Shown here piece by piece: positions 1 to 63,629 of a stretch of 63,629 bases of DNA. The DNA comes from Hydrolagus affinis. Taxonomy: Eukaryota. A program made the position numbers and the translations under genes. Under the pieces are notes generated by a model. That model worked only from the letters and a program-made list of their open reading frames with translations, was not told the origin of the DNA and made no database searches. Numbering within the stretch: the stretch's first letter is position 1; every line of letters begins with the position of its first letter. Location: assembly GCA_012026655.1 (NCBI GenBank), contig JAAILG010001644.1:1-63629 (forward strand). Direction: 5' to 3'.

Positions 1-398
1 AGCCTGTGAATGGAGGAGCTGGGGAGGCCGACGAGGAGAGAGTTTCCGTAGTCCAGCCGTGAGGTGATGTATGCGTGCACGAGTGTTTCGGCAGCGTGGG
101 GGGTGAGATAGTTGCGGAGCCTGGCAATGTTGCGTAGGTGAAAATAAGCGATGCCGGTCAAGGTGCGGATGTGGGGGAGGAAGGAGAGTTTATGGTCGAA
201 CGTGATGCCGAGGTTCCTGATTGGCTTTGTGAGGTGGAGAGTACAGCCTTGGATGTTGAGGCTGGCAGCGCCCGATGTGCGGAGGCGCTGGCTTGAGCCA
301 ATCATGAGGGCCTCGGTCTTACTCACGTTCAATTGGAGGAAGTTGTCCCTCGTCCAGGACTCAATGTCGGACAGACATGCTGTCAGAACATCGACGGT
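1..398 (-). mobile_element. L2-clade LINE ORF2 fragment (post-RT/C-terminal region), runs off the window start
   Basis: Uninterrupted minus-strand frame VLTACLSDIESWTRDNFLQLNVSKTEALMIG...IRNLGITFDHKLSFLPHI...AYFHLRNIARLRNYLTPHAAETLVHAYITSRLDYGNSLLVGLP, typical of L2 ORF2. Confidence 0.92.
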
Positions 399-540
399 CA
401 ACCTTCTTCCCACATGTACTGCACCCTCCCAAATGCCTACCCCCAGCTCGGATCCAAAATACTATCTGTCCAGCACCTTGGGACGTCCTCCCGATGTGAA
501 AGGCGCTGTACAAATGTAATTTTGTTGTGTTTTGTTGTTA
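395..540 (+). mobile_element. L2 3' UTR, stem-loop and (TTG)n-like tail
   Basis: tctgtccagcaccttgggacgtcctcccgatgtgaaaggcgctgtacaaatgtaattttgttgtg; matches the tails of the L2 copies at 7835, 29404 and 35058. Confidence 0.88.
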
Positions 541-580
541 TAACCTAACCCAAGTGCCTTGTCCCAACATGATAGGCACT

Positions 581-914
581 ATAATAATAGTACTTGATTT
601 AATGTAGTGCCTTATCATGTCTTCGAGACATCTCAAAGTGCTTCACAGAATATACTGTAACTTGAATTGACTGTACATTTTGTGGGCAAAATGCATCAGC
701 CAAATAGTCATCGATTGAAGTGACCAATTTATTTTTTTGGGAAGGAATTATTACCCCCGGAGAAGCAATCTGTCAATCCACGAACAACCATGTTCCTACT
801 CACTGCTGGGTAAACAGAGATGTGAGAAATAGGGAAACTTGCCCAACATTTTGCCCTGGCCAGGAATCGAACCCAGGTCTCTCGCTTGCGAGGCAGACGT
901 TCCAACCACTGAGT
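581..914 (-). mobile_element. SINE family A, near full length (tRNA-derived head, L2-type tail)
   Basis: Minus strand has ctcagtggttgg (A box) and ctgggttcgattcc (B box); body is shared with 55745 and 59490; TAT-repeat tail. Confidence 0.85.
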
Positions 915-1016
915 TTTTAAATTATTTTATCGAGACAATAGTTCCTTCCACTCCTCAAGTAACAACAACCTATTTGTATAATCAATGCCTTGTCCCAAAA
1001 TGGAAGGCTTTAACCA

Positions 1017-1188
1017 TAATAATAATCCTTGCATTTGAAATGGCGCCTTTCATGTCACGAGGATATCTCAAAGGAATTCACAGGACATACTATAAAGTGT
1101 AGTGACTGTGTATTTTGTAGGCAAAACTTGGCATCCAATTTGCACCCTGCAATATCCCACAAACAGCCATGAAGTAAATAACCAATTT
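1017..1188 (-). mobile_element. SINE family A 3' fragment
   Basis: Plus strand taataataatccttgcatttgaaatggcgcctttcatgtc is the reverse complement of the family A tail. Confidence 0.75.
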
Positions 1189-1849
1189 TTAACTAGAGTA
1201 GAACAAAATAACTCCCCCCAAAATGTACAATTGTATCTGAACACTTTGTGCTTGTATTCAGTATCTATCAGTTAAAAAATAAACAAGCTCACATCCAGCC
1301 TTGGGGTTCAGAAGACACTCTAGTTTGTGCTGTCACCTGAGCCCCTCGATTGAATAAACTCACTTCGTGTTGCCTATTATTCTAGATATAAATAGAGGTC
1401 ATGAATATGTTAATATCACAATATGATTTGTTTTCCACCTGTTACTGAAAAGCGGCTCATTTCCTACTTTTCCTCTCATGACATGGACAGATTTGCCCGG
1501 AATATTAGCGCCATGGAAACCAGGCTAATGTCACAGGATACCTGCCAGCAGCCTGTGACTGACTTTGTCTTACAGCTCCGCAATAGCCGATGTCTGCTCT
1601 TGGTCTACATAATAGCACAATAGCAGGGCGTAGTGCAGCTCAGAGTCAGCGAGAGCGTATCTGTGTCTGATTGTGCAACTTCAAAGAGCAAACATTTTCC
1701 ACATGGTTAGACATCATCATGTCACACTCTTGTGTAGCTGAACTCCCCAGTAATCAGGGAATGTTGCCCAGGCAGTTACCAGTCACTCAGACTAGTTGCT
1801 ATTTCTCCCTTTGGCGCCATCCGCTTTGCAAGGCCTAGATTCATAGCAA

Positions 1850-2095
1850 GGCCTCAGCCTCCCTGGGCTGCTGAGACAGGTGGGAAACCTGTTTGTGTTC
1901 CTTCACCTGATCATCATCCAGAGACCTCCACACTGGATCAGGCTCACCTCTGCAGTCTCATCCGTCACACTGAAATAGGCACAACGACTCATAGCCTGGG
2001 TTCACACATGAAGAATGAGCTCTATGGTAAGGTTTCTGAAGCCTGTGAGATCCATGGAGACCCCTAGAATAACTTGCCGCCTTGAGGAAAGATAA
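1850..2095 (+). mobile_element. SINE family B (AmnSINE2-like) degenerate fragment
   Basis: ggcctcagcctccctgggct...cctgatcatcatccag...ttcacacatgaagaatg motifs shared with other B copies. Confidence 0.5.
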
Positions 2096-2151
2096 TGGAA
2101 GAAATTCAAAGAGCAAAGGGTAGAAGGTCCTCATAGAATTTACTGAGAGTT

Positions 2152-2412
2152 TAGCTCACTTGGGGGCACTTTTGGCTTTGGGTCAGAAGGTTATGAGTTT
2201 CAAGCCCACACCAGGTCCTAATCCCTCATTCAAATTCACAAAAAAATTTAACAGATAAATTGGTCATTCATCTCATTGCTGTGTGTGGGACGCTCTCGGC
2301 ACAAATTAACTGCTGTGATTGCCTATGTAACAGTCACTGCACTTAGAAGTAACTAATGGCGAGCAGCATTTTGACATGTTAAGGCAATGTATCAAATGCA
2401 AGTGTTATCTTT
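2152..2412 (+). mobile_element. DeuSINE-like SINE (SacSINE1/AmnSINE1-type), internally deleted
   Basis: Head ggtcagaaggttatgagtttcaagcccaca; tail tggtcattcatctcattgctgtgtgtggga...aacagtcactgcactt...aaatgcaagt. Confidence 0.65.
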
Positions 2413-3150
2413 ATTGATCCTTACAATGCAGTAACTCTACAATAAAAAGGAATGTTCTTGTGCCAGTAATTCCAATCTACTAGATAATAGGGCAATTGTA
2501 TAAGGAGGATTTTAAACCATTAAGGGACACTATAACACACATTATTGAGATCAGGTGTTTTCCTACGTTTAAAAAGAATGGTAAATAGCAATTGCTCACA
2601 TTACCACTTCTTATCCAGTACATGTCAAGAACTCAAAGCAATTTCCAGAACACCCAGTAGTTTGGTTCCCAGTGTTTAAGGCTCGTTATCCGACAAAAGT
2701 TGGTGGTCCTTTTTTAATTCCTTTTCGGCTTGCGGTCTTGTGTTGTAATGACACGTCTCTTTATAAGTAAATGAAGCTCCGCTTTCCTCCCTTCAGCATT
2801 TTGACTTTTGCAGTCAGAATTACAGCTCTCAGCAAAGCCCAGCGGGACTCCTCCGATTTGCCACTAGGCACTAGCTGGGCCTCCTGCACAAACCTGGCTA
2901 ATCCGTGCAAATCAGATTAGGCTAATTTTCAGAAAAGAGCTGGAAGTCACACCTCACGCCAGACAGATTGGGGCGACCAGACAGCGTACAGAGATCCATA
3001 CGCACCGCACACACACAAACATGTAGCCAATAGAAAGAAAGACCTTGTATTTCTATTGCGACTTTGAAAAGTTTCATAGCTCTTCAGTGAAAATTACATA
3101 TAAAATATAGGATTACATTATATATATCATGTCGCCACAAATTATACATT

Positions 3151-3350
3151 CAGTTTACTTTGCAGTATATTTTGGGAAGTACGTCAAGACGCCTTCAAGA
3201 CGTGATAAGGCACTCTATCAAATGCAAGTATTATTAATATAGATATATATATACACACACATATAGTGACTGCTTTTGTAGGGAAATCGGCTTGCTATTT
3301 GCATTCCACAAACAGCCATGAGGAGAATGGCTAAAATAATTGAATGACAT
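3151..3350. mobile_element. Two SINE tail fragments in opposite orientation
   Basis: Plus tail aagacgtgataaggcactctatcaaatgcaagtattatt (3151-3238), then a minus fragment ...cattccacaaacagccatgag. Confidence 0.6.
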
Positions 3351-3604
3351 TTTTTTCGTATGCACGCATTACACATAAACACACACACATACACACACAC
3401 AGACCACAGGCTAACAATTTCTACATCATAATAGCTCATTTTTACTCTACCTTCCTTTTCCAGCATTCCCTCGGCCCTTCTGGTCACCCGTAGCAATTGT
3501 GCTAATTAACATCAGGGCAGACAAGGCAACCCGATCTCCTCACGTCATTCCCCACTGACTGCCTTATTATACTGCAATTCTCCACCATTTCCTTTAAGAC
3601 TATT

Positions 3605-3957
3605 AGGGTCCCGCTAATACAGAATGTGCTGCATTAGCTGATCTGATTTGGGGGCAACAATGTTGCCGCGATTCAACCTCCCTGGGCTACGAAGGAGAAA
3701 ATTGAAAATCAGTCAGAGTCCACTCCTGAGCAGTGATCCCTGCTGGAAAGGTGAGTGAGTGAGTGAGTGAGTGTAGACATTGAGTGATGGCAAGACTGGG
3801 CTCAATTTTGCTGTTTTGAATGGTCAAATATATTTTAGCCACTCACTATCACACATCACACCTGAAGAACGATTGCATGGGCAAGGGATCGGAGGTTGTC
3901 CAGCACAGATGAGCCATAATAACCAACATAAGACAGTGCCTTCAGGAGAAAAGAGGC
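3605..3957 (+). mobile_element. SINE family B copy with an internal (GTGA)n expansion
   Basis: tgtgctgcattagctgatct...ccctgggcta...cagtgatccctgctggaaag...gtgccttcaggaga. Confidence 0.65.
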
Positions 3958-4214
3958 GAAGCACATTGGCAAAAACTTTATTTTGCAAATAAGCTTGAGT
4001 TTCAAGTGATTTTTCCAATGTAAAGTAGCACATGTTATAAAGTTGTGCTGATGGTAATGTGGGTTTTGTAAATCCCACAGGCAGTGATTTGTACCCAAAG
4101 AGTGAATACCAGTGCATCATTTGAACATGGAGAATTCCCCAGCAAGTCCAACTCTGTCTTCACACACACACACATCGGTTACAAACCTTGGCAAATTGCA
4201 TAAATCATGGGACG

Positions 4215-4363
4215 CTGAGGCCAGCTGGAGCACACCCATGTTTGTTCCACCTGAGACCAGCTAACTCGGCACACACTGGAGGTCAAACCAACAACCTGGA
4301 TGATGTGCTACATACCACATGGTTCATTTACTTGGTATAATCTCCAAACCATCAAAAGGAGCC
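4215..4363 (-). mobile_element. SINE family B 5' fragment
   Basis: ctgagaccagctaactcggcaca is the reverse complement of the tgtgctgagttagctgatctcag motif. Confidence 0.55.
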
Positions 4364-4374
4364 TCTCGAGGAGC

Positions 4375-4555
4375 AACTTTAAAAGAGAATAACAACTTTT
4401 AAAAGAGAGGTAGACATTTATTTGGGGAGGACGGGTTTGCGCGGTTATAGGGAGAGAGCTGGGGAGTGGGATTGAGTTGCTCTTTTCAAAGAGCCGGCAC
4501 AGACTCGATGGGCCGAATGGCCTCCTTTTGCGCCGTAAGATTCTATGATTCTATG
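4375..4555 (+). mobile_element. CR1 LINE 3' end (5'-truncated)
   Basis: caaagagccggcacagactcgatgggccgaatggcctcctt followed by an (ATTCTATG)2 tail; short duplication caactt(t)taaaagaga at the 5' junction. Confidence 0.88.
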
Positions 4556-5759
4556 TTCCAGTATAAAATAATATCATTGGTCACAAATTATAATTTCGCC
4601 ATAGAGCAACCTATACAATGACAAGCACAGTATATAATGCACAAAAATGTGCTCTGCTATTGATTTATTTTGATGCTGCCAATGATGTTTATGCTATTCC
4701 TAACTGACACCACCCCTCAAGCTGTTGCAAGAGTCTCTTATCAAGCGACTTTACAAACTCCCACATTACCATCAACATCGGTAGGGATCTGTCACAACTG
4801 GGAACACTTAGCATGTCTTTGTAAAGATATGTTAACAGCTCTGTGGAACAGTGCCGACGAAACAAGCAATATCACAACAGCTGTAAGATCTAACCTTGTT
4901 TGAACAGACGGGATGATCTCCGAGGGAAGTGTAAGTTCTAGTTCTATATCTACCTCGGTTCAGGCATTTCTTAAAAAAAACATTTTGTTTCATCTTCCAG
5001 TTATTCGCTCAAGTCACACGTTTCATTTCCAAAGGTTTCTGGTTACAGGATGCGTAAGACTGTGCGGAGAAAATAAACCCCAAATACCGCTGTCAGATTT
5101 GTCAAGGCAGCGGGGTTCAGCATATACATGGACAAGACTAGATACCAGGAAATATTCCATTGTACAAGGATCATCCACAGTTGCAAAAATGGTACCCAAT
5201 GTAATCAAACTGTACAGCTGGCAATAGTGGCTACAACTTTCTTTCCTTAAGGAAGGAAAAATCAGGATCCACATATTGTTCCAGAAAATTCATACCTGAT
5301 GCTGTGAGGATGGTCCTTTTAAATTCATCTCCATTTCCTATTGTAGTCTTTTCATAACATGAATTTCGTAGCTCACACACGCAGTTCAGTCTCACCGGCA
5401 AGCCAGCCCAGACTGTATGTCATTCTGTTACACAAAACCTGTTTCTAGTACAGTTTTTGTATCTTTTGCATTAAGCCTGAGCTATGGGATGTAATAGGAT
5501 TCAAGAGCATTTCCATTGGCTCAGCTGCATGGAAACAATAAGATATATATCCTATTGCTGTTTTTTCTGGATAAAGAGAGTAAGAGTAAATGGGGTGGGG
5601 GGACATGGGGTTTGCAATTAGAAAATTTTCTCATAATATAGTATTTTTTATTCAATAATTTTTCACCTTTGACAGATCCACTTTTTTCAATCAAAATTAG
5701 AGATCTTAGAAGAGAAGTCACCATTGAAGTCACATGAGCTCAAGGGAGGTGTAGATGAA

Positions 5760-5985
5760 TACAGCCTTTCAGCTCGTTTGATCTCGTCCATCCACAATAT
5801 CCTCCCTCCAATCTTCCCGTTACAGCATCTCAAGCTGTTACTTAAAGCAGTCCAGTGACCAGGCCTCAATCATCCGTCCTGCTAACCCATCCAGCTGCTG
5901 TTTACCTTCTTTAAAAATAAATATTTCCTGGTTTCGGTCTCAAATATGCCCTTCAAACTCCTGAACCTGTCTCTTATGTCCTATT
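5760..5985 (-). mobile_element. Old CR1-like 3' fragment
   Basis: Degenerate similarity to the reverse complement of CR1 3' ends (gcctttcagctc..., aaatatttcctgg...aaatatgcccttc). Confidence 0.4.
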
Positions 5986-6559
5986 ATCAGCAGCTCAATG
6001 CTTTGTTGCATTGTCAGTGAGCTTGTGCTAATGTACAAAAAAAAGAGAGAGAGAGGCATCTATTATAGGCACCATAAAATTGCAAGTTCTTTATTCAAAT
6101 GATCAGACTAAGGAAAGTTTGAAATTAAAACAAAAACTCACACAAAAGCAGGACATTGCTTTTTATAATGTTCCTATTAACTGGTGATTAAAATACATCA
6201 CAAGTTACTTCAGCGTCGATGTGAATTATTTTACCAATTAATGGATGTCTGCTTGCTCATTATCCTTAAATTAAAACACACCACGGTCCCGAATCACAGA
6301 GATGTGCTGATGTGCTATTTTCTGACATGCATCTAACAATGGCTATGTTTTTTTCAGTTTAAATTCCACCAATGACAAATTTACAGTTATAGAAAATCAG
6401 CACAGTATTGTGATTAAAGGTTAGTAAAATGTAATAGGATATGTGCTTTCAAATGGTATGCTGACTTGCCACAATATTCCTAATTTATCTGATCATTGCT
6501 GAGATGATGACTGTCTTTCCTAGATGCAGAGAGAACATATTGGGGCATGGCTTTGGTTT

Positions 6560-6862
6560 TCTCACCCATGGCCGTTCTACACAATTGAACAAGTGTTGGC
6601 AGATTATTCAGCCATGATGGTGTTTTTTTGGGGGGAGGGGGGGTGGAAATCACAGCCAAGTCTGATCCTTCCTTCACCAGATGTCCACACACATATACCT
6701 TCCAGCAGGAGTCACCCGATCAAGATCAGGATGTTTCCTTTCCGTAGCCAAATGCTGAGACCAAATGACATCCCATCCAAGTATCAAACCTATGGCCTTC
6801 CAGTCTGTCTGAATGGCTCAGTGCTACATTGGATGGTGCCTTCATCCCTGGGTCATTGAGGT
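6560..6862 (-). mobile_element. SINE family B copy
   Basis: cacagccaagtctgatcc...gatgtccacacac...ttccagcaggagtcac...ccttccagtctgt...atggctcagtgctaca. Confidence 0.62.
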
Positions 6863-7834
6863 GCTCCTAGGATCTCTTTAAATCACATCACAAGAGCAAC
6901 GATGTAAAAAAAAACCCTACAGGTCCCAGGTGGTAGGTGCAATGTTTTATTAATATTATTAATCTGCTTTCCAGACATTTTTTCAGACTTAATGGGTTGG
7001 AGCCTTTACCCTATTAAAACATAAAATGCCAGACTCCCACCCAAATTATTTTCAATATTGTCACACTCTGTTTATTAATTCAAAGTTATATGAATTTTAA
7101 AAAATCCACAAAATCTCTGTCGCTATTTGGATCATATTTCCCTCTGCAAGTTTCTCGTGCGGTTCAAAGAGGACACTGTAAGTAGTACAGAGGGAAGAGT
7201 ATTCTTGTACCAATTAGACTCGCCCAAAGGCAGTATTCTAATGAGGAAATAAATTGTACAGAGCACTACAATGACTGCCGTCACTGGGTTTTAATATGGT
7301 AATTTGTACTGTAATGGTGCTCAAACATCCTAACTCATTCGAACGGGATAAATAAAATACATATTGGCTTGTTTTGTTTTGAAGAGGGAAGAATTCAGGG
7401 CAACTTGACAGTTGTGAGGCCTGGAATATGACATCAGTTGGTAGCCTGTACACAAGAGTCCGTTCTGCAGCTTGTGGTTCAGCTTCAATAATTATTCAGC
7501 AGGACAGACAAATCCCCTGGTCCCTCAAGAGTGTTCTGCTCTACAATGCTTCACCAACAAACTTTCACATCTCCCCTGTCAGTCTGGTCATTACTTTCAG
7601 GTAGGCCTGCATTACACAAGCCTTAAATGAAACACCGACAGGGATTAACCCATTGTTGGCACCAAAGCAAATTGTCTGTTTAGATTCAAACCTGCTTTCT
7701 ACCTATATTATACACTGTCTCCCAGACATTTTTTTTCTCTCACTTTCGATCTAGATTCTCCCCTCCTCACCCCCACCACCACACCCACCAATTTCCTGAT
7801 GGTTTCTCTGCTTTTTTTCCCCTCAGAGTTTCCT

Positions 7835-8392
7835 AACAACAAAATTACATTTGTATAGTGCCTTTCAATGTTGGGAGGACATCCCAAGGAGCTGGACAGA
7901 CAGTATTGCAGACCCAAGCTGGGGTAGGGAATGGGGAGGGTGGAGGGCAGGGGAGGAAGGAGGTTGATCGAAAGCACGGTCAAAGAGGAGGGCGTTGAGA
8001 TGGGTCATGCCGTAGGCGAGAAATAGGGCGAGGCCGAAGAACTGAGGGATGAAGTTCCAGAAGGTGGGGGATGAATGGCTGAAAGCCCACCCACCAATGG
8101 TGAGGCAGGTGAGCCAGGGAACGTGAATGGGCCAAAGCCCGCCAAACGGAGGGAGTGGGCAGATTGGTAAGGGGGTTAGGAGGTCGCAGAGGAAGTGGGG
8201 TTCGAGGCCATGGAGGGCCGACAAGCAAGTAGTTTGCATATTCAAGCCTGGATATTAAGAATGCACGTATGAGAGTTTTGGCAGCCTGTGGCGGAGCTGG
8301 ACAATGTTGCAGAGGTGGGGGAAGGCAGAACAGGTCGTGACACAGATGTGGGGTAAAAAGGACAGTTGAGCCATCATCAGTGTAGCAGCAGC
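7835..8392 (-). mobile_element. L2 LINE 3' portion with frameshifts and an internal deletion
   Basis: Reverse-complement tail aacaacaaaattacatttgtatagtgcctttc; ORF2 remnants PQAAKTLIRAFLISRLEYANYLLVG and IGGWAFSHSSPTFWN. Confidence 0.88.
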
Positions 8393-8439
8393 TAATGTAT
8401 AGAACAGAACATCGCAGATTCCTACGGTACTGCCTCCCA

Positions 8440-8750
8440 CTGAGGTACAATTCCACTGGTGACTTTTTGGCATCTTTGTCGAGTGCTCATTCCTCAGTAG
8501 TCAGCCCAGGCAGTGTGTGTGAGCAGGACTGGGATGGCATCTCAGCCAAACTCAATTGTGTCCTCACCTTGAAATTCACAGGCTGTATCACTGGTACAAT
8601 CAGAAGCAGGAGCCTTAGCTGATCCACCCACTCCCCCACTCTTTCTCACCTAGAAACATTTATCACTGTCCTGTCAGGCATGACCTAAAGTGCACAGAGA
8701 AGGGATCGAATATAATCCTTTCCCGTTGTTTATGATTCAATACTACAACT
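8440..8750 (-). mobile_element. SINE family B degenerate copy
   Basis: ggcatctcagccaaactcaattgtgtcctcacc...atcactgg...atcagaagcaggagccttagctgat. Confidence 0.5.
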
Positions 8751-8829
8751 TGCACTAAAGTTCTCTAATGGAACTTAGACAGGGGTGGTAGAATTAAATT
8801 GTGTATGTAGAATTAGAGATATCTCTGCC

Positions 8830-9170
8830 AATGGTCGTCTCAGTAAAGGTTCTTCAGTTTAGCAACAGCTAATATATAGAGCAGAAGGTCGCAGCTTCTG
8901 TGCTGTATTATCTAATCTCAGCTGGAGGTTGTAGATAGTAGTTGGAGCCCTACAATTAACCTAACACCCATGGGGCAGCACTTGGCCAGCCAGGGGGATA
9001 GTTAACCAGGGTTCCAGCTCCTGCTAGCTTTTGACCTAGTGACGCCTATTGGGAAGTGTGTGTTTGTACAGAATGTGCTGTGATGATTTGAATGTAAGAA
9101 TAGCTGACTGACACTCACTGTTCAGCAACAACAATGAGGGAATGGCCACTCGAGCAAAGTCGGTGCTTTT
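8830..9170 (+). mobile_element. SINE family B copy
   Basis: ctgtgctgtattatctaatctcagctgg...accagggttccagctcctg...gacactcactg...gaatggccactcgagcaa. Confidence 0.62.
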
Positions 9171-9454
9171 AGAAAAGGGGCCAAATTGGCATAGAAAGAC
9201 TTAGAGGAAGGGGGAATTCTGAGCGGTAATGCACCTCGCGTACACTAAAATGTTTGATCACACGGTTGCTCATGATTTCTCTTAGTTTGATTGATGAAGG
9301 GAGCTGCTGCCCAGAGCTCTCCATTTACAACTGATCTGGTTCTCAGAATTTGCATTGACTTTTTTCCTGGAGCTCCAACCAATTTTGTCATAAAAATTGA
9401 TTGGGAAATCCTCTTGTTTCTCTCAGCTCTTTATAGAGCAACTGGATATGGAAG

Positions 9455-9650
9455 GACGTGAGAGCAAGAGAGAGAGAACTAAGGGAAGGAGAGAAATAGA
9501 GATAGACCAGAGAAATAAAGAGACAAAGATAGAAAAAGATAGAGAAAGAAAAGAATGGAAATCAGGATCAAGAGAAATCAAGAGAAAGAGAGAAGGAGAT
9601 AGAGAGAAAGAGATAGAAACAGATGGTGTTTCAGAGCTGGAGAGATACAC
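9455..9650 (+). repeat. GA-rich purine low-complexity tract
   Basis: Degenerate (AGAG/AGAT/AGAA)n; explains the K/E/R-rich pseudo-ORF 9397-9762. Confidence 0.85.
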
Positions 9651-10024
9651 AGACAATTCTGCTAGAGCCACACCCGAAACATTAACCTACCTTTCTCTTC
9701 CAGTTACAGATCGATTGGCTATAGATTTCCAGCAATTTCTAGTTTTATTTTACACTGTATGAAAGTTTCTGTACATTCTGATTTATTGACACAGCAGAAA
9801 CCTCTCATAACACACTTCATTATAATGCAAATTCATTTATAGCACAGGGTAGGGATCCTGACATGTATTTAAACTATTTACCAATCCAAAGTGCATGCAG
9901 AAAGTTTGGCTTCAAAATACTGTACCAGGATTTTTCTGGTGTTTGTCAATTCACTGACTTTATAAGCAAAGTAGATATCTCTGTGTAGGTCCAGTAAATG
10001 CGCAAGAGTTGATCAGCAAACATG

Positions 10025-10080
10025 CCCTGTTATAACACCAATTGGGATTGAACAGATCCCAATTCTGTGTTATAATGGGG
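10025..10080. repeat. Near-perfect inverted repeat (hairpin), possible MITE remnant
   Basis: ccctgttataacaccaattgggat - tgaacag loop - atcccaattctgtgttataatgggg. Confidence 0.75.
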
Positions 10081-10909
10081 CTCCACTTTAATATTCTTAG
10101 GTAGAGACAAAAACACCCAGCTTCATTCCAATATATAGTATTATATGTGTACACACACACTCACAAACCGATTTCCGCATCTACTCTGTCTCCTTGACTG
10201 AGGCAGACAGTATCCCTGCAGCCGAGCCCTCATCCCAGTGTAATGGGGAGTGTGCTGGCTGCCTGTCTCGAGCTATCGATTACCTGCTACTCTCTTGAAA
10301 GATGCTACACTTTCCGCAGTCGCTTAGTTCACAACGGGTAAAAATTGTCCAAACTAATTAATGTCATGAAATGTCAGTTTGACGTGCTGTCACAGCCTGC
10401 CTTTCAGACTCAGCTGCTCTCTCCCATTAAATAATATGAGCATCAGATAACTTTATTCACACGCCTACCCCCAACCCACAAACACACTTTTGCATTTTAG
10501 CAAAGAGCATTTTCTGGTAAACAACAGATTTAGAAAGCACTTCCAACCTATTTTCCTTCCTCCACTTTAAAGAGACTTTGGTTCCTTTGTTTCAGATTAA
10601 TGTGTACTCCAACGCTACTCTAAGTCATCAGAACCATATATGTCCCTTTATCACAATCCAGCCTTTTAAAGAGATGGCTTCACAGAGTCAGTTGTTATGT
10701 CGAAGTTAGATTTTTTTCAAAGACAACGATGTTGTCAATCTTTACATGGCATTGTTGTTTTAAATGCTATCTTGCAAGCTGGGACTTTTGAATGTAGCAG
10801 AAAAATAGGTTAATCAGACACAATTTTTATTCTTTTTAACATTATGGAGTAGTGGAATATGATATGACATATCATGTTATATATCACATTTACCCCCGTA
10901 TATTAAACT

Positions 10910-10970
10910 GTTCAGTGCTATGGAACACCTTCCTAACGTGAACGGTGCTATCCAAATTTAGTTTGTTGTT
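10910..10970 (+). mobile_element. Isolated degenerate L2 3' tail
   Basis: ttcagtgctatggaacaccttcctaacgtgaacggtgctatccaaatttagtttgttgtt. Confidence 0.55.
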
Positions 10971-11786
10971 AATATAAAAAAATTAAAATGGTCTTCATAA
11001 AACATTCTTCTAGCTCACGTTTGGGGCCTTGTGGCTTTTGTCCCACACCCTCTGCTCCACACTTCAGAAGTTGGACCTTTAGCCCACACCTTGCGAAATT
11101 CTCTTACAAAATCATAAGGCTTGCTACCTCTTTCCCTGCTTTTCAACCCACCCACCAAAGGACATATATGTCTTCTACTGTGCCTATGGCTACCTCTAAA
11201 TTCCTTCCTTGGGTCCCATTACTCTCCTTATTAAGTACTTTTGGATGTTCCATTGTGTAATCAGGGCTATAGGAATGTAAGTTGTTACTTTATTCCATTT
11301 GCTAAGGGCAGTACTGTATTTGAACAACCTATTATGCGGTACATATAGATTTCAACTCTGCAAAAACTGTGGGCAGAATAGCCTTTCCCTCTCCCATCAC
11401 ATCGGGATTTTGTTAGGCATTGTCACCTGAATTACATTCCCTTCCTGACCTGGGTCCTTTCTGAAACATCTGGGGTGGTCAACTGGCAACTCTTTGGTAT
11501 TTGTAAGGTTGCAGTGACTTTGTTAGATATGAGAGTTATTTTGAACCAGACTGGAACTGAACGTTTGAAGTCAGCCTGGAGGAGGTCTGATGCAGGTCAG
11601 TGTGAACCACAAACAGCTGTGAGGAACAACTGGACACATTGCTTGAGTTCAATTTCTGCCCTATTCTCACAAGGGAAACCATTGAACTGATGTCAAATCG
11701 AATAACATTTTCCCCCTCACTGTCTTCCAATGGGCACCGGTTGCAGTTTTCAACCTAAATGCCATGGTGGTTTCAATTCTGCCCCT

Positions 11787-12075
11787 CGTGGGGAATCCAA
11801 AACAATGGGGTGTAGTCTTAAAATTAGACCAATGCCATTCAAGAGTGAAATCCGAAGGCATTTTTTCTCTCAAATGGTGGTAGAAATCTATAATTCTCTC
11901 CACCAAAAGCTTGTGGATGTTGGATCCATCCACACCTTCAAGGGTGAGATTGATTGATATTTTGGTAGGTTAGGGTATTAAGGGATATGGGGAGAAAGAG
12001 GGAAATTGGAATTGAAAGGATTAGCTGAGATACAGATCAGCTGTGAACTAAACTCCTATTCTTAAGTATCTATGT
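11787..12075 (+). mobile_element. CR1 LINE 3' end (older subfamily)
   Basis: Translates as GESKTMGCSLKIRPMPFKSEIRRHFFSQMVVEIYNSLHQKLVDVGSIHTFKGEID (CR1 ORF2 C-terminus), then 3' UTR. Confidence 0.85.
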
Positions 12076-12129
12076 TATTGTCAATGTCCATTTCACTTCC
12101 AGATCAGTTGCTCACTCAAGTTACTTTTC

Positions 12130-12525
12130 ATTTGCAAATTCAGACAGTGAGAACAACACATTTGGTAATGGGGATGGATGGGCTGTGGGTTTGAAACATG
12201 AAAGCTAAACCTAATAAGTCCTCATCCAACATTAATATGTGCGTTATACCAGGGGTCATTAGACAATGATCAGTATCAAAAATCCTGGCTGTGATTTGTT
12301 TTGCCTTTCACTTCTGGTGGACACATGGATGAATCGAAAATGCCCCCCAAAATATCAGAGAACAAGATCGAGCCCAACTCTGATGTTTCCTCCATTTTTC
12401 CTCTCTCCCCATCATCATATTAACCCAATGACACTCACTGTCTAGAATCACTCATGGAGAGTGATAGTTTTGGCAAAGGTTGCCAGCACTCAAGGAAAGG
12501 TCAGTACCTCCAGGAGAGGAGAACT
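12130..12525. mobile_element. Two SINE family B fragments in inverted orientation (minus 12130-12300, plus 12360-12525)
   Basis: ccaggggtcattagacaatgatcag...aatcctggctg (minus); gacactcactgtctag...cctccaggagaggaga (plus). Confidence 0.5.
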
Positions 12526-13129
12526 TTGGCAAAAACAAATCTGCACATCCCAAAGGGAAATTGGTAAGACAGATGAATGAGAAGAAATGGAAATTAGCAA
12601 AATTGGATTTGTACCTGGATAGAAACAAAGAGACAGACTGACACAAAATAAAGACTGCAATAAACAAAAAAAAAGCATAAACAACCGGAAAGAATAAGTC
12701 AAGACACCAATAAATGAAGAGAGATGGGTAGTTATGGATAAGAAGGTTGTTTTAGTAGATGAAGGATCATTTCATATTAGTTATTCAAAAGGACTATTCG
12801 GTAAAGAACGGCAGGTGAAGCTGACATATCAAGAGCAATATTCACTCCTCTCAAGGCAAATGATTCAATATATGAGTCAGCTGGAATGGTCTTAAACTAT
12901 AGTAAAATATAAATTGGGACAAACTACAAAATTGGAAAAGAGAAGTCAATGAAAGGCAGCAAGTTGGATGCAAATAAAAAGAGGTTTCAATCTGTTGCGC
13001 TGTTTCTTACCCAGTGATAGTTAGGATTAACACGCATGAACTGTTCCACCCTCTGTCATGGCCAATGTGTCACCCATTAGGAAGAGAACAGAAGCTGTGG
13101 GTTCTGAGAAGACATATTTCCTTCTACTG

Positions 13130-13395
13130 GGATATGGTTCCATGGGTGCCAGTCACCCTTCAGTGCAGATTATTCATCTACAGTCATATTACAGGCACCT
13201 CCAGCTAGGTCAGTAATCAGGAAAAAGCCTCTCTGGGTGATATTTCTCTTTCTAACCCTGGAAACTGAGGCCAATTATAGGGTCCTTAATGCCATTCCAG
13301 CTGAGAGCAACTAACTCCACATTAGTACCTGGGTCATACCTGGTCTGCAAGGCTCTGCCACTACTGGATAGGCTGACTGAACCATCAGAGGAGTT
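13130..13395 (-). mobile_element. SINE family B copy
   Basis: tggttccatgggtgccag...actgaggccaattatag...cagctgagagcaactaactc...cctggtctg...ctgaaccatcagaggag. Confidence 0.62.
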
Positions 13396-14309
13396 CAATG
13401 AATACATTTAAATGGCATTAAGTGAGACTTGCTCTTTGCCGTCTTTAAACCTGAGTGATACATTATTTTCAATGCTTGATTGAGTGTGGCAGGTTAAATT
13501 TAGTTCCAGGGTTCTTCCAAGTGAAGCAAATAAAATGATCCTGAGAACAAGGTGGTGAAAGGCCAGGCCAACAAATAAGAGGAAAGCAGAACTTGCAACT
13601 TCATAGTGTCTTTTACGTCAAAATGTCTTTTACAATAATTATTGTTCGAGGTAGTGACTGTTTTTTTTGTATTTGCAAAGAAATGCTTTACAACTGTTCT
13701 CTTTGTGTGCCAGTCATTTGAGTAACCTCCCAAACCACATTAAACGCCCTTCAGAGAAAACATTCCTTGAAATGTCACGGTCCAAAAAGCACCACCATAC
13801 GCTGCTCCTTATTTTCCATGAAGTGTTGGTTTCATAGGAATTAATTAGCATTACCTGAGTTAATTATACCAGCAGACCAATCAACTGGTCCTTTGCTAAT
13901 TAGGTTTCCTTCATTAATGCCGGAAATTGCCATAGCGACAACAGTCACCTGGGGGAACATATGAGGTAGCAGATACTTGTGCCAATTTAATAAAAACATT
14001 TAAAAAAAATTATTAAAAAAAGGTAGAATGTTTACTTCTTTTCAGGATTAAAAACACACAGAAATATCTCCTCAGGTTTCATTACCCTGGGGTTTATGGG
14101 CATCATTACCAATTTAAATTAGGAAACTTGGTGTCATTTTATTTGTTAAAGCATTTACAAGTGCAGCAGAATACTTTAGGCACACAAAGACTCACGCCTT
14201 CTGCTGTTGTCTATTTCTGATAGCAATCATCAGTACAGCAAATTTTTCTTTTTCACAATTTCAAGCCCTCCATGTACCCTTATTAATAATCTCCGCATCC
14301 CAACACAAT

Positions 14310-14466
14310 CAGGAGTAAGAATATCTAGTCTAAGGGCACTGAAATCAACTGAAGTGCCTGCACCACTGCCGAGCTTGGATCCAGTGGAGCCATCCCGGGT
14401 CTGCATAGATTAGTACACAATACCAGGCTGTGTATTTGTGTGTTCACCAACTGAGCCATCGGGAGC
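14310..14466 (-). mobile_element. SINE family B 5' fragment
   Basis: caccaactgagccatcgggag (reverse complement of the head); atcaggag...agggcactga. Confidence 0.52.
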
Positions 14467-15409
14467 TATCTTATTCATATTCTTTTTTCCTGTGGAGATT
14501 CTTTCCTCAATGGGGTTTAAAACATTAATTGGGGGTGAAATCCAACCTCTGCCATTCATTTAATTATAATTGAAATATGAACTATTTTAATTTTATCAGT
14601 TTTCCTGTCCCTTCCAACTAAATCCTGGGTGAATTACTTAATCAATTACAAAATGATGCTCAGAGCTGCTCCTCTTGGTCTCAGTTCAATGGGTTCTGCC
14701 GGGAAGTCAATATGTGTGACTCTTAACGCGTAAAGACTGGATTGGATGATGGTCTCTCCTAGTTCACTGTTACTCACAATCTAGGCTCACAGCCATTTAC
14801 ATGAGGTACCACAAGTCAATGCCTTTCTGGTGAGGAGATAATTAAACTATATACACCACATCCTCCCCATGACTAAAATCAAATTACTGTACTTGGGGTG
14901 AAATGTGTTCAGAAAAATTGGAAAAAATGTTGGATAGCAAAAGCACTTTTTTCTTGGCAAGCGGCTTTTACACTTTGTCTAAGATCGAAACGCAGAATTA
15001 AAAACAGCTAGCCCAAGGAGTCAGCAACATGTAACACCCAATGTGCATGTATGTAACTTGAGTTCAGCTTGCAAATGAAAGCATTTCCTGGTTAAGAGAT
15101 CTTAATGCAGAATCCAGTTATTGAGCAGAGATTATCAGAAAGCATGTGCATTGGAAACAATTATTGTTTTCTTTAGTGTGAATGTGAAGTGTAAGGCAGC
15201 CTTGGCTCGATTTGATAGCTTCTGCGGCTGCAGTTGTAACGTGCTCATGTGTGCCGCCCTCCCAATTTTTATGGCTGCGGTTAGTTAAAAATCATCAATT
15301 ATATATTCCTTTTTATCATGTATTTCTGACATATGCTGCATCCTATCAATCTCAAGGAGACAGGTAGATAAAAATGTTCAGTTGTTGTTTAGTTAAAAGC
15401 AAATGCATT

Positions 15410-15630
15410 GTGCTGAGTTAGCTGATCTTCGCAAAGGTGGCAGTGGGGGTTGCGGGAAGGGGGATCAGCTAAATCTCTGTTAGTGCCCTTGGGCCACAGA
15501 GGGATAAATCAGTTTCTTGCTATGCACTTATCAGTGGCTGTACATAGATGTTGAGTTAGGAGAGAGCCAGGGTTAGCTATAATGTCCCATGTCCACCATA
15601 CTCAAGGAAGCTGCTCAAACTCACTGTATA
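15410..15630 (+). mobile_element. SINE family B fragment
   Basis: tgtgctgagttagctgatctt...ggtggcagtggggg...agtgcccttgggc. Confidence 0.55.
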
Positions 15631-15699
15631 TCACAATATTTATTGCATTTGATGTAGCACTTTATATAAAAACATCTCCTGGCTGGAATCATCCAGGTA

Positions 15700-16130
15700 A
15701 AATTGGTCATTCACCTCATTGCTTTTGGGGGGATATTGCTGGTTGCAAATTGGCTGCCAAATTCATAGACAGTCGCTACACATCCTAGTTAAAAAAAATT
15801 CAGCGAAATGTTTTTTTAACCAGGAATTGATTCTTTTTTGGACATCTCGATGAAACGATAAGACGCTATATCAAATGAAAGGATTATTCCTATTATCCCA
15901 AAGTGCTTCACGCAATGAATTGATTTCAAGTGTAGTAATTACACGCAAACATTGCTGATGCAGCTAATCTGCACCGGCAACAACCCATAAACAGCAATGA
16001 GAAGCACAACCAACGCACTGTATTACTTTGGTGAATCTGGAATGAGGGAAGAGTAACGACTAAGACCAAAATAACTCCCTGTTTTTCTTTGAAGTAGCCC
16101 TGCAGGGTTAAAATTTATCTGGGCTACCTG
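15700..16130. mobile_element. SINE tails tail-to-tail (plus 15700-15895, minus 15895-16130)
   Basis: aattggtcattcacctcattgct...aagacgctatatcaaatgaaaggattatt, then cccaaagtgcttcac...cccataaacagcaatgaga. Confidence 0.6.
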
Positions 16131-17174
16131 AAAAGGTAGGTGCAACAAGGTCTTAAAAGCTTTATCCTGCTAAGTACTGCAAGATCACACATTAGGAACT
16201 TGCGCTCTCTTACTGGAGACTGTCTTGCTCTGATTGAAACAGGTCTCAGCATGAGTGCATGTGTTCATGAGAGGAGAGGGTAAGGAAAGTGATGAGAACA
16301 ATAGATGGCATATGTAAGTGTTGCACTGCCAGATCCCATACAAAGGCACAACACACAGACCATAACCTATAGCATTTGACAGAGGGCTCTATCACAAGCT
16401 AAAACAAACCATATTTATGATCCTTCCCATTGTAAAAGACACGGTGGGAAGAGGGCTATTTTCAGCGATCACCCAATGTTAGACCACAGCAAGACTCCGT
16501 CTGCAATCGTTCACAAACAGGCCGATAGACTACATTGAAAAACATATAACTAGATTCAAATTGTTCATCCAATTAAAAGCTGCACATGAAAATTGTTCTT
16601 CATATCCCTTACCCTGTTTCAATTTGAGAACATCAATCTTAAAATATCATTTTGGAAGACACGAGTTAATGGACCAAATGATTTTGTGTTGGTTAAAAAA
16701 AACATCAAATTGACTTTGCAAGCCACTTCTCAAGACTCCTGTCAGAGTGCCTTACCAACCACACATGTGCTTTCTTAAATAATACATTCAGCATTCGAAA
16801 CACACAAAAAAACGAGTGTGCTTGTTCTAAAAATCAAAACATTTTTTAAAAGGCCAGATATTTTTAGCTCCCATTCATCCCTTCCTTTGTCTATTTCTGC
16901 TGAAGGGATATTTTTGTTTACAAGTGTTAATGACATCATTGGGGAGCTCATCAGGCGGAGTTCCTGAGACTAACAGTGAGGGGAGCTGGATTAACATCAG
17001 CAGTTACACTTAGCAGCGCTCGCTGATCGAGTGGAGTTATTGAGAATAACAGAGTAACTGAGCATCTGAATAAATATAAATTAATCTGAGATAGTTTTGT
17101 GCAATGCAAATTCTACCTGACTAACCCAATGGAGTACTTTCACTAAACCATTCAGATGATCGGTATAGGAGGAT

Positions 17175-17350
17175 TGATGGATCAAGTTTATATGGCTTTT
17201 CTGAAGGGGTTTGATAAGGTGTTCACTACAATTAAAGCTGATACAGTCAGAAATGCAGGGAACTGACTGCGTGGAATTAATGAGCGGGAAGCAATTGAAC
17301 TAATATAAGTGTCGGGGTTTGGTAACCTCTTTCATCCGGTATCCTATGTT
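17175..17350 (+). mobile_element. Highly decayed CR1 RT fragment
   Basis: Translates MDQVYMAFLKGFDKV, resembling the CR1 RT motif VDVVYxDFxKAFDKVPH. Confidence 0.45.
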
Positions 17351-19529
17351 AATGCCCGGATTAAAGTTGTGTAAGGTTTTATGCCCTGAGTGGCTACTCT
17401 CAGCTAACTGCTCAGAAGATTTTGTGACTTTGTTATTTTTTGTAAAATATTCAAATGGAAATCAACAAGCTGGCAGAATGTTTATGAAGGACTCTAACCA
17501 CTCTTTGAGTTCTAGCAGATGCGTATCACTATTGTACACACTAGTGATGTTTTGTATACAAGTACAGTCTGGGAATCGAAGCTGGGACCTTCTGAACTGC
17601 GTGGCACTGTTCCTCTTTAAGAGCTTTTTTCAGCCAGGTCATTAGGGATTCTATCGTATTTTTTATGCAAACAACTGAATCCGCTTTCTCTTTTGGCATA
17701 TCCGCAGACTCCCTCTCTAATAGCTGCCAGAATAAATGGAGAATATTAATCCCATCACACTGCCTGCCTGGGTGCACAAGTGCTACCAAGAAGATTTGGT
17801 AGGTTAAGTGGCTTTTTTTGAATCCTTTTCACCTAGACTGACTTGACAGTTCCCTAACCTCAGCTTCCAATGCTCAGCTCTGTGCAGACAGCCTGATGGA
17901 CCCTGGTCGCATGGAGGAGGGGGGGCGAAAGGAACATTCTGATGCTTCCCACTTATGACACGATTGATTTTCTGTCAGTGGACTTCACTCGGGGCTCGCT
18001 GGTGGCTGCCTGACTGAACCCCCAGCTCACTCTGACCTCAACACATGGCTACTGTGCGGCTGAGCACTGCTGACGGCAGAGCACTCAGAAATCAATAGGG
18101 CCTGTCACTCAACAGAGAAACAAACAGCTTTAAAAACCAATCACGGCACAGGATACTGGACCCTATTTCTCAACTTGAGAAATCAACAATATTTGTTTTT
18201 GTTTCATTCTCCGCTCTATTAAAATGTCTGTAACATATGGAAACATTTGCCTTTGATGTATGCTGCATATCACGATGGTGTGTTTTTTGCTTCTCGTCTT
18301 CATGTTATTCTTTATAAGTGAATCGGTCCTTCAGCTGATAGCCTATTGAGATGGATCAATTGTGAACCTACTTGAGAGGTGGTGTAAGAGAGATCAGTTT
18401 AAGATGAAGCTGGATTTTACATTGTAGGAGCGCAGGGTCATCAATTAAACAAACATACAACCTCTTCTCATCACTCTTATTCTGTGGTGGACAACATATT
18501 TCTTAGTGTAACACTGTATGTGAAATCCATGGGGTACTCAAGCTTTGTACAGCTGAAGCCTGTTAATTGGGAAGTCAGAGTGATAAAGGAACAGTGTCCT
18601 ATAAACCACACTCTGAGCCAACCTTGCTTATGGGTAAATCCCTTGGTTGTTTATTCACTGGCAGACACACTGGTAAAGGCAGCCTCTGAAAGCACAGTCC
18701 CCAGCCTCTGCAGTAACCCCACACTGTAAAACTGCATCTCATTGTAGATATAGTTTACCAAATTGAAACCTGGCTACGTAAACTGAAAAGCTACAACAAT
18801 CCAAATGCCCTCCCTCCAAAAAATACATCTCAATATAATTTGCAAACAACTGTAATAAAATAAAACCTTTGTGTTTCTCTAGCTGGGCTTAGAAAGTATT
18901 TGTAGAATTTTTAGTTCCAAGCCAGTATAATTTCTGATGGGGCACCATTTCTCCCCACACCCCCTCCTCCAATTAACCTTTGGCACAGGGCCCCTGAAAG
19001 CCTCAGGCTGCCACTGATTCATATCATCCACATTAAGTAACATCCATCAATACTAATTTAAATACACCAGCAATCAATTGGTGCCTGAGAAACTGTCCCC
19101 AGTAAAATAAAACCCCTCCCAATCCAGTATTAAGCACATCCCAATAAGTGGTTTTAACTAGATTTAATTTACTCCACTTCTCACAGGATTTCTGGCAATA
19201 TATGGTTTGCAACCGATGCAGTACATTGCAAGACAAATTTTCTTTAACCAAAGCATTTAATATTAAACTTACAGTTTACTACTGATATTGCAACATCCGA
19301 ATACGACTTTCAATGAAATGAGGATAATTTGGAAGGGAGGAGTGAAGGGAATGAGGGAGAAATGCCTCACAAAGCGTCTGATCCATTCACCCTTCAAGCT
19401 GCAGTGTCATTACAAAGCCAAAGCACAAATAAAGTGGGGGTGCATTTGATTACAGTGTTTTATTCCAAACATCGCGAAGAGTTTAATGTAATGATATTAA
19501 GACACTTTGACTCTCTTTACATAGCAAGC

Positions 19530-19680
19530 ACAACAGATGATCTGCACCAACAATGTCCTACAAACAGGAATGTGATGAAAGACAAGTCAATCTTACTTTG
19601 GATTCATTTGGAACAAGGAAGGAATATTGGGTAAGACACCATAGAATCTTTAGTGTCCATCTGAGCAAGCAGACTTGCGT
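19530..19680 (-). mobile_element. DeuSINE-like fragment
   Basis: ctgcaccaacaatgtcctacaaacaggaatgtgatga...ggaaggaatattgggtaagacacc...atctttagtgtccatctgag. Confidence 0.5.
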
Positions 19681-20479
19681 CAAAATCATAGTGTGGCGCG
19701 TGATCACATAACCTTCTGATACAGAGGCAAGAGTCTCACAGTTGAACCAATGTAGCAGAATATCTGTGGACTTGTTTTACTTTCCAGTTGTGAGCTGAAA
19801 TATTGGAAGATTGCAGTAGAGACTGAAAGAAATGCCCCATGAGAGGCAGCCCCAAGAAAACCTGGGACATCAGTGGCTTCACTGTTGAGGGAAAGGGAGA
19901 CAGGATATGAACCTGAGACTACATAAAGCTCCTGGTGTTTGCTGAAACATTTGCAACAGTCTGAAAAAATTGAAGTGACCATCAGGCACTCTGGCCTTAC
20001 GTCTATCTCCTTCAGCACTTCAGCTTCTTAAAAGCCAAAATGTCACCCTATTGATCGCTAGAGAAGCTTGTCCTATTAAGTACATGGGACATTTTTCATT
20101 AACGTGAATGGTTTTACAGTCCACATCCCCATTTTCACCACTGCAAATGTTAACCTGTCTGCCACTGTTAATTTATTAAAGACAGCTGCCAAGGAACATT
20201 ATAATCCAATTTATTTAAAGAAGCTATAGAGTTCTTTTATTGAAATAATACTCAGGTATTCACTATCTCTGGGTATATATATTTTTTTAATCAATAATAT
20301 TTCCCTTCTCCCGAAGCCACTAACTCTTTGAATAGATTTTCTGGCTCAAGCCAGCCTACAGCAACCGGAGCTTGTGGAAGGTGGTGCAGGGCATTGAAAA
20401 TGTCTAGTCCGGAGGTGACAATCTTCGTACAGATAACAGTTAGGTCTATTTGATGCAGATCTCTAAAACTATCAGCCTT

Positions 20480-20534
20480 CAACATCAACAATAACAAAAT
20501 TACATTTGTATAACCCCTTTCACATTGGGAGGAC
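20480..20534 (-). mobile_element. L2 3' tail
   Basis: aacaataacaaaattacatttgtataacccctttcacattgggaggac. Confidence 0.78.
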
Positions 20535-20546
20535 TAAATAAAGATT

Positions 20547-20742
20547 GTGACCTCTGGACTGGACTATTCCAATGCCTGGTTCGCTGGCCTCCCCGGTTCT
20601 ACCTTCCACAAGCTCCATACCATCCAGAACACCACAGCCAATGTATTCTCCTGCTCCAGGCTCCACAAACCTATCACCTTCAGCTTTAAAAACCTTGTGG
20701 CCCACCTTAGCTCTGCGATCTTCTGTGCCATTGTTGTTGTTG
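20547..20742 (+). mobile_element. L2 ORF2 C-terminal fragment
   Basis: VTSGLDYSNAWFAGLPGSTFHKLHTIQNTTANVFSCSRLHKPIT; ends in (TTG)4. Confidence 0.8.
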
Positions 20743-20834
20743 TAAAGACATAATGAAAAGATTACTATTTAGAGAGGCTTGATAAGAACCACCATGGGTG
20801 TATCTGGCTGTGTAGGATAAGAGAAGGAATCGAG

Positions 20835-21071
20835 TAACCCTCATTTCAACATCATTACAATAATAACCTGTCCAAAAAAAACACAATAATAAAATTGGTA
20901 ATTTTCAATCCACGACTGTTTGTGGGGACACTGCTGTGTGCAATTGGCTGCCGCGTTTCGCCAACAAATATAGTCAATTCACTTTACAGTATATTCTGTG
21001 AAGCGCTTTGAGACGTTGATAAGATGTGAAAAGCGCTATATCAAATGCAAGGATTATTATTATTATTATTA
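20835..21071 (+). mobile_element. SINE family A, 5'-truncated
   Basis: gactgtttgtggggacactgctgtgtgcaattggctgccgcgtttcgcc...gtgaaaagcgctatatcaaatgcaagga(tta)n. Confidence 0.85.
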
Positions 21072-21285
21072 TGTCCACACATATGGCACTTTCCAGGATG
21101 GGATTCTGAGATCAATTTGTAGGAACACCAGCAGATTATTTCCCCAGCCAAACCGACTGGTACTAAAACATTGGTAATATCCCAACTGCTACTGTAGCTA
21201 ACTCAGCACTACCTTGTGTCTTCCTGGTCTGGGTGGCTCAGTTTCAGATAAGGCAGTGGCTTCACCATCTGAGCCATCAGGGAGT
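21072..21285 (-). mobile_element. SINE family B fragment
   Basis: gtccacacatatggcactttccagg...actcagcac...cttcctggtctgggtggctcagt...ctgagccatcagggag. Confidence 0.6.
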
Positions 21286-21589
21286 CAGATGGTATTGCAC
21301 AACAGATGCAATGCCGAGCTGTTCCCATCCATCACTGTCCTCTAGCTTCCTGTACTATGGCCATTGTGAAATGGGAGAAACACATGTGCTTCCAAGCAAG
21401 CACGTTCATCTGCATTCATTCTATTTTATCGTCACAATTTTTTAATTTCAAACTTTTACATGTTTTTGATTTGGCAGACTGATATGAAACCAATTACTGC
21501 ACCGTACATAATCTATGAGAATACATAATACTTACAGTAATTGTTATATTTGTTTGGTGACTTTCACGTCAGGCACCTCCAATAACCAA

Positions 21590-21762
21590 ACAGAGTTTTC
21601 CGCAGTGTCTTGGCCAACAATTCCCCAGATAAGACATGTCTCTTTGTGAGACATTGCTGGAGGAATACAGTCACCACACTTCACAGCGTAAGGTAAGCAC
21701 TGAGATATTTTGAAGACGTGAGAAACTCCTGCCTGGACATCAAATGCAGTGATTATTATTAT
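21590..21762 (+). mobile_element. DeuSINE-like 3' fragment
   Basis: gagttttccgcagtgtcttggccaacaattccc...acagtcaccacacttcac...atcaaatgcagtgattattatt. Confidence 0.5.
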
Positions 21763-22114
21763 TCTGTAATGGGTTTCCCAAAACTTTTACCCAATATTCC
21801 AACCACGGACTAACCAAGGTCTTAAACTTTACTAAGACCAAAAACTAAGGTCTTTATCTCCTTGCTCTCATTTTCTATGCTTGAAAACCAAATGTTCCTG
21901 CCAATAGCTTCCTAAAACCAAACCCATGATTTTCCACGCAGCAAAATGCTTGTCATTGCATTCCCAGAGCCCATTTTCTGATGATTCATCGCAGCTATCA
22001 CAATTATCACAGTTGCGATTATTACAAAAGAGAAGTAAACAGATGGTGCAATTCTCAAGACCTAATTCAAAGAGATGTACTGGGAGCAATGTGGAGAACT
22101 ACCTTCTTTAATAG

Positions 22115-22230
22115 CAATGTTTCGCCTACAAATATACAGTCAATTCACTTGACAGTATATTCTGTGGAGCGCTTTGAGACGTCTAGAAGACGTGAAAAGC
22201 GCTATATCAAATGCAAGGATTATTATTATT
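22115..22230 (+). mobile_element. SINE family A 3' tail
   Basis: ctgtggagcgctttgagacgtctagaagacgtgaaaagcgctatatcaaatgcaaggattattattatt. Confidence 0.85.
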
Positions 22231-22718
22231 AAGAAAGAGTTCACAGAAAGTGTAAGGGTACTGGATGTGACATTTGACCAGCCTGTAATGGCTCTCAGTG
22301 TTGCACTGAATGAAGCAGCATCTTTGCTAATTTGGCTTGGTGAGACTGACAATCAGTGGGTATAACAGTCACCAACAAACATAACGATCAGAATTCTGCG
22401 CACTTGTCAATGTGACAATCTAGTTATAAGCAGGAGTGTGTGTCATTTAGAGCCAGCTTCATATATTTCATTACTCGGGGCACAATGAAGAATGGATCTT
22501 TCAGCAATGCTGCTGTATGTTGTGTGTGCTGCACTGAGGGTTACAGTAATAAGCATTCACTTTCAACATCACAGTTTAAAGAAAACTCTCGGACTGCAAA
22601 ATTGCGTTGATAGTTTATCTTGCTCTAATAAAGGCACAGCACAATTATTATTGTCTGTTGGCAAAAGAAAACCCTTTCTGGCTAATCTAACATCTCTATC
22701 TCAAGTTGCACAGTCGTA

Positions 22719-23645
22719 TACAGAATCATAGAGTTTTACAGCACAAAAGGAAGCCATTCGGCCCATCGAGTCAATGCCAGCTCTTTGAAAAGAGCTATTC
22801 AAAGTCAGTCCCACTACCCAGCTCTCTCTCCATAACCCCACAAACCGATTCTCCCCAAATAACCATCTATCTCACTTCTAAAAGATGTTATCGAATCAGC
22901 CTCCACCATCCTTTCAGGCAATGCCTTCCAGAATCAAACAACTCGTTACGTGAAAAAAATTCTCCTCACCTCGTTTCTGCTTCTTTTAGAAGCTATCTGA
23001 AATCTGTGACCTCGAGTTCACTGACACCTCCACCAGTGGAAACAGTTTCCCTATCGAATCCCCTCATGATTTTGGAAACGTCGGATAGGTCTCCTCGTAA
23101 CCTTTGAATCTTTAAATCTGTGATCACGAGTCATTGATATGCTCATCAGTGGAAACAGTTTTTCCCCATCTACTCTGTCGAATCCCCTCATGATCTTAAA
23201 AACCTTTGTTAGGTCTCCTCGCAACCTTCTCTGCTCCAATGAGAATAATCCTCGTCTCTTTAACCTTTCCTCATAACTGAAGTCCCTCATTCCTGGTATC
23301 ATCCTAGTAAATCTCCTTTGCACCCTTTCCAATGCCTTAACATCCTTCCTAAAGTGTGGTGACCAGAATTGTACACAGTACTCTAGCTGAGACCTAACCA
23401 GCGTTTTATACAGATTAATCATAACTTGCTGACTTTTGTACTTTATGCCCCTATTTATGAAGCCTAGTATCCCATATGCTTTTTTAACAGTCTTATCCTG
23501 GCACTTTCAAAGATTTACTTAGATGAACCCCCAGGTCTCTCTGTTCCTTTACCCCCCTTAAGATTGTACTATGTAGCTTATATTGCCTCTCCTCATTCTT
23601 CCACCCAAAATGCATCACCTCACATTTCTCCACATTAAACTTCAG
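22719..23645 (-). mobile_element. CR1 LINE 3' ~0.9 kb with an internal duplicated segment
   Basis: LYKTLVRSQLEYCVQFWSPHFRKDVKALERVQRRFTRMIPGMRDFSYEERLKRRGLFSLEQRRLRGDL; tail agaatcataga. Confidence 0.93.
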
Positions 23646-26409
23646 TTGATTTCTATGCTACCTGTAGTGAATCCATTTGAAACAGTGCCTTTAGAAAGTG
23701 GTAGTTGTCCTTTATCCACCCCAAAACAACACAATGTTAAGGTTAAGATTGTATGAATCCATTATCATTGCTGTTCGCAATTGGATGCTGGGTTTCAACC
23801 ACAAAAAAAGTCAAATCACTTTACAGTATCGTCTGTGAAGCATTTTGAGAAGTCAAGTCAGTCTAGGTGAAAAGGATACAAAAAAAGTCCTCACCCATTA
23901 TCCTCTCCCTATCAGCTCCCCCTTGCTTATTTCACCATTTACCTTGAAATCTGAGATTTTTAACCCCAGTTTAGAGATTGTTAGTACTTTTGCGTCAATG
24001 TACAGTACTTTATTGGCAAGTTTCAGTATTGGCATATTTTGTATTATATTGGGTTGGAGGGGGGAATTGAGAGAAATCATAAATCGCTAATTTATCGGTG
24101 AAAGAAAGTAACCACTATATTTCCCAAACTGGAAAATAAAAAGTTTTGCAATTGATTGAGTACATCCAGAAAATGGCAAAATTGTTGAATTTAATCTTAA
24201 CTTTGAAACTGGTTTTCTGCTTACGAATGTATAGAAAAATGGCTTCAAAATAAGGCTGTATTTAAAAATTTGCCAAATTCTGTATGCTCTGAAAAATTAT
24301 TGTGATAGAGTAAACTTAGATCCAGATGGAATTTCCACCTGTGTTTCTCCAAAGCTTTGAGCAGTAAGTTCAACTACATATTGCAAAAGATTGGAAACTC
24401 CCCTCTCAGTGGCGGGTTAAGAGCTCCCAGTGAACAGGGAATAAAACAGTAAAGCAATCAAGTACAACAGACAACTACAACTGCAAATTAAATATCTCTC
24501 AGCGAATGTCTGCCATCGTTACAATGTCAATAACAAGCAGGATATTTTCCAAGATACTGTCCATGCTCTGCATTGCATGAACTGCTCCTAAGTGTGGTGT
24601 AATAATGTAAATTGAGAAATTATCGGGTAAATTTAAATTCACTGTGCCAAATTAGTAAAACGAAATTGAGTGCTAGTGTATCTGATTTACAATGACCAAT
24701 GCCACTGCACTCATTCATCCATCCTCAGTATTAATGACATTCCCAATGATACTTCCATCTTTTTCCTTTTATTAAACTCAGCTGTGACCTGACATTGATA
24801 AGTTTGCGTTGTGCATTCTAATTTATTGCACAAGTTGCTTCTTTGGAACAGTAGTAACGACTGCACGCAAGGTAGTCAGAGCACTTAATAATGGCGTAGT
24901 TTGCTGGCAAAGGCAGAGAGAAAGGGGAAGCGATTGTAGGCATGGTCATAGAGGAAAGTTTTTAACAAGGATTTTACAAATTAAACCGGCTTACTTCCAC
25001 CCCCTACCCCACCAAAAAAAAAGGATTGTTATATTGGTTTCAAATAGAGGAAAGAATGACTGAAATGGAAAAATCATGTGTCCTGACATCCCACTAGTTT
25101 ACATCCAGCAATATAGTTAAAATTAGCGAGCTGAGAAATGTCAAGCCCCAGGTATCCGAAACAAAATATTTTGTGAACTTTAATTGTTAGATAATTTATA
25201 ATGGCTAACAAATCAGTCCCTTGTTACTGTTTCCGAAGAAATAATTACTCTTCAAACTGAGGATTCAAATCTATGACAATATGAAGTGCAACATGAATTT
25301 GAATATGAGGAAGCACTTAATACAATTGTACGAGGGAAAGAAAAAAATGATCTTAGCAAAATTCCTCAAGAATTCACCTGACTGGCCATTAATAATACAT
25401 CTGAACCAGAGGAACAGCCTTTGAAAAGCACTAAACTGAACCCAATTAAAGCCTCCTTCATTATGAAGGCTCAAGATGTAATGGCAAGTATAGCTTAAAA
25501 AAATTCTCTGTTGCAGTCTGTCTTAATGTAATATTAATGAGACTGGATGGAGGGCCATAAAAACTGATAGGTTTGCGATTGTAAATTATAAATCGGTATT
25601 GATTTTTCCCGGCACTAACACAGTTGGCTTATTGTAAGGTTCCATAGGCAAAGTGCACTTTATCAGATTAGGCCGCAGCCTAATATCAAATATACATGAG
25701 AAGGATGCATTTGTGACACAGTGAATTTTCAGAAACAACACACACACATAAACACATTACAAAAAGAGAAAAAATACTAAAAAAAATTCAACAAATTTGA
25801 CAGAAATGTCAAAAATCAAGGGCTGAACTATAATTTTTCTTAAAGGCATTTCATTCTCTGGGAACTCAAATGGTTTTAAAATTTTAATACTTCTCAAAAA
25901 TTATTGTCACACAGGGCGGCTAAGATGAATAGTTTAGCCAGGAAATTTGATTTGTAGAGTCTAGAGGTTCACAAGGTGGCGAAACCACAGCCGTTGTAAC
26001 AAATAATTTGTTTTTGGTTTATTGGATAATAGGACATTTTTCAAAAGCCTTAAGTTTGCCATAGCCGCAGCTTGGATTCTATAATTACTGTAATGCCCCC
26101 GGGGTAGGTAAGGGACAAAATCAGATCCATCCTGTTTACTATCCAGTGATGCCCCCCCCCTCCCTCCCTCACTCGTGTGCATACAAAAATAGTGGTAGAA
26201 TTCAGCTCAATCTTCCTGCCCACGTTCAAATACTGTGTGTAACTGGTACTTATTGCGGACCATTTCATTTCGCTATATTTATGCTTGGAAGATTTCTGGG
26301 TGAAATTAAATGGGCCGTGAAAAATAAATAAATAAAATATTAATCTTCAATGTAACAAAACAGACAAGTGCCACCCTTAGCAGTTTCAAAGAAAATATAG
26401 GGAGCACTG

Positions 26410-26485
26410 GTGAAAAAGCGCGCTCTTGGACGCGAGCTACCCCGCATGAGGGACGCTATACAAATGCAGGGTGTTGTTGTTGTTT
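26410..26485 (+). mobile_element. L2-type 3' tail of a different subfamily
   Basis: aaagcgcgctcttggacgcgagctaccccgcatgagggacgctatacaaatgcagggtgttgttgttg. Confidence 0.6.
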
Positions 26486-26770
26486 ACCATAGTGTAGCAA
26501 CACTCGATATCTGGGTTATTGCTGCACACTGATCAAGAATGGAAACCCCAACTGAGTCTCATAACTGCTGCCCTGGATGAGATCAGGAAATGCAGCGAAA
26601 CACAGGAATCAAAAGGACTGTCTGTAACCCACTTGGGTCTTGTTTGCATTTCTGCAAGTTATAGGAGATGTAAGGCAGTGAACACCAAATGGTTTCCTTA
26701 GTACTGAGACATGGAGACTTGAGACCTAATCAATGTTCCTTCTAATCACCCGGCCAAAGCAACAATTTCA

Positions 26771-26851
26771 AGTGTGTGTCTGTGTGTGTGTGGGGGGGGG
26801 GGGGGAGGTGGGGGGAGGGGTTGGGGTGTGGGTGGGCGGGTGAATGGGTGG
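26771..26851 (+). repeat. (TG)n microsatellite followed by a G-run tract (G-quadruplex potential)
   Basis: gtgtgtgtctgtgtgtgtgtg, a long G run, then several GGG+ runs separated by short loops. Confidence 0.8.
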
Positions 26852-28944
26852 AGTGGTAAACTTCATTGTTTGATCACCCATCTTCTAGAGGATTGCTGAG
26901 TTCAGATACAGTCACTGTGGCTGGCTCCAGATTACAGTGATGGTCATGGCACCAGCTGAACTTGACCAATAGCATTTTCCAATTTTGTTTTCTGATTTCA
27001 CAGGAAAATGGAAACACATCATGTAATCTCACAGGAACTCTGCTTCAAACCAGCCTTCCTTAAACCGTATTTCCCACAAGTTGATATGTGCTTCTGCTTA
27101 CTGGAAGAAACATCCACTTGATTTCCTTATTAAGAAATCCCTTTGAAATAGTTGGGATCCTCTGCAAGATTTGGGAAGAGGGTGATCTTTATATATATGA
27201 AGGTGGGGGCAGTAAATAGAACCCTCTCAACGTGGCCCAAAAGGATTAAAATACTAATTTAGAGTGTTCACATGCATCAATCATCATTAGACATCACTGA
27301 AAACCAAAGAGGAATGTTGAATTGACCGGGTGTCTGGCAGTCAACTGGCATTTGTGCAAAGCCCTGTCTTTGTGTATTGCAATAACAGTTATCCGAAGCA
27401 CTTCTTCTTGTGTACTCATGACTAGTACCACTCCTTATGTAAACATTTGAGTACTTCACACACATTCTCTAAGTTCTCTGTGATGTTGGCTATCAGGCCA
27501 GCCATGTGAAGGGCTCTCAAGACTGGGCCTTGGCAATGGGGAAAAGGACTCTGGCATCACAGCTGGTGTGAATTGACACGCCATGCCAAACCTTCTCTAC
27601 CAGCAGATCATTAACAGACCAAACGATATTCAAAAAACAGACCCAGACTTTAGTTGCCTGCCCCGTGCTGCTTGTAATGAGTCTAAGAGATGGAGTATGA
27701 GGACTCTGGAGTTCACCCTTTCAGAGGCAAAAAAAAAGACCCTCCAAATGTATGCACTGAATTGCCAATATGAAGGGCTGGGTTTTCGGAAACCCCAATA
27801 TGGGGGCTGCATGTTGACATGTTATAATTCTTCTTGCAAAGTTCCAAAAGATAGATGCACTGAAAGAATTGAAGAGCTAAATGAACATTGAAGTGGTTGG
27901 AACATAGAACACATTTATCTCCAATATCCAAATGCAGCCAGAGTAAGCCAGTCACAATGTGATCCAACAGGATCTATGCATGATCATCGCATCTTAATAG
28001 ATGTTGGTTCGTTAAAGCCGATATGGTCGCTCAGATTAGTGCGGATCCAAATGGATAAATACACCACAGCCATTAGCCATGGTTGTTTTAAACTAAATTT
28101 TTGAAAGGCGGTAGTGTGCTGGCCCCTTTAAATGCCAGGAGATTACCACATTAAAGATGTATTCTATATGTTTTGCTTGCTACAAGTCAAGACTTTATCA
28201 AGGATTAATGCCCCACTCAGAAGCCAAACAGCAGGATTTGTACAGTCTATCCATTAATGAAACAAATAGTAAAATACCAGTGATGCTTATCATGTACATC
28301 TATCAGGCAAAAGTCTTAAATGCATTAAATTGCTTTGCACAGACTATTGGGTTTAGCAGATTTGCAGTGTTATAATTTACTGCGGGAGCACAATTTCCAC
28401 TAATAAACCAACTACATTCAAAGAAATGAGCTTCAATTAAAACCATTCATTATATTTCTGGTCCTGACAAGACTAATGCCGGGAGTTTTATATGACTGTT
28501 AATACATTTATTGGAACTATTTTTCTAAGCTAAAGACTGTTCAAGTTCCACCTCAAGGCACTGAGATCTGTTTCCATTATCGGCTGAATGTTCTCCAGAG
28601 TGCTATTGATTGTACAGTGATGGGACACTTCTAGGACAAAGCAAAACTAATTAAGCAGCGAGCGCAAAGAATTGTACCTTCAATAGTGTTTGAAGCCACA
28701 TTTAATTATTGCGTGGATAAAACAACATGAAGCCCAACATGCATTTGTTACAGTGTAAATGTACTGCTCGTAATATTGACTGGGAACCTGCTGTTTAATC
28801 CAATACCAGTGACAGCAGAACTGCAATGTCTGAAAGGGATGATTCGGGAAAATACTGACAGAGACAAGGGCTTTGGTTGTTGATGGGGATATACACACAG
28901 ACAACAGAGATGTGTGTTACAGACAACAAAGGCTGTTATGAGCT

Positions 28945-29340
28945 TCCCTGATGGCTAGATTGGTAAAGACGAGAGGGCAGGACTCTTCAAATGCCACGTG
29001 CAGAACAGAGGCTGATCTGCAAGATGCCAAGTGTGATTCCTCGTCAATTGCTGATGGAATTGATCTCAGCTAAGAGGTATTAGTGTGGGTGGGGGCGTGG
29101 AAGGAATTAAAATTGACTTCAGTGCCTATTGAGCTAGGTAAGGTCTCTGCCTTCTGTTTACTATCCAGTGACCACTACCTGATCCAACAGAAAATGCATG
29201 CGTAGCACGTGAGGGTAGGAATGTGCTCGTCCACCCTACCCCCTACTCACCCCAACCCGAATAGCCTGTAAAAAGGTAGTTGTCTTGGCTGCCAAATCAA
29301 AAATGGGCACTTGGATGAGGCCAACTTGGATGCTTATAGT
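28945..29340 (+). mobile_element. SINE family B near full-length copy
   Basis: ttccctgatggctagattggtaaag...gatctcagct...ctatccagtgacc...gaatagcctg...aatgggcacttggatgagg. Confidence 0.62.
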
Positions 29341-29403
29341 TTTCAATCATCGAATCCTGTAGGTAATCAGCTGTGCTTCACGCCAACACGAGTGTAGCTT
29401 TAC

Positions 29404-30128
29404 AAACAACAAAATTATATTTGTGGAACGCCTTTCACGTCGGGAGGACGTCCCAAGGCGCTGAACAGTCAGGGGTCAGGATCCTAGGGTAAGGGTGGGG
29501 TGCTGGGTTGGGATGAGGGAGGGCAGAGAGGTAGAAAGGCGGCTGAAGGCATAGTCGAAGAGGAGGGTCTTGAGTCAGGCCTTGGAGTAGGCAAGGGAGG
29601 TAGCAAGGTGAAGTTATTGTGGGATGGAGTTCCAAAGAGTGGGGTCAGAGAGGCTGAAAGCCCGGCAGCCGCTGGTAGGGCGGGTCAGGTGGGAGATATG
29701 GAACAGACTGAATTCCTGAATATTCCTACTGAATGGAGGGAGTGGATAGGATAGAGGTGATAGAGGGTCAGCAGGTCAGAGAAGTAGGAGAGGGTAAGGC
29801 CCTAGAGGGCCTTGAAAGTGAGGTGGAGGATTTTGAATTCCAGCCTCTGAGGCCTGGGGAGCCAGAGGGCAAAGGTGGGGGTGATAGAGTCACAGAGTCT
29901 GGTGCAGGAGAGGACGCGAGAATGATCTGCAGCTTGTGGAGGGAAGAGTTGGGGAGCCGACAAGGAGGGAGTTTCCGTAGTTGAGCCTTGAGGTGACAAA
30001 TGTATGTATGAGGGTTTCAGCGGCTTGAGGGTTGAGGCAGTGGCTGAGTTGGGTAATGTTGTGGAAGTGATGGAAGGCAGTGCTGTTGCTGTTCATGACA
30101 TGGATATGGGGGAGAAAGGACAGTTGAG
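29404..30128 (-). mobile_element. L2 LINE 3' portion
   Basis: Reverse-complement tail aacaacaaaattatatttgtggaacgcctttcacgtcgggaggacgtcccaagg; ORF2 remnants PQAAETLIHTFVTSRLNYGNSLLVG and WLPRPQRLEFKILHLTFKAL. Confidence 0.9.
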
Positions 30129-31769
30129 GGACTCAAAACCAATGTTGGCTTCAAAGCAAAGATGATGTGGGTTGACATGACGCACCACCAGCTATTGGAA
30201 GAATTATGTACCTATTAAATCCTGATGTGATTACTAGAATTTAGACCCCCATGCAAATATATATTCAAATTGCTATTCAAAAACGCAATCATGGTGTGTA
30301 AGGATGTGCCTGGAGAGGAGACAGAGTGGATCAGGTGCAGACAGCATGCCGGGCTCCTCAGGTGTCAATCCTCGAGTTATTTGTTCCATATTCCTCTACT
30401 CACTGCCAGTTATTTCTATAGAAGTGAACCAATCAGTCAATGTGTGGACACAGAAAGAGACAAATGTAGCATTCAGCAAACTGCTATTCAGTCAAAAAGA
30501 TAAAAGTCTGAATTAGGTGTATGACTGACTGTGAGAATATCTCATGCTTTGGACTGTCGAGGCATTTACTTGTCTTTGTAGTCTGAATGATCATTCCCTC
30601 CCTTCCAATTTTCTTGTGGTTCCCTCTGCTCTCAGTTGCTCACTGATTATGGCATTGGTTCCATTGGATCCCAACCAGTCTCCTAACAACTTACCAAAGT
30701 GACCATTCATCTAACACTGGGCAGACAATAACATAGGCAGGACAATGAGCGTACTCTTAACAGCTGAGCCAGATCCTTTTGCCGAAACACTAGGAGATTG
30801 GAGTGTAGCACAAGGTTTAGAACAGCATGTAATTGCAATGTCGCTGATGCCATTGTGTGTCTAAGGAGCTTGTTCACACTATTCCACAAAACCGCTCTTC
30901 TGAGACAACCCTAATAGAAGTAACAGCGTGTTTTACAAAAAAAACATCATTTTGCTTTCAGGGAGCAACGTTTCAAACAATTGACTTCGCTCAGTACAAA
31001 AGGATTGTGTGTGTCAGGGGTCAGGTGAAAAGACCCTCCCACCGCTCTCAATGATCGCTCACCCCAGCGCAGAGGTGTGCAATGAAGCCGAACAAAAATG
31101 TCAATCGTTCTCAAGCAATATTAGAATATGTAAAAAAAAACACAAAGCAGTAATTGCACTCAATACGGTAAAGCCAGGGCTGGCTGCAAACTTACTGGAA
31201 TTAAAGGAAACAAGATACTGATTGTAGATGCATTTGTTTTACGGGAAGTGACAGGTTTTCAGCATTGCTAGGCAACACTTCATTAGGAAAATGAGTCAAA
31301 ATTGTTTCATGATAGCTGTTTTATTTGTCAAAATTGCTTTGTTCTGGGGGAAACGAGAGGTTTCTTTCTTACTTTCCTAGTTTGCTTGGTTTAAAATATT
31401 TTGAAATGCTCTCTCTCCATCAGTCTCCATCTCCCCGCCACCCACCCCCCGACCAGCGCAAAGTCTAATGGTCATTCCTCATGTCTGAGTTTGGACAGCG
31501 AGATTTTACAAACAATACAACCTTGGTGGTGAGGGAAGTAAAGCTGAGCCCCATCCAGCCCCGGTTTGATATCCACACACAGACACGTTCACTTGGGGGG
31601 GGAAAGTGCCACTTGGGTCTAGATTTATTCTATTTAGCTTCCATTTCAGAGCATCCAGAATTTGGCATTCTTATATACAATTGAGCTGTTTTGTTTTAAT
31701 TTTTAAAACAACTATGGAAAACTGCCTGACTTTTCTCCACCTGAATCAAAACTGAGGCTCAATGGCATT

Positions 31770-31828
31770 GTTCCAGCGTTTTGGGACGTCCTCCTGACGT
31801 GTGTAATTTTGCTGTTGTTGTTGTTGTT
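31770..31828 (+). mobile_element. Isolated L2 3' tail
   Basis: ccagcgttttgggacgtcctcctgacgtgtgtaattttgctgttgttgttgttg. Confidence 0.75.
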
Positions 31829-32464
31829 CTATTGCTGCTTGCCTGAGATTACCTAACATTGGGTAGTCACACTGAGCACCTTTGTGTGTCTCAATATTAT
31901 ATAATCAAGGCACTGGAAAGCTAACACTCCTTCCTTTTAAAGTATGTGCATTTTTTATTACACGTAATTGTATTCCAGTATGGTATTTCCTTTTACATAC
32001 TGTAACTTTGCTGCATGTATAAAAGCAGCATAGATTTGTATAACACCCATTTATATTGTTTCTATTCCAGCTTCATCTAATCACAACCAACACAGAGCCT
32101 TGTTCCCCTCCATGCACCATTTGTACCACCAGGTTGTGTTCAATCTATTCAGCCTCACAGAACGAGTTCAAACTACTTTACATAGCTGGGCTTCAAACTA
32201 GTTTCATTTGGCCAGTGAACAAGGTTCTCTCTATTCAGCAGCACCTTGTTGGAACACTGAAAAGGCAACAATCCAGCTTTTATTAACAATACCACAGAAG
32301 TCCAATTTCTTTTCGTGAAACTCTCTCCACTATGAGTTTTGTGCCACGGTGTGTTTTAAGAAGACAAAATAGCTGTTGATTTGCACTGCCGCAATGCGTT
32401 GATCGACTTCCTTCCATAGCCAAAGCGTGTCGTTCAATAAGATCCATAACATTCTTAATAAAAT

Positions 32465-32585
32465 TTTCTTCCCACAATTTTCTCATCTATTCTCTTGAAG
32501 GTGCTGACTCAAGCTAGATACGTTTCCACATATAACGTCTTACATTCTTCATGCATGCATCTGGATGGAAACTGTTAGCAAGAAT
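32465..32585 (-). mobile_element. SINE family B 3' end
   Basis: ttttctcatctattctcttgaaggtgctgactc...cattcttcatg. Confidence 0.52.
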
Positions 32586-32859
32586 CATATCAGAAACAGG
32601 CCGTTTGACCTAACAATCGCGCTGGCATCTTCTCCACTTCGGACACCTCATCGTTCCCACTCTATCATTTGCTCCAATTTTCTATTCAAAGGAATTTCTG
32701 GACCGTACTTCAAGAACTGTTTGTAGGAAAAAATTCAAATTCCAAAGGCCCTCTGAAGAATTTTTCTTTCAGTCATCCTTTAAATATTTTTATCGTAATC
32801 TTGAAAGTATGTGATGTTAGTGGGGCTGCATCTGATCCTCTCCTCAATCAATGACCACA

Positions 32860-33060
32860 CACACTTTCTATTGGGAAGAATGAGAGACCCTCTGGCTAGA
32901 GATCAGGAGCAGGAATCTGATCCCATTTCCTCCTTCCCACGATGAAAGCCAAACAGTGGGACCTTAGCTGGAATTGGCCAACAGTGCAGCCCAGCGACCA
33001 AACCAAGGGGCCTTCCTGGTCTGGGTGATCTCTGGCCGATTCAACTAGCTAATTTCATAG
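32860..33060 (-). mobile_element. SINE family B 5' fragment
   Basis: ccacacacactttc...gatcaggagcaggaatc...ccttcctggtctg. Confidence 0.5.
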
Positions 33061-33997
33061 GGAAAATGGTTTGGTATAAGGCAGCATGGGGGAAAGCAAG
33101 CTTCCATCCTTCTAGTGTAACTATTGCATTAAGGAATATGGTATGAAAGTCATGCACAGACAGGCAGGGCTGATGTGACGTATAAAAGCGCCACCACAAA
33201 AGTTATTTATAAAGATATCAGAAAATAAGGGATAGAGCTCAATAGTAAAACTTGGTCTCTTTAAAGGCATATAGTAGTGAACAGTAAGAATGGATCTGAC
33301 GTGAAAGTGGCTGGCTTCAGGTTGGTTAGAAGATTGGCAGACTTGACCTTTCGTCTGGTCCATCAATCACCTAGCCTTCTCTCAACTCACCGAAACAGTC
33401 CACATGTGCATCTATTATTGCTTAAATCCAAATTGACTGTTTCTTCACATCCGATACAAATCAACAGCCCTAGTGTGAACAGAGGGCTCGAGCAAAGCAC
33501 TTGTGTGTGTTATTATAGCAGGAAACCAATAAAAGGCTTAATCAGGGGAAAGGGAACTTGGAGAAACTGGGGGCACATGAAAGGTGATGCACAATGGCTA
33601 GACTGACAGGTTCGAGATCGGGCCAGCACAGATCAAGATAATTACAACAAACAAAAGAAATATCAAGGTACAAAATAAACAGAGGCTGTTCTCTTAAGAG
33701 TAACCCACTGTCCAGAGCCTAATGCTTGATTAAACTCCACATTTATGCAGCATGTGCCAAATAAAAAAAAAAGTACTTTTTCATTCAGTCTCGGTACTTT
33801 ATATAAATAAAATATAATTGGTTTCAGTGCGCCCAGTTTTCCTGGCTGCACCTCGAAGCTCACTGATGTGATTATACAATTCCTGCCAGTCGGCATGTGG
33901 TTTTGATTAGCAGGGACCTGTGATTGACTGACTTCATGAGGCATGTCACCAGGAACCGATCGGCAACTTACCCCAAAAGATAGAAAGAGTTGTTTCA

Positions 33998-34065
33998 ACC
34001 CAGTGCCTTGGGACGTCCTCCCGACGTGAAAGGCAGTCTATAAAAGTCATTTTGCTGTTGTTGTT
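33998..34065 (+). mobile_element. Isolated L2 3' tail
   Basis: ccagtgccttgggacgtcctcccgacgtgaaaggcagtctataaaagtcattttgctgttgttg. Confidence 0.8.
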
Positions 34066-35057
34066 TTTACTTCTTTTTTTAAAAAAAATTGCGGGGTGGG
34101 AGAGCGCCCCAAACACATGTAAAACAATTCTATCCATGGTCTTGCTCATAAATCCCTCTGTTTATTGTGATATGCACTGTTCACATGCAAAGGGTGTTTG
34201 AGAGATTTTCATGCTGGCTTAGCATTACATTCTTCCAGAGGAAATAGGCACCCTGCATTGCTTTTCTTCCTGCAAAGGTTTTTTTTACTGGACTGGACTG
34301 ATGCATAATAAAAGGACTGCCGTGGTGTCTACAGAGTGTGTAAGCAATTTGACACACTTAAGGTGCTGTATCGGCAGTGCACCAAACAGTCAGTTTAATT
34401 TCTTGGGAAGGCTGGTAAGCTTTCCATACTGAAAGGTTTGAGGCAGAGGAAGCATCTGCCAACTGCAGAATGAAAATGAGCTAACCTGCACTAGGGATAA
34501 ACAGGCCAGTGTTCTGAGTTAATCCTTTCACAACACTGTCCAACTCACCTATGAAGAATGGCCATTTGGGCTAAGACCAGAGGCTAAACGGCATATATGC
34601 AATCCTATGCACAGACAACATGTCAACTTCCAATAACCCAGGTACAGGTTATAGTATCCTGTGCTTACGTATACAATCTTCTAAGCAGACAAGTTCTCAG
34701 AGTCAAAAAGGGAAAATAACAGAACAGCTCTAGTGCGGCCTAGTGGTCCTATTAGGTTGGCTCCAGTTTAGTCTGAAAATATGTATCCAATCTTGTTTCA
34801 CAAATTCAGACAGAAAATGAAGAGCAAACCTTTCAGAACATCAATTTCACAGTAGCGAAGAACGACACTGGACATGAAAGATCGAGGAAAGTCAAATGAA
34901 AAGTAACAGTTAGCCAACATTGAGATTATAGGCGGAAGAGAAGACTAAGGTGATGTGATCCACATTCTTGAGATCAGACAGAAATATTCAGTGAGTGCCA
35001 ATGAGCTTAGGTTTCAATGCAAGAGAATACAAGGGAGGAGAATGAGTGTTAAGATGG

Positions 35058-35237
35058 TCTCAAGACCCTCCTCTTCGAACCTGCCTTCAGTCGCCCTGCT
35101 ACCTCTCCGCCTTCCCTCATCCCAACCCAGCCCCAACCCCCAACCCCACTTCTGCTACCGAACCCTGACTGTTCAGCGCCTTGGGACATCCTCCCGATGT
35201 GAAAGGCGGTCTACAAATGTAATTTTCTTGTTGTTGT
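35058..35237 (+). mobile_element. L2 3' end
   Basis: ctcaagaccctcctcttcgaacctgccttcag...gactgttcagcgccttgggacatcctcccgatgtgaaaggcggtctacaaatgtaattttcttgttgttg. Confidence 0.85.
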
Positions 35238-36427
35238 GTATCCAGAGCCGAGAAGAGAAAATTAGACATTGGCATGATACGGTAAAAATATGTAGTGTGT
35301 GATGTGATACTGAATCTTTTCCTCGATTTGATTATTAGTAGAATTATAATAATAATAATATTATTGAATTATTGAGTAGAGTTCTTGAATGGAAAAAATG
35401 TCATTATGAGCAATTTTAACTTTCGCACCGGTTACTCAACATCAAATCTATTTGTAATGTAGCAAACTCAAAGCGCGGTATTATTCTATATACATGCAGG
35501 CCACCTCCAAAAGTTCAACTAACTTAGAATCAATTGAATACAGTATTGCAATAATTAGAGCTACAGGCAACTAAAGTTGGCCATCTTTGTTGGAAAACTA
35601 TTTTGAATAACGTAAAGAAGGTCATGAAACTATTGTTTAAGGGTCCCAGCGTGTAGTTTTTAAAAAAAATTGATTCTGAAACATACCCAAGGGAGAGACA
35701 CAAAAAGGTATACCACTTCTTTAAAAATAATAAGACTTGTGCTTTTAATGGACTCAATTTGTGAAGTACTCACTAACAATAAAAAGTGAAGTCTAATTGT
35801 ACATAACAAGATCCCTTTAACATTTGCTGAAAATTTTTAACAATGAAAATGACATTAATGTATATGCGTTTCATACAAATTATTACCATAATAGAAAGAA
35901 ACTGGAGGTCCCTCGACTACAGAGCATGTCACTTAACAGTAATTTACGCCTATGCACCAATTTCGGGATCAGATCGCAACCGTCGAAAGACAAAAGTCCT
36001 CGTAATACCAATTTTGGTTAAGAACAAGTTTTTGTTGCAGTCACCTAATTGCTACTAAAAGGATTTGGTGGTGCTTTAATCCCAATTTGTGCGTACCCTC
36101 TAACATCAGGTCGTGCAGATCAGATCCCTTTTAGATTTGAGAACTATTCAAATAACTGCGCAAAATGACAAGGATTTTTTTTTACTGCATTTTCATCAGC
36201 AAAGAGAATTCTAAAACCTTGATTTCTTTGTTTCACTACTCAAAAAAGTTTTCATACAGGAATGAGGGTGATTTTCAAGTTCCTCTTATCAATTTAAATG
36301 GACAATCTGAGGCTCAGTCTAACTCAACCTTTCAGACTTTGCCCACCAATTCATGGAGATTTTCTTTATGTCTATTTGCTCCTCCACCTTTTCACTCCCT
36401 CCTCCGCAAGCATGCCGCATGTTCAAA

Positions 36428-36473
36428 TACACACGCGCACACGCATGCACACGTGTGTACCCATGTGTGCGCA
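36428..36473. repeat. Alternating purine-pyrimidine tract (Z-DNA potential)
   Basis: tacacacgcgcacacgcatgcacacgtgtgtacccatgtgtgcgcac. Confidence 0.6.
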
Positions 36474-37767
36474 CTGATGCCCAGAATTGTAGTTGTATTC
36501 ACAGCGCAGCAAAGAAAGCAGTTAATATAAACAGTACATTTCCGTGCAAAGTTCCCCATTGTTGTAGTTCATTCCAACAAAGAAAACATTACAAAGGGCG
36601 ATGCTTTGCCTCAACGCTTCTCTCTCTCACCAGCCCCCCCCACCCCACCTCCCACAACCGCCACCTTTCCAGGCTGCTTTTGGCCTTACTGTACAAAAAC
36701 AGTGCCAAACCACACAAGGGGATATAAGGGTCACGCACCAACTAAGAGAAGTAGGGGCTGAAAGCCTAAAACGTGCCATGCTTTTCCGTACATTGTCAGC
36801 TGCTTGATTGATAGTGTCGTTGATTTAGCATCGGACAATTGTCAGCTTTTCCTGACAGGAGTATAAAAAGAAATATGGAGTTCCCACCCTTCTCCACACC
36901 AAGTTCATTGAAATACATATTTCGGACAGAAACATGTTTACAGCATAATTAACTGAATTGAATCGCGTAACTTGAATTGCCCTCAAGGACGTTTCAAATT
37001 TTATTCTGGCCACCCATGAATTGTTCCATGGATCCTGCACTAAATACCACAGAATTTTTAATTCAGACCAAGCAATTGCTAAGGTTTGACATCAGATCAG
37101 TGACAGAGGCTGGCATGTTCTTCTCATCTCTCCCTGCACTAAAAGAGACTTTGCCCTCCAGTGAAGTTGGAAATTGGAATTACTGATAGGGGAAGAGTTA
37201 AAGGAGGTTCTTAAGTTCAGGGTTTGCTCCTCACAGACTGATGAAACAGCAATACGCTTATGGAATTGCTAACAATTGAATGCTATCCATTTTGCCTCCC
37301 CTGGTTTTATTTACAAAATATTCCCAATTTATATTTGTGGGACAGTTGGCTCCATTTTCTGGCTGCTAGCATTGGCCCACAAGCAGCTAAATCCAGCATT
37401 GAAATGTTTATTGATAGCTCAATTGGCAAAGTCACTGCTCAGAGTGGAGCTGGGCCATGTAGATCAGGTCCAATGTCCATCATTTTTACACCTGCAAACC
37501 CTCCAGTATTTTACTACAATCTCAACTGTTTCAACCAATTTCCTAGATCTCAAACACAGAACAAAATCTTCATACAGTAATTTGGTTGGCCACACAAACG
37601 GAAGAGCTTCATTCAGCTGGCTGACTTTCCTCCATTGTATTATAAATTGCTGGCATATAGTTTAATCAGCATAAATAGACAGATCATCCAGATGGAGAAC
37701 TGTAACCAAAACACTACAATTGTTGATTATATGGATCAGAAGCTCACTTTTCCAAGTACGTTATTTC

Positions 37768-38128
37768 AGCTTGGCTCAGTTAGTAGCACGATTGCTTCCA
37801 GGTCAGTAGGTTGCGGGTTCTTGCATTGAGATAGGACAACAGTTCACAATCTTGCTGACACTTCAGTGTAGTATTGAGGGAGCACTGGAACGTTAGATGT
37901 GTAGCGCTTTGGATGAGACCTAAATTTGTCTGTCTTTTCAGGCGTAAGGTCCCATGAAACTTTTCAAAAAAAAAGTTTACCTAGCAGTCCTAGCCAATAA
38001 TCCTCCAGAGAATATTCAATCCATTGCTACATACAAATCAACTGTTGTACTGTATTGCATTCAAACAGTCACTTCACTTGTGACTGTTCAATATGATAAG
38101 GTGTTATAAAAATGCAAGTTCTTTCTTC
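37768..38128 (+). mobile_element. DeuSINE-like SINE, near full length, with Deu domain
   Basis: Head ggctcagttagtagcac...ggttgcgggttc; Deu-like gctgacacttcagtgtagtattgagggagcactg...tttggatgagacc...gtcctagccaata; tail aaatgcaagttctttctt. Confidence 0.72.
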
Positions 38129-39333
38129 TATGAGATATAGACAGGCTGCTTATGATTAAACTGAAGGCAGTCAATCTCTACATTTTCCTAACTTCCCATG
38201 AATTAAGTTTTCATAACACTGGCTTGCATGACACCTCCACACCCTCAACTCATCCCACCATGACCCAAAATAGTAATGTGTTGGGGCCAGAAGACAAGGA
38301 AATTGCAACAAATACAGAGTTCCGCTGTAACTGGTTGCAAGTCATATCACCAGATCTGTCAAATACACCCTGTAAACAGATGAGCAGGATAGCATGCTGC
38401 AGAACACTTTCTACAACATTTTATGACATTTTGATAATAAACACAGCAAAGAGCAACATGAGAATATACCCGGAAGCTAAGGCAACTCCTCCCACACGCC
38501 CCAGCTCCTTCTTGTCTAGTTCAGCTACTTCAGCAAAAATCTCACTATACATTAATCACAGCATTACCCATATCATCCCCCACCCCAATTTTGAGTCCCA
38601 CCGCAAAATTCAGAGGTGTAAAGTGAGCATTAGGCACCCAATAGCCAATGTGTGTGTTTTTCTACTCAGAGCAGTTTGAGGCTCTTTGACATTCGAGCTT
38701 TGTTGCTTTGTTGGCCTGTTCTGTTTTATTTATGAATCTTTTTCTTTGCTTAAAAATCTAATACAGCAGAATGTGCAGTATATGTTCTGAGTGCACAGGA
38801 AGCAAAGGAATGAAGAAATGTTGGACCACTGCCATGTACTTTAAGGATGCAATATGATGGTAATAGGAGGTGATTATTGACGACTAGCAGACAGTTGATG
38901 GATGCTTTCCTGTGCAAATGACACTGCTGTTGTATATCAGGATTCATCATGTGGCATAAAAGTACAAAAAAAAATTGAGGATTTTCTCTCTTTCTTCAAG
39001 GAGGAAAATGATCTTTTAACCACTTCAGACCTGCTCTCTGCAGTTTTCTGTTATCGGCTGGGAGATGTGGTTTTTTGGTGGCCGGGACTAATAAGTCATC
39101 CTATTAAAATATCTGAGTTAATCTAGAGAGTTGTTTCTGTGTCTTTTTTTAAAGAATTGGAGTAACATTTTCAGTGACAACACTTGGCAGCTCCATCGAT
39201 GGTTTAGCTAGTAAAGGCTTTACCTAGTGTCAAACTGAGCCGCAAACAATTGTCAACGATTTGCACTCGTATATAAACCGTTTATGTCGGAAAACATCTC
39301 GAAGGGTTTCGGAGCCACAGAATGTGGTCTGAG

Positions 39334-39525
39334 CAACAACGACAACAAAAAGAACAACATTACATTTATAGAGCATCTTTCACGTCGGGGGGACATCCCA
39401 AGATGCAGGGTGCAAGATGAGGTCATGCCAGGCAGGAGGCAAGTGACGAAAGAGATCAGGTTTCTAAAAGGATTTTCAAAGCATAGAGGAACAATGCAAG
39501 ATGGAGAGATTTAGGGAGAGAGTTT
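39334..39525 (-). mobile_element. L2 3' end
   Basis: aacaacattacatttatagagcatctttcacgtcgggggacatcccaag...gatttagggagagagtttca. Confidence 0.72.
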
Positions 39526-39664
39526 CATACTTCTGGATAATATCACTAAGTGGAGCACGCATGTAAGGAATAGAAGATTCAGGAAACAACCCTGAGAAAC
39601 ACTTCATATGTCAATAAGGGGGAGAGAAGGGAAACTGGTGGAGGAGAGATTGAATACCTAGGTA

Positions 39665-39980
39665 CCAACCCCTCCACTCAGCAGGCTCCGGCAACCTCCA
39701 CATCCCCCGACCTACCCAACCCACCATTGTTGGGTGAGCCTTCAGCCACTCTGCCCCCAACCTCTAGACCTCCATCCCGCAGTCCCTCCACCTCGCCTCC
39801 TGCCTGGCCTTCTTCAAATCCCGCATCAAGACCCTCCTCTTCGACGGTCCCATCGGTCACCCCAATCCCTCCTCTTTCCCTCCACCCTCCCAAGTCCCAG
39901 ACCTCGGCTCGAGTGTGAAACAATGACTGTCCAGTGCTTTGGAACATCCTCCTGACATGAAAGGCGCCGTACAAGTGGAT
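39665..39980 (+). mobile_element. L2 3' portion
   Basis: ccaccattgttgggtgagccttcagccac...tcaagaccctcctcttcgac...gactgtccagtgctttggaacatcctcctgacatgaaaggcgccgtacaa. Confidence 0.82.
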
Positions 39981-40734
39981 AAGAGTGTTTGTGACAACCT
40001 CACAAAAGTGACTGGCCACTTAGGTGTGATGTGTGATAGCAGCTGGTGCCTTTGGAAGCAAAGCCAATCACCAGGAGAAAGGTTCTCCACCTCCGCAAGC
40101 ATAGCTTTGCCAAAACACTATCATGTGCAGCACGTCCCTAACATAAATCTAGCAGAATCTATTCTCATCGGATGCTTTTTGACATATTGTAACATCGTAA
40201 TGCTTTTGGTAAAGATTTAGTAATTGTGACATCCACTAAGCAACACCTCATCTGAAACTATTTTACTCCTTGTGATATGCCCCCTAGTTTGTAACCCCCT
40301 GAGTGAATATTTCTCCTCGATTTATGGCAGAATAGATTTGCATGACAAGTCCATTGTCATAAGAGCACCTTGCAAGCCACTTCAACAGGCCTGTAAAGAG
40401 AGCTCCGGGCAATGATGTAATCAGTGACTAATGTCTACAACTCTTCACGCTGAAGCTGTTGCCACATCTGTTCCAGCAAAAGCCCATTTCAACTGCATAC
40501 ATGGAAGACCTTCAACCCAGTTTTCACAAACGCTGAACCTGCCTCAAAACCTCCCAGTAGAGATTGACATTCCTTTAACTTTCAATATTTCACAGCAATG
40601 ATATGAATACAATAGAAGTGCTTGGTGTAATGTGGATATGTTTGGTGATGTCACGGAAACAAAGTCTCTGAATCATTCAACCCTTTTAAAAAATAAATCA
40701 ATTTTTTCTATTATTTTCAACCAACTGTGGGCAG

Positions 40735-40910
40735 CGTTATAACGCACCCAATCCTGTTCTCACCTGACAGCCACACACTCATGCTTTCCAATAGGTAGTA
40801 ACTAGATGGTGATTAGAAACAGAAACCCTGGCTGATTGTGGTTTCCTGTATAGTTTATTGGTGCAGAAGAGAGTTACAGTCATAATTGCTGGCCTAATTG
40901 AGATGCTGAG
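40735..40910 (-). mobile_element. SINE family B fragment
   Basis: cccaatcctgttctcacctgacagccacac...gctttcca...agaaaccctggctgatt. Confidence 0.55.
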
Positions 40911-43900
40911 GCATAGGGGGAAATGTTCATGGCAAGATTTGCTGAAAAGAGTGCAGTGGATGGATCGAACATCTTTTCCTCATTCCACTCTTCCCCTGTG
41001 TTATTAAATCTCTGTCTCTTTAAATCACACCCTGCATCAAACTGTTTTCATTCCAGAAGTCTGTCCTGTTTATTTGACCCCAATTGTGCTTTCCAATAAA
41101 ATGCAACATAATTAATGCAGGGATTAATTATTTCCGCAAAAATTATTTCCGGAGGCAACTAAGAGTTAATGTTTAAGAGACTGTTATAAATTCTTTGACA
41201 AATAAACAATTGGACAGCGTGAAAGCTAATCACTCTATTTCAATGCATTTTGGAAAAAAATATGAGGTGAAAAAAAAACCCAAATGTATTTCAAGTAAAG
41301 CAGACTCTTGGAAAGAAAAAGTGTGACCCAACACACACCAGGTACAGCCTGTCACAGAAGCCTGTAGTCCCTTACAGCGCAACGTCTATGAAGTAACTAA
41401 ATGCAATCCAGCAAGAATTCAGCCTCCTGCATTCTGTCAGACCCTGACATTTAGCCAGAATCCTCCAACAAAGGAAGTAATCCAAAAGATTGGGGAATTC
41501 ATCAGTCAAATCCCATAAGTGTCTGTATCTGATACACTAACAATCTCTTCACCTCGGCATTTCAGGAAAATATTTAGTCTACTGGATCGACACATCTACA
41601 GATGAAGGGTTCGTGTCAATTGCTGGAACACTGTGCTGCACATTCTGCAATGTATCTGCCCTCTGTTCACCCATATGCCATGTAAGGATTGACTCAGAAC
41701 TACTCAATGAAGGGATAAGAGATTGTAAATGGGGCTTAAGGTGAAAGATTACCACCACAGACAGGAAATTTATTTTGTATTCGTCTGATGTTCCACAAAG
41801 TTCTTGCTGTCAGATTCAACTTCATGTGTTACGATCTCTTGTCTCTCTCTTACCATTTTTTATTTCCCCTTTAAGTCAGGCTGTTGCTCTCTCTTCCCCC
41901 GTTATCTTGATATTTTCCTCCCAATCTCTTGCTGTATAATATCTTCAAGGCCATTCTTCTTTATCCCAGTAATTATTCCCATTCATCATTATGCACTGTA
42001 CATGTGTAGGTCACCTGTTTAAGCTCTTAACTTTTGGTTATGTTTAAAATGCATGTATAAGCGTGACTTAATCAATCTACTGTCTTTGGATCCAAAGATC
42101 ATCTGGAGTACTCATTTAGGGGGTTCACACCGACACTTGGGGTACTCTGAATCAATGAGGCTCAATCCCCCCTTGACACATAGTGTAGTTACCTGATCAA
42201 CCTCAATAGGAGACTTTTCTAATTTTGATGGTCGATACAGGATTGTCAAAATTCAGCACCTCTTCTAAATAAAAATGTATTGAAACACTGAGATTAGTTT
42301 AGTGCTTAAATTCATAATATTATCCATAATATTTTTTAATTATGCAGGAGATGGAGGGGGTGGGTACGTTTAAGGGATTGAAATCTTACAGTAAATCCAT
42401 GAATAGATGTACCAAGTCCAGTCATATGCAACCAGAAATGAGCCATTTAGCCCCATCGCGTCTCAAAATATTGATCTCCTAAATAAACATTTCAGATTTA
42501 TAAAAATAAAAGAAGTTCTGACCTTTTTCGCCAACCCAAAGTTTGCAACAACTACAATGCATAAAAAGGGAACCATGATTGTTGCTTTCAGTGACCATTC
42601 TCTCAGGGAAAAACAGACATGACATTATCTAATGTCTGCACCATTTGCCTATTATGTCTATTATGTCTGCACCATTTGCTGCAAGTGTTGAAGAAACTTT
42701 GACTGTTCAATCAAATACCGTGTTAAAATATCTGGTAACCAAGATGTTAGCCTACATGAAAGGATGCTATATGTTTAAGTTGTTGCTGTTGTATCCGCAG
42801 TGCTCCTCTTTAGCAAATATCTCCCCAATGCAGAAACTATTTTCCTCTTTTTAGGGATTACACATTTGAAGACATGGTTCCTACATATCTCAACAAACAC
42901 AAGGTGGGGGTAGAATAAGCGATATGTTGCTGAAATGCATTGTGAATTTCAAACAAACAGGGAAACTGAATTGCCTACTCCACCATCGTCTACAGAGATC
43001 CTTGTAATCCTCCGGGGCTCTCAGAACAACAACCAAATAAACAGAATCCAGATGGAAAAAGACAAAAGATGTACAGGCAAACACCACTCACTGCAAATGC
43101 CAGCTTCAAAAGTTTATTTTTGTTTATCCTTTGCTACCCTGAACATCTTCTAATTTCAATAAAACTAACCCTTTATTTGGAAAACAAAAGTGTTTTTCAG
43201 TTGAAAAGGCTGTCAAACTAACATAAATATATGCAATGTTTCCACCACCATATCTGCAATGCTTCTGTGCAAGTCAGTGGAAACTGTTCACACATTTTGA
43301 AGATCATGGTAAGAAAAGACAATTTCCTATTTTATACACACATTTTTGTCCTTCATCTCAGCATTCTCTAATCAGATCAATGACTTCGAAGTCCAAAGCT
43401 CCACCACTGACCATTCTATGCCTATTTGATATGAAATATGCAAAGGCAGCCAGTCTGACCAACACCCCATCCCCCCACCCCAGCACCAATCGAGGATAGA
43501 TATCATCTCAGAGGATATCCAACTAGTTGTTCCAACCATTTTGTCCCTTCATTGCAAACTTTATAAGCAGAAGCTTCCTAACTGTATAAACACTGAAACA
43601 GGATGACCAGAAAGTCATGCTATCTACACTATTATCTAATATAAATATACTGTATATATATAGACATTGTAATGGCATCACAACTTTTAGTCACCCTGTA
43701 GATTGTTCACTTTTTTTGTTTGTTGTCCAACATAAAGGACCAGTCATTATTATGGGCAGTGTCTGTTTTTTCCATTGCTGATCTCTTGTGTGCATCTTAC
43801 AGCTTGGAACACTCTTGGGCATATACAACACACAAAAATGCACACGGAACAATACAAGCGTGTGTCTTAGCCCTATTTAGAAGTTTGGACAATACAAAAA

Positions 43901-44619
43901 TACACATTTTTTGTAAGGAGGAAGCTAGGCAAACCTCTTTCCTGCAAACTTAAGGATCTCCTCGCAGACTCCCTCCCATTTTAGAATGGCTTGACAATAA
44001 GCCCTGGAACCTGACCAGTTGCTGGGCGCAGTTCATAAACGGAAGAAGGGGTCTAAGTCTACTGCTGTGACAGGCATGCTGCTCGCTGGCCTGCATCCTC
44101 TGATAGTGTATTTTTTTTAGTTAGCTGTCCGGAAGCTCTGCACTGCTCAATTTGTTTTTGATCCTGTGAAGACCTTCCTGAGGCTGATGACAACATGGCT
44201 TCCATGCTGCAGATTGTTGTGAAGGGGGAGGACAGAAGAAGAAATCCTCACTTGGAAAACATACTGCACAGTTTGATGATTCGAACATTGTTCTTTGGGA
44301 CGTACATTGCTTTTATAAAAGGATTAGCCTAGAAGTCTGTTTTTGTTAATAAAGTTAACACATTGAGTGCAAGGCCAAGTAATTTGGCTTTTTGCCATGT
44401 TGTAAATTTGAAGTGGAATAAAGCTGCTAAGATTCAATCTCAAATCTCTTCCAGGGTATTCTGGATTTCTTGGATCAAATTAAAGCAAATTAAAACGTCC
44501 ATTAAACAAGGATTTGTTAACCTGCAGATTACACCAGAAAAATTCTGTATAATAATTGCCCAAGGAAAAATGGAAAGTATCTAACACATCACATCATCTA
44601 AAATCCATTGTCCTAAGAT

Positions 44620-44825
44620 CATAAACATAAGAATTTCCAAGTTTCGTCTAGTTCGCCTTCCACCATCCTGGCAATCGCTTGGCATGTTGTGTCCCAAACT
44701 ATACACTGTAACTTGAGATATTATTTTCCAACAGAAATCTGTCTAATTTGTTCTCGAAACAGATTACATTTTCTGCTTGCACTGTCTCCTTAGGGAGCCT
44801 GTTCCATACGTTTGCTACTCGTCAA
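44620..44825 (-). mobile_element. Old CR1-like 3' end
   Basis: aacataaga tail; aatctgtctaatttgttctcgaa...ctgcttgcactgtctccttagggagcctgttcca. Confidence 0.5.
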
Positions 44826-44894
44826 TCAACAAAGAATAATTAATGATGTGTTTTCTCCCACCCACCCAGGTATCTGCACATTGCAGTAAAGCTA

Positions 44895-45200
44895 ATATCT
44901 ACCTGCCTTTGGTACCTAAGTGACCATTCTTCAAGGGTATGTCTAGACAGTCAATGTTGCCAGTGCATTGGTGTAATGGGAGGCATTGAGCCATGCCCAA
45001 TCCTATCCTTCTCCAACAGCCAAACAAGCAGCATGTTTTGCTCTGTAGGGAGTAGGAACACTGGTAGATATTTCCCCGTCCCTAACCTAGAGCAGCTGAG
45101 GTCTACTGCAACAACCCCCACTGTGATCTGCTAACTCAGCATGGTCAAGGGATCAAGCTATGGCTTTCTTTCCCCAGTGCAATGTGATCCATTTATCCAC
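44895..45200 (-). mobile_element. SINE family B copy
   Basis: ggtacctaagtgaccattcttca...tctagacagt...cccaatcctatcct...gatctgctaactcagca. Confidence 0.6.
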
Positions 45201-47699
45201 CAATGCATAGGTATTAACGTTTTGTTTTAAACAAATTAAATCACAGTGGGAAAGATTCCCTGCTCGGATAAGTAATTAAATCAGATACATGATCATATTA
45301 TCAATGTTGTTCTGTACTAAGCAATATTAATTCAACATGGAACTGATACAGTGTATAGTACAATGAAAATAATTATACACACAGTACAACCTGCTTGATC
45401 CAGGTAGTTAAGAAACCTAGGCAGTTTCAATAAGTAGTTCACAAATAAACTTGTACATATAATACTTTAAATTACTTAAGTGTGGCTTTCCATTTATCTG
45501 GGTCAGCACTGCATTTACCAAGCACTGAAAACAAGCCATGCTGAAGATTTCAAGAAGTTATGAATAGATTAAGCAGCTACTATGGAAAGAATTTCAAACA
45601 GCAGCAAAAATTAATCAACATAGATTTCCAAACAGAAACATGTCTAATCAATCTGAGCCCTGAAATTCCTTTGGTCTGACACTTTTTCGCCGCTCTTCGA
45701 AAGAAACCAGCCTCCAGATTCATAACAAATCGAAGAATTTCCTAAAATTTTGCACATTCTTAAATTTTAATGCAACCGTATTAAGGAAAGGAACATAAGC
45801 ATTTTGAGACTCCAGTTGCCTGAAGAATATCTGAAGAATATAAATACTTTGGATGAATACTTAGAAGTGACTGTGAACGGGCAAATTGCAGGCTAATGGA
45901 TTTCAACTGAACAGACTCTGGGCCTTTAATAGGTGGACATTTTGCCAATTTAAGAATTGTGATTTTCCCACAATTTCTGTTGCCAGTTTTGAACCACATC
46001 TCCACCTCCTAACCCCGCTCCCTCGGGGACCAGCCTCTGCCTTGGTTCCCTAATGTGACTGACCAGCTGGTCTCTGTGCTTCGACACCAGGCATATGGAG
46101 ACAGGGAGGCCTGGTGGCAAAGCACAAGCTTGACTGAGTAATCAATTATATGTAACAGCCATCTACCTCACGGCAACCCACCATCTCCACATAATATTTC
46201 AGCAGCTTGCCGTGGTAGTGCATTCCACTCAGGGAAAGCACACACCTGATTCCTGGCTTTTACAACAAAAAAAATCCATATTTATTAGGCCCCAAGTTTT
46301 AACCCAGCCTTGCGTTGCCATGGATACGCCCAGCACTGTCTGTTTAACCTTATTAACCCTTGCCAGCATTTGACATTTCGACAACCTCCATTACCCTCTA
46401 ATATTGAACAGTATGCTTGAAATAAAAATAATGGCCTCCTCTTTTTTTTTGTCCCAGATGGTAATCTTTGTGGTCAATCTGGGAGCCTCTGATCTGTCCC
46501 CCCAAAATCAATAAGCTTTCATTGGAGGTGGGATAAAAGTGGGACCTGACAACCTTCAGCACCGTTTAATCAGGAAGGTCTGTGTGATGGACTGAAGCAT
46601 TTGTCACACTACTGCTCACAGAGTTGAGACAAATGTCTTTTTACAAGCCAGGAGCAGAGCAGGTATAACCCATCCAGCCACTGCTCCCCATCCAAACTGT
46701 CTGAGGATCTAATATTTCATTAATTTAATTCCAGATCAAGAATATAAGCATGTGGGGAAGAAAGGAAGAGATGGTTCGGTGAGGTGGGGATGGGGGGGTG
46801 GGGTACTGGGGTTAACATTTACAACTAATATTAAGAGTTTTTTTTGACATTGAATTAATATAAGAAGCATGGTTTTAAGGGCTGAAGGTCTCCATGGTCA
46901 ATTGGAAAGGAATAATCAATTAATAGCTGAAGGTTGGAGTAACTCAACCGTATGATTCCTGGTGCTGTCATCTTCAATTGCCTCTTTCTATTGTGCGGCA
47001 GAAGAGACCAACAGAATTTGCCAAAAAAAAATCAGAAGCCTTTCGGTCAAAATATCCCCTGAACTGATTTGCATATTTATTAAGAAATATTGTAATCATT
47101 TTAACGCTGGAAATTGTTTCAATAAAACAGAACGCAGATTGCATTTTAAAACAGCAAATGCAAATATTTTTTAATTTCTTTCGGATTTATTAAGCCAATT
47201 TGCCTGGCCGCGCTGTACAATTTTTGCCTGAATATACATAGATTATTAAAATATCTGAGAATGGAAACTAAATTAAACTTTTTTTTCCAACAGAGAACTT
47301 TAATTATCAGGAAAACATGCAAATTTGTCATCGCAAAATCACTTATTTTTAAAAGACTTTAATATCATAAATAAAATGTTCTGTATTAAACCTAAATAAC
47401 ACTGCCTGTGAAACTGCCAAGCTGCAAATTAGCTGGAAATTACTGACCTAGGCTAAATATTCTAAATTATTGAACCAGGGATGGTGTTTTGTCCATTTTG
47501 GTTTGTTTATCATGATTTCATCCCTTCCTCTCCTCAAAGTAATGACTTGTGCTGGTTTCCACCACTATTAACTCATGCCCTTCTTCTGCTGTGAGACTAG
47601 AAAGCGGAATGCAGGTTGCATTTTAAAACAGCAAATTTTTTCAGCAGTCTATTCAACTCTAGATGTAGAGGAGACATTACATCTGAGCACCATACTGTC

Positions 47700-47903
47700 C
47701 TCACTCAACGGCCAACTATCAAAAGAGGACACTACATGCAGATCAGGAACTGAAATACTGTTGATAACCCTTCCAATGATCAAAGCAGGTTAGACCAACT
47801 CTACTGCCTAGACTCCAAACAAGATTAAACTAAGGTGTGAAGCTGAGATCTTCCTGGAATCTATGGTTCAGTACCAATCCAGTTCCCCATTAAGCCACTG
47901 GGA
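47700..47903 (-). mobile_element. SINE family B fragment
   Basis: ctgtcctcactcaacg...gatcaggaac...cttcctggaatctatggttcagtacca. Confidence 0.45.
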
Positions 47904-48898
47904 AAGTCAAGATCTTCAACGATAACTGAAGAGAAATTAAACAAATGCCTTTGTATTCTGAGGTTGAATTTCCAAACCAAGGTTGAAAAAGTTTCCTATA
48001 TGCTCATGGGGGACTTGTCACAGTAGTAGTTCCCTGTGAAAGTGTCAGTTCTCCTTTGTTTTTCAACCAATCTTTGTGCACTTACAACTATTTAAAGTAA
48101 AAGGAAGCTCTAGGGGAAAGTACCATAAATGGTAAGCAATTATCCCTAGAAGTGTCCCAGTTTTGTGTATGTGTTTTTAGAAGGAAAACTTATTTGCTAA
48201 TATTCTTTTGCTCTTTGGAAGCACAGTTCACCATTGTTCCTTGAACGGATTCTGAAAAATAACTTCAGTAACTATTTTCTTAACAAAAAAGCAAACTGAA
48301 ACCCCAAAAGTCTAAATGGTTTAGTGAGCAGCCTGTCATGCACTGCAGGGGGATTGTTGTAAGGATCAGATTATTTAAAAGGATTTTTACAGCAACGGCC
48401 TCACCTCCCCATTCTCCTTCCAAAGATCACTTAATCAATTTAAATTTCATTTTGGGTCAATTTCAAAAACTATTCATTCAAATAAACAGTGAATAGAAAC
48501 ATTGGCAATGGTACTGAAGGAATACCATCTCAGTAACATCTTTTCCTTCTTTATTTTGAAAAGGTTTAGTTATGTGATCTTCACATAGGAGATTGTGGAA
48601 GGAAAAGAGCATTTTTCACCTCCCTTTTGTGAATTCAGAAGATTTACTATAAAGTGCAGTGACTGTGTATTTGTAGGGGAATGCAGAAACCATCTGATTT
48701 AGGCTTAACTGAGGAAAGTCCACAGGTTAAAAGCCCTGGCTTTTACCATTGATTCCTATATACTCCTTCAATGGTGGAGCGGCAATCTGCGCTATGTGCA
48801 AGTGCATCAACGCAAGAGTATATGATTTATTGCACAAGTTATAAATTCACAATTGTGACCCTCTTTCAAATAACACCCTTCAGTGGAGGAAGGGGTGA

Positions 48899-49870
48899 AG
48901 AATCATAGAATCATAGAATGTTATGGGCCAAAAGGAGGCCATTCAGCCCATCTAGTCTGTGCTGGCTCTTTGAAAAGAGCAACTCAATCCCACCGCCCCA
49001 TTCTCTCCCCATAATCTGACAGACCTGTTCTCCCTAAATAAAGATCTAATTCTCTTTTAAAAGCTGTTATCGAATCGGCCTCCACCACCTTTTCAGGCAA
49101 TGCATTCCAGATTCGAACAACTCGCTGAGTGAAAAAAATTCTCCTCAGCTCCCCTCTGCTTCGTTTTCAAACTATTTTAAATGTGTGACCACGAGTCACA
49201 GATTTGCCCACCAGTGGAAACAGTTTTTCCTTATTCACCCTGTCAAATCCCCTCATGATTTTATAAACCTCTATTAGGTCTCCTCTCAACCTTCTCAGTT
49301 CTAAAGAGAATAAACCTAGCCTATCTAGCCTTTCCCCATAACTGAAGTCCCTCAATCCTGGTACCATTCTAGTAAACCTTCTTTGCACCCTTTCCAATGC
49401 CTTAACATCCTTTCTATAGTGTGGGACCAGAATTGGACATAGTACTCCAGCTGAGGCTTAACCAAAGTTTTATAGAGGTTAGTCAGCACTTCCTGACTTT
49501 TGTACTCTATACTCCTATTTATAAAGCCGAGTATCCCATATACCTTCTTAATGGCTTTGTCTACCTGTCGTGCCACCTTCAAAGAGTCACTAACACAAAT
49601 CTCCAGGTCTCTCTGTTCCCTCACACCCCTTAAAATTGTACCATAAAGCGTATATTGCCTCCCCTCATTTCTTCTCCCAAAATGTATCACCTCACACTTC
49701 TCTGCATTAAACTTCATCTGCCATGTGTCTGCCCACTTTACCATTTTATCTATATCTTCTTGCAGATGGTTACTATCCTCCTCACTATTTACTCTTCTCC
49801 CTAATTTAGTATAATCTGCAAACTTGGAAACTGTGCTCCCTACACCCAAATCCAGATTGTTAATATATAT
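48899..49870 (-). mobile_element. CR1 LINE 3' ~1 kb (RT catalytic region to tail), frameshifted
   Basis: SKFADYTKLG (FADD motif mutated)...LQEDIDKMVKWADTWQMKFNAEKCEVIHFG...LYKTLVKPQLEYYVQFWS; ERVQRRFTRMVPGLRDFSYGERLDRLGLFSLELRRLRGDLIEVYKIM; (ATTCTATG)n tail. Confidence 0.95.
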
Positions 49871-50619
49871 TTAAATATATTTTTTAATATATATTAAAAA
49901 GAGAGAGGGATTTGGAAGATCTACAACCAGTAACTTACACAAGCTAACCTCAACATTAGGTAACACAAAATTTCTGCCTGGGACACTGGTTGGTCAGGGA
50001 GTGTAAAATTTAATAAGAAATCAATAATCCTAGCACAGCAAGAGGCTTCTAGCTGTTTCCCAAATCATCAACAAGTCTTTACTGAAAAAAAGCATCCTCT
50101 CCTTAGATCCCAACAGCAGTCAACAGTGACGTGAGCAATCTTCTCCCTATTCCAGTGAGTTTCCCCTCTTTGCCATCCAATTATTTAAAGTGCTTAATCT
50201 CTTTTGTGAGGTGTTTACATAAATATATGTTTTCTCTAATGGATTAGCCCGTATTCTTCAGAAGCTGCCCTCCCCAGGATATTCCCCAGTTCCCACACAT
50301 TATGCCAGAACCTCCTCTGTAACCAGAGCTTGTGTCTTTCTGTTAATTAGGGCATTAGCCACTGCCTAATAAAGAGGAGTTGGACCCTGATTCAGATGGA
50401 AAACTGTAAGAAAGCTTTGAAAGGCTTTAGCATTCCCCAGGATCTTCTAAGCACCAGTGGGAACATTGGTCTGATTGATCTAATGATCACTGCCCAATGG
50501 GCTCTCGTAAGTTATACAAACAATCAGTCTTAATATATGTGCAAACCAATAAATAGATCACTATTTCACAGCAAAAAAATATAGACACCAGAAACTGATA
50601 AGCATTTAAGATCATCAGA

Positions 50620-51058
50620 GAGCCTCCCTCCATGGATTTGTTGGTAAAGGCAGAGCCTATTGTAAAACTAAACTATCCATACTTGAAATGTTCCATGTTT
50701 TATTCCATGTTTCATTGTGTCAGATCATTTCAAGCTGGTCTTGCAGTAAGGACTCAACCCTCCAATTGATCTGAACAACCCTGTCCTGGCTTAGGTGGAA
50801 AAAAATTCAGCAAGGATTATTCACTAGAGACTACACATATGTTGATGTGGGATGCAGACAAGATTGAGGCTTGGCTGTGAATTAACCCCCTCCCATACAG
50901 ATACACACACACTTGCACATAGACACAAAGAGATGAAATTGAATGGTTAGGAAACATTCATATGAAGAATAACTCCTTCAGCAAGGCAGCGGACAGTAGC
51001 TATTCCTTGTGAAACTGTTTTCCATCAACAGTTAGTGCCTTCAGGAGAGGAGAAAATT
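50620..51058 (+). mobile_element. SINE family B near full-length copy
   Basis: cctccctccatggatttgttggtaaaggca...ggcttggctgtga...catatgaagaat...gtgccttcaggagaggagaaaatt. Confidence 0.6.
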
Positions 51059-51999
51059 CCGGTGGGGAAGGGAAAAACATCACTGAGCAAAACAGTTTGT
51101 CCAGTTCTCATTCATAAGCAAAAATGATCCCTCTGCTCACAGTTTCTAATTACAGACAATAATTGGATGAATCATAAAGCAAAATCTTGAAATGTTATAG
51201 GGTGCAATAAAAATGCAAGTTCTTTCTTATGCTTAAAGGCAGAATTTGCTTACGCAAAATATTTTGCTTATTTTCATCAAATGACATCATCTGTTTTCGC
51301 AATAAAAACTCAGAGGAAGCATTATATTTTGTTTAAAAAAAAGTACAATTCAGAGGAGTAACTAGGAAAAGGCAGCTCGCGTCATTATCACCTTTCTATA
51401 GTGTTCACTTGCGCTTCCTTCCTTCTACACTGTGAGTATTAAAGGCCATCGTATTTTCCGGCATTTTCCTTAGAGAGCTGTTGAGTTTAGGTTCTAGTGG
51501 AAGTGCCTCCTATGATATGGTCACATGGCTGCCCCTTAGTGCTTTGTGTCTTAGTTACGGTGTAATAGTTGCCACCAACAAATAAGGTACATCATATCCG
51601 ATCACGCAACCCCTTTCCTCAGTCTCCTCTGGTAGGCCACCAGTAGTTTCCTCTCCAAGACAAAGACAATATCTCTATTTGAAGTTCGAACAGAAAGACA
51701 CTCGGTTCTTGTCTTTGAGGGCTGGGTGATGGGTAGGAACAGGGAATGCTGTTGACCACAGGAAAGACGAATTAATCTTTTCTCTCTGATATTGGTCAGT
51801 GTCGTGGATAACAGGAAATGTTTATACCTGCTCCATTGCCAAAGCTTCAAATGCCATCAGTCAGCCTTCCTGGGACTGTGGACAGATGTGAAGTGAATGT
51901 ACCTGAAGATGTAGGAACATTTTTTCTCTTCACCTCTCTGTGACAGTACTCTCTCCTCTCCTGAAGACTTTAGCTTACAGTGTAATGGCACAAATGGCA

Positions 52000-52071
52000 T
52001 TTAGCACCTTGGGATATCTTCAGATTTGAAAGGCCTATACATAAATGTAATTTGTTGTTGTTGCTGTTGTT
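52000..52071 (+). mobile_element. Isolated L2 3' tail
   Basis: agcaccttgggatatcttcagatttgaaaggcctatacataaatgtaatttgttgttgttg. Confidence 0.72.
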
Positions 52072-52099
52072 GGGCACCCTTCCCAAATGACCATTTCTC

Positions 52100-52315
52100 A
52101 TATCGACACATGAACAATATCCAGCAGGGGTCACTGGATAGTGATTGGAGTTGGAACCCAGGCAGATATTCCTATTGTAGTTCAGGGTCCTTTAGGCAAA
52201 CTGTACTCAGTTAAGAAAGAGCAGCACTGCACAGGAGGGGATGGAACATGGGAACCTTTCTGGCCTTTATGGCTTGGTACCAGACCAAACAGTGACTGTA
52301 TTCACCGAGCTACTG
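52100..52315 (-). mobile_element. SINE family B fragment
   Basis: tccagcaggggtcactggatagtgattggagttggaacccaggcagat. Confidence 0.6.
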
Positions 52316-52654
52316 GAAAGTGAGAACATAATGCAATATATAAAGCAGAATTACAGGGGAGGGGCAGCTTGGGGAATAATATGTCTCGCATTCAATCTGA
52401 GAGGATGCCTTTGCTCCAGGCCTCCTACAATGATGATGTACAGCCAATCTCCGAGGAGAAAGGATAGGACTGCACTCAGAATACTACAGAACTGATTCTG
52501 CATGTGATTCTGCTTCCGACTATTGCTTGGCATAATAAATACCTGGATCTTAGGGCAATATTCCTGACAAGGGTATCCGTTATTAAAAGAATACTAGTGG
52601 CAGGGGAGGTTGTGGTGGGGGGAAGGGGGAGGGGGGGGGGAATTGAAAGAAGGA

Positions 52655-52950
52655 GAGAAATCAGTCAGACTTGTTGTTCCTGGTGACTATTCAGTACTTT
52701 TGCTCCCTCCCTACACCCCCTGAAGGGAAATGCACATTTAAATGATGGATGAGTACAGGATTGGACTCAAGGCTAATGTCCTTCCCCCCCACCCCCCTCC
52801 CACCCACCACTATCACAGAGCTTCGCAACACGCACTGCCTGCGCTCACACAATAATGGCTGTCTGGGTGAGATACTGGAGGGCATCTGGCACCAATGGAA
52901 CCATACCCCTGTACAGTTTGAGCTTAGCCCTTTAGCAGAAGAAAACAGAT
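52655..52950 (+). mobile_element. SINE family B fragment
   Basis: aaatcagtcag...cctggtgactattcagt...gagtacaggattggactc...gggtgagatactggagggc...tggaaccataccc. Confidence 0.58.
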
Positions 52951-53377
52951 AATCAGAGGAAAGACATATACCCTTCTAGCCAATGAATTATTTTCAGCTG
53001 AGAGAGTGGTGAGGTTTGATCATTCACTTTTTAATTTGCGACCAACTGTAGATCTTTAAAACAACACAATTGAATAATCTGACTCAGACCATCAATCAAA
53101 GCTGCTCATCTCCTTTCCTTCATCCCGCAAGTAATTGAATTAAAATTTCCCTCAAAACCTCGATAATTAGTGGATGTATTTAACCTCAGAGAACCGCATA
53201 AGAAACGCTAACTGGATTATTCCGGAGAAGCGGCTGATCGATACCATTTGGCATTATTTTTTTTGTTGTTTTTTTCATAAAAGGTTCCACAATAAAGGCA
53301 GCAAGCAATTATGGAAATTGGACCTTAGTGGCGCTCAGTTCTTATCCCACTTGAGGGACCCACCACCACCTTGACGG

Positions 53378-53389
53378 CTAATCGATTAG
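53378..53389. promoter_or_regulatory. Palindromic P2 paired-class homeodomain site (Pax3/7-type TAATCGATTA)
   Basis: Perfect 12-bp palindrome CTAATCGATTAG in unique sequence; function untested. Confidence 0.35.
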
Positions 53390-53411
53390 TGCTCTCATGA
53401 AGGCAGCCTTG

Positions 53412-53424
53412 TGACCTTTGACCT
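53412..53424 (-). promoter_or_regulatory. Perfect DR1 nuclear-receptor element AGGTCAaAGGTCA
   Basis: Plus strand tgacctttgacct; function untested. Confidence 0.4.
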
Positions 53425-54339
53425 CCTCCCATCTCTCGTCAAACAGGAGAAAGACTGCTTCATTTTGATTGAATTAACTCCCTCCTGGTTGCAGTGTGTT
53501 TCTGTACAAGATTTTAAATCGCATTTACAGCATGTCGATGCTGGTCTCTGTGTAACATTTTGCCCCTTTTGCTAAACTCACGTCCAGATCGATTTGGTCG
53601 GTTGCGCTCAGTGATTTTATATTTTAAAAAATCTATTCCTCACAATTTCTCCATTCTCTTTTTCTAAAAAAACAAGAAACCTAAGTCGGTGGCTGAGATG
53701 CACAGAGCAGGGCACATCCGAGGTTTAAATGTGCAGACGTAAAAAAAATTATTCCAGAAGCAGTTAGGTGCTGCTCAGTCAGGAACTTAAAAGCCGATGC
53801 ATTTTTTGTTATCAGAACTAAATTACAAGCACAATCCATGTAACACAGACATTCCGAATTACACACGCACATACCCATAAAAATGACTGTCTGCCTTTGA
53901 AAAAGGTGCTGCTGATTTGGGTCAATGGGTTCTAATTTGTGAAATTTTTTAACGGAATTCCTTAAAGGCATTCCAGAATTGGATATTCCGTCTGATAACC
54001 GAAGTACATCACACCAACACTCGGGAATGCCACTCCAACAGAGTCTTGCTCTGAAATGAAGCCAACAGGATTCCTTTTTAAGGATTATAAAACACCACAA
54101 AGGGAACCCCATAGATGTAGTTCCATGGCTTAAATACTCAGTCTGGAAATGAATCAGAGAGGCTACACTCGATTCAGTCTTTGCTGAGTTAGCTGAGCTC
54201 ATGTTGGGCAACAGGGTCACTTTTTCTGGGGAAGAACAAGAAAGAATCACTGGTGAAACAGTGTAAAAATAATAAAGATTGAGATGGAGCAAAAGTGGAT
54301 GAAGGGAAGCAGTGGCTATCAGACGATGACAAATCAACA

Positions 54340-54910
54340 ATTTGCACTTGGAAGACTGCAACCTTCCACATGGGAGGAGCGTTGCCAACGCTGCACAAAG
54401 GAGTTAGAACAAGGTGGGAGATAGAAGGGTGGAAGAAAAATGACTAATAGTGAAGTCAAAGAGACAAGTTTTAGGTTCTGAAAGCAGAAAGTTAAGCGGT
54501 ATAGGAAAGGGACTTGGGGAGAGAGTTTGAGAGAGCAGAGCAATGTGGATGAAAGCTTATGTGCCAATGAGGCACCAGAGCAGTTCAGAAGCAGACAGGA
54601 GTTGGTGCAATAGATAGAATGATTGAGGGAGTGGTCAGGTGGACAAAACCATGAAGACATTCCAAGGTATGGGCAACGATTTCAATATCATTGATCTGCT
54701 GCCAAGAGGGGGACAATGGAGCTAAGTTTACAGTAAGTCATGAGTTGTTGAGGAGAAAAGCAATGATTGGCATAAAAGAGAAAACACTGTTTCCTGGAAG
54801 CTATTTAACAATGGAGGAACTGTGAGAATCCCACTTTAAGTCAGAGACAGCACAGTCCAGAAGGTTGATGGATAAAGAGGATTAAGAATGGAGCCATCAA
54901 AAGTAAGAGG
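54340..54910 (-). mobile_element. Very old L2-like fragment
   Basis: Purine-rich plus strand with gagagtttgagagagcagagcaatgtggatgaaagct, resembling reverse-complemented L2 3' sequence. Confidence 0.35.
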
Positions 54911-55584
54911 TGGGAACTGCTGGTTAGACTTGCAGGAGGCATGAATACCATGAAAGAACAAGATTAGCATTTCCCCTTCAATAGGCATGGAAGCGATCAA
55001 GAGTTAGTCACTCAACCATTGCATTGTAAGTGGAGAGAAGATTGGGATGCAGTGTGAGTGATACCTTCCCTTCCTCCCCTCAATATTGTGCATGCCCTAG
55101 ATTGGAGTCATCCTTTGTGGGAGTAGCAGCTGCCAATCTGTGTCCAAAAGCAGGCATGGTGCTATAATCTCAACAGTGCCTTATGTCCCATGGAATATAC
55201 TGATGTAAAAATGTCTGAACTGTAGGTGGAAAAGCTTGTGGAATTCTGGCAAGGTGATACGCAGACCTGATTTAAAAACCATTTCTAATCCAAAACACAT
55301 GGAATTGATGACCACAAACTCTAACCATTATAAAAAGGAGGGGTCTTTAGTTTTAATGTGACCCAAGAAAAATACACAGTGAGGCATTGAGAAGATTTAT
55401 TCAGCTGTAAAGAACCGAATGGCTATTTTCAAAAGCTGTACGTTCACCATTCAGAGATAAAGCCACACACTGGCTCAGTTCCATGTTATGTCCAAGGCTC
55501 TTGATGAATATCTAACAAGACACCTTTTTTCCAGCTCTCCTATCTACTCCTGGAGATAATGGCTAATAATGCACAATAACAGAA

Positions 55585-56215
55585 TCTTGGTACCTCATCC
55601 AAGTGTGTATTCTTCAAATCCAAGCCCTGAGTATCATCAGACTAGTCAACCTTGGAAGGATCCCAGCCAAGTCTAATCCACACTTGTATATTTTCTGTTA
55701 AGTGGGTCACTGGATAGCGACCAGAGACACCAAACATCACACAGTCTTAGCCTTGAAATGTAAGAATGCGTTCAATCTCGCCTCGCAAGCGAGAGAGCTG
55801 GGTTCGATTCCTGGTAGAGTGAAATGTTGGGAAAGTTTCCTTACTCCACAGACATCTATTACCTCACAGTAAGTGGGAACCCGGATGTTAGTCGATTGTT
55901 GAATTGCTTTTCGAGGGAAATAATTCCTTCATAAAAAAGTAATAATAATAATTTGGTCACTCAATTCAAAACTGTTTATGGGACACTGCTGTGTATAATT
56001 GTCTGACACATTTCACTCACAAAATACTCAGTCACTTTACAGTACATTCTGTGAAGTGCTCTGAGATATCTTGGAGATGTGATAAGGCACGATCCTTTTC
56101 TGCTGCTCAGGCCAGTCACTGACTATAATTTTAGCACTAACCCTGAAAGCAGCTAGCAGTGCCTAGATTAGAAATTGAACCAGGGTCCTCTCTGGCCTAT
56201 ATCGATCCATCAGGA
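55585..56215 (-). mobile_element. SINE family B copy split by a family A insertion (55585-55730 and 56100-56215)
   Basis: ggtacctcatccaagtg...gggtcactggatagcgaccag, resuming at ctcaggcc...gaaccagggtcctctctggcctat...ccatcagg. Confidence 0.55.
55745..56092 (+). mobile_element. SINE family A near full length
   Basis: ctcgcctcgcaagcgagagagctgggttcgattcctgg (B box)...aaagtttccttactc...ctgtgaagtgctctgagat...gtgataaggcac. Confidence 0.82.
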
Positions 56216-57209
56216 AAGGTTTTAGGTTGTGACCACACTGTCTGAAGGTAAATGGCTGGTCCCAGAATTAAATCAGTTTTTCTTTCAGGCATACAATTAC
56301 TACAAATTTTGGAACTCGTTAAAAAAAACCAATATGGGATGCCTTGAGGGAAAAATCCTCCACAGTTTCTTATAGTAAATAATAGCCATGTCCACCTCAG
56401 TGGAAAACCTCCCCAAAAAAAAGGTTCTTTGGAGTATTGGCGTAACTTCATCACTCTATGTTTGTCTAGATTACTCTTAGCGATATACTGGGCACTAGTT
56501 AACCGGATCCCCGTTATTGAAAAGGTATAATTTCAGAAGATTTGCATATAGCATATGAAAAAAACACAATTATGCTTGCAACCTCGGCAACCAACTTGAA
56601 CTCTTTGGAAATTGAAATATCTTTACTTAAAAAAAATACATTGAAGGTTCTTTGTCTTCATTGTTCTCATCTGTAGAACGGATTTCTTTGAATGTGCAAA
56701 GCCCGATTATGGCACGTTCAACCAATTATTTGTGTTTCCACTTTCCAAGAAGGATCAGTTGATAAAAATGTGCAAATGTGTTGTTTAATGGGTAAAAGTG
56801 TTGTCCACTGCAGTTTTGAGGATTTGAATCCTGGTTTGTGCTGCATTAGCAAATCTCATAAGACATAACAGTTGGCTGTGAGAAACCTTGTGTTATTGAC
56901 AATTAAAAAAATCAATCAGGAAGCAGATAAATAGTTAACGGTTTAGGAGTCAGTTTGGCTCAGTTGGTCATATTCTCACCTCTGAGTCAGAAGTCCCGCA
57001 CTGGGACATTGAACTCACAGTCTAGACTGACTCTAGACTAATGCTGTACTGGGACAATTACTGGGCTATTGGAGATGCCATTCTTCAGATATACATTAAC
57101 ACCTGGTTCGGGTGAGAAGGTAATTTCAAAGATTCTTACCAAAAACAAAAGGGATTTTGTCGCGGTGACCTAGAAAGTCATCCCTCAGCTGAAATTGGGC
57201 ATTCAGTTC

Positions 57210-57451
57210 ATAATAATAATATTAATAATAATAATCCCTCGAAAAAGGGTTAACCAGGCTGTGAACAAAACAATAATAAATTGGCCATTTTCAATCCGTG
57301 ACTGTTTGTGGGACACTGCTGTGTGAAATTGGCTGTCGCGTTTCGCCCACAAATATAGTCAATACACTTTCCAGTATATTCTGTGAAGCACTTTGAGATG
57401 TCTAGAAGAAGTGAAAAGTTCCATATCAAATGCAAGGATTATTATTATTAT
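57210..57451 (+). mobile_element. SINE family A, 5'-truncated, nested
   Basis: tcaatccgtgactgtttgtgggacactgctgtgtg...atatcaaatgcaaggattattattatta. Confidence 0.85.
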
Positions 57452-57512
57452 GGTGGGTTGAGGGACATTACTGAGCACAAATTGGCTGTTATATGATGTT
57501 TGCTTGCAAAAC

Positions 57513-57670
57513 GCACATAGGAATAGAAGTAGGCCATTCAGCCCCTCAAGCCTGTTCCGCCATTCTATAAGGCTGATCTGTATCTCAACTCCAACCACCC
57601 GGCCTGCCCCATATCCCTTGATATCCTGACCTAACAAATAGCTTCACTTCAGTCACGACAATTTGAACAG
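57513..57670 (-). mobile_element. CR1 3' terminal ~160 bp
   Basis: Minus strand tttgttaggtcaggatatcaagggatatgggg...gagatacagatcagcc...gaatggcggaacaggcttgaggggctgaatggcctacttctattcctatg; similar to the CR1 3' UTR at 11950-12075. Confidence 0.82.
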
Positions 57671-57679
57671 AAAAACAAC

Positions 57680-57747
57680 TTCCTTGTCGGGGAATTGAAC
57701 CCCAGTCTCCCACGTGACAGATAGGGATAATAACCACTGTATTAACA
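57680..57747 (-). pseudogene. tRNA-Asp(GTC) pseudogene, first ~4-5 nt missing
   Basis: Minus strand GTTAATACAGTGGTTATTATCCCTATCTGTCACGTGGGAGACTGGGGTTCAATTCCCCGACAAGGA is colinear with vertebrate tRNA-Asp-GTC; several changes are CpG transitions; acceptor and anticodon stems are disrupted. Confidence 0.85.
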
Positions 57748-57939
57748 GTCACTACACATTAAAGTAGAATTTTGTGATGTGTTTTGACACATCTGGAAGT
57801 ATTATTATCAAGTATTATTATTTAAAGATCATGCCTGTTCCTCATGTCTCCCTCTCTTCCCCCCAACCCCAACACCACCACAGAGGTCAAATAATATATC
57901 AAAATGCAATGATTATTATTAACTCATGAATGCAGGTAA

Positions 57940-58092
57940 ATTACTGAGCCAAGATCAATTGCCCATTCTGCTATCCTGACTTCAATGACCTAGCTCAACA
58001 TAGAGCAGGGATTAAACCATGGTCCTTTCCTGTCTGCATGGCTCAATTCAGCACTATCTAGTGTCTTTATAAACTGAGTCATCACAGGAGCT
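57940..58092 (-). mobile_element. SINE family B 5' fragment
   Basis: tcctttcctgtctgcatggctcaattcagcact...aactgagtcatcacaggag. Confidence 0.5.
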
Positions 58093-59489
58093 TTCAAGGT
58101 CTATAGTTTGGAATCCTATTTGAAAGTCATTCATTCCCCACAGTCAGACTTGCTGTTTTTTAAAACCGAACTGGAGGTAGTGAGAGGGTTAACCAGGCTG
58201 TGAATTAAAGTTGAACAGTTACTGAAATCAGTCTTTAGTTTTAAAGTAGGACTTCTGCAGCCATCTGTTAAATCTGACAAGGTCTGCGTTTTATTTGGAC
58301 AATGTTATTAATAATGAAGTGATGCATGAGTGCCGTATTCTCTTCCTTCTTAATAATAATATTTATGGGACATTTCCAGAGAAATTATGTGGTGTCTATC
58401 CTTTTTCAGGCCGTAAAAAATTCAGCATTCCGTGGTATCGTGTCCTAGAGTCTGTCACAACTCTGGGACGCACTACAACACAATGGATGCAGAGAGCTGA
58501 ATTCACAGGAATAAAAATAGCCTCAATACATTTTTACTCTCAGACCCTAAAATACACACTTCTTAAACATTCCTTTGCCATACTGCAAACTAGTGTTACT
58601 TCACTTGTCTTCTCTCCCCACCCCCGGCTCTCCTCTCTCACTTCCTCACCCTCACCTATATACCATTCTTCAATTCCTTACTTAAGACCCTCTGACCAAT
58701 TTAATTCCCCTGAATCCCATGGTAAAAACAGAGCTCTTTCTCACCACGTGCAAGCATGTTTCTGCTTTCACTGGCGACATGCTGGAGCCAGAGCCTTCCG
58801 TTCATGGGAAACATTGCTACGTGTGTCGCTAAAAACAACACAAACACAGCCCGCAAATCCCCCCATCACCCCCACCCCCCCACCCCTCCTCCTTCTCCTC
58901 CTCCCCGCTCCACTGCTCACACTGAACTCATCAGCGCCTGAGATTTATTACAGGCAATGGCCAAACTAAGGCTTAATTCACAGCTACCTACAATGACACT
59001 AGTGATAGGAAGCACAATCCTACTTTCTATTCTGCTACCTTTTACCCTGTGTGGGACTCTGAAACCTCTAGATGCTTATCCCTTTAAAGGCAATTTAAAA
59101 TGCTTCATAAATTCCTTCTTTGAATACTCATTTCCTTTTTTTAAAAAAAGATTACAAATAATTTTCTTCTCACTGTACTTCACCATAAGTGAGATTTTTT
59201 GTACAACAACGCATTCTGACTCATAGTGTGAGTATCGGATCAGTCATATGCATTTGTTAATAATTGTGGCCTTTTGTTGGGATTTCCAATTAAACACAAG
59301 TATTAGTGATCCGCGCAAGATAGCGAGTTTCAAAAGTCAAGTGTATCTAAATTGAATTTTAATTTTCCCGCTGGCTAAAAAAAGGCCAGCTTCCTGGTGG
59401 TCGGGTCAGCAAATTCACTTTCTGCATGTTGTGCGTCTGCAGGAAGGACCGCTGACGTAAGTGACACAGAAAAAATGATGCCGGGGTGT

Positions 59490-59769
59490 GGAGTCCTGTA
59501 GCTCAGTGGTTAAAGCACTTGCCTCACAAGTGAGAGACCTGGGTTCAATTCCCGGCAGGGCGAAGCGTTGGACAAGTTTCCTTACTCTACACGCCCAACA
59601 ATAATCAATCCCCAAAAGATTGTCATTTCAACCCACAACTGTTTGTGAACACTGCTGTGCGCAATTGGCTGCTGCGTTTCACCCACAGACATACTTTACA
59701 GTACGTTCTGTGAAGTGCTTTGAGACGTGAAAAGCGCTATATCAAATGCAAGGATTATTATTATTATTA
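59490..59769 (+). mobile_element. SINE family A with intact tRNA-like head and internal deletion
   Basis: gagtcctgtagctcagtggttaaagcacttgcctcacaagtgagagacctgggttcaattcccggcagggc (A and B boxes)...gtgaaaagcgctatatcaaatgcaagga(tta)n. Confidence 0.88.
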
Positions 59770-60019
59770 TCAGCCAATTTTCCATGCTTCATAATATCTC
59801 TTGACCTGAGACATTGGACTGTCAACCGCATTAGAAAAGGTTGTCCTGTAGTGATTAAATAAATTGCAATTCATCACTGCATTAAAAGAACAGACAATCT
59901 AACAGTACTTTTCTCACTGAGTTTATTTATTGTGGGTACCACACAGTGATTGCCAAAAATATAGCAATCTTTTCATTAAATGTTTATAAGGACATAATAG
60001 AACCTTGTAAATATCTGAG

Positions 60020-60330
60020 GCATACCAGCCAGGAAGTCTGAGGTTCATGTCCCAGTCTGTGCTGAGTTCGAAGATTTCTGCCAGGGCAGCCATTCTGAGG
60101 GTACAATTAGCCTAACTGGCCTGGGCCAGAGAGAGGAAAATTCTCTACTGGAAGTGGCCGTGTGTGGATATGGTCCTAGGATAGGACTGGGTTCATTTGT
60201 GATTTCCCCAAAATAGCTATTGAAACACACATTAATAAAGGTCACTTGGGTGATATATCGGAGGGCAACCGACACCTCTGGAACCATTCCAGCGCATCAG
60301 TCAACATTTTAAGGAAAGGAGGGGTGAGAA
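60020..60330 (+). mobile_element. SINE family B copy
   Basis: ccaggaagtctgaggttcatgtcccagtctgtgctgagttc...ctactggaagtggccgtgtgtgga...ggtcacttgggtga...ggaaccattccagc. Confidence 0.62.
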
Positions 60331-60744
60331 AAAGCGATCTGGATGAGCATGAAAACCTGCGTCATGTGCTGTCGCAAACCGAACCAAAGGCCTCTAAATG
60401 GAAACTACGTCAATGAAATGTCTTTGAAGACAAATCTGATAAATAGGGAAAGTCCCCAGGGTCTTGTGCTGTTGAAGCTACACGAGGACTTGTTTCTGTC
60501 AGGCTGCAAAAGCTCGATTAAATACTGTTTAAAATAGAAATGTGGTCTGTTAACCTAGTTATCAAAAAATTCAAGGTTGTTTCAATTTTTCATCATTAAT
60601 TATGTAGCATGAAATGTACAAGACCTGCACTGGCTCTCAGAATAGAAAGAGGCTAGGCTGTGCTGCAGAGGGTGTTCAGAGGCAAGCACTCCAAACTGGA
60701 AGCTCCTCTGAGGGCTTCATTGATATAATAGTGCCCAGTTTCAG

Positions 60745-61083
60745 GACTGAACCATACATGGAGGCAGGATCTGTGACTTAGTTGAAATCAGTAGTGGGAC
60801 TACAGTTGACTTTAGTACTCCTGGGTTTGAAAAGCAACTAAGTAGCCAGTGTTCTCTCTTCCTGATCTCCATCAAAATTTTTCTGCTGGAAAGTAAGTGT
60901 TTGTTTGTTCATTTTGTGAGGACAGCGTGTCTCCCAACTGTTGAGCAGCTTATTGAACAGCATTCATTGTCAAAGCTCACACACGAAGAGTGGCCTCTTA
61001 CATGAGGGAGGATGGCTAGTACGGTAGCAGGTAGCATAACTCAACTGGAGTTGGTGTGTTCACTGGAGAAGGGGAGAAAATTG
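60745..61083 (+). mobile_element. SINE family B copy
   Basis: actgaaccataca...cctgatctccatc...ctgctggaaagt...gtgaggacag...gctcacacacgaagagtggcc...ggagaaggggagaaaatt. Confidence 0.6.
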
Positions 61084-61441
61084 TAGGTGGAAGCAGAAAT
61101 CTTTGAAAAGAAAGTCAGCAAGCTATTGCTATGTCTGCTGTCCTGGTGCCTTTCTAAGCAATTAGTGAGAGAAATAATCCTCACACAGGTATATCTTGAC
61201 TACATTTTAAGGATCATACAGCAAAACCTGGCATATATTAATTACATCTACCACGGTGTAAAACTACAAGAGGTATGTCTCTTTAAGATTGCACAGGGGC
61301 AAAAATATGTGCACAATGAGGAGGTCAGTTAGAACTGGATTTTATTTTAGTGGCTTAGGCAGGAAGAAAGGTAGGGGGTAGCTGGAACATTGCCAGGCAT
61401 AAGTTAAACTTTTTAACACATTTCACTTCCTGACGTTGAAG

Positions 61442-61451
61442 CTGTCAATCA
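61442..61451 (-). promoter_or_regulatory. Pbx-Meis/Prep decamer TGATTGACAG
   Basis: Plus strand ctgtcaatca, with four more TGACA sites within 200 bp; function untested. Confidence 0.38.
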
Positions 61452-62214
61452 CTGTCTCTAAAGTCCCTTGAGCCAGCTCTCGGAGGCTGCTTAGTGGTGA
61501 ATGGCTCTGGCCGGCTCCCTGTATTCGGGCCCTTCTCTCTGACAGATGCTCCAACTTGCTACTGACAATTCTCTGACAGGAAAAGGGATCGGCTGCTTTT
61601 TTTTTTGCCTTCGCGCATTTTTGCATTGGCTGTCAAATAAATACTAACTATATATATGATACTGACTCATAAAACTTCTATCATGCAACACAATACGTAT
61701 AAAGTCTAGGCTATCCTTTCCATGAGTTAGGAGAGAGGCCTTCTGATGGCTCAATGGATAAATGAGTCTGTATTGTGAGACTAAGCAATACAGTGCAGGA
61801 AGATTCCGAAATTGAATCCTTGATCTATATTAGTTTCAATACAGGGACACCATGACCGATCTCAATAGACTCTTCTGCCTGTGTAAGAACTCCGGTAGCT
61901 TTAGCAAATTTGTTGCTGTGCATTTATAAATAAACTGCAACCCAATTTTCTATGTATAATTTCATTTTATATTTATAACACAATGATATTTATAATTTAA
62001 AATTGCATTATAGTTATTTTTAAATGCATTGCGATGAATTATCTGCAATGAGTAAAAGCAAAAGAATAACCCTCAATGACACTGAGCTGCTTGGGGCAAA
62101 CATGCAGCCAGCATTCGTGCTCTGAGATTTCTTCTGTATCCATTGACCCGCGATAGAAAATGTACCTATATAGATATTGAACAAAGACAACATAAGTCTT
62201 GCCTCTGATGCCTT

Positions 62215-62310
62215 TGCTGACACTCAGTGGCTGTGCTCCCACATGAAGAATGGCCACTTGGGCGAGAGACTGGAGGGCATTTGTAACACAGCGTGACTTA
62301 GTGTTTTCTG
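62215..62310 (+). mobile_element. SINE family B 3' fragment
   Basis: gctgacactcagtgg...cacatgaagaatggccacttgggcgagagactggagggc. Confidence 0.62.
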
Positions 62311-62914
62311 GGGAAAAATTATATTTTTTCTCGTGTCAAACCCTGAGGAGGGAGAAAGGGTTTACAGCTATACTCTAAATAATGCCAATATCATTATTCA
62401 GCTGCTGACTACACTATCGCACTCTTGGAGGTCCAGGCTCCTTGCATAGTCTCCTGGCCATGGAAATAGGATTTTCCAATACCAGTAGATTGCTCATCTC
62501 TGAAAGGAGAAAAGAGCACTTAATTCAAAATGTGACATTTCTCTACTATTTCATTAACAAACGTAACTTTAATTTACAATGTCACACCACCTACATCAAA
62601 TATGAAAGAAAATTTGCATTCATTTTCATTTATTTTGTGCTGGATACATTACTCCAGGTTTTCCTGTTTGTAGCCCACTCACAGACTACCATTTAAAGAG
62701 TAATTTTACTCCTAGCAAATATAAAATGTTACTTACACAGCTGTTACTGCTTAGTGTTATCTTTAAACCCTGAAATGTGAAATCCGATCCATCACAGGAG
62801 CACTTTCGTTCTGCATTTTGAAACATTTATTTAGCAAATAAAACCTTAACACTTCATAATCCCACCCTCTTCCCTCCTCCCCACTGTTGTATCTGCAATT
62901 GCCTTAAAGATACA

Positions 62915-63185
62915 GCTCCCCTGATGCTTCAGTTGGTAAAGTCACTGCCTAGAGTCAAATGGAGCCATACAAACTCAGAAGGTTCCCTGGTTTGATCTCT
63001 CATCTGTGTTAAATTAACTGATCTCAGCTAGAGTTGTAGTAGGGTGTGCTACAATTGGCTATACTGTGCCTAGGTTAGTGAGGGAAAGGGGGGTGAAATC
63101 AGATAGGTTTCCCATTCCTTTAATGCTATCCATTGAATCCTTCTCAAACATGCATCTATGGATATTAGAGAAAAAGATAAGTCAA
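62915..63185 (+). mobile_element. SINE family B 5' two-thirds, best-preserved head
   Basis: ctcccctgatgcttcagttggtaaagtcactgcc...gagccatac...gaaggttccctggtttgatc...ctgatctcagct...ctacaattggc...aaatcagatagggtttccc. Confidence 0.68.
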
Positions 63186-63629
63186 ATGACTGTCAAATGT
63201 CCTGTACTTGGATCTGTACTTTAATGTCTTTTGGAGGAGAGAATTAGAGTGGATAAGTGAAAAATTCATTATTAAACCGATAGATAAGAATGGCTCCGTG
63301 AAGGTGATGAGTTTCTCAAAAACTCCCAAGCAAATCAGAGTTCAGAGACTGTAACGATATTATGGGAAAGTTTGAAAGAAATTCAACAGTTGACAAGTGG
63401 AAAGTTCAGGATTAACTTTCCTGTAAAATAGAAACTCCGCTCATGTAAATACAATTACTTGATGGGAAATTGAGCTTTTAATTCCATTCGGCTATTAAGC
63501 CATACTTACATCAAAATGTTATCTTTTGAAAGTGACTAATCGTGCAAATAGCCAGGTTTAGCAAATTACACTAACCATACAATGATGGTAGAATTAATAT
63601 AATAACAGTAATAATTTTACATTGGTCAC

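What the first reader, a model, noticed from the sequence alone, without database searches (positions are those of the whole stretch)
57513..57747. Pre-tRNA-Asp/CR1 chimeric retrocopy: possible SINE-birth intermediate or undescribed minimal SINE
Seen on the minus strand: nearly complete tRNA-Asp(GTC) with no CCA, a short trailer GTTG plus TTTTT, then directly the last ~160 nt of a CR1. The ~235-bp unit interrupts a DeuSINE tail whose halves rejoin (gtttgcttgcaaaac / aacagtcactacac), with aac shared at the junction. Established: Pol III primary transcripts end in oligo-U, U6-L1 chimeras join such an end to a LINE 3' fragment, and many SINEs are a tRNA head plus a LINE tail. Inference: one event fused an unprocessed pre-tRNA to CR1 RNA by template switch or RNA ligation. 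The internal T5 would terminate Pol III, predicting a dead-on-arrival single copy unless read-through occurs.
Basis: partly seen in the sequence, partly recalled or inferred. Interest (0 to 1): 0.7.

Follow-up and report, generated by a model that had tools for sequence, protein, structure and literature searches.

The report
One-off pre-tRNA–CR1 chimeric retrocopy
A decayed copy of an unprocessed aspartate tRNA is joined directly to the tail of a CR1 jumping element at a single spot in this genome, likely because a reverse transcriptase jumped from the element's RNA onto the tRNA precursor; it has the layout from which SINEs are thought to be born, but no second copy with this junction was found.

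Summary
Observation confirmed. Minus strand: tRNA-Asp(GTC) lacking its first 5 nt (11 differences in 67 from the genome's genes), no CCA, a trailer and T-run like those of the genes, then ~158 nt of a CR1 3' end. The host SINE rejoins bluntly around 57513-57743, with 3 nt shared with the tRNA start; no TSD. Two other coded organisms carry the filled site; no empty site was seen. Six genome-wide pattern searches found this junction only here; simulation puts a family of this age below about 6-10 copies, so it is not a new SINE. The same genome holds independent look-alikes: a U6-oligoT-CR1 chimera (EN and RT domains) and a second, older tRNA-Asp/CR1 candidate with another junction and another CR1 family. 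Best reading: a one-off template-switch chimera, as known for U6-L2 (platypus) and proposed for the founder of bird PittSINE (tRNA-Asp + CR1). Corrections: the join may lie at the end of T4 or four bases further; being single-copy does not test the terminator idea. The scan noted similar chimeras in other genomes. Real, tidy, modestly interesting.

The parts
57680..57746 (-). tRNA-Asp(GTC)-derived head, nt 6-72 of the gene; anticodon 57718-57716; A-box region 57744-57733 and B box 57701-57691 present; decayed, no longer folds or scores as tRNA
   Evidence: 11 differences in 67; not called; fold z +0.72; organisms A and C read the gene's G at 57742 and 57680
57744..57746 (-). 3-nt microhomology at the 5' junction, shared by tRNA nt 6-8 and the host SINE
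57671..57679 (-). pre-tRNA 3' trailer (4 nt) and T-run (Pol III terminator-derived, T5); no CCA
   Evidence: gene trailers ATTA/ATCA/ATCG/GTCA + TTTT; 8.1 bits, 0.07% of random 8-mers
57668..57671 (-). ambiguous junction bases: either first bases of CR1 or four bases of read-through past the terminator
   Evidence: breakpoint likelihood
57513..57670 (-). 5'-truncated CR1-type LINE: end of ORF2, 3' UTR and terminal short repeat
   Evidence: 9.6% from the majority of 27 copies; the same 3'-end profile hits the end of an EN+RT element in L104 at 116 bits
57457..57512 (+). left half of the interrupted old host SINE tail
   Evidence: 7 bits alone, 36.0 bits rejoined
57744..57821 (+). right half of the interrupted host SINE tail
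   Evidence: 14 bits alone, 36.0 bits rejoined
57264..57451 (+). neighbouring younger copy of the same abundant SINE family (context, not part of the insertion)

Best explanation
This is a single-copy, decayed fusion of a 5'-shortened pre-tRNA-Asp (with its trailer and T-run) to the last ~158 nt of a CR1 element, set bluntly into an older SINE, and it likely arose in one retrotransposition event in which the CR1 reverse transcriptase switched template from CR1 RNA to the 3' end of a nascent pre-tRNA. Shown: the order and orientation of parts, the gene-like trailer without CCA, the lossless rejoining of the host, 3 nt shared at the 5' junction, the filled site in two other coded organisms, no second copy of the junction. 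Inferred: priming at the CR1 3' end, copying of ~158 nt, a jump to the pre-tRNA's oligo-U end (or four bases beyond), a stop 5 nt short of the tRNA 5' end and joining to the target by microhomology. Predicted: it kept both internal promoter boxes, but Pol III would stop at the T-run before the CR1 tail, so its transcripts would lack the tail that a stringent LINE needs; it has since decayed.
For: Host rejoins with nothing lost or duplicated and no host DNA between head and tail. Trailer + T4 as in the genome's tRNA-Asp genes, no CCA, no 5' leader. Non-CpG divergence of the head (6 of 54) is like that of the tail (15 of 156). Junction unique genome-wide (per-copy sensitivity 0.37 and 0.27 in simulation). 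Filled site in organism A (57539-58100, 9 differences) and organism C (57606-57830, 9 differences). Independent look-alikes in the same genome: U6 lacking 9 nt at its 5' end, then a T-run, then directly a CR1 EN..RT..3' end (L104), and tRNA-Asp + a second CR1 family inside another host SINE (L142). Precedent: 5'-truncated U6 + short L2 in platypus, one U6-CR1 in turkey (PMC4476161, section 10); PittSINE founder model (PMC5729268); RtcB ligation needs a 2',3'-cyclic phosphate (PMC6789731, passages), whereas nascent Pol III transcripts end in 3'-OH (recalled).
Against: No orthologous empty site was seen; the empty site is rebuilt from paralogous SINE copies only. No TSD, although CR1/L2 TSDs peak at 3-5 bp (PMC4245944, passage). 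The breakpoint can be read as a four-base read-through (58% with a flat prior), which would also fit a DNA template. The second tRNA-Asp candidate L142 has no T-run and is degenerate. Sequence cannot tell a template switch from earlier RNA ligation.
Confidence: 0.72

Rival explanations
1. Pre-tRNA and a CR1 RNA fragment were ligated as RNA first (RtcB-type), and the fused RNA was then retrotransposed.
For: Shown for human U6/L1 chimeras (PMC6789731, passages). The join at or near the T-run and the U6-T-run-CR1 case L104 look the same under both routes.
Against: RtcB needs a 2',3'-cyclic phosphate; a 3'-OH end strongly reduced ligation (PMC6789731, passages). Nascent pre-tRNA oligo-U ends are 3'-OH (recalled), so an extra cleavage would be needed.
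Confidence: 0.1
2. The CR1 cDNA captured a piece of a tRNA-Asp gene from DNA (or from a read-through transcript) during 5'-end joining, so the head is not a copy of a terminated pre-tRNA.
For: The commonest gene class continues after TTTT with bases that match the window for four more positions at the cost of one transversion; read-through reading 58% overall, 65% for that class. The genome has at least 153 tRNA-Asp-like places. Extra 5' nucleotides are common for L2/CR1-type inserts in fish (PMC4245944, passage).
Against: The captured piece spans almost exactly the transcript (nt 6 to the terminator), which a random DNA piece would rarely do. The class that supports read-through is the most homogeneous, probably young one (7% pairwise difference against 31%); with the more diverse class the T-run join has 91%.
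Confidence: 0.08
3. Two independent insertions: a short CR1 first, later a pre-tRNA retrocopy exactly at its 5' end.
For: Short CR1 pieces are abundant (605 first-look candidates for 106 nt) and nested insertions are common here (L087).
Against: No TSD or tail of its own for the tRNA part, no host base between the parts, host rejoins without loss; similar age of the parts; both present together in organisms A and C.
Confidence: 0.06
4. The unit is one member of a small or old tRNA-Asp/CR1 SINE family.
For: SINE-like layout with A and B boxes and a CR1 tail; PittSINE has this layout (PMC5729268). The assembly is fragmented (245,464 contigs) and sensitivity falls for older copies (0.10 and 0.06 per copy).
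Against: No second copy; 95% bound about 6-10 copies at this age, about 23-52 if older. The internal T5 is a terminator-like run. L142 has a different junction and CR1 family.
Confidence: 0.04

Closest known systems
U6-L2 / U6-Mon-1 chimeras of platypus, U6-L1/L2/RTE chimeras of Anolis and one U6-CR1 copy in turkey (Doucet et al. 2015, PMC4476161; section 10 read whole, plus passages)
   Same: 5'-truncated Pol III RNA with its 3' end placed directly upstream of a short LINE 3' end of a stringent clade; each copy an independent event; short or no TSD.
   Different: Head is a pre-tRNA with trailer, not U6; LINE is CR1 in what looks like a cartilaginous fish (taxon inferred from recalled repeat types); blunt insertion here, 1-9 bp TSD in 72.5% of the 40 platypus cases.
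PittSINE and TguSINE1 of passerine birds (Suh et al. 2017, PMC5729268; part 2 of 4 and passages read, supplements not read)
   Same: tRNA-Asp head directly on a CR1 3' tail; founder proposed to be a tRNA-Asp/CR1 chimera made by template switching.
   Different: PittSINE is a multi-copy family whose tail came via TguSINE1; this is a single decayed copy with a terminator-like T5 between head and tail and a tail that includes the end of ORF2.
Human U6/L1 chimeras formed by RtcB ligation (Moldovan et al. 2019, PMC6789731; passages)
   Same: Small RNA ending in a U-run joined to a 5'-truncated LINE.
   Different: Needs a 2',3'-cyclic phosphate end, which U6 has and nascent pre-tRNA is not known to have (recalled).
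Shark SINE/LINE pairs HE1/HER1 and SacSINE1 (table passage in PMC3747384)
   Same: tRNA-derived head with a CR1-type tail in cartilaginous fishes.
   Different: Those have a long conserved body between head and tail and are high-copy; here there is no body and one copy. Sequence comparison with HE1/HER1 was not possible (no repeat library).

Membership tests
Small-RNA/LINE chimeric retrocopy | Small RNA copy directly 5' of a 5'-truncated LINE, same strand | tested here: met
Small-RNA/LINE chimeric retrocopy | LINE 3' terminus at the 3' end of the insert | tested here: met
   match runs to the terminal short repeat at 57515-57513
Small-RNA/LINE chimeric retrocopy | Both parts occupy one integration site (TSD or blunt) | tested here: met
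   host rejoins bluntly, judged from paralogous copies
Small-RNA/LINE chimeric retrocopy | Orthologous empty site lacking both parts | tested here: inconclusive
   filled in organisms A and C; no joint 57512-57744 listed in any of 7 runs laid
Small-RNA/LINE chimeric retrocopy | Junction at the RNA's 3' oligo-U end | tested here: inconclusive
   36-91% T-run depending on donor class
Small-RNA/LINE chimeric retrocopy | Independent events with different junctions, not a family | tested here: met
tRNA-head/CR1-tail SINE family (PittSINE-like) | tRNA-derived head with A and B boxes | tested here: met
   both boxes lie within nt 6-72; A box has one window-specific change and one shared change
tRNA-head/CR1-tail SINE family (PittSINE-like) | Tail shared with a LINE 3' end | tested here: met
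tRNA-head/CR1-tail SINE family (PittSINE-like) | Many dispersed copies sharing the head-tail junction | tested here: not met
   only the window
tRNA-head/CR1-tail SINE family (PittSINE-like) | Pol III transcript runs from head into tail | not testable with these tools
   T5 lies between them; no RNA holder listed
CR1-clade LINE (tail donor) | ORF2 with APE endonuclease and RT upstream of this 3' end | tested here: met
   L104: PF14529 E 1.6e-9, PF00078 E 5e-9; its 3' end matches the tail profile at 116 bits
CR1-clade LINE (tail donor) | RT phylogeny places it in CR1 rather than L2 | not tested
   name rests on recalled ORF2 end and 3' repeat type
DeuSINE (host) | Conserved Deu domain in the SINE body | not tested
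   no repeat library; shown only that the host is an abundant tRNA-headed SINE with an (ATT)n tail

The most novel reading that the evidence does not exclude
CR1 elements in this lineage regularly capture nascent Pol III transcripts (pre-tRNAs, U6, SINE heads), leaving a standing pool of proto-SINEs with intact promoter boxes and a CR1 tail, and whether the terminator is carried into the junction decides which can found a family. A census of such fossils would measure the raw rate of SINE birth and, because pre-tRNAs would not be RtcB substrates, separate template switching from RNA ligation.
Probability: 0.3. Interest if true: 0.55.

Novelty: new member of a known kind. Interest (0 to 1): 0.3.

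Why it matters
It is a clean fossil of the step that Suh et al. proposed for the birth of PittSINE (tRNA-Asp joined to a CR1 tail), caught as a failure, and it extends small-RNA/LINE chimeras to pre-tRNA and CR1 together with a full U6-CR1 case in the same genome. It has no sign of function and is not a new element family. Its practical use is as a phylogenetic marker and as a seed for a census of Pol III RNA/CR1 chimeras.

Tried and rejected
New SINE family: rejected. 3-bp TSD reading: disfavoured. Exact source gene with a GTTG trailer: not found; one search returned 49 places (the window plus genes with ATTA/ATCG-type trailers), and one gene with GTCA+TTTT turned up. Orthologous empty site: two lays (7 runs) listed no joint across 57513-57743; organisms D and E gave no identifiable orthologous piece over the site; holes prove nothing. 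No RNA holder listed. General screen for B box + T4 + CR1 tail: 6 hits, the window and 5 others, none a gene-like pre-tRNA (host-SINE heads near CR1 in L084 and L087, chance in L086, L088, L089); per-copy sensitivity only about 0.07. All six lay in one orientation; the reverse-complement pattern gave the same six and one search gave 6 forward, 6 reverse, so both strands are searched. Host-SINE head + CR1 tail within 200 nt: 0 hits. Of 12 hits, 2 were the window, 1 was L142, the other 9 were genes or SINE heads with chance motif matches (3 inspected, L141 = L064, 5 judged from the listing). Of 153 tRNA-Asp-like places, 100 were listed and 61 distinct loci held were scanned; only the window and L142 had a CR1 3' end within 450 nt. 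Folding: neither the head (z +0.72) nor the last 56 nt of the tail (z -0.60) folds better than shuffles. Paper searches for a described pre-tRNA/CR1 chimera or a shark tRNA-Asp SINE returned nothing or no fitting title; Repbase, Dfam and subscription journals were not searchable and no supplements were read.

Full report
What is there. On the minus strand the stretch 57746-57680 matches nt 6-72 of this genome's own tRNA-Asp(GTC) genes with 11 differences in 67, ten of them transitions and five at CpG. The first five bases and the gene's 5' leader are absent. ARAGORN and Rfam do not call it and it folds no better than shuffles, so it is a decayed copy. After the discriminator there is no CCA but GTTG and five T. 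All 39 gene trailers parsed are four bases plus TTTT (ATTA 35, ATCG 3, ATCA 1); the window's eight bases score 8.1 bits against them, a value reached by 0.07% of 20,000 random 8-mers of the window. The head is therefore a copy of an unprocessed precursor or of the gene, not of the mature tRNA.

The tail. From about 57670 to 57513 the sequence matches an abundant repeat, 9.6% from the column majority of 27 distinct copies (3 of 30 rows dropped as duplicates or nested). Those copies continue upstream into ORF2-like sequence. A profile of them hits, at 116 bits, the 3' end of an element in L104 that carries an endonuclease (PF14529) and an RT (PF00078) domain. So the donor is a LINE 3' end; the name CR1 rests on recalled features and was not tested by phylogeny.

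The site. A profile from 33 copies of the surrounding SINE scores the two flanks 7 and 14 bits apart and 36.0 bits when joined at 57512|57744, against 31.3 for a 3-bp TSD reading and 26.9 for a cut at 57748. The blunt join gives the modal 9-nt spacing (13 of 30 measurable copies); the TSD reading gives 6 nt (0 of 30). The insert is thus 57513-57743, with three bases (57744-57746) belonging to both the host and tRNA nt 6-8: microhomology at a truncated 5' end, as described for LINE inserts (PMC4245944, passages, which also says CR1/L2 TSDs peak at 3-5 bp; the lack of one is a mild point against a textbook event). Contigs of coded organism A (57539-58100, 9 differences) and organism C (57606-57830, 9 differences) span the head-tail junction and read the gene's base at 57742 and 57680, so the unit is old and shared. 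No empty orthologue was seen in 7 runs.

The internal junction. A breakpoint likelihood gives 42% for the end of the T-run (mostly after T4, the fifth T then being CR1's) and 58% for four more gene-derived bases. The read-through reading depends on the commonest, most homogeneous trailer class (32 loci, 7% pairwise difference); with the more diverse class (21 loci, 31%) the T-run join has 91%. I take the T-run join as more likely, not shown.

Family or one-off. DNA searches with the head plus junction and with the junction plus tail returned genes or CR1 copies, none spanning both (40 scored of 105 and 605 candidates). Patterns across the junction hit only the window (exact; with three mismatches). 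Wide-gap patterns from the tRNA-Asp body to the CR1 tail added one host-SINE neighbour and, with two mismatches, one real candidate, L142. Simulated copies aged like this one are found with probability 0.37, 0.27 and 0.44 by any, so a family of 6-10 copies would have shown at 95%; for older copies the bound is about 23-52. The assembly is fragmented, so these are bounds on the assembly. It is not a SINE family.

It is not alone as a kind. Of 14 U6 matches, L092/L104 is U6 from nt 10 (91% identical over 97 nt) ending in a T-run and running straight into a CR1 endonuclease region that continues, with one internal insertion, to a CR1 3' end about 3 kb later; no TSD was evident. L142 is a more decayed tRNA-Asp piece (85% over 40 nt) followed after about a dozen bases by the 3' end of a second CR1 family (27.2 bits on a profile of 7 copies), inside another host SINE whose flanks rejoin (78.6 bits joined, 66.7 left alone); it has no T-run and stays a candidate. 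Different heads, junctions and CR1 families point to repeated independent accidents. Against a high rate: a general B-box + T4 + CR1 screen gave no further pre-tRNA case among 5 other hits (sensitivity about 0.07) and a host-SINE-head + CR1 screen gave none.

Mechanism. Most likely (0.72) the CR1 RT primed at the element's 3' end, copied about 158 nt, jumped to the 3' end of a nascent pre-tRNA-Asp, stopped five bases short of its 5' end and joined the target through three matching bases. The jump itself is inferred. RNA ligation before reverse transcription (0.10) is shown for U6/L1 but needs a 2',3'-cyclic phosphate (PMC6789731, passages), which nascent pre-tRNA is not known to carry (recalled). 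Capture from gene DNA or a read-through transcript (0.08), two stacked insertions (0.06) and a tiny family (0.04) remain. The copy kept A and B boxes, so it could in principle have been transcribed, and the T-run would be predicted to stop Pol III before the tail; but single-copy status is the default for such chimeras and does not test this.

Comparison with what is known. Doucet et al. 2015 (PMC4476161; section 10 read whole) describe 40 U6-L2/Mon-1 chimeras in platypus, nearly all with a 5'-truncated U6 on a short L2 end, and one incomplete U6-CR1 in turkey. Suh et al. 2017 (PMC5729268) describe PittSINE, tRNA-Asp head on a CR1 tail, and propose a template-switch chimera as its founder. Kojima 2015 (PMC4494074, passages) uses the same family-versus-independent-chimera test. 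I found no paper on a pre-tRNA/CR1 chimera or a shark tRNA-Asp SINE, but repeat libraries, subscription journals and supplements were out of reach. The scan's own notes list similar chimeras in other genomes (unchecked) and nothing for this sequence or genome.

Verdict. New member of a known kind; interest 0.3.

Noticed in passing
L104 (G000:C701:25500-33400), U6 at C701:32753-32862, minus strand: U6 lacking about 9 nt at its 5' end, ending in a T-run and joined directly to a ~3-kb 5'-truncated CR1 (EN, RT, 3' end): a U6-CR1 chimera; the one U6-CR1 case in PMC4476161 could not be completed.
   Followed up: partly
L142:1490-1680 (G000:C23756): Second, older tRNA-Asp/CR1 fusion candidate with a different junction and a different CR1 family, no T-run, inside a host SINE whose flanks rejoin.
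   Followed up: partly
L102 (C1713:59437-59546) and L103 (C1892:18286-18388): Two U6 fragments that stop at nearly the same internal point and are followed by telomere-like GGTTAG-rich runs; L102 sits inside a CR1 ORF2. Unexplained.
   Followed up: no
L105 / L098 (G000:C12244:7859-7966): Degenerate U6-like piece, short at its 3' end, followed by the ORF2 end and 3' end of the second CR1 family; possible further chimera.
   Followed up: no
L084 (G000:C3:7976-8173), L064, L049: Host-SINE head or whole SINE followed directly by a sense 5'-truncated CR1; in L084 no SINE remainder follows the CR1, so it may be a SINE-head/CR1 chimera, whereas L087 is a nested insertion.
   Followed up: partly
window 59492-59563: The only tRNA called by ARAGORN and Rfam (tRNA-Val) is the head of a full-length copy of the abundant SINE (59487-59772 matches many loci), not a tRNA gene.
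   Followed up: yes
L002-L030, L107-L135: tRNA-Asp genes occur in a large repeated unit with shared flanks (at least 153 places, many on short contigs), sometimes beside tRNA-Val or tRNA-Ile, and carry a SINE-tail remnant about 90 nt downstream.
   Followed up: partly
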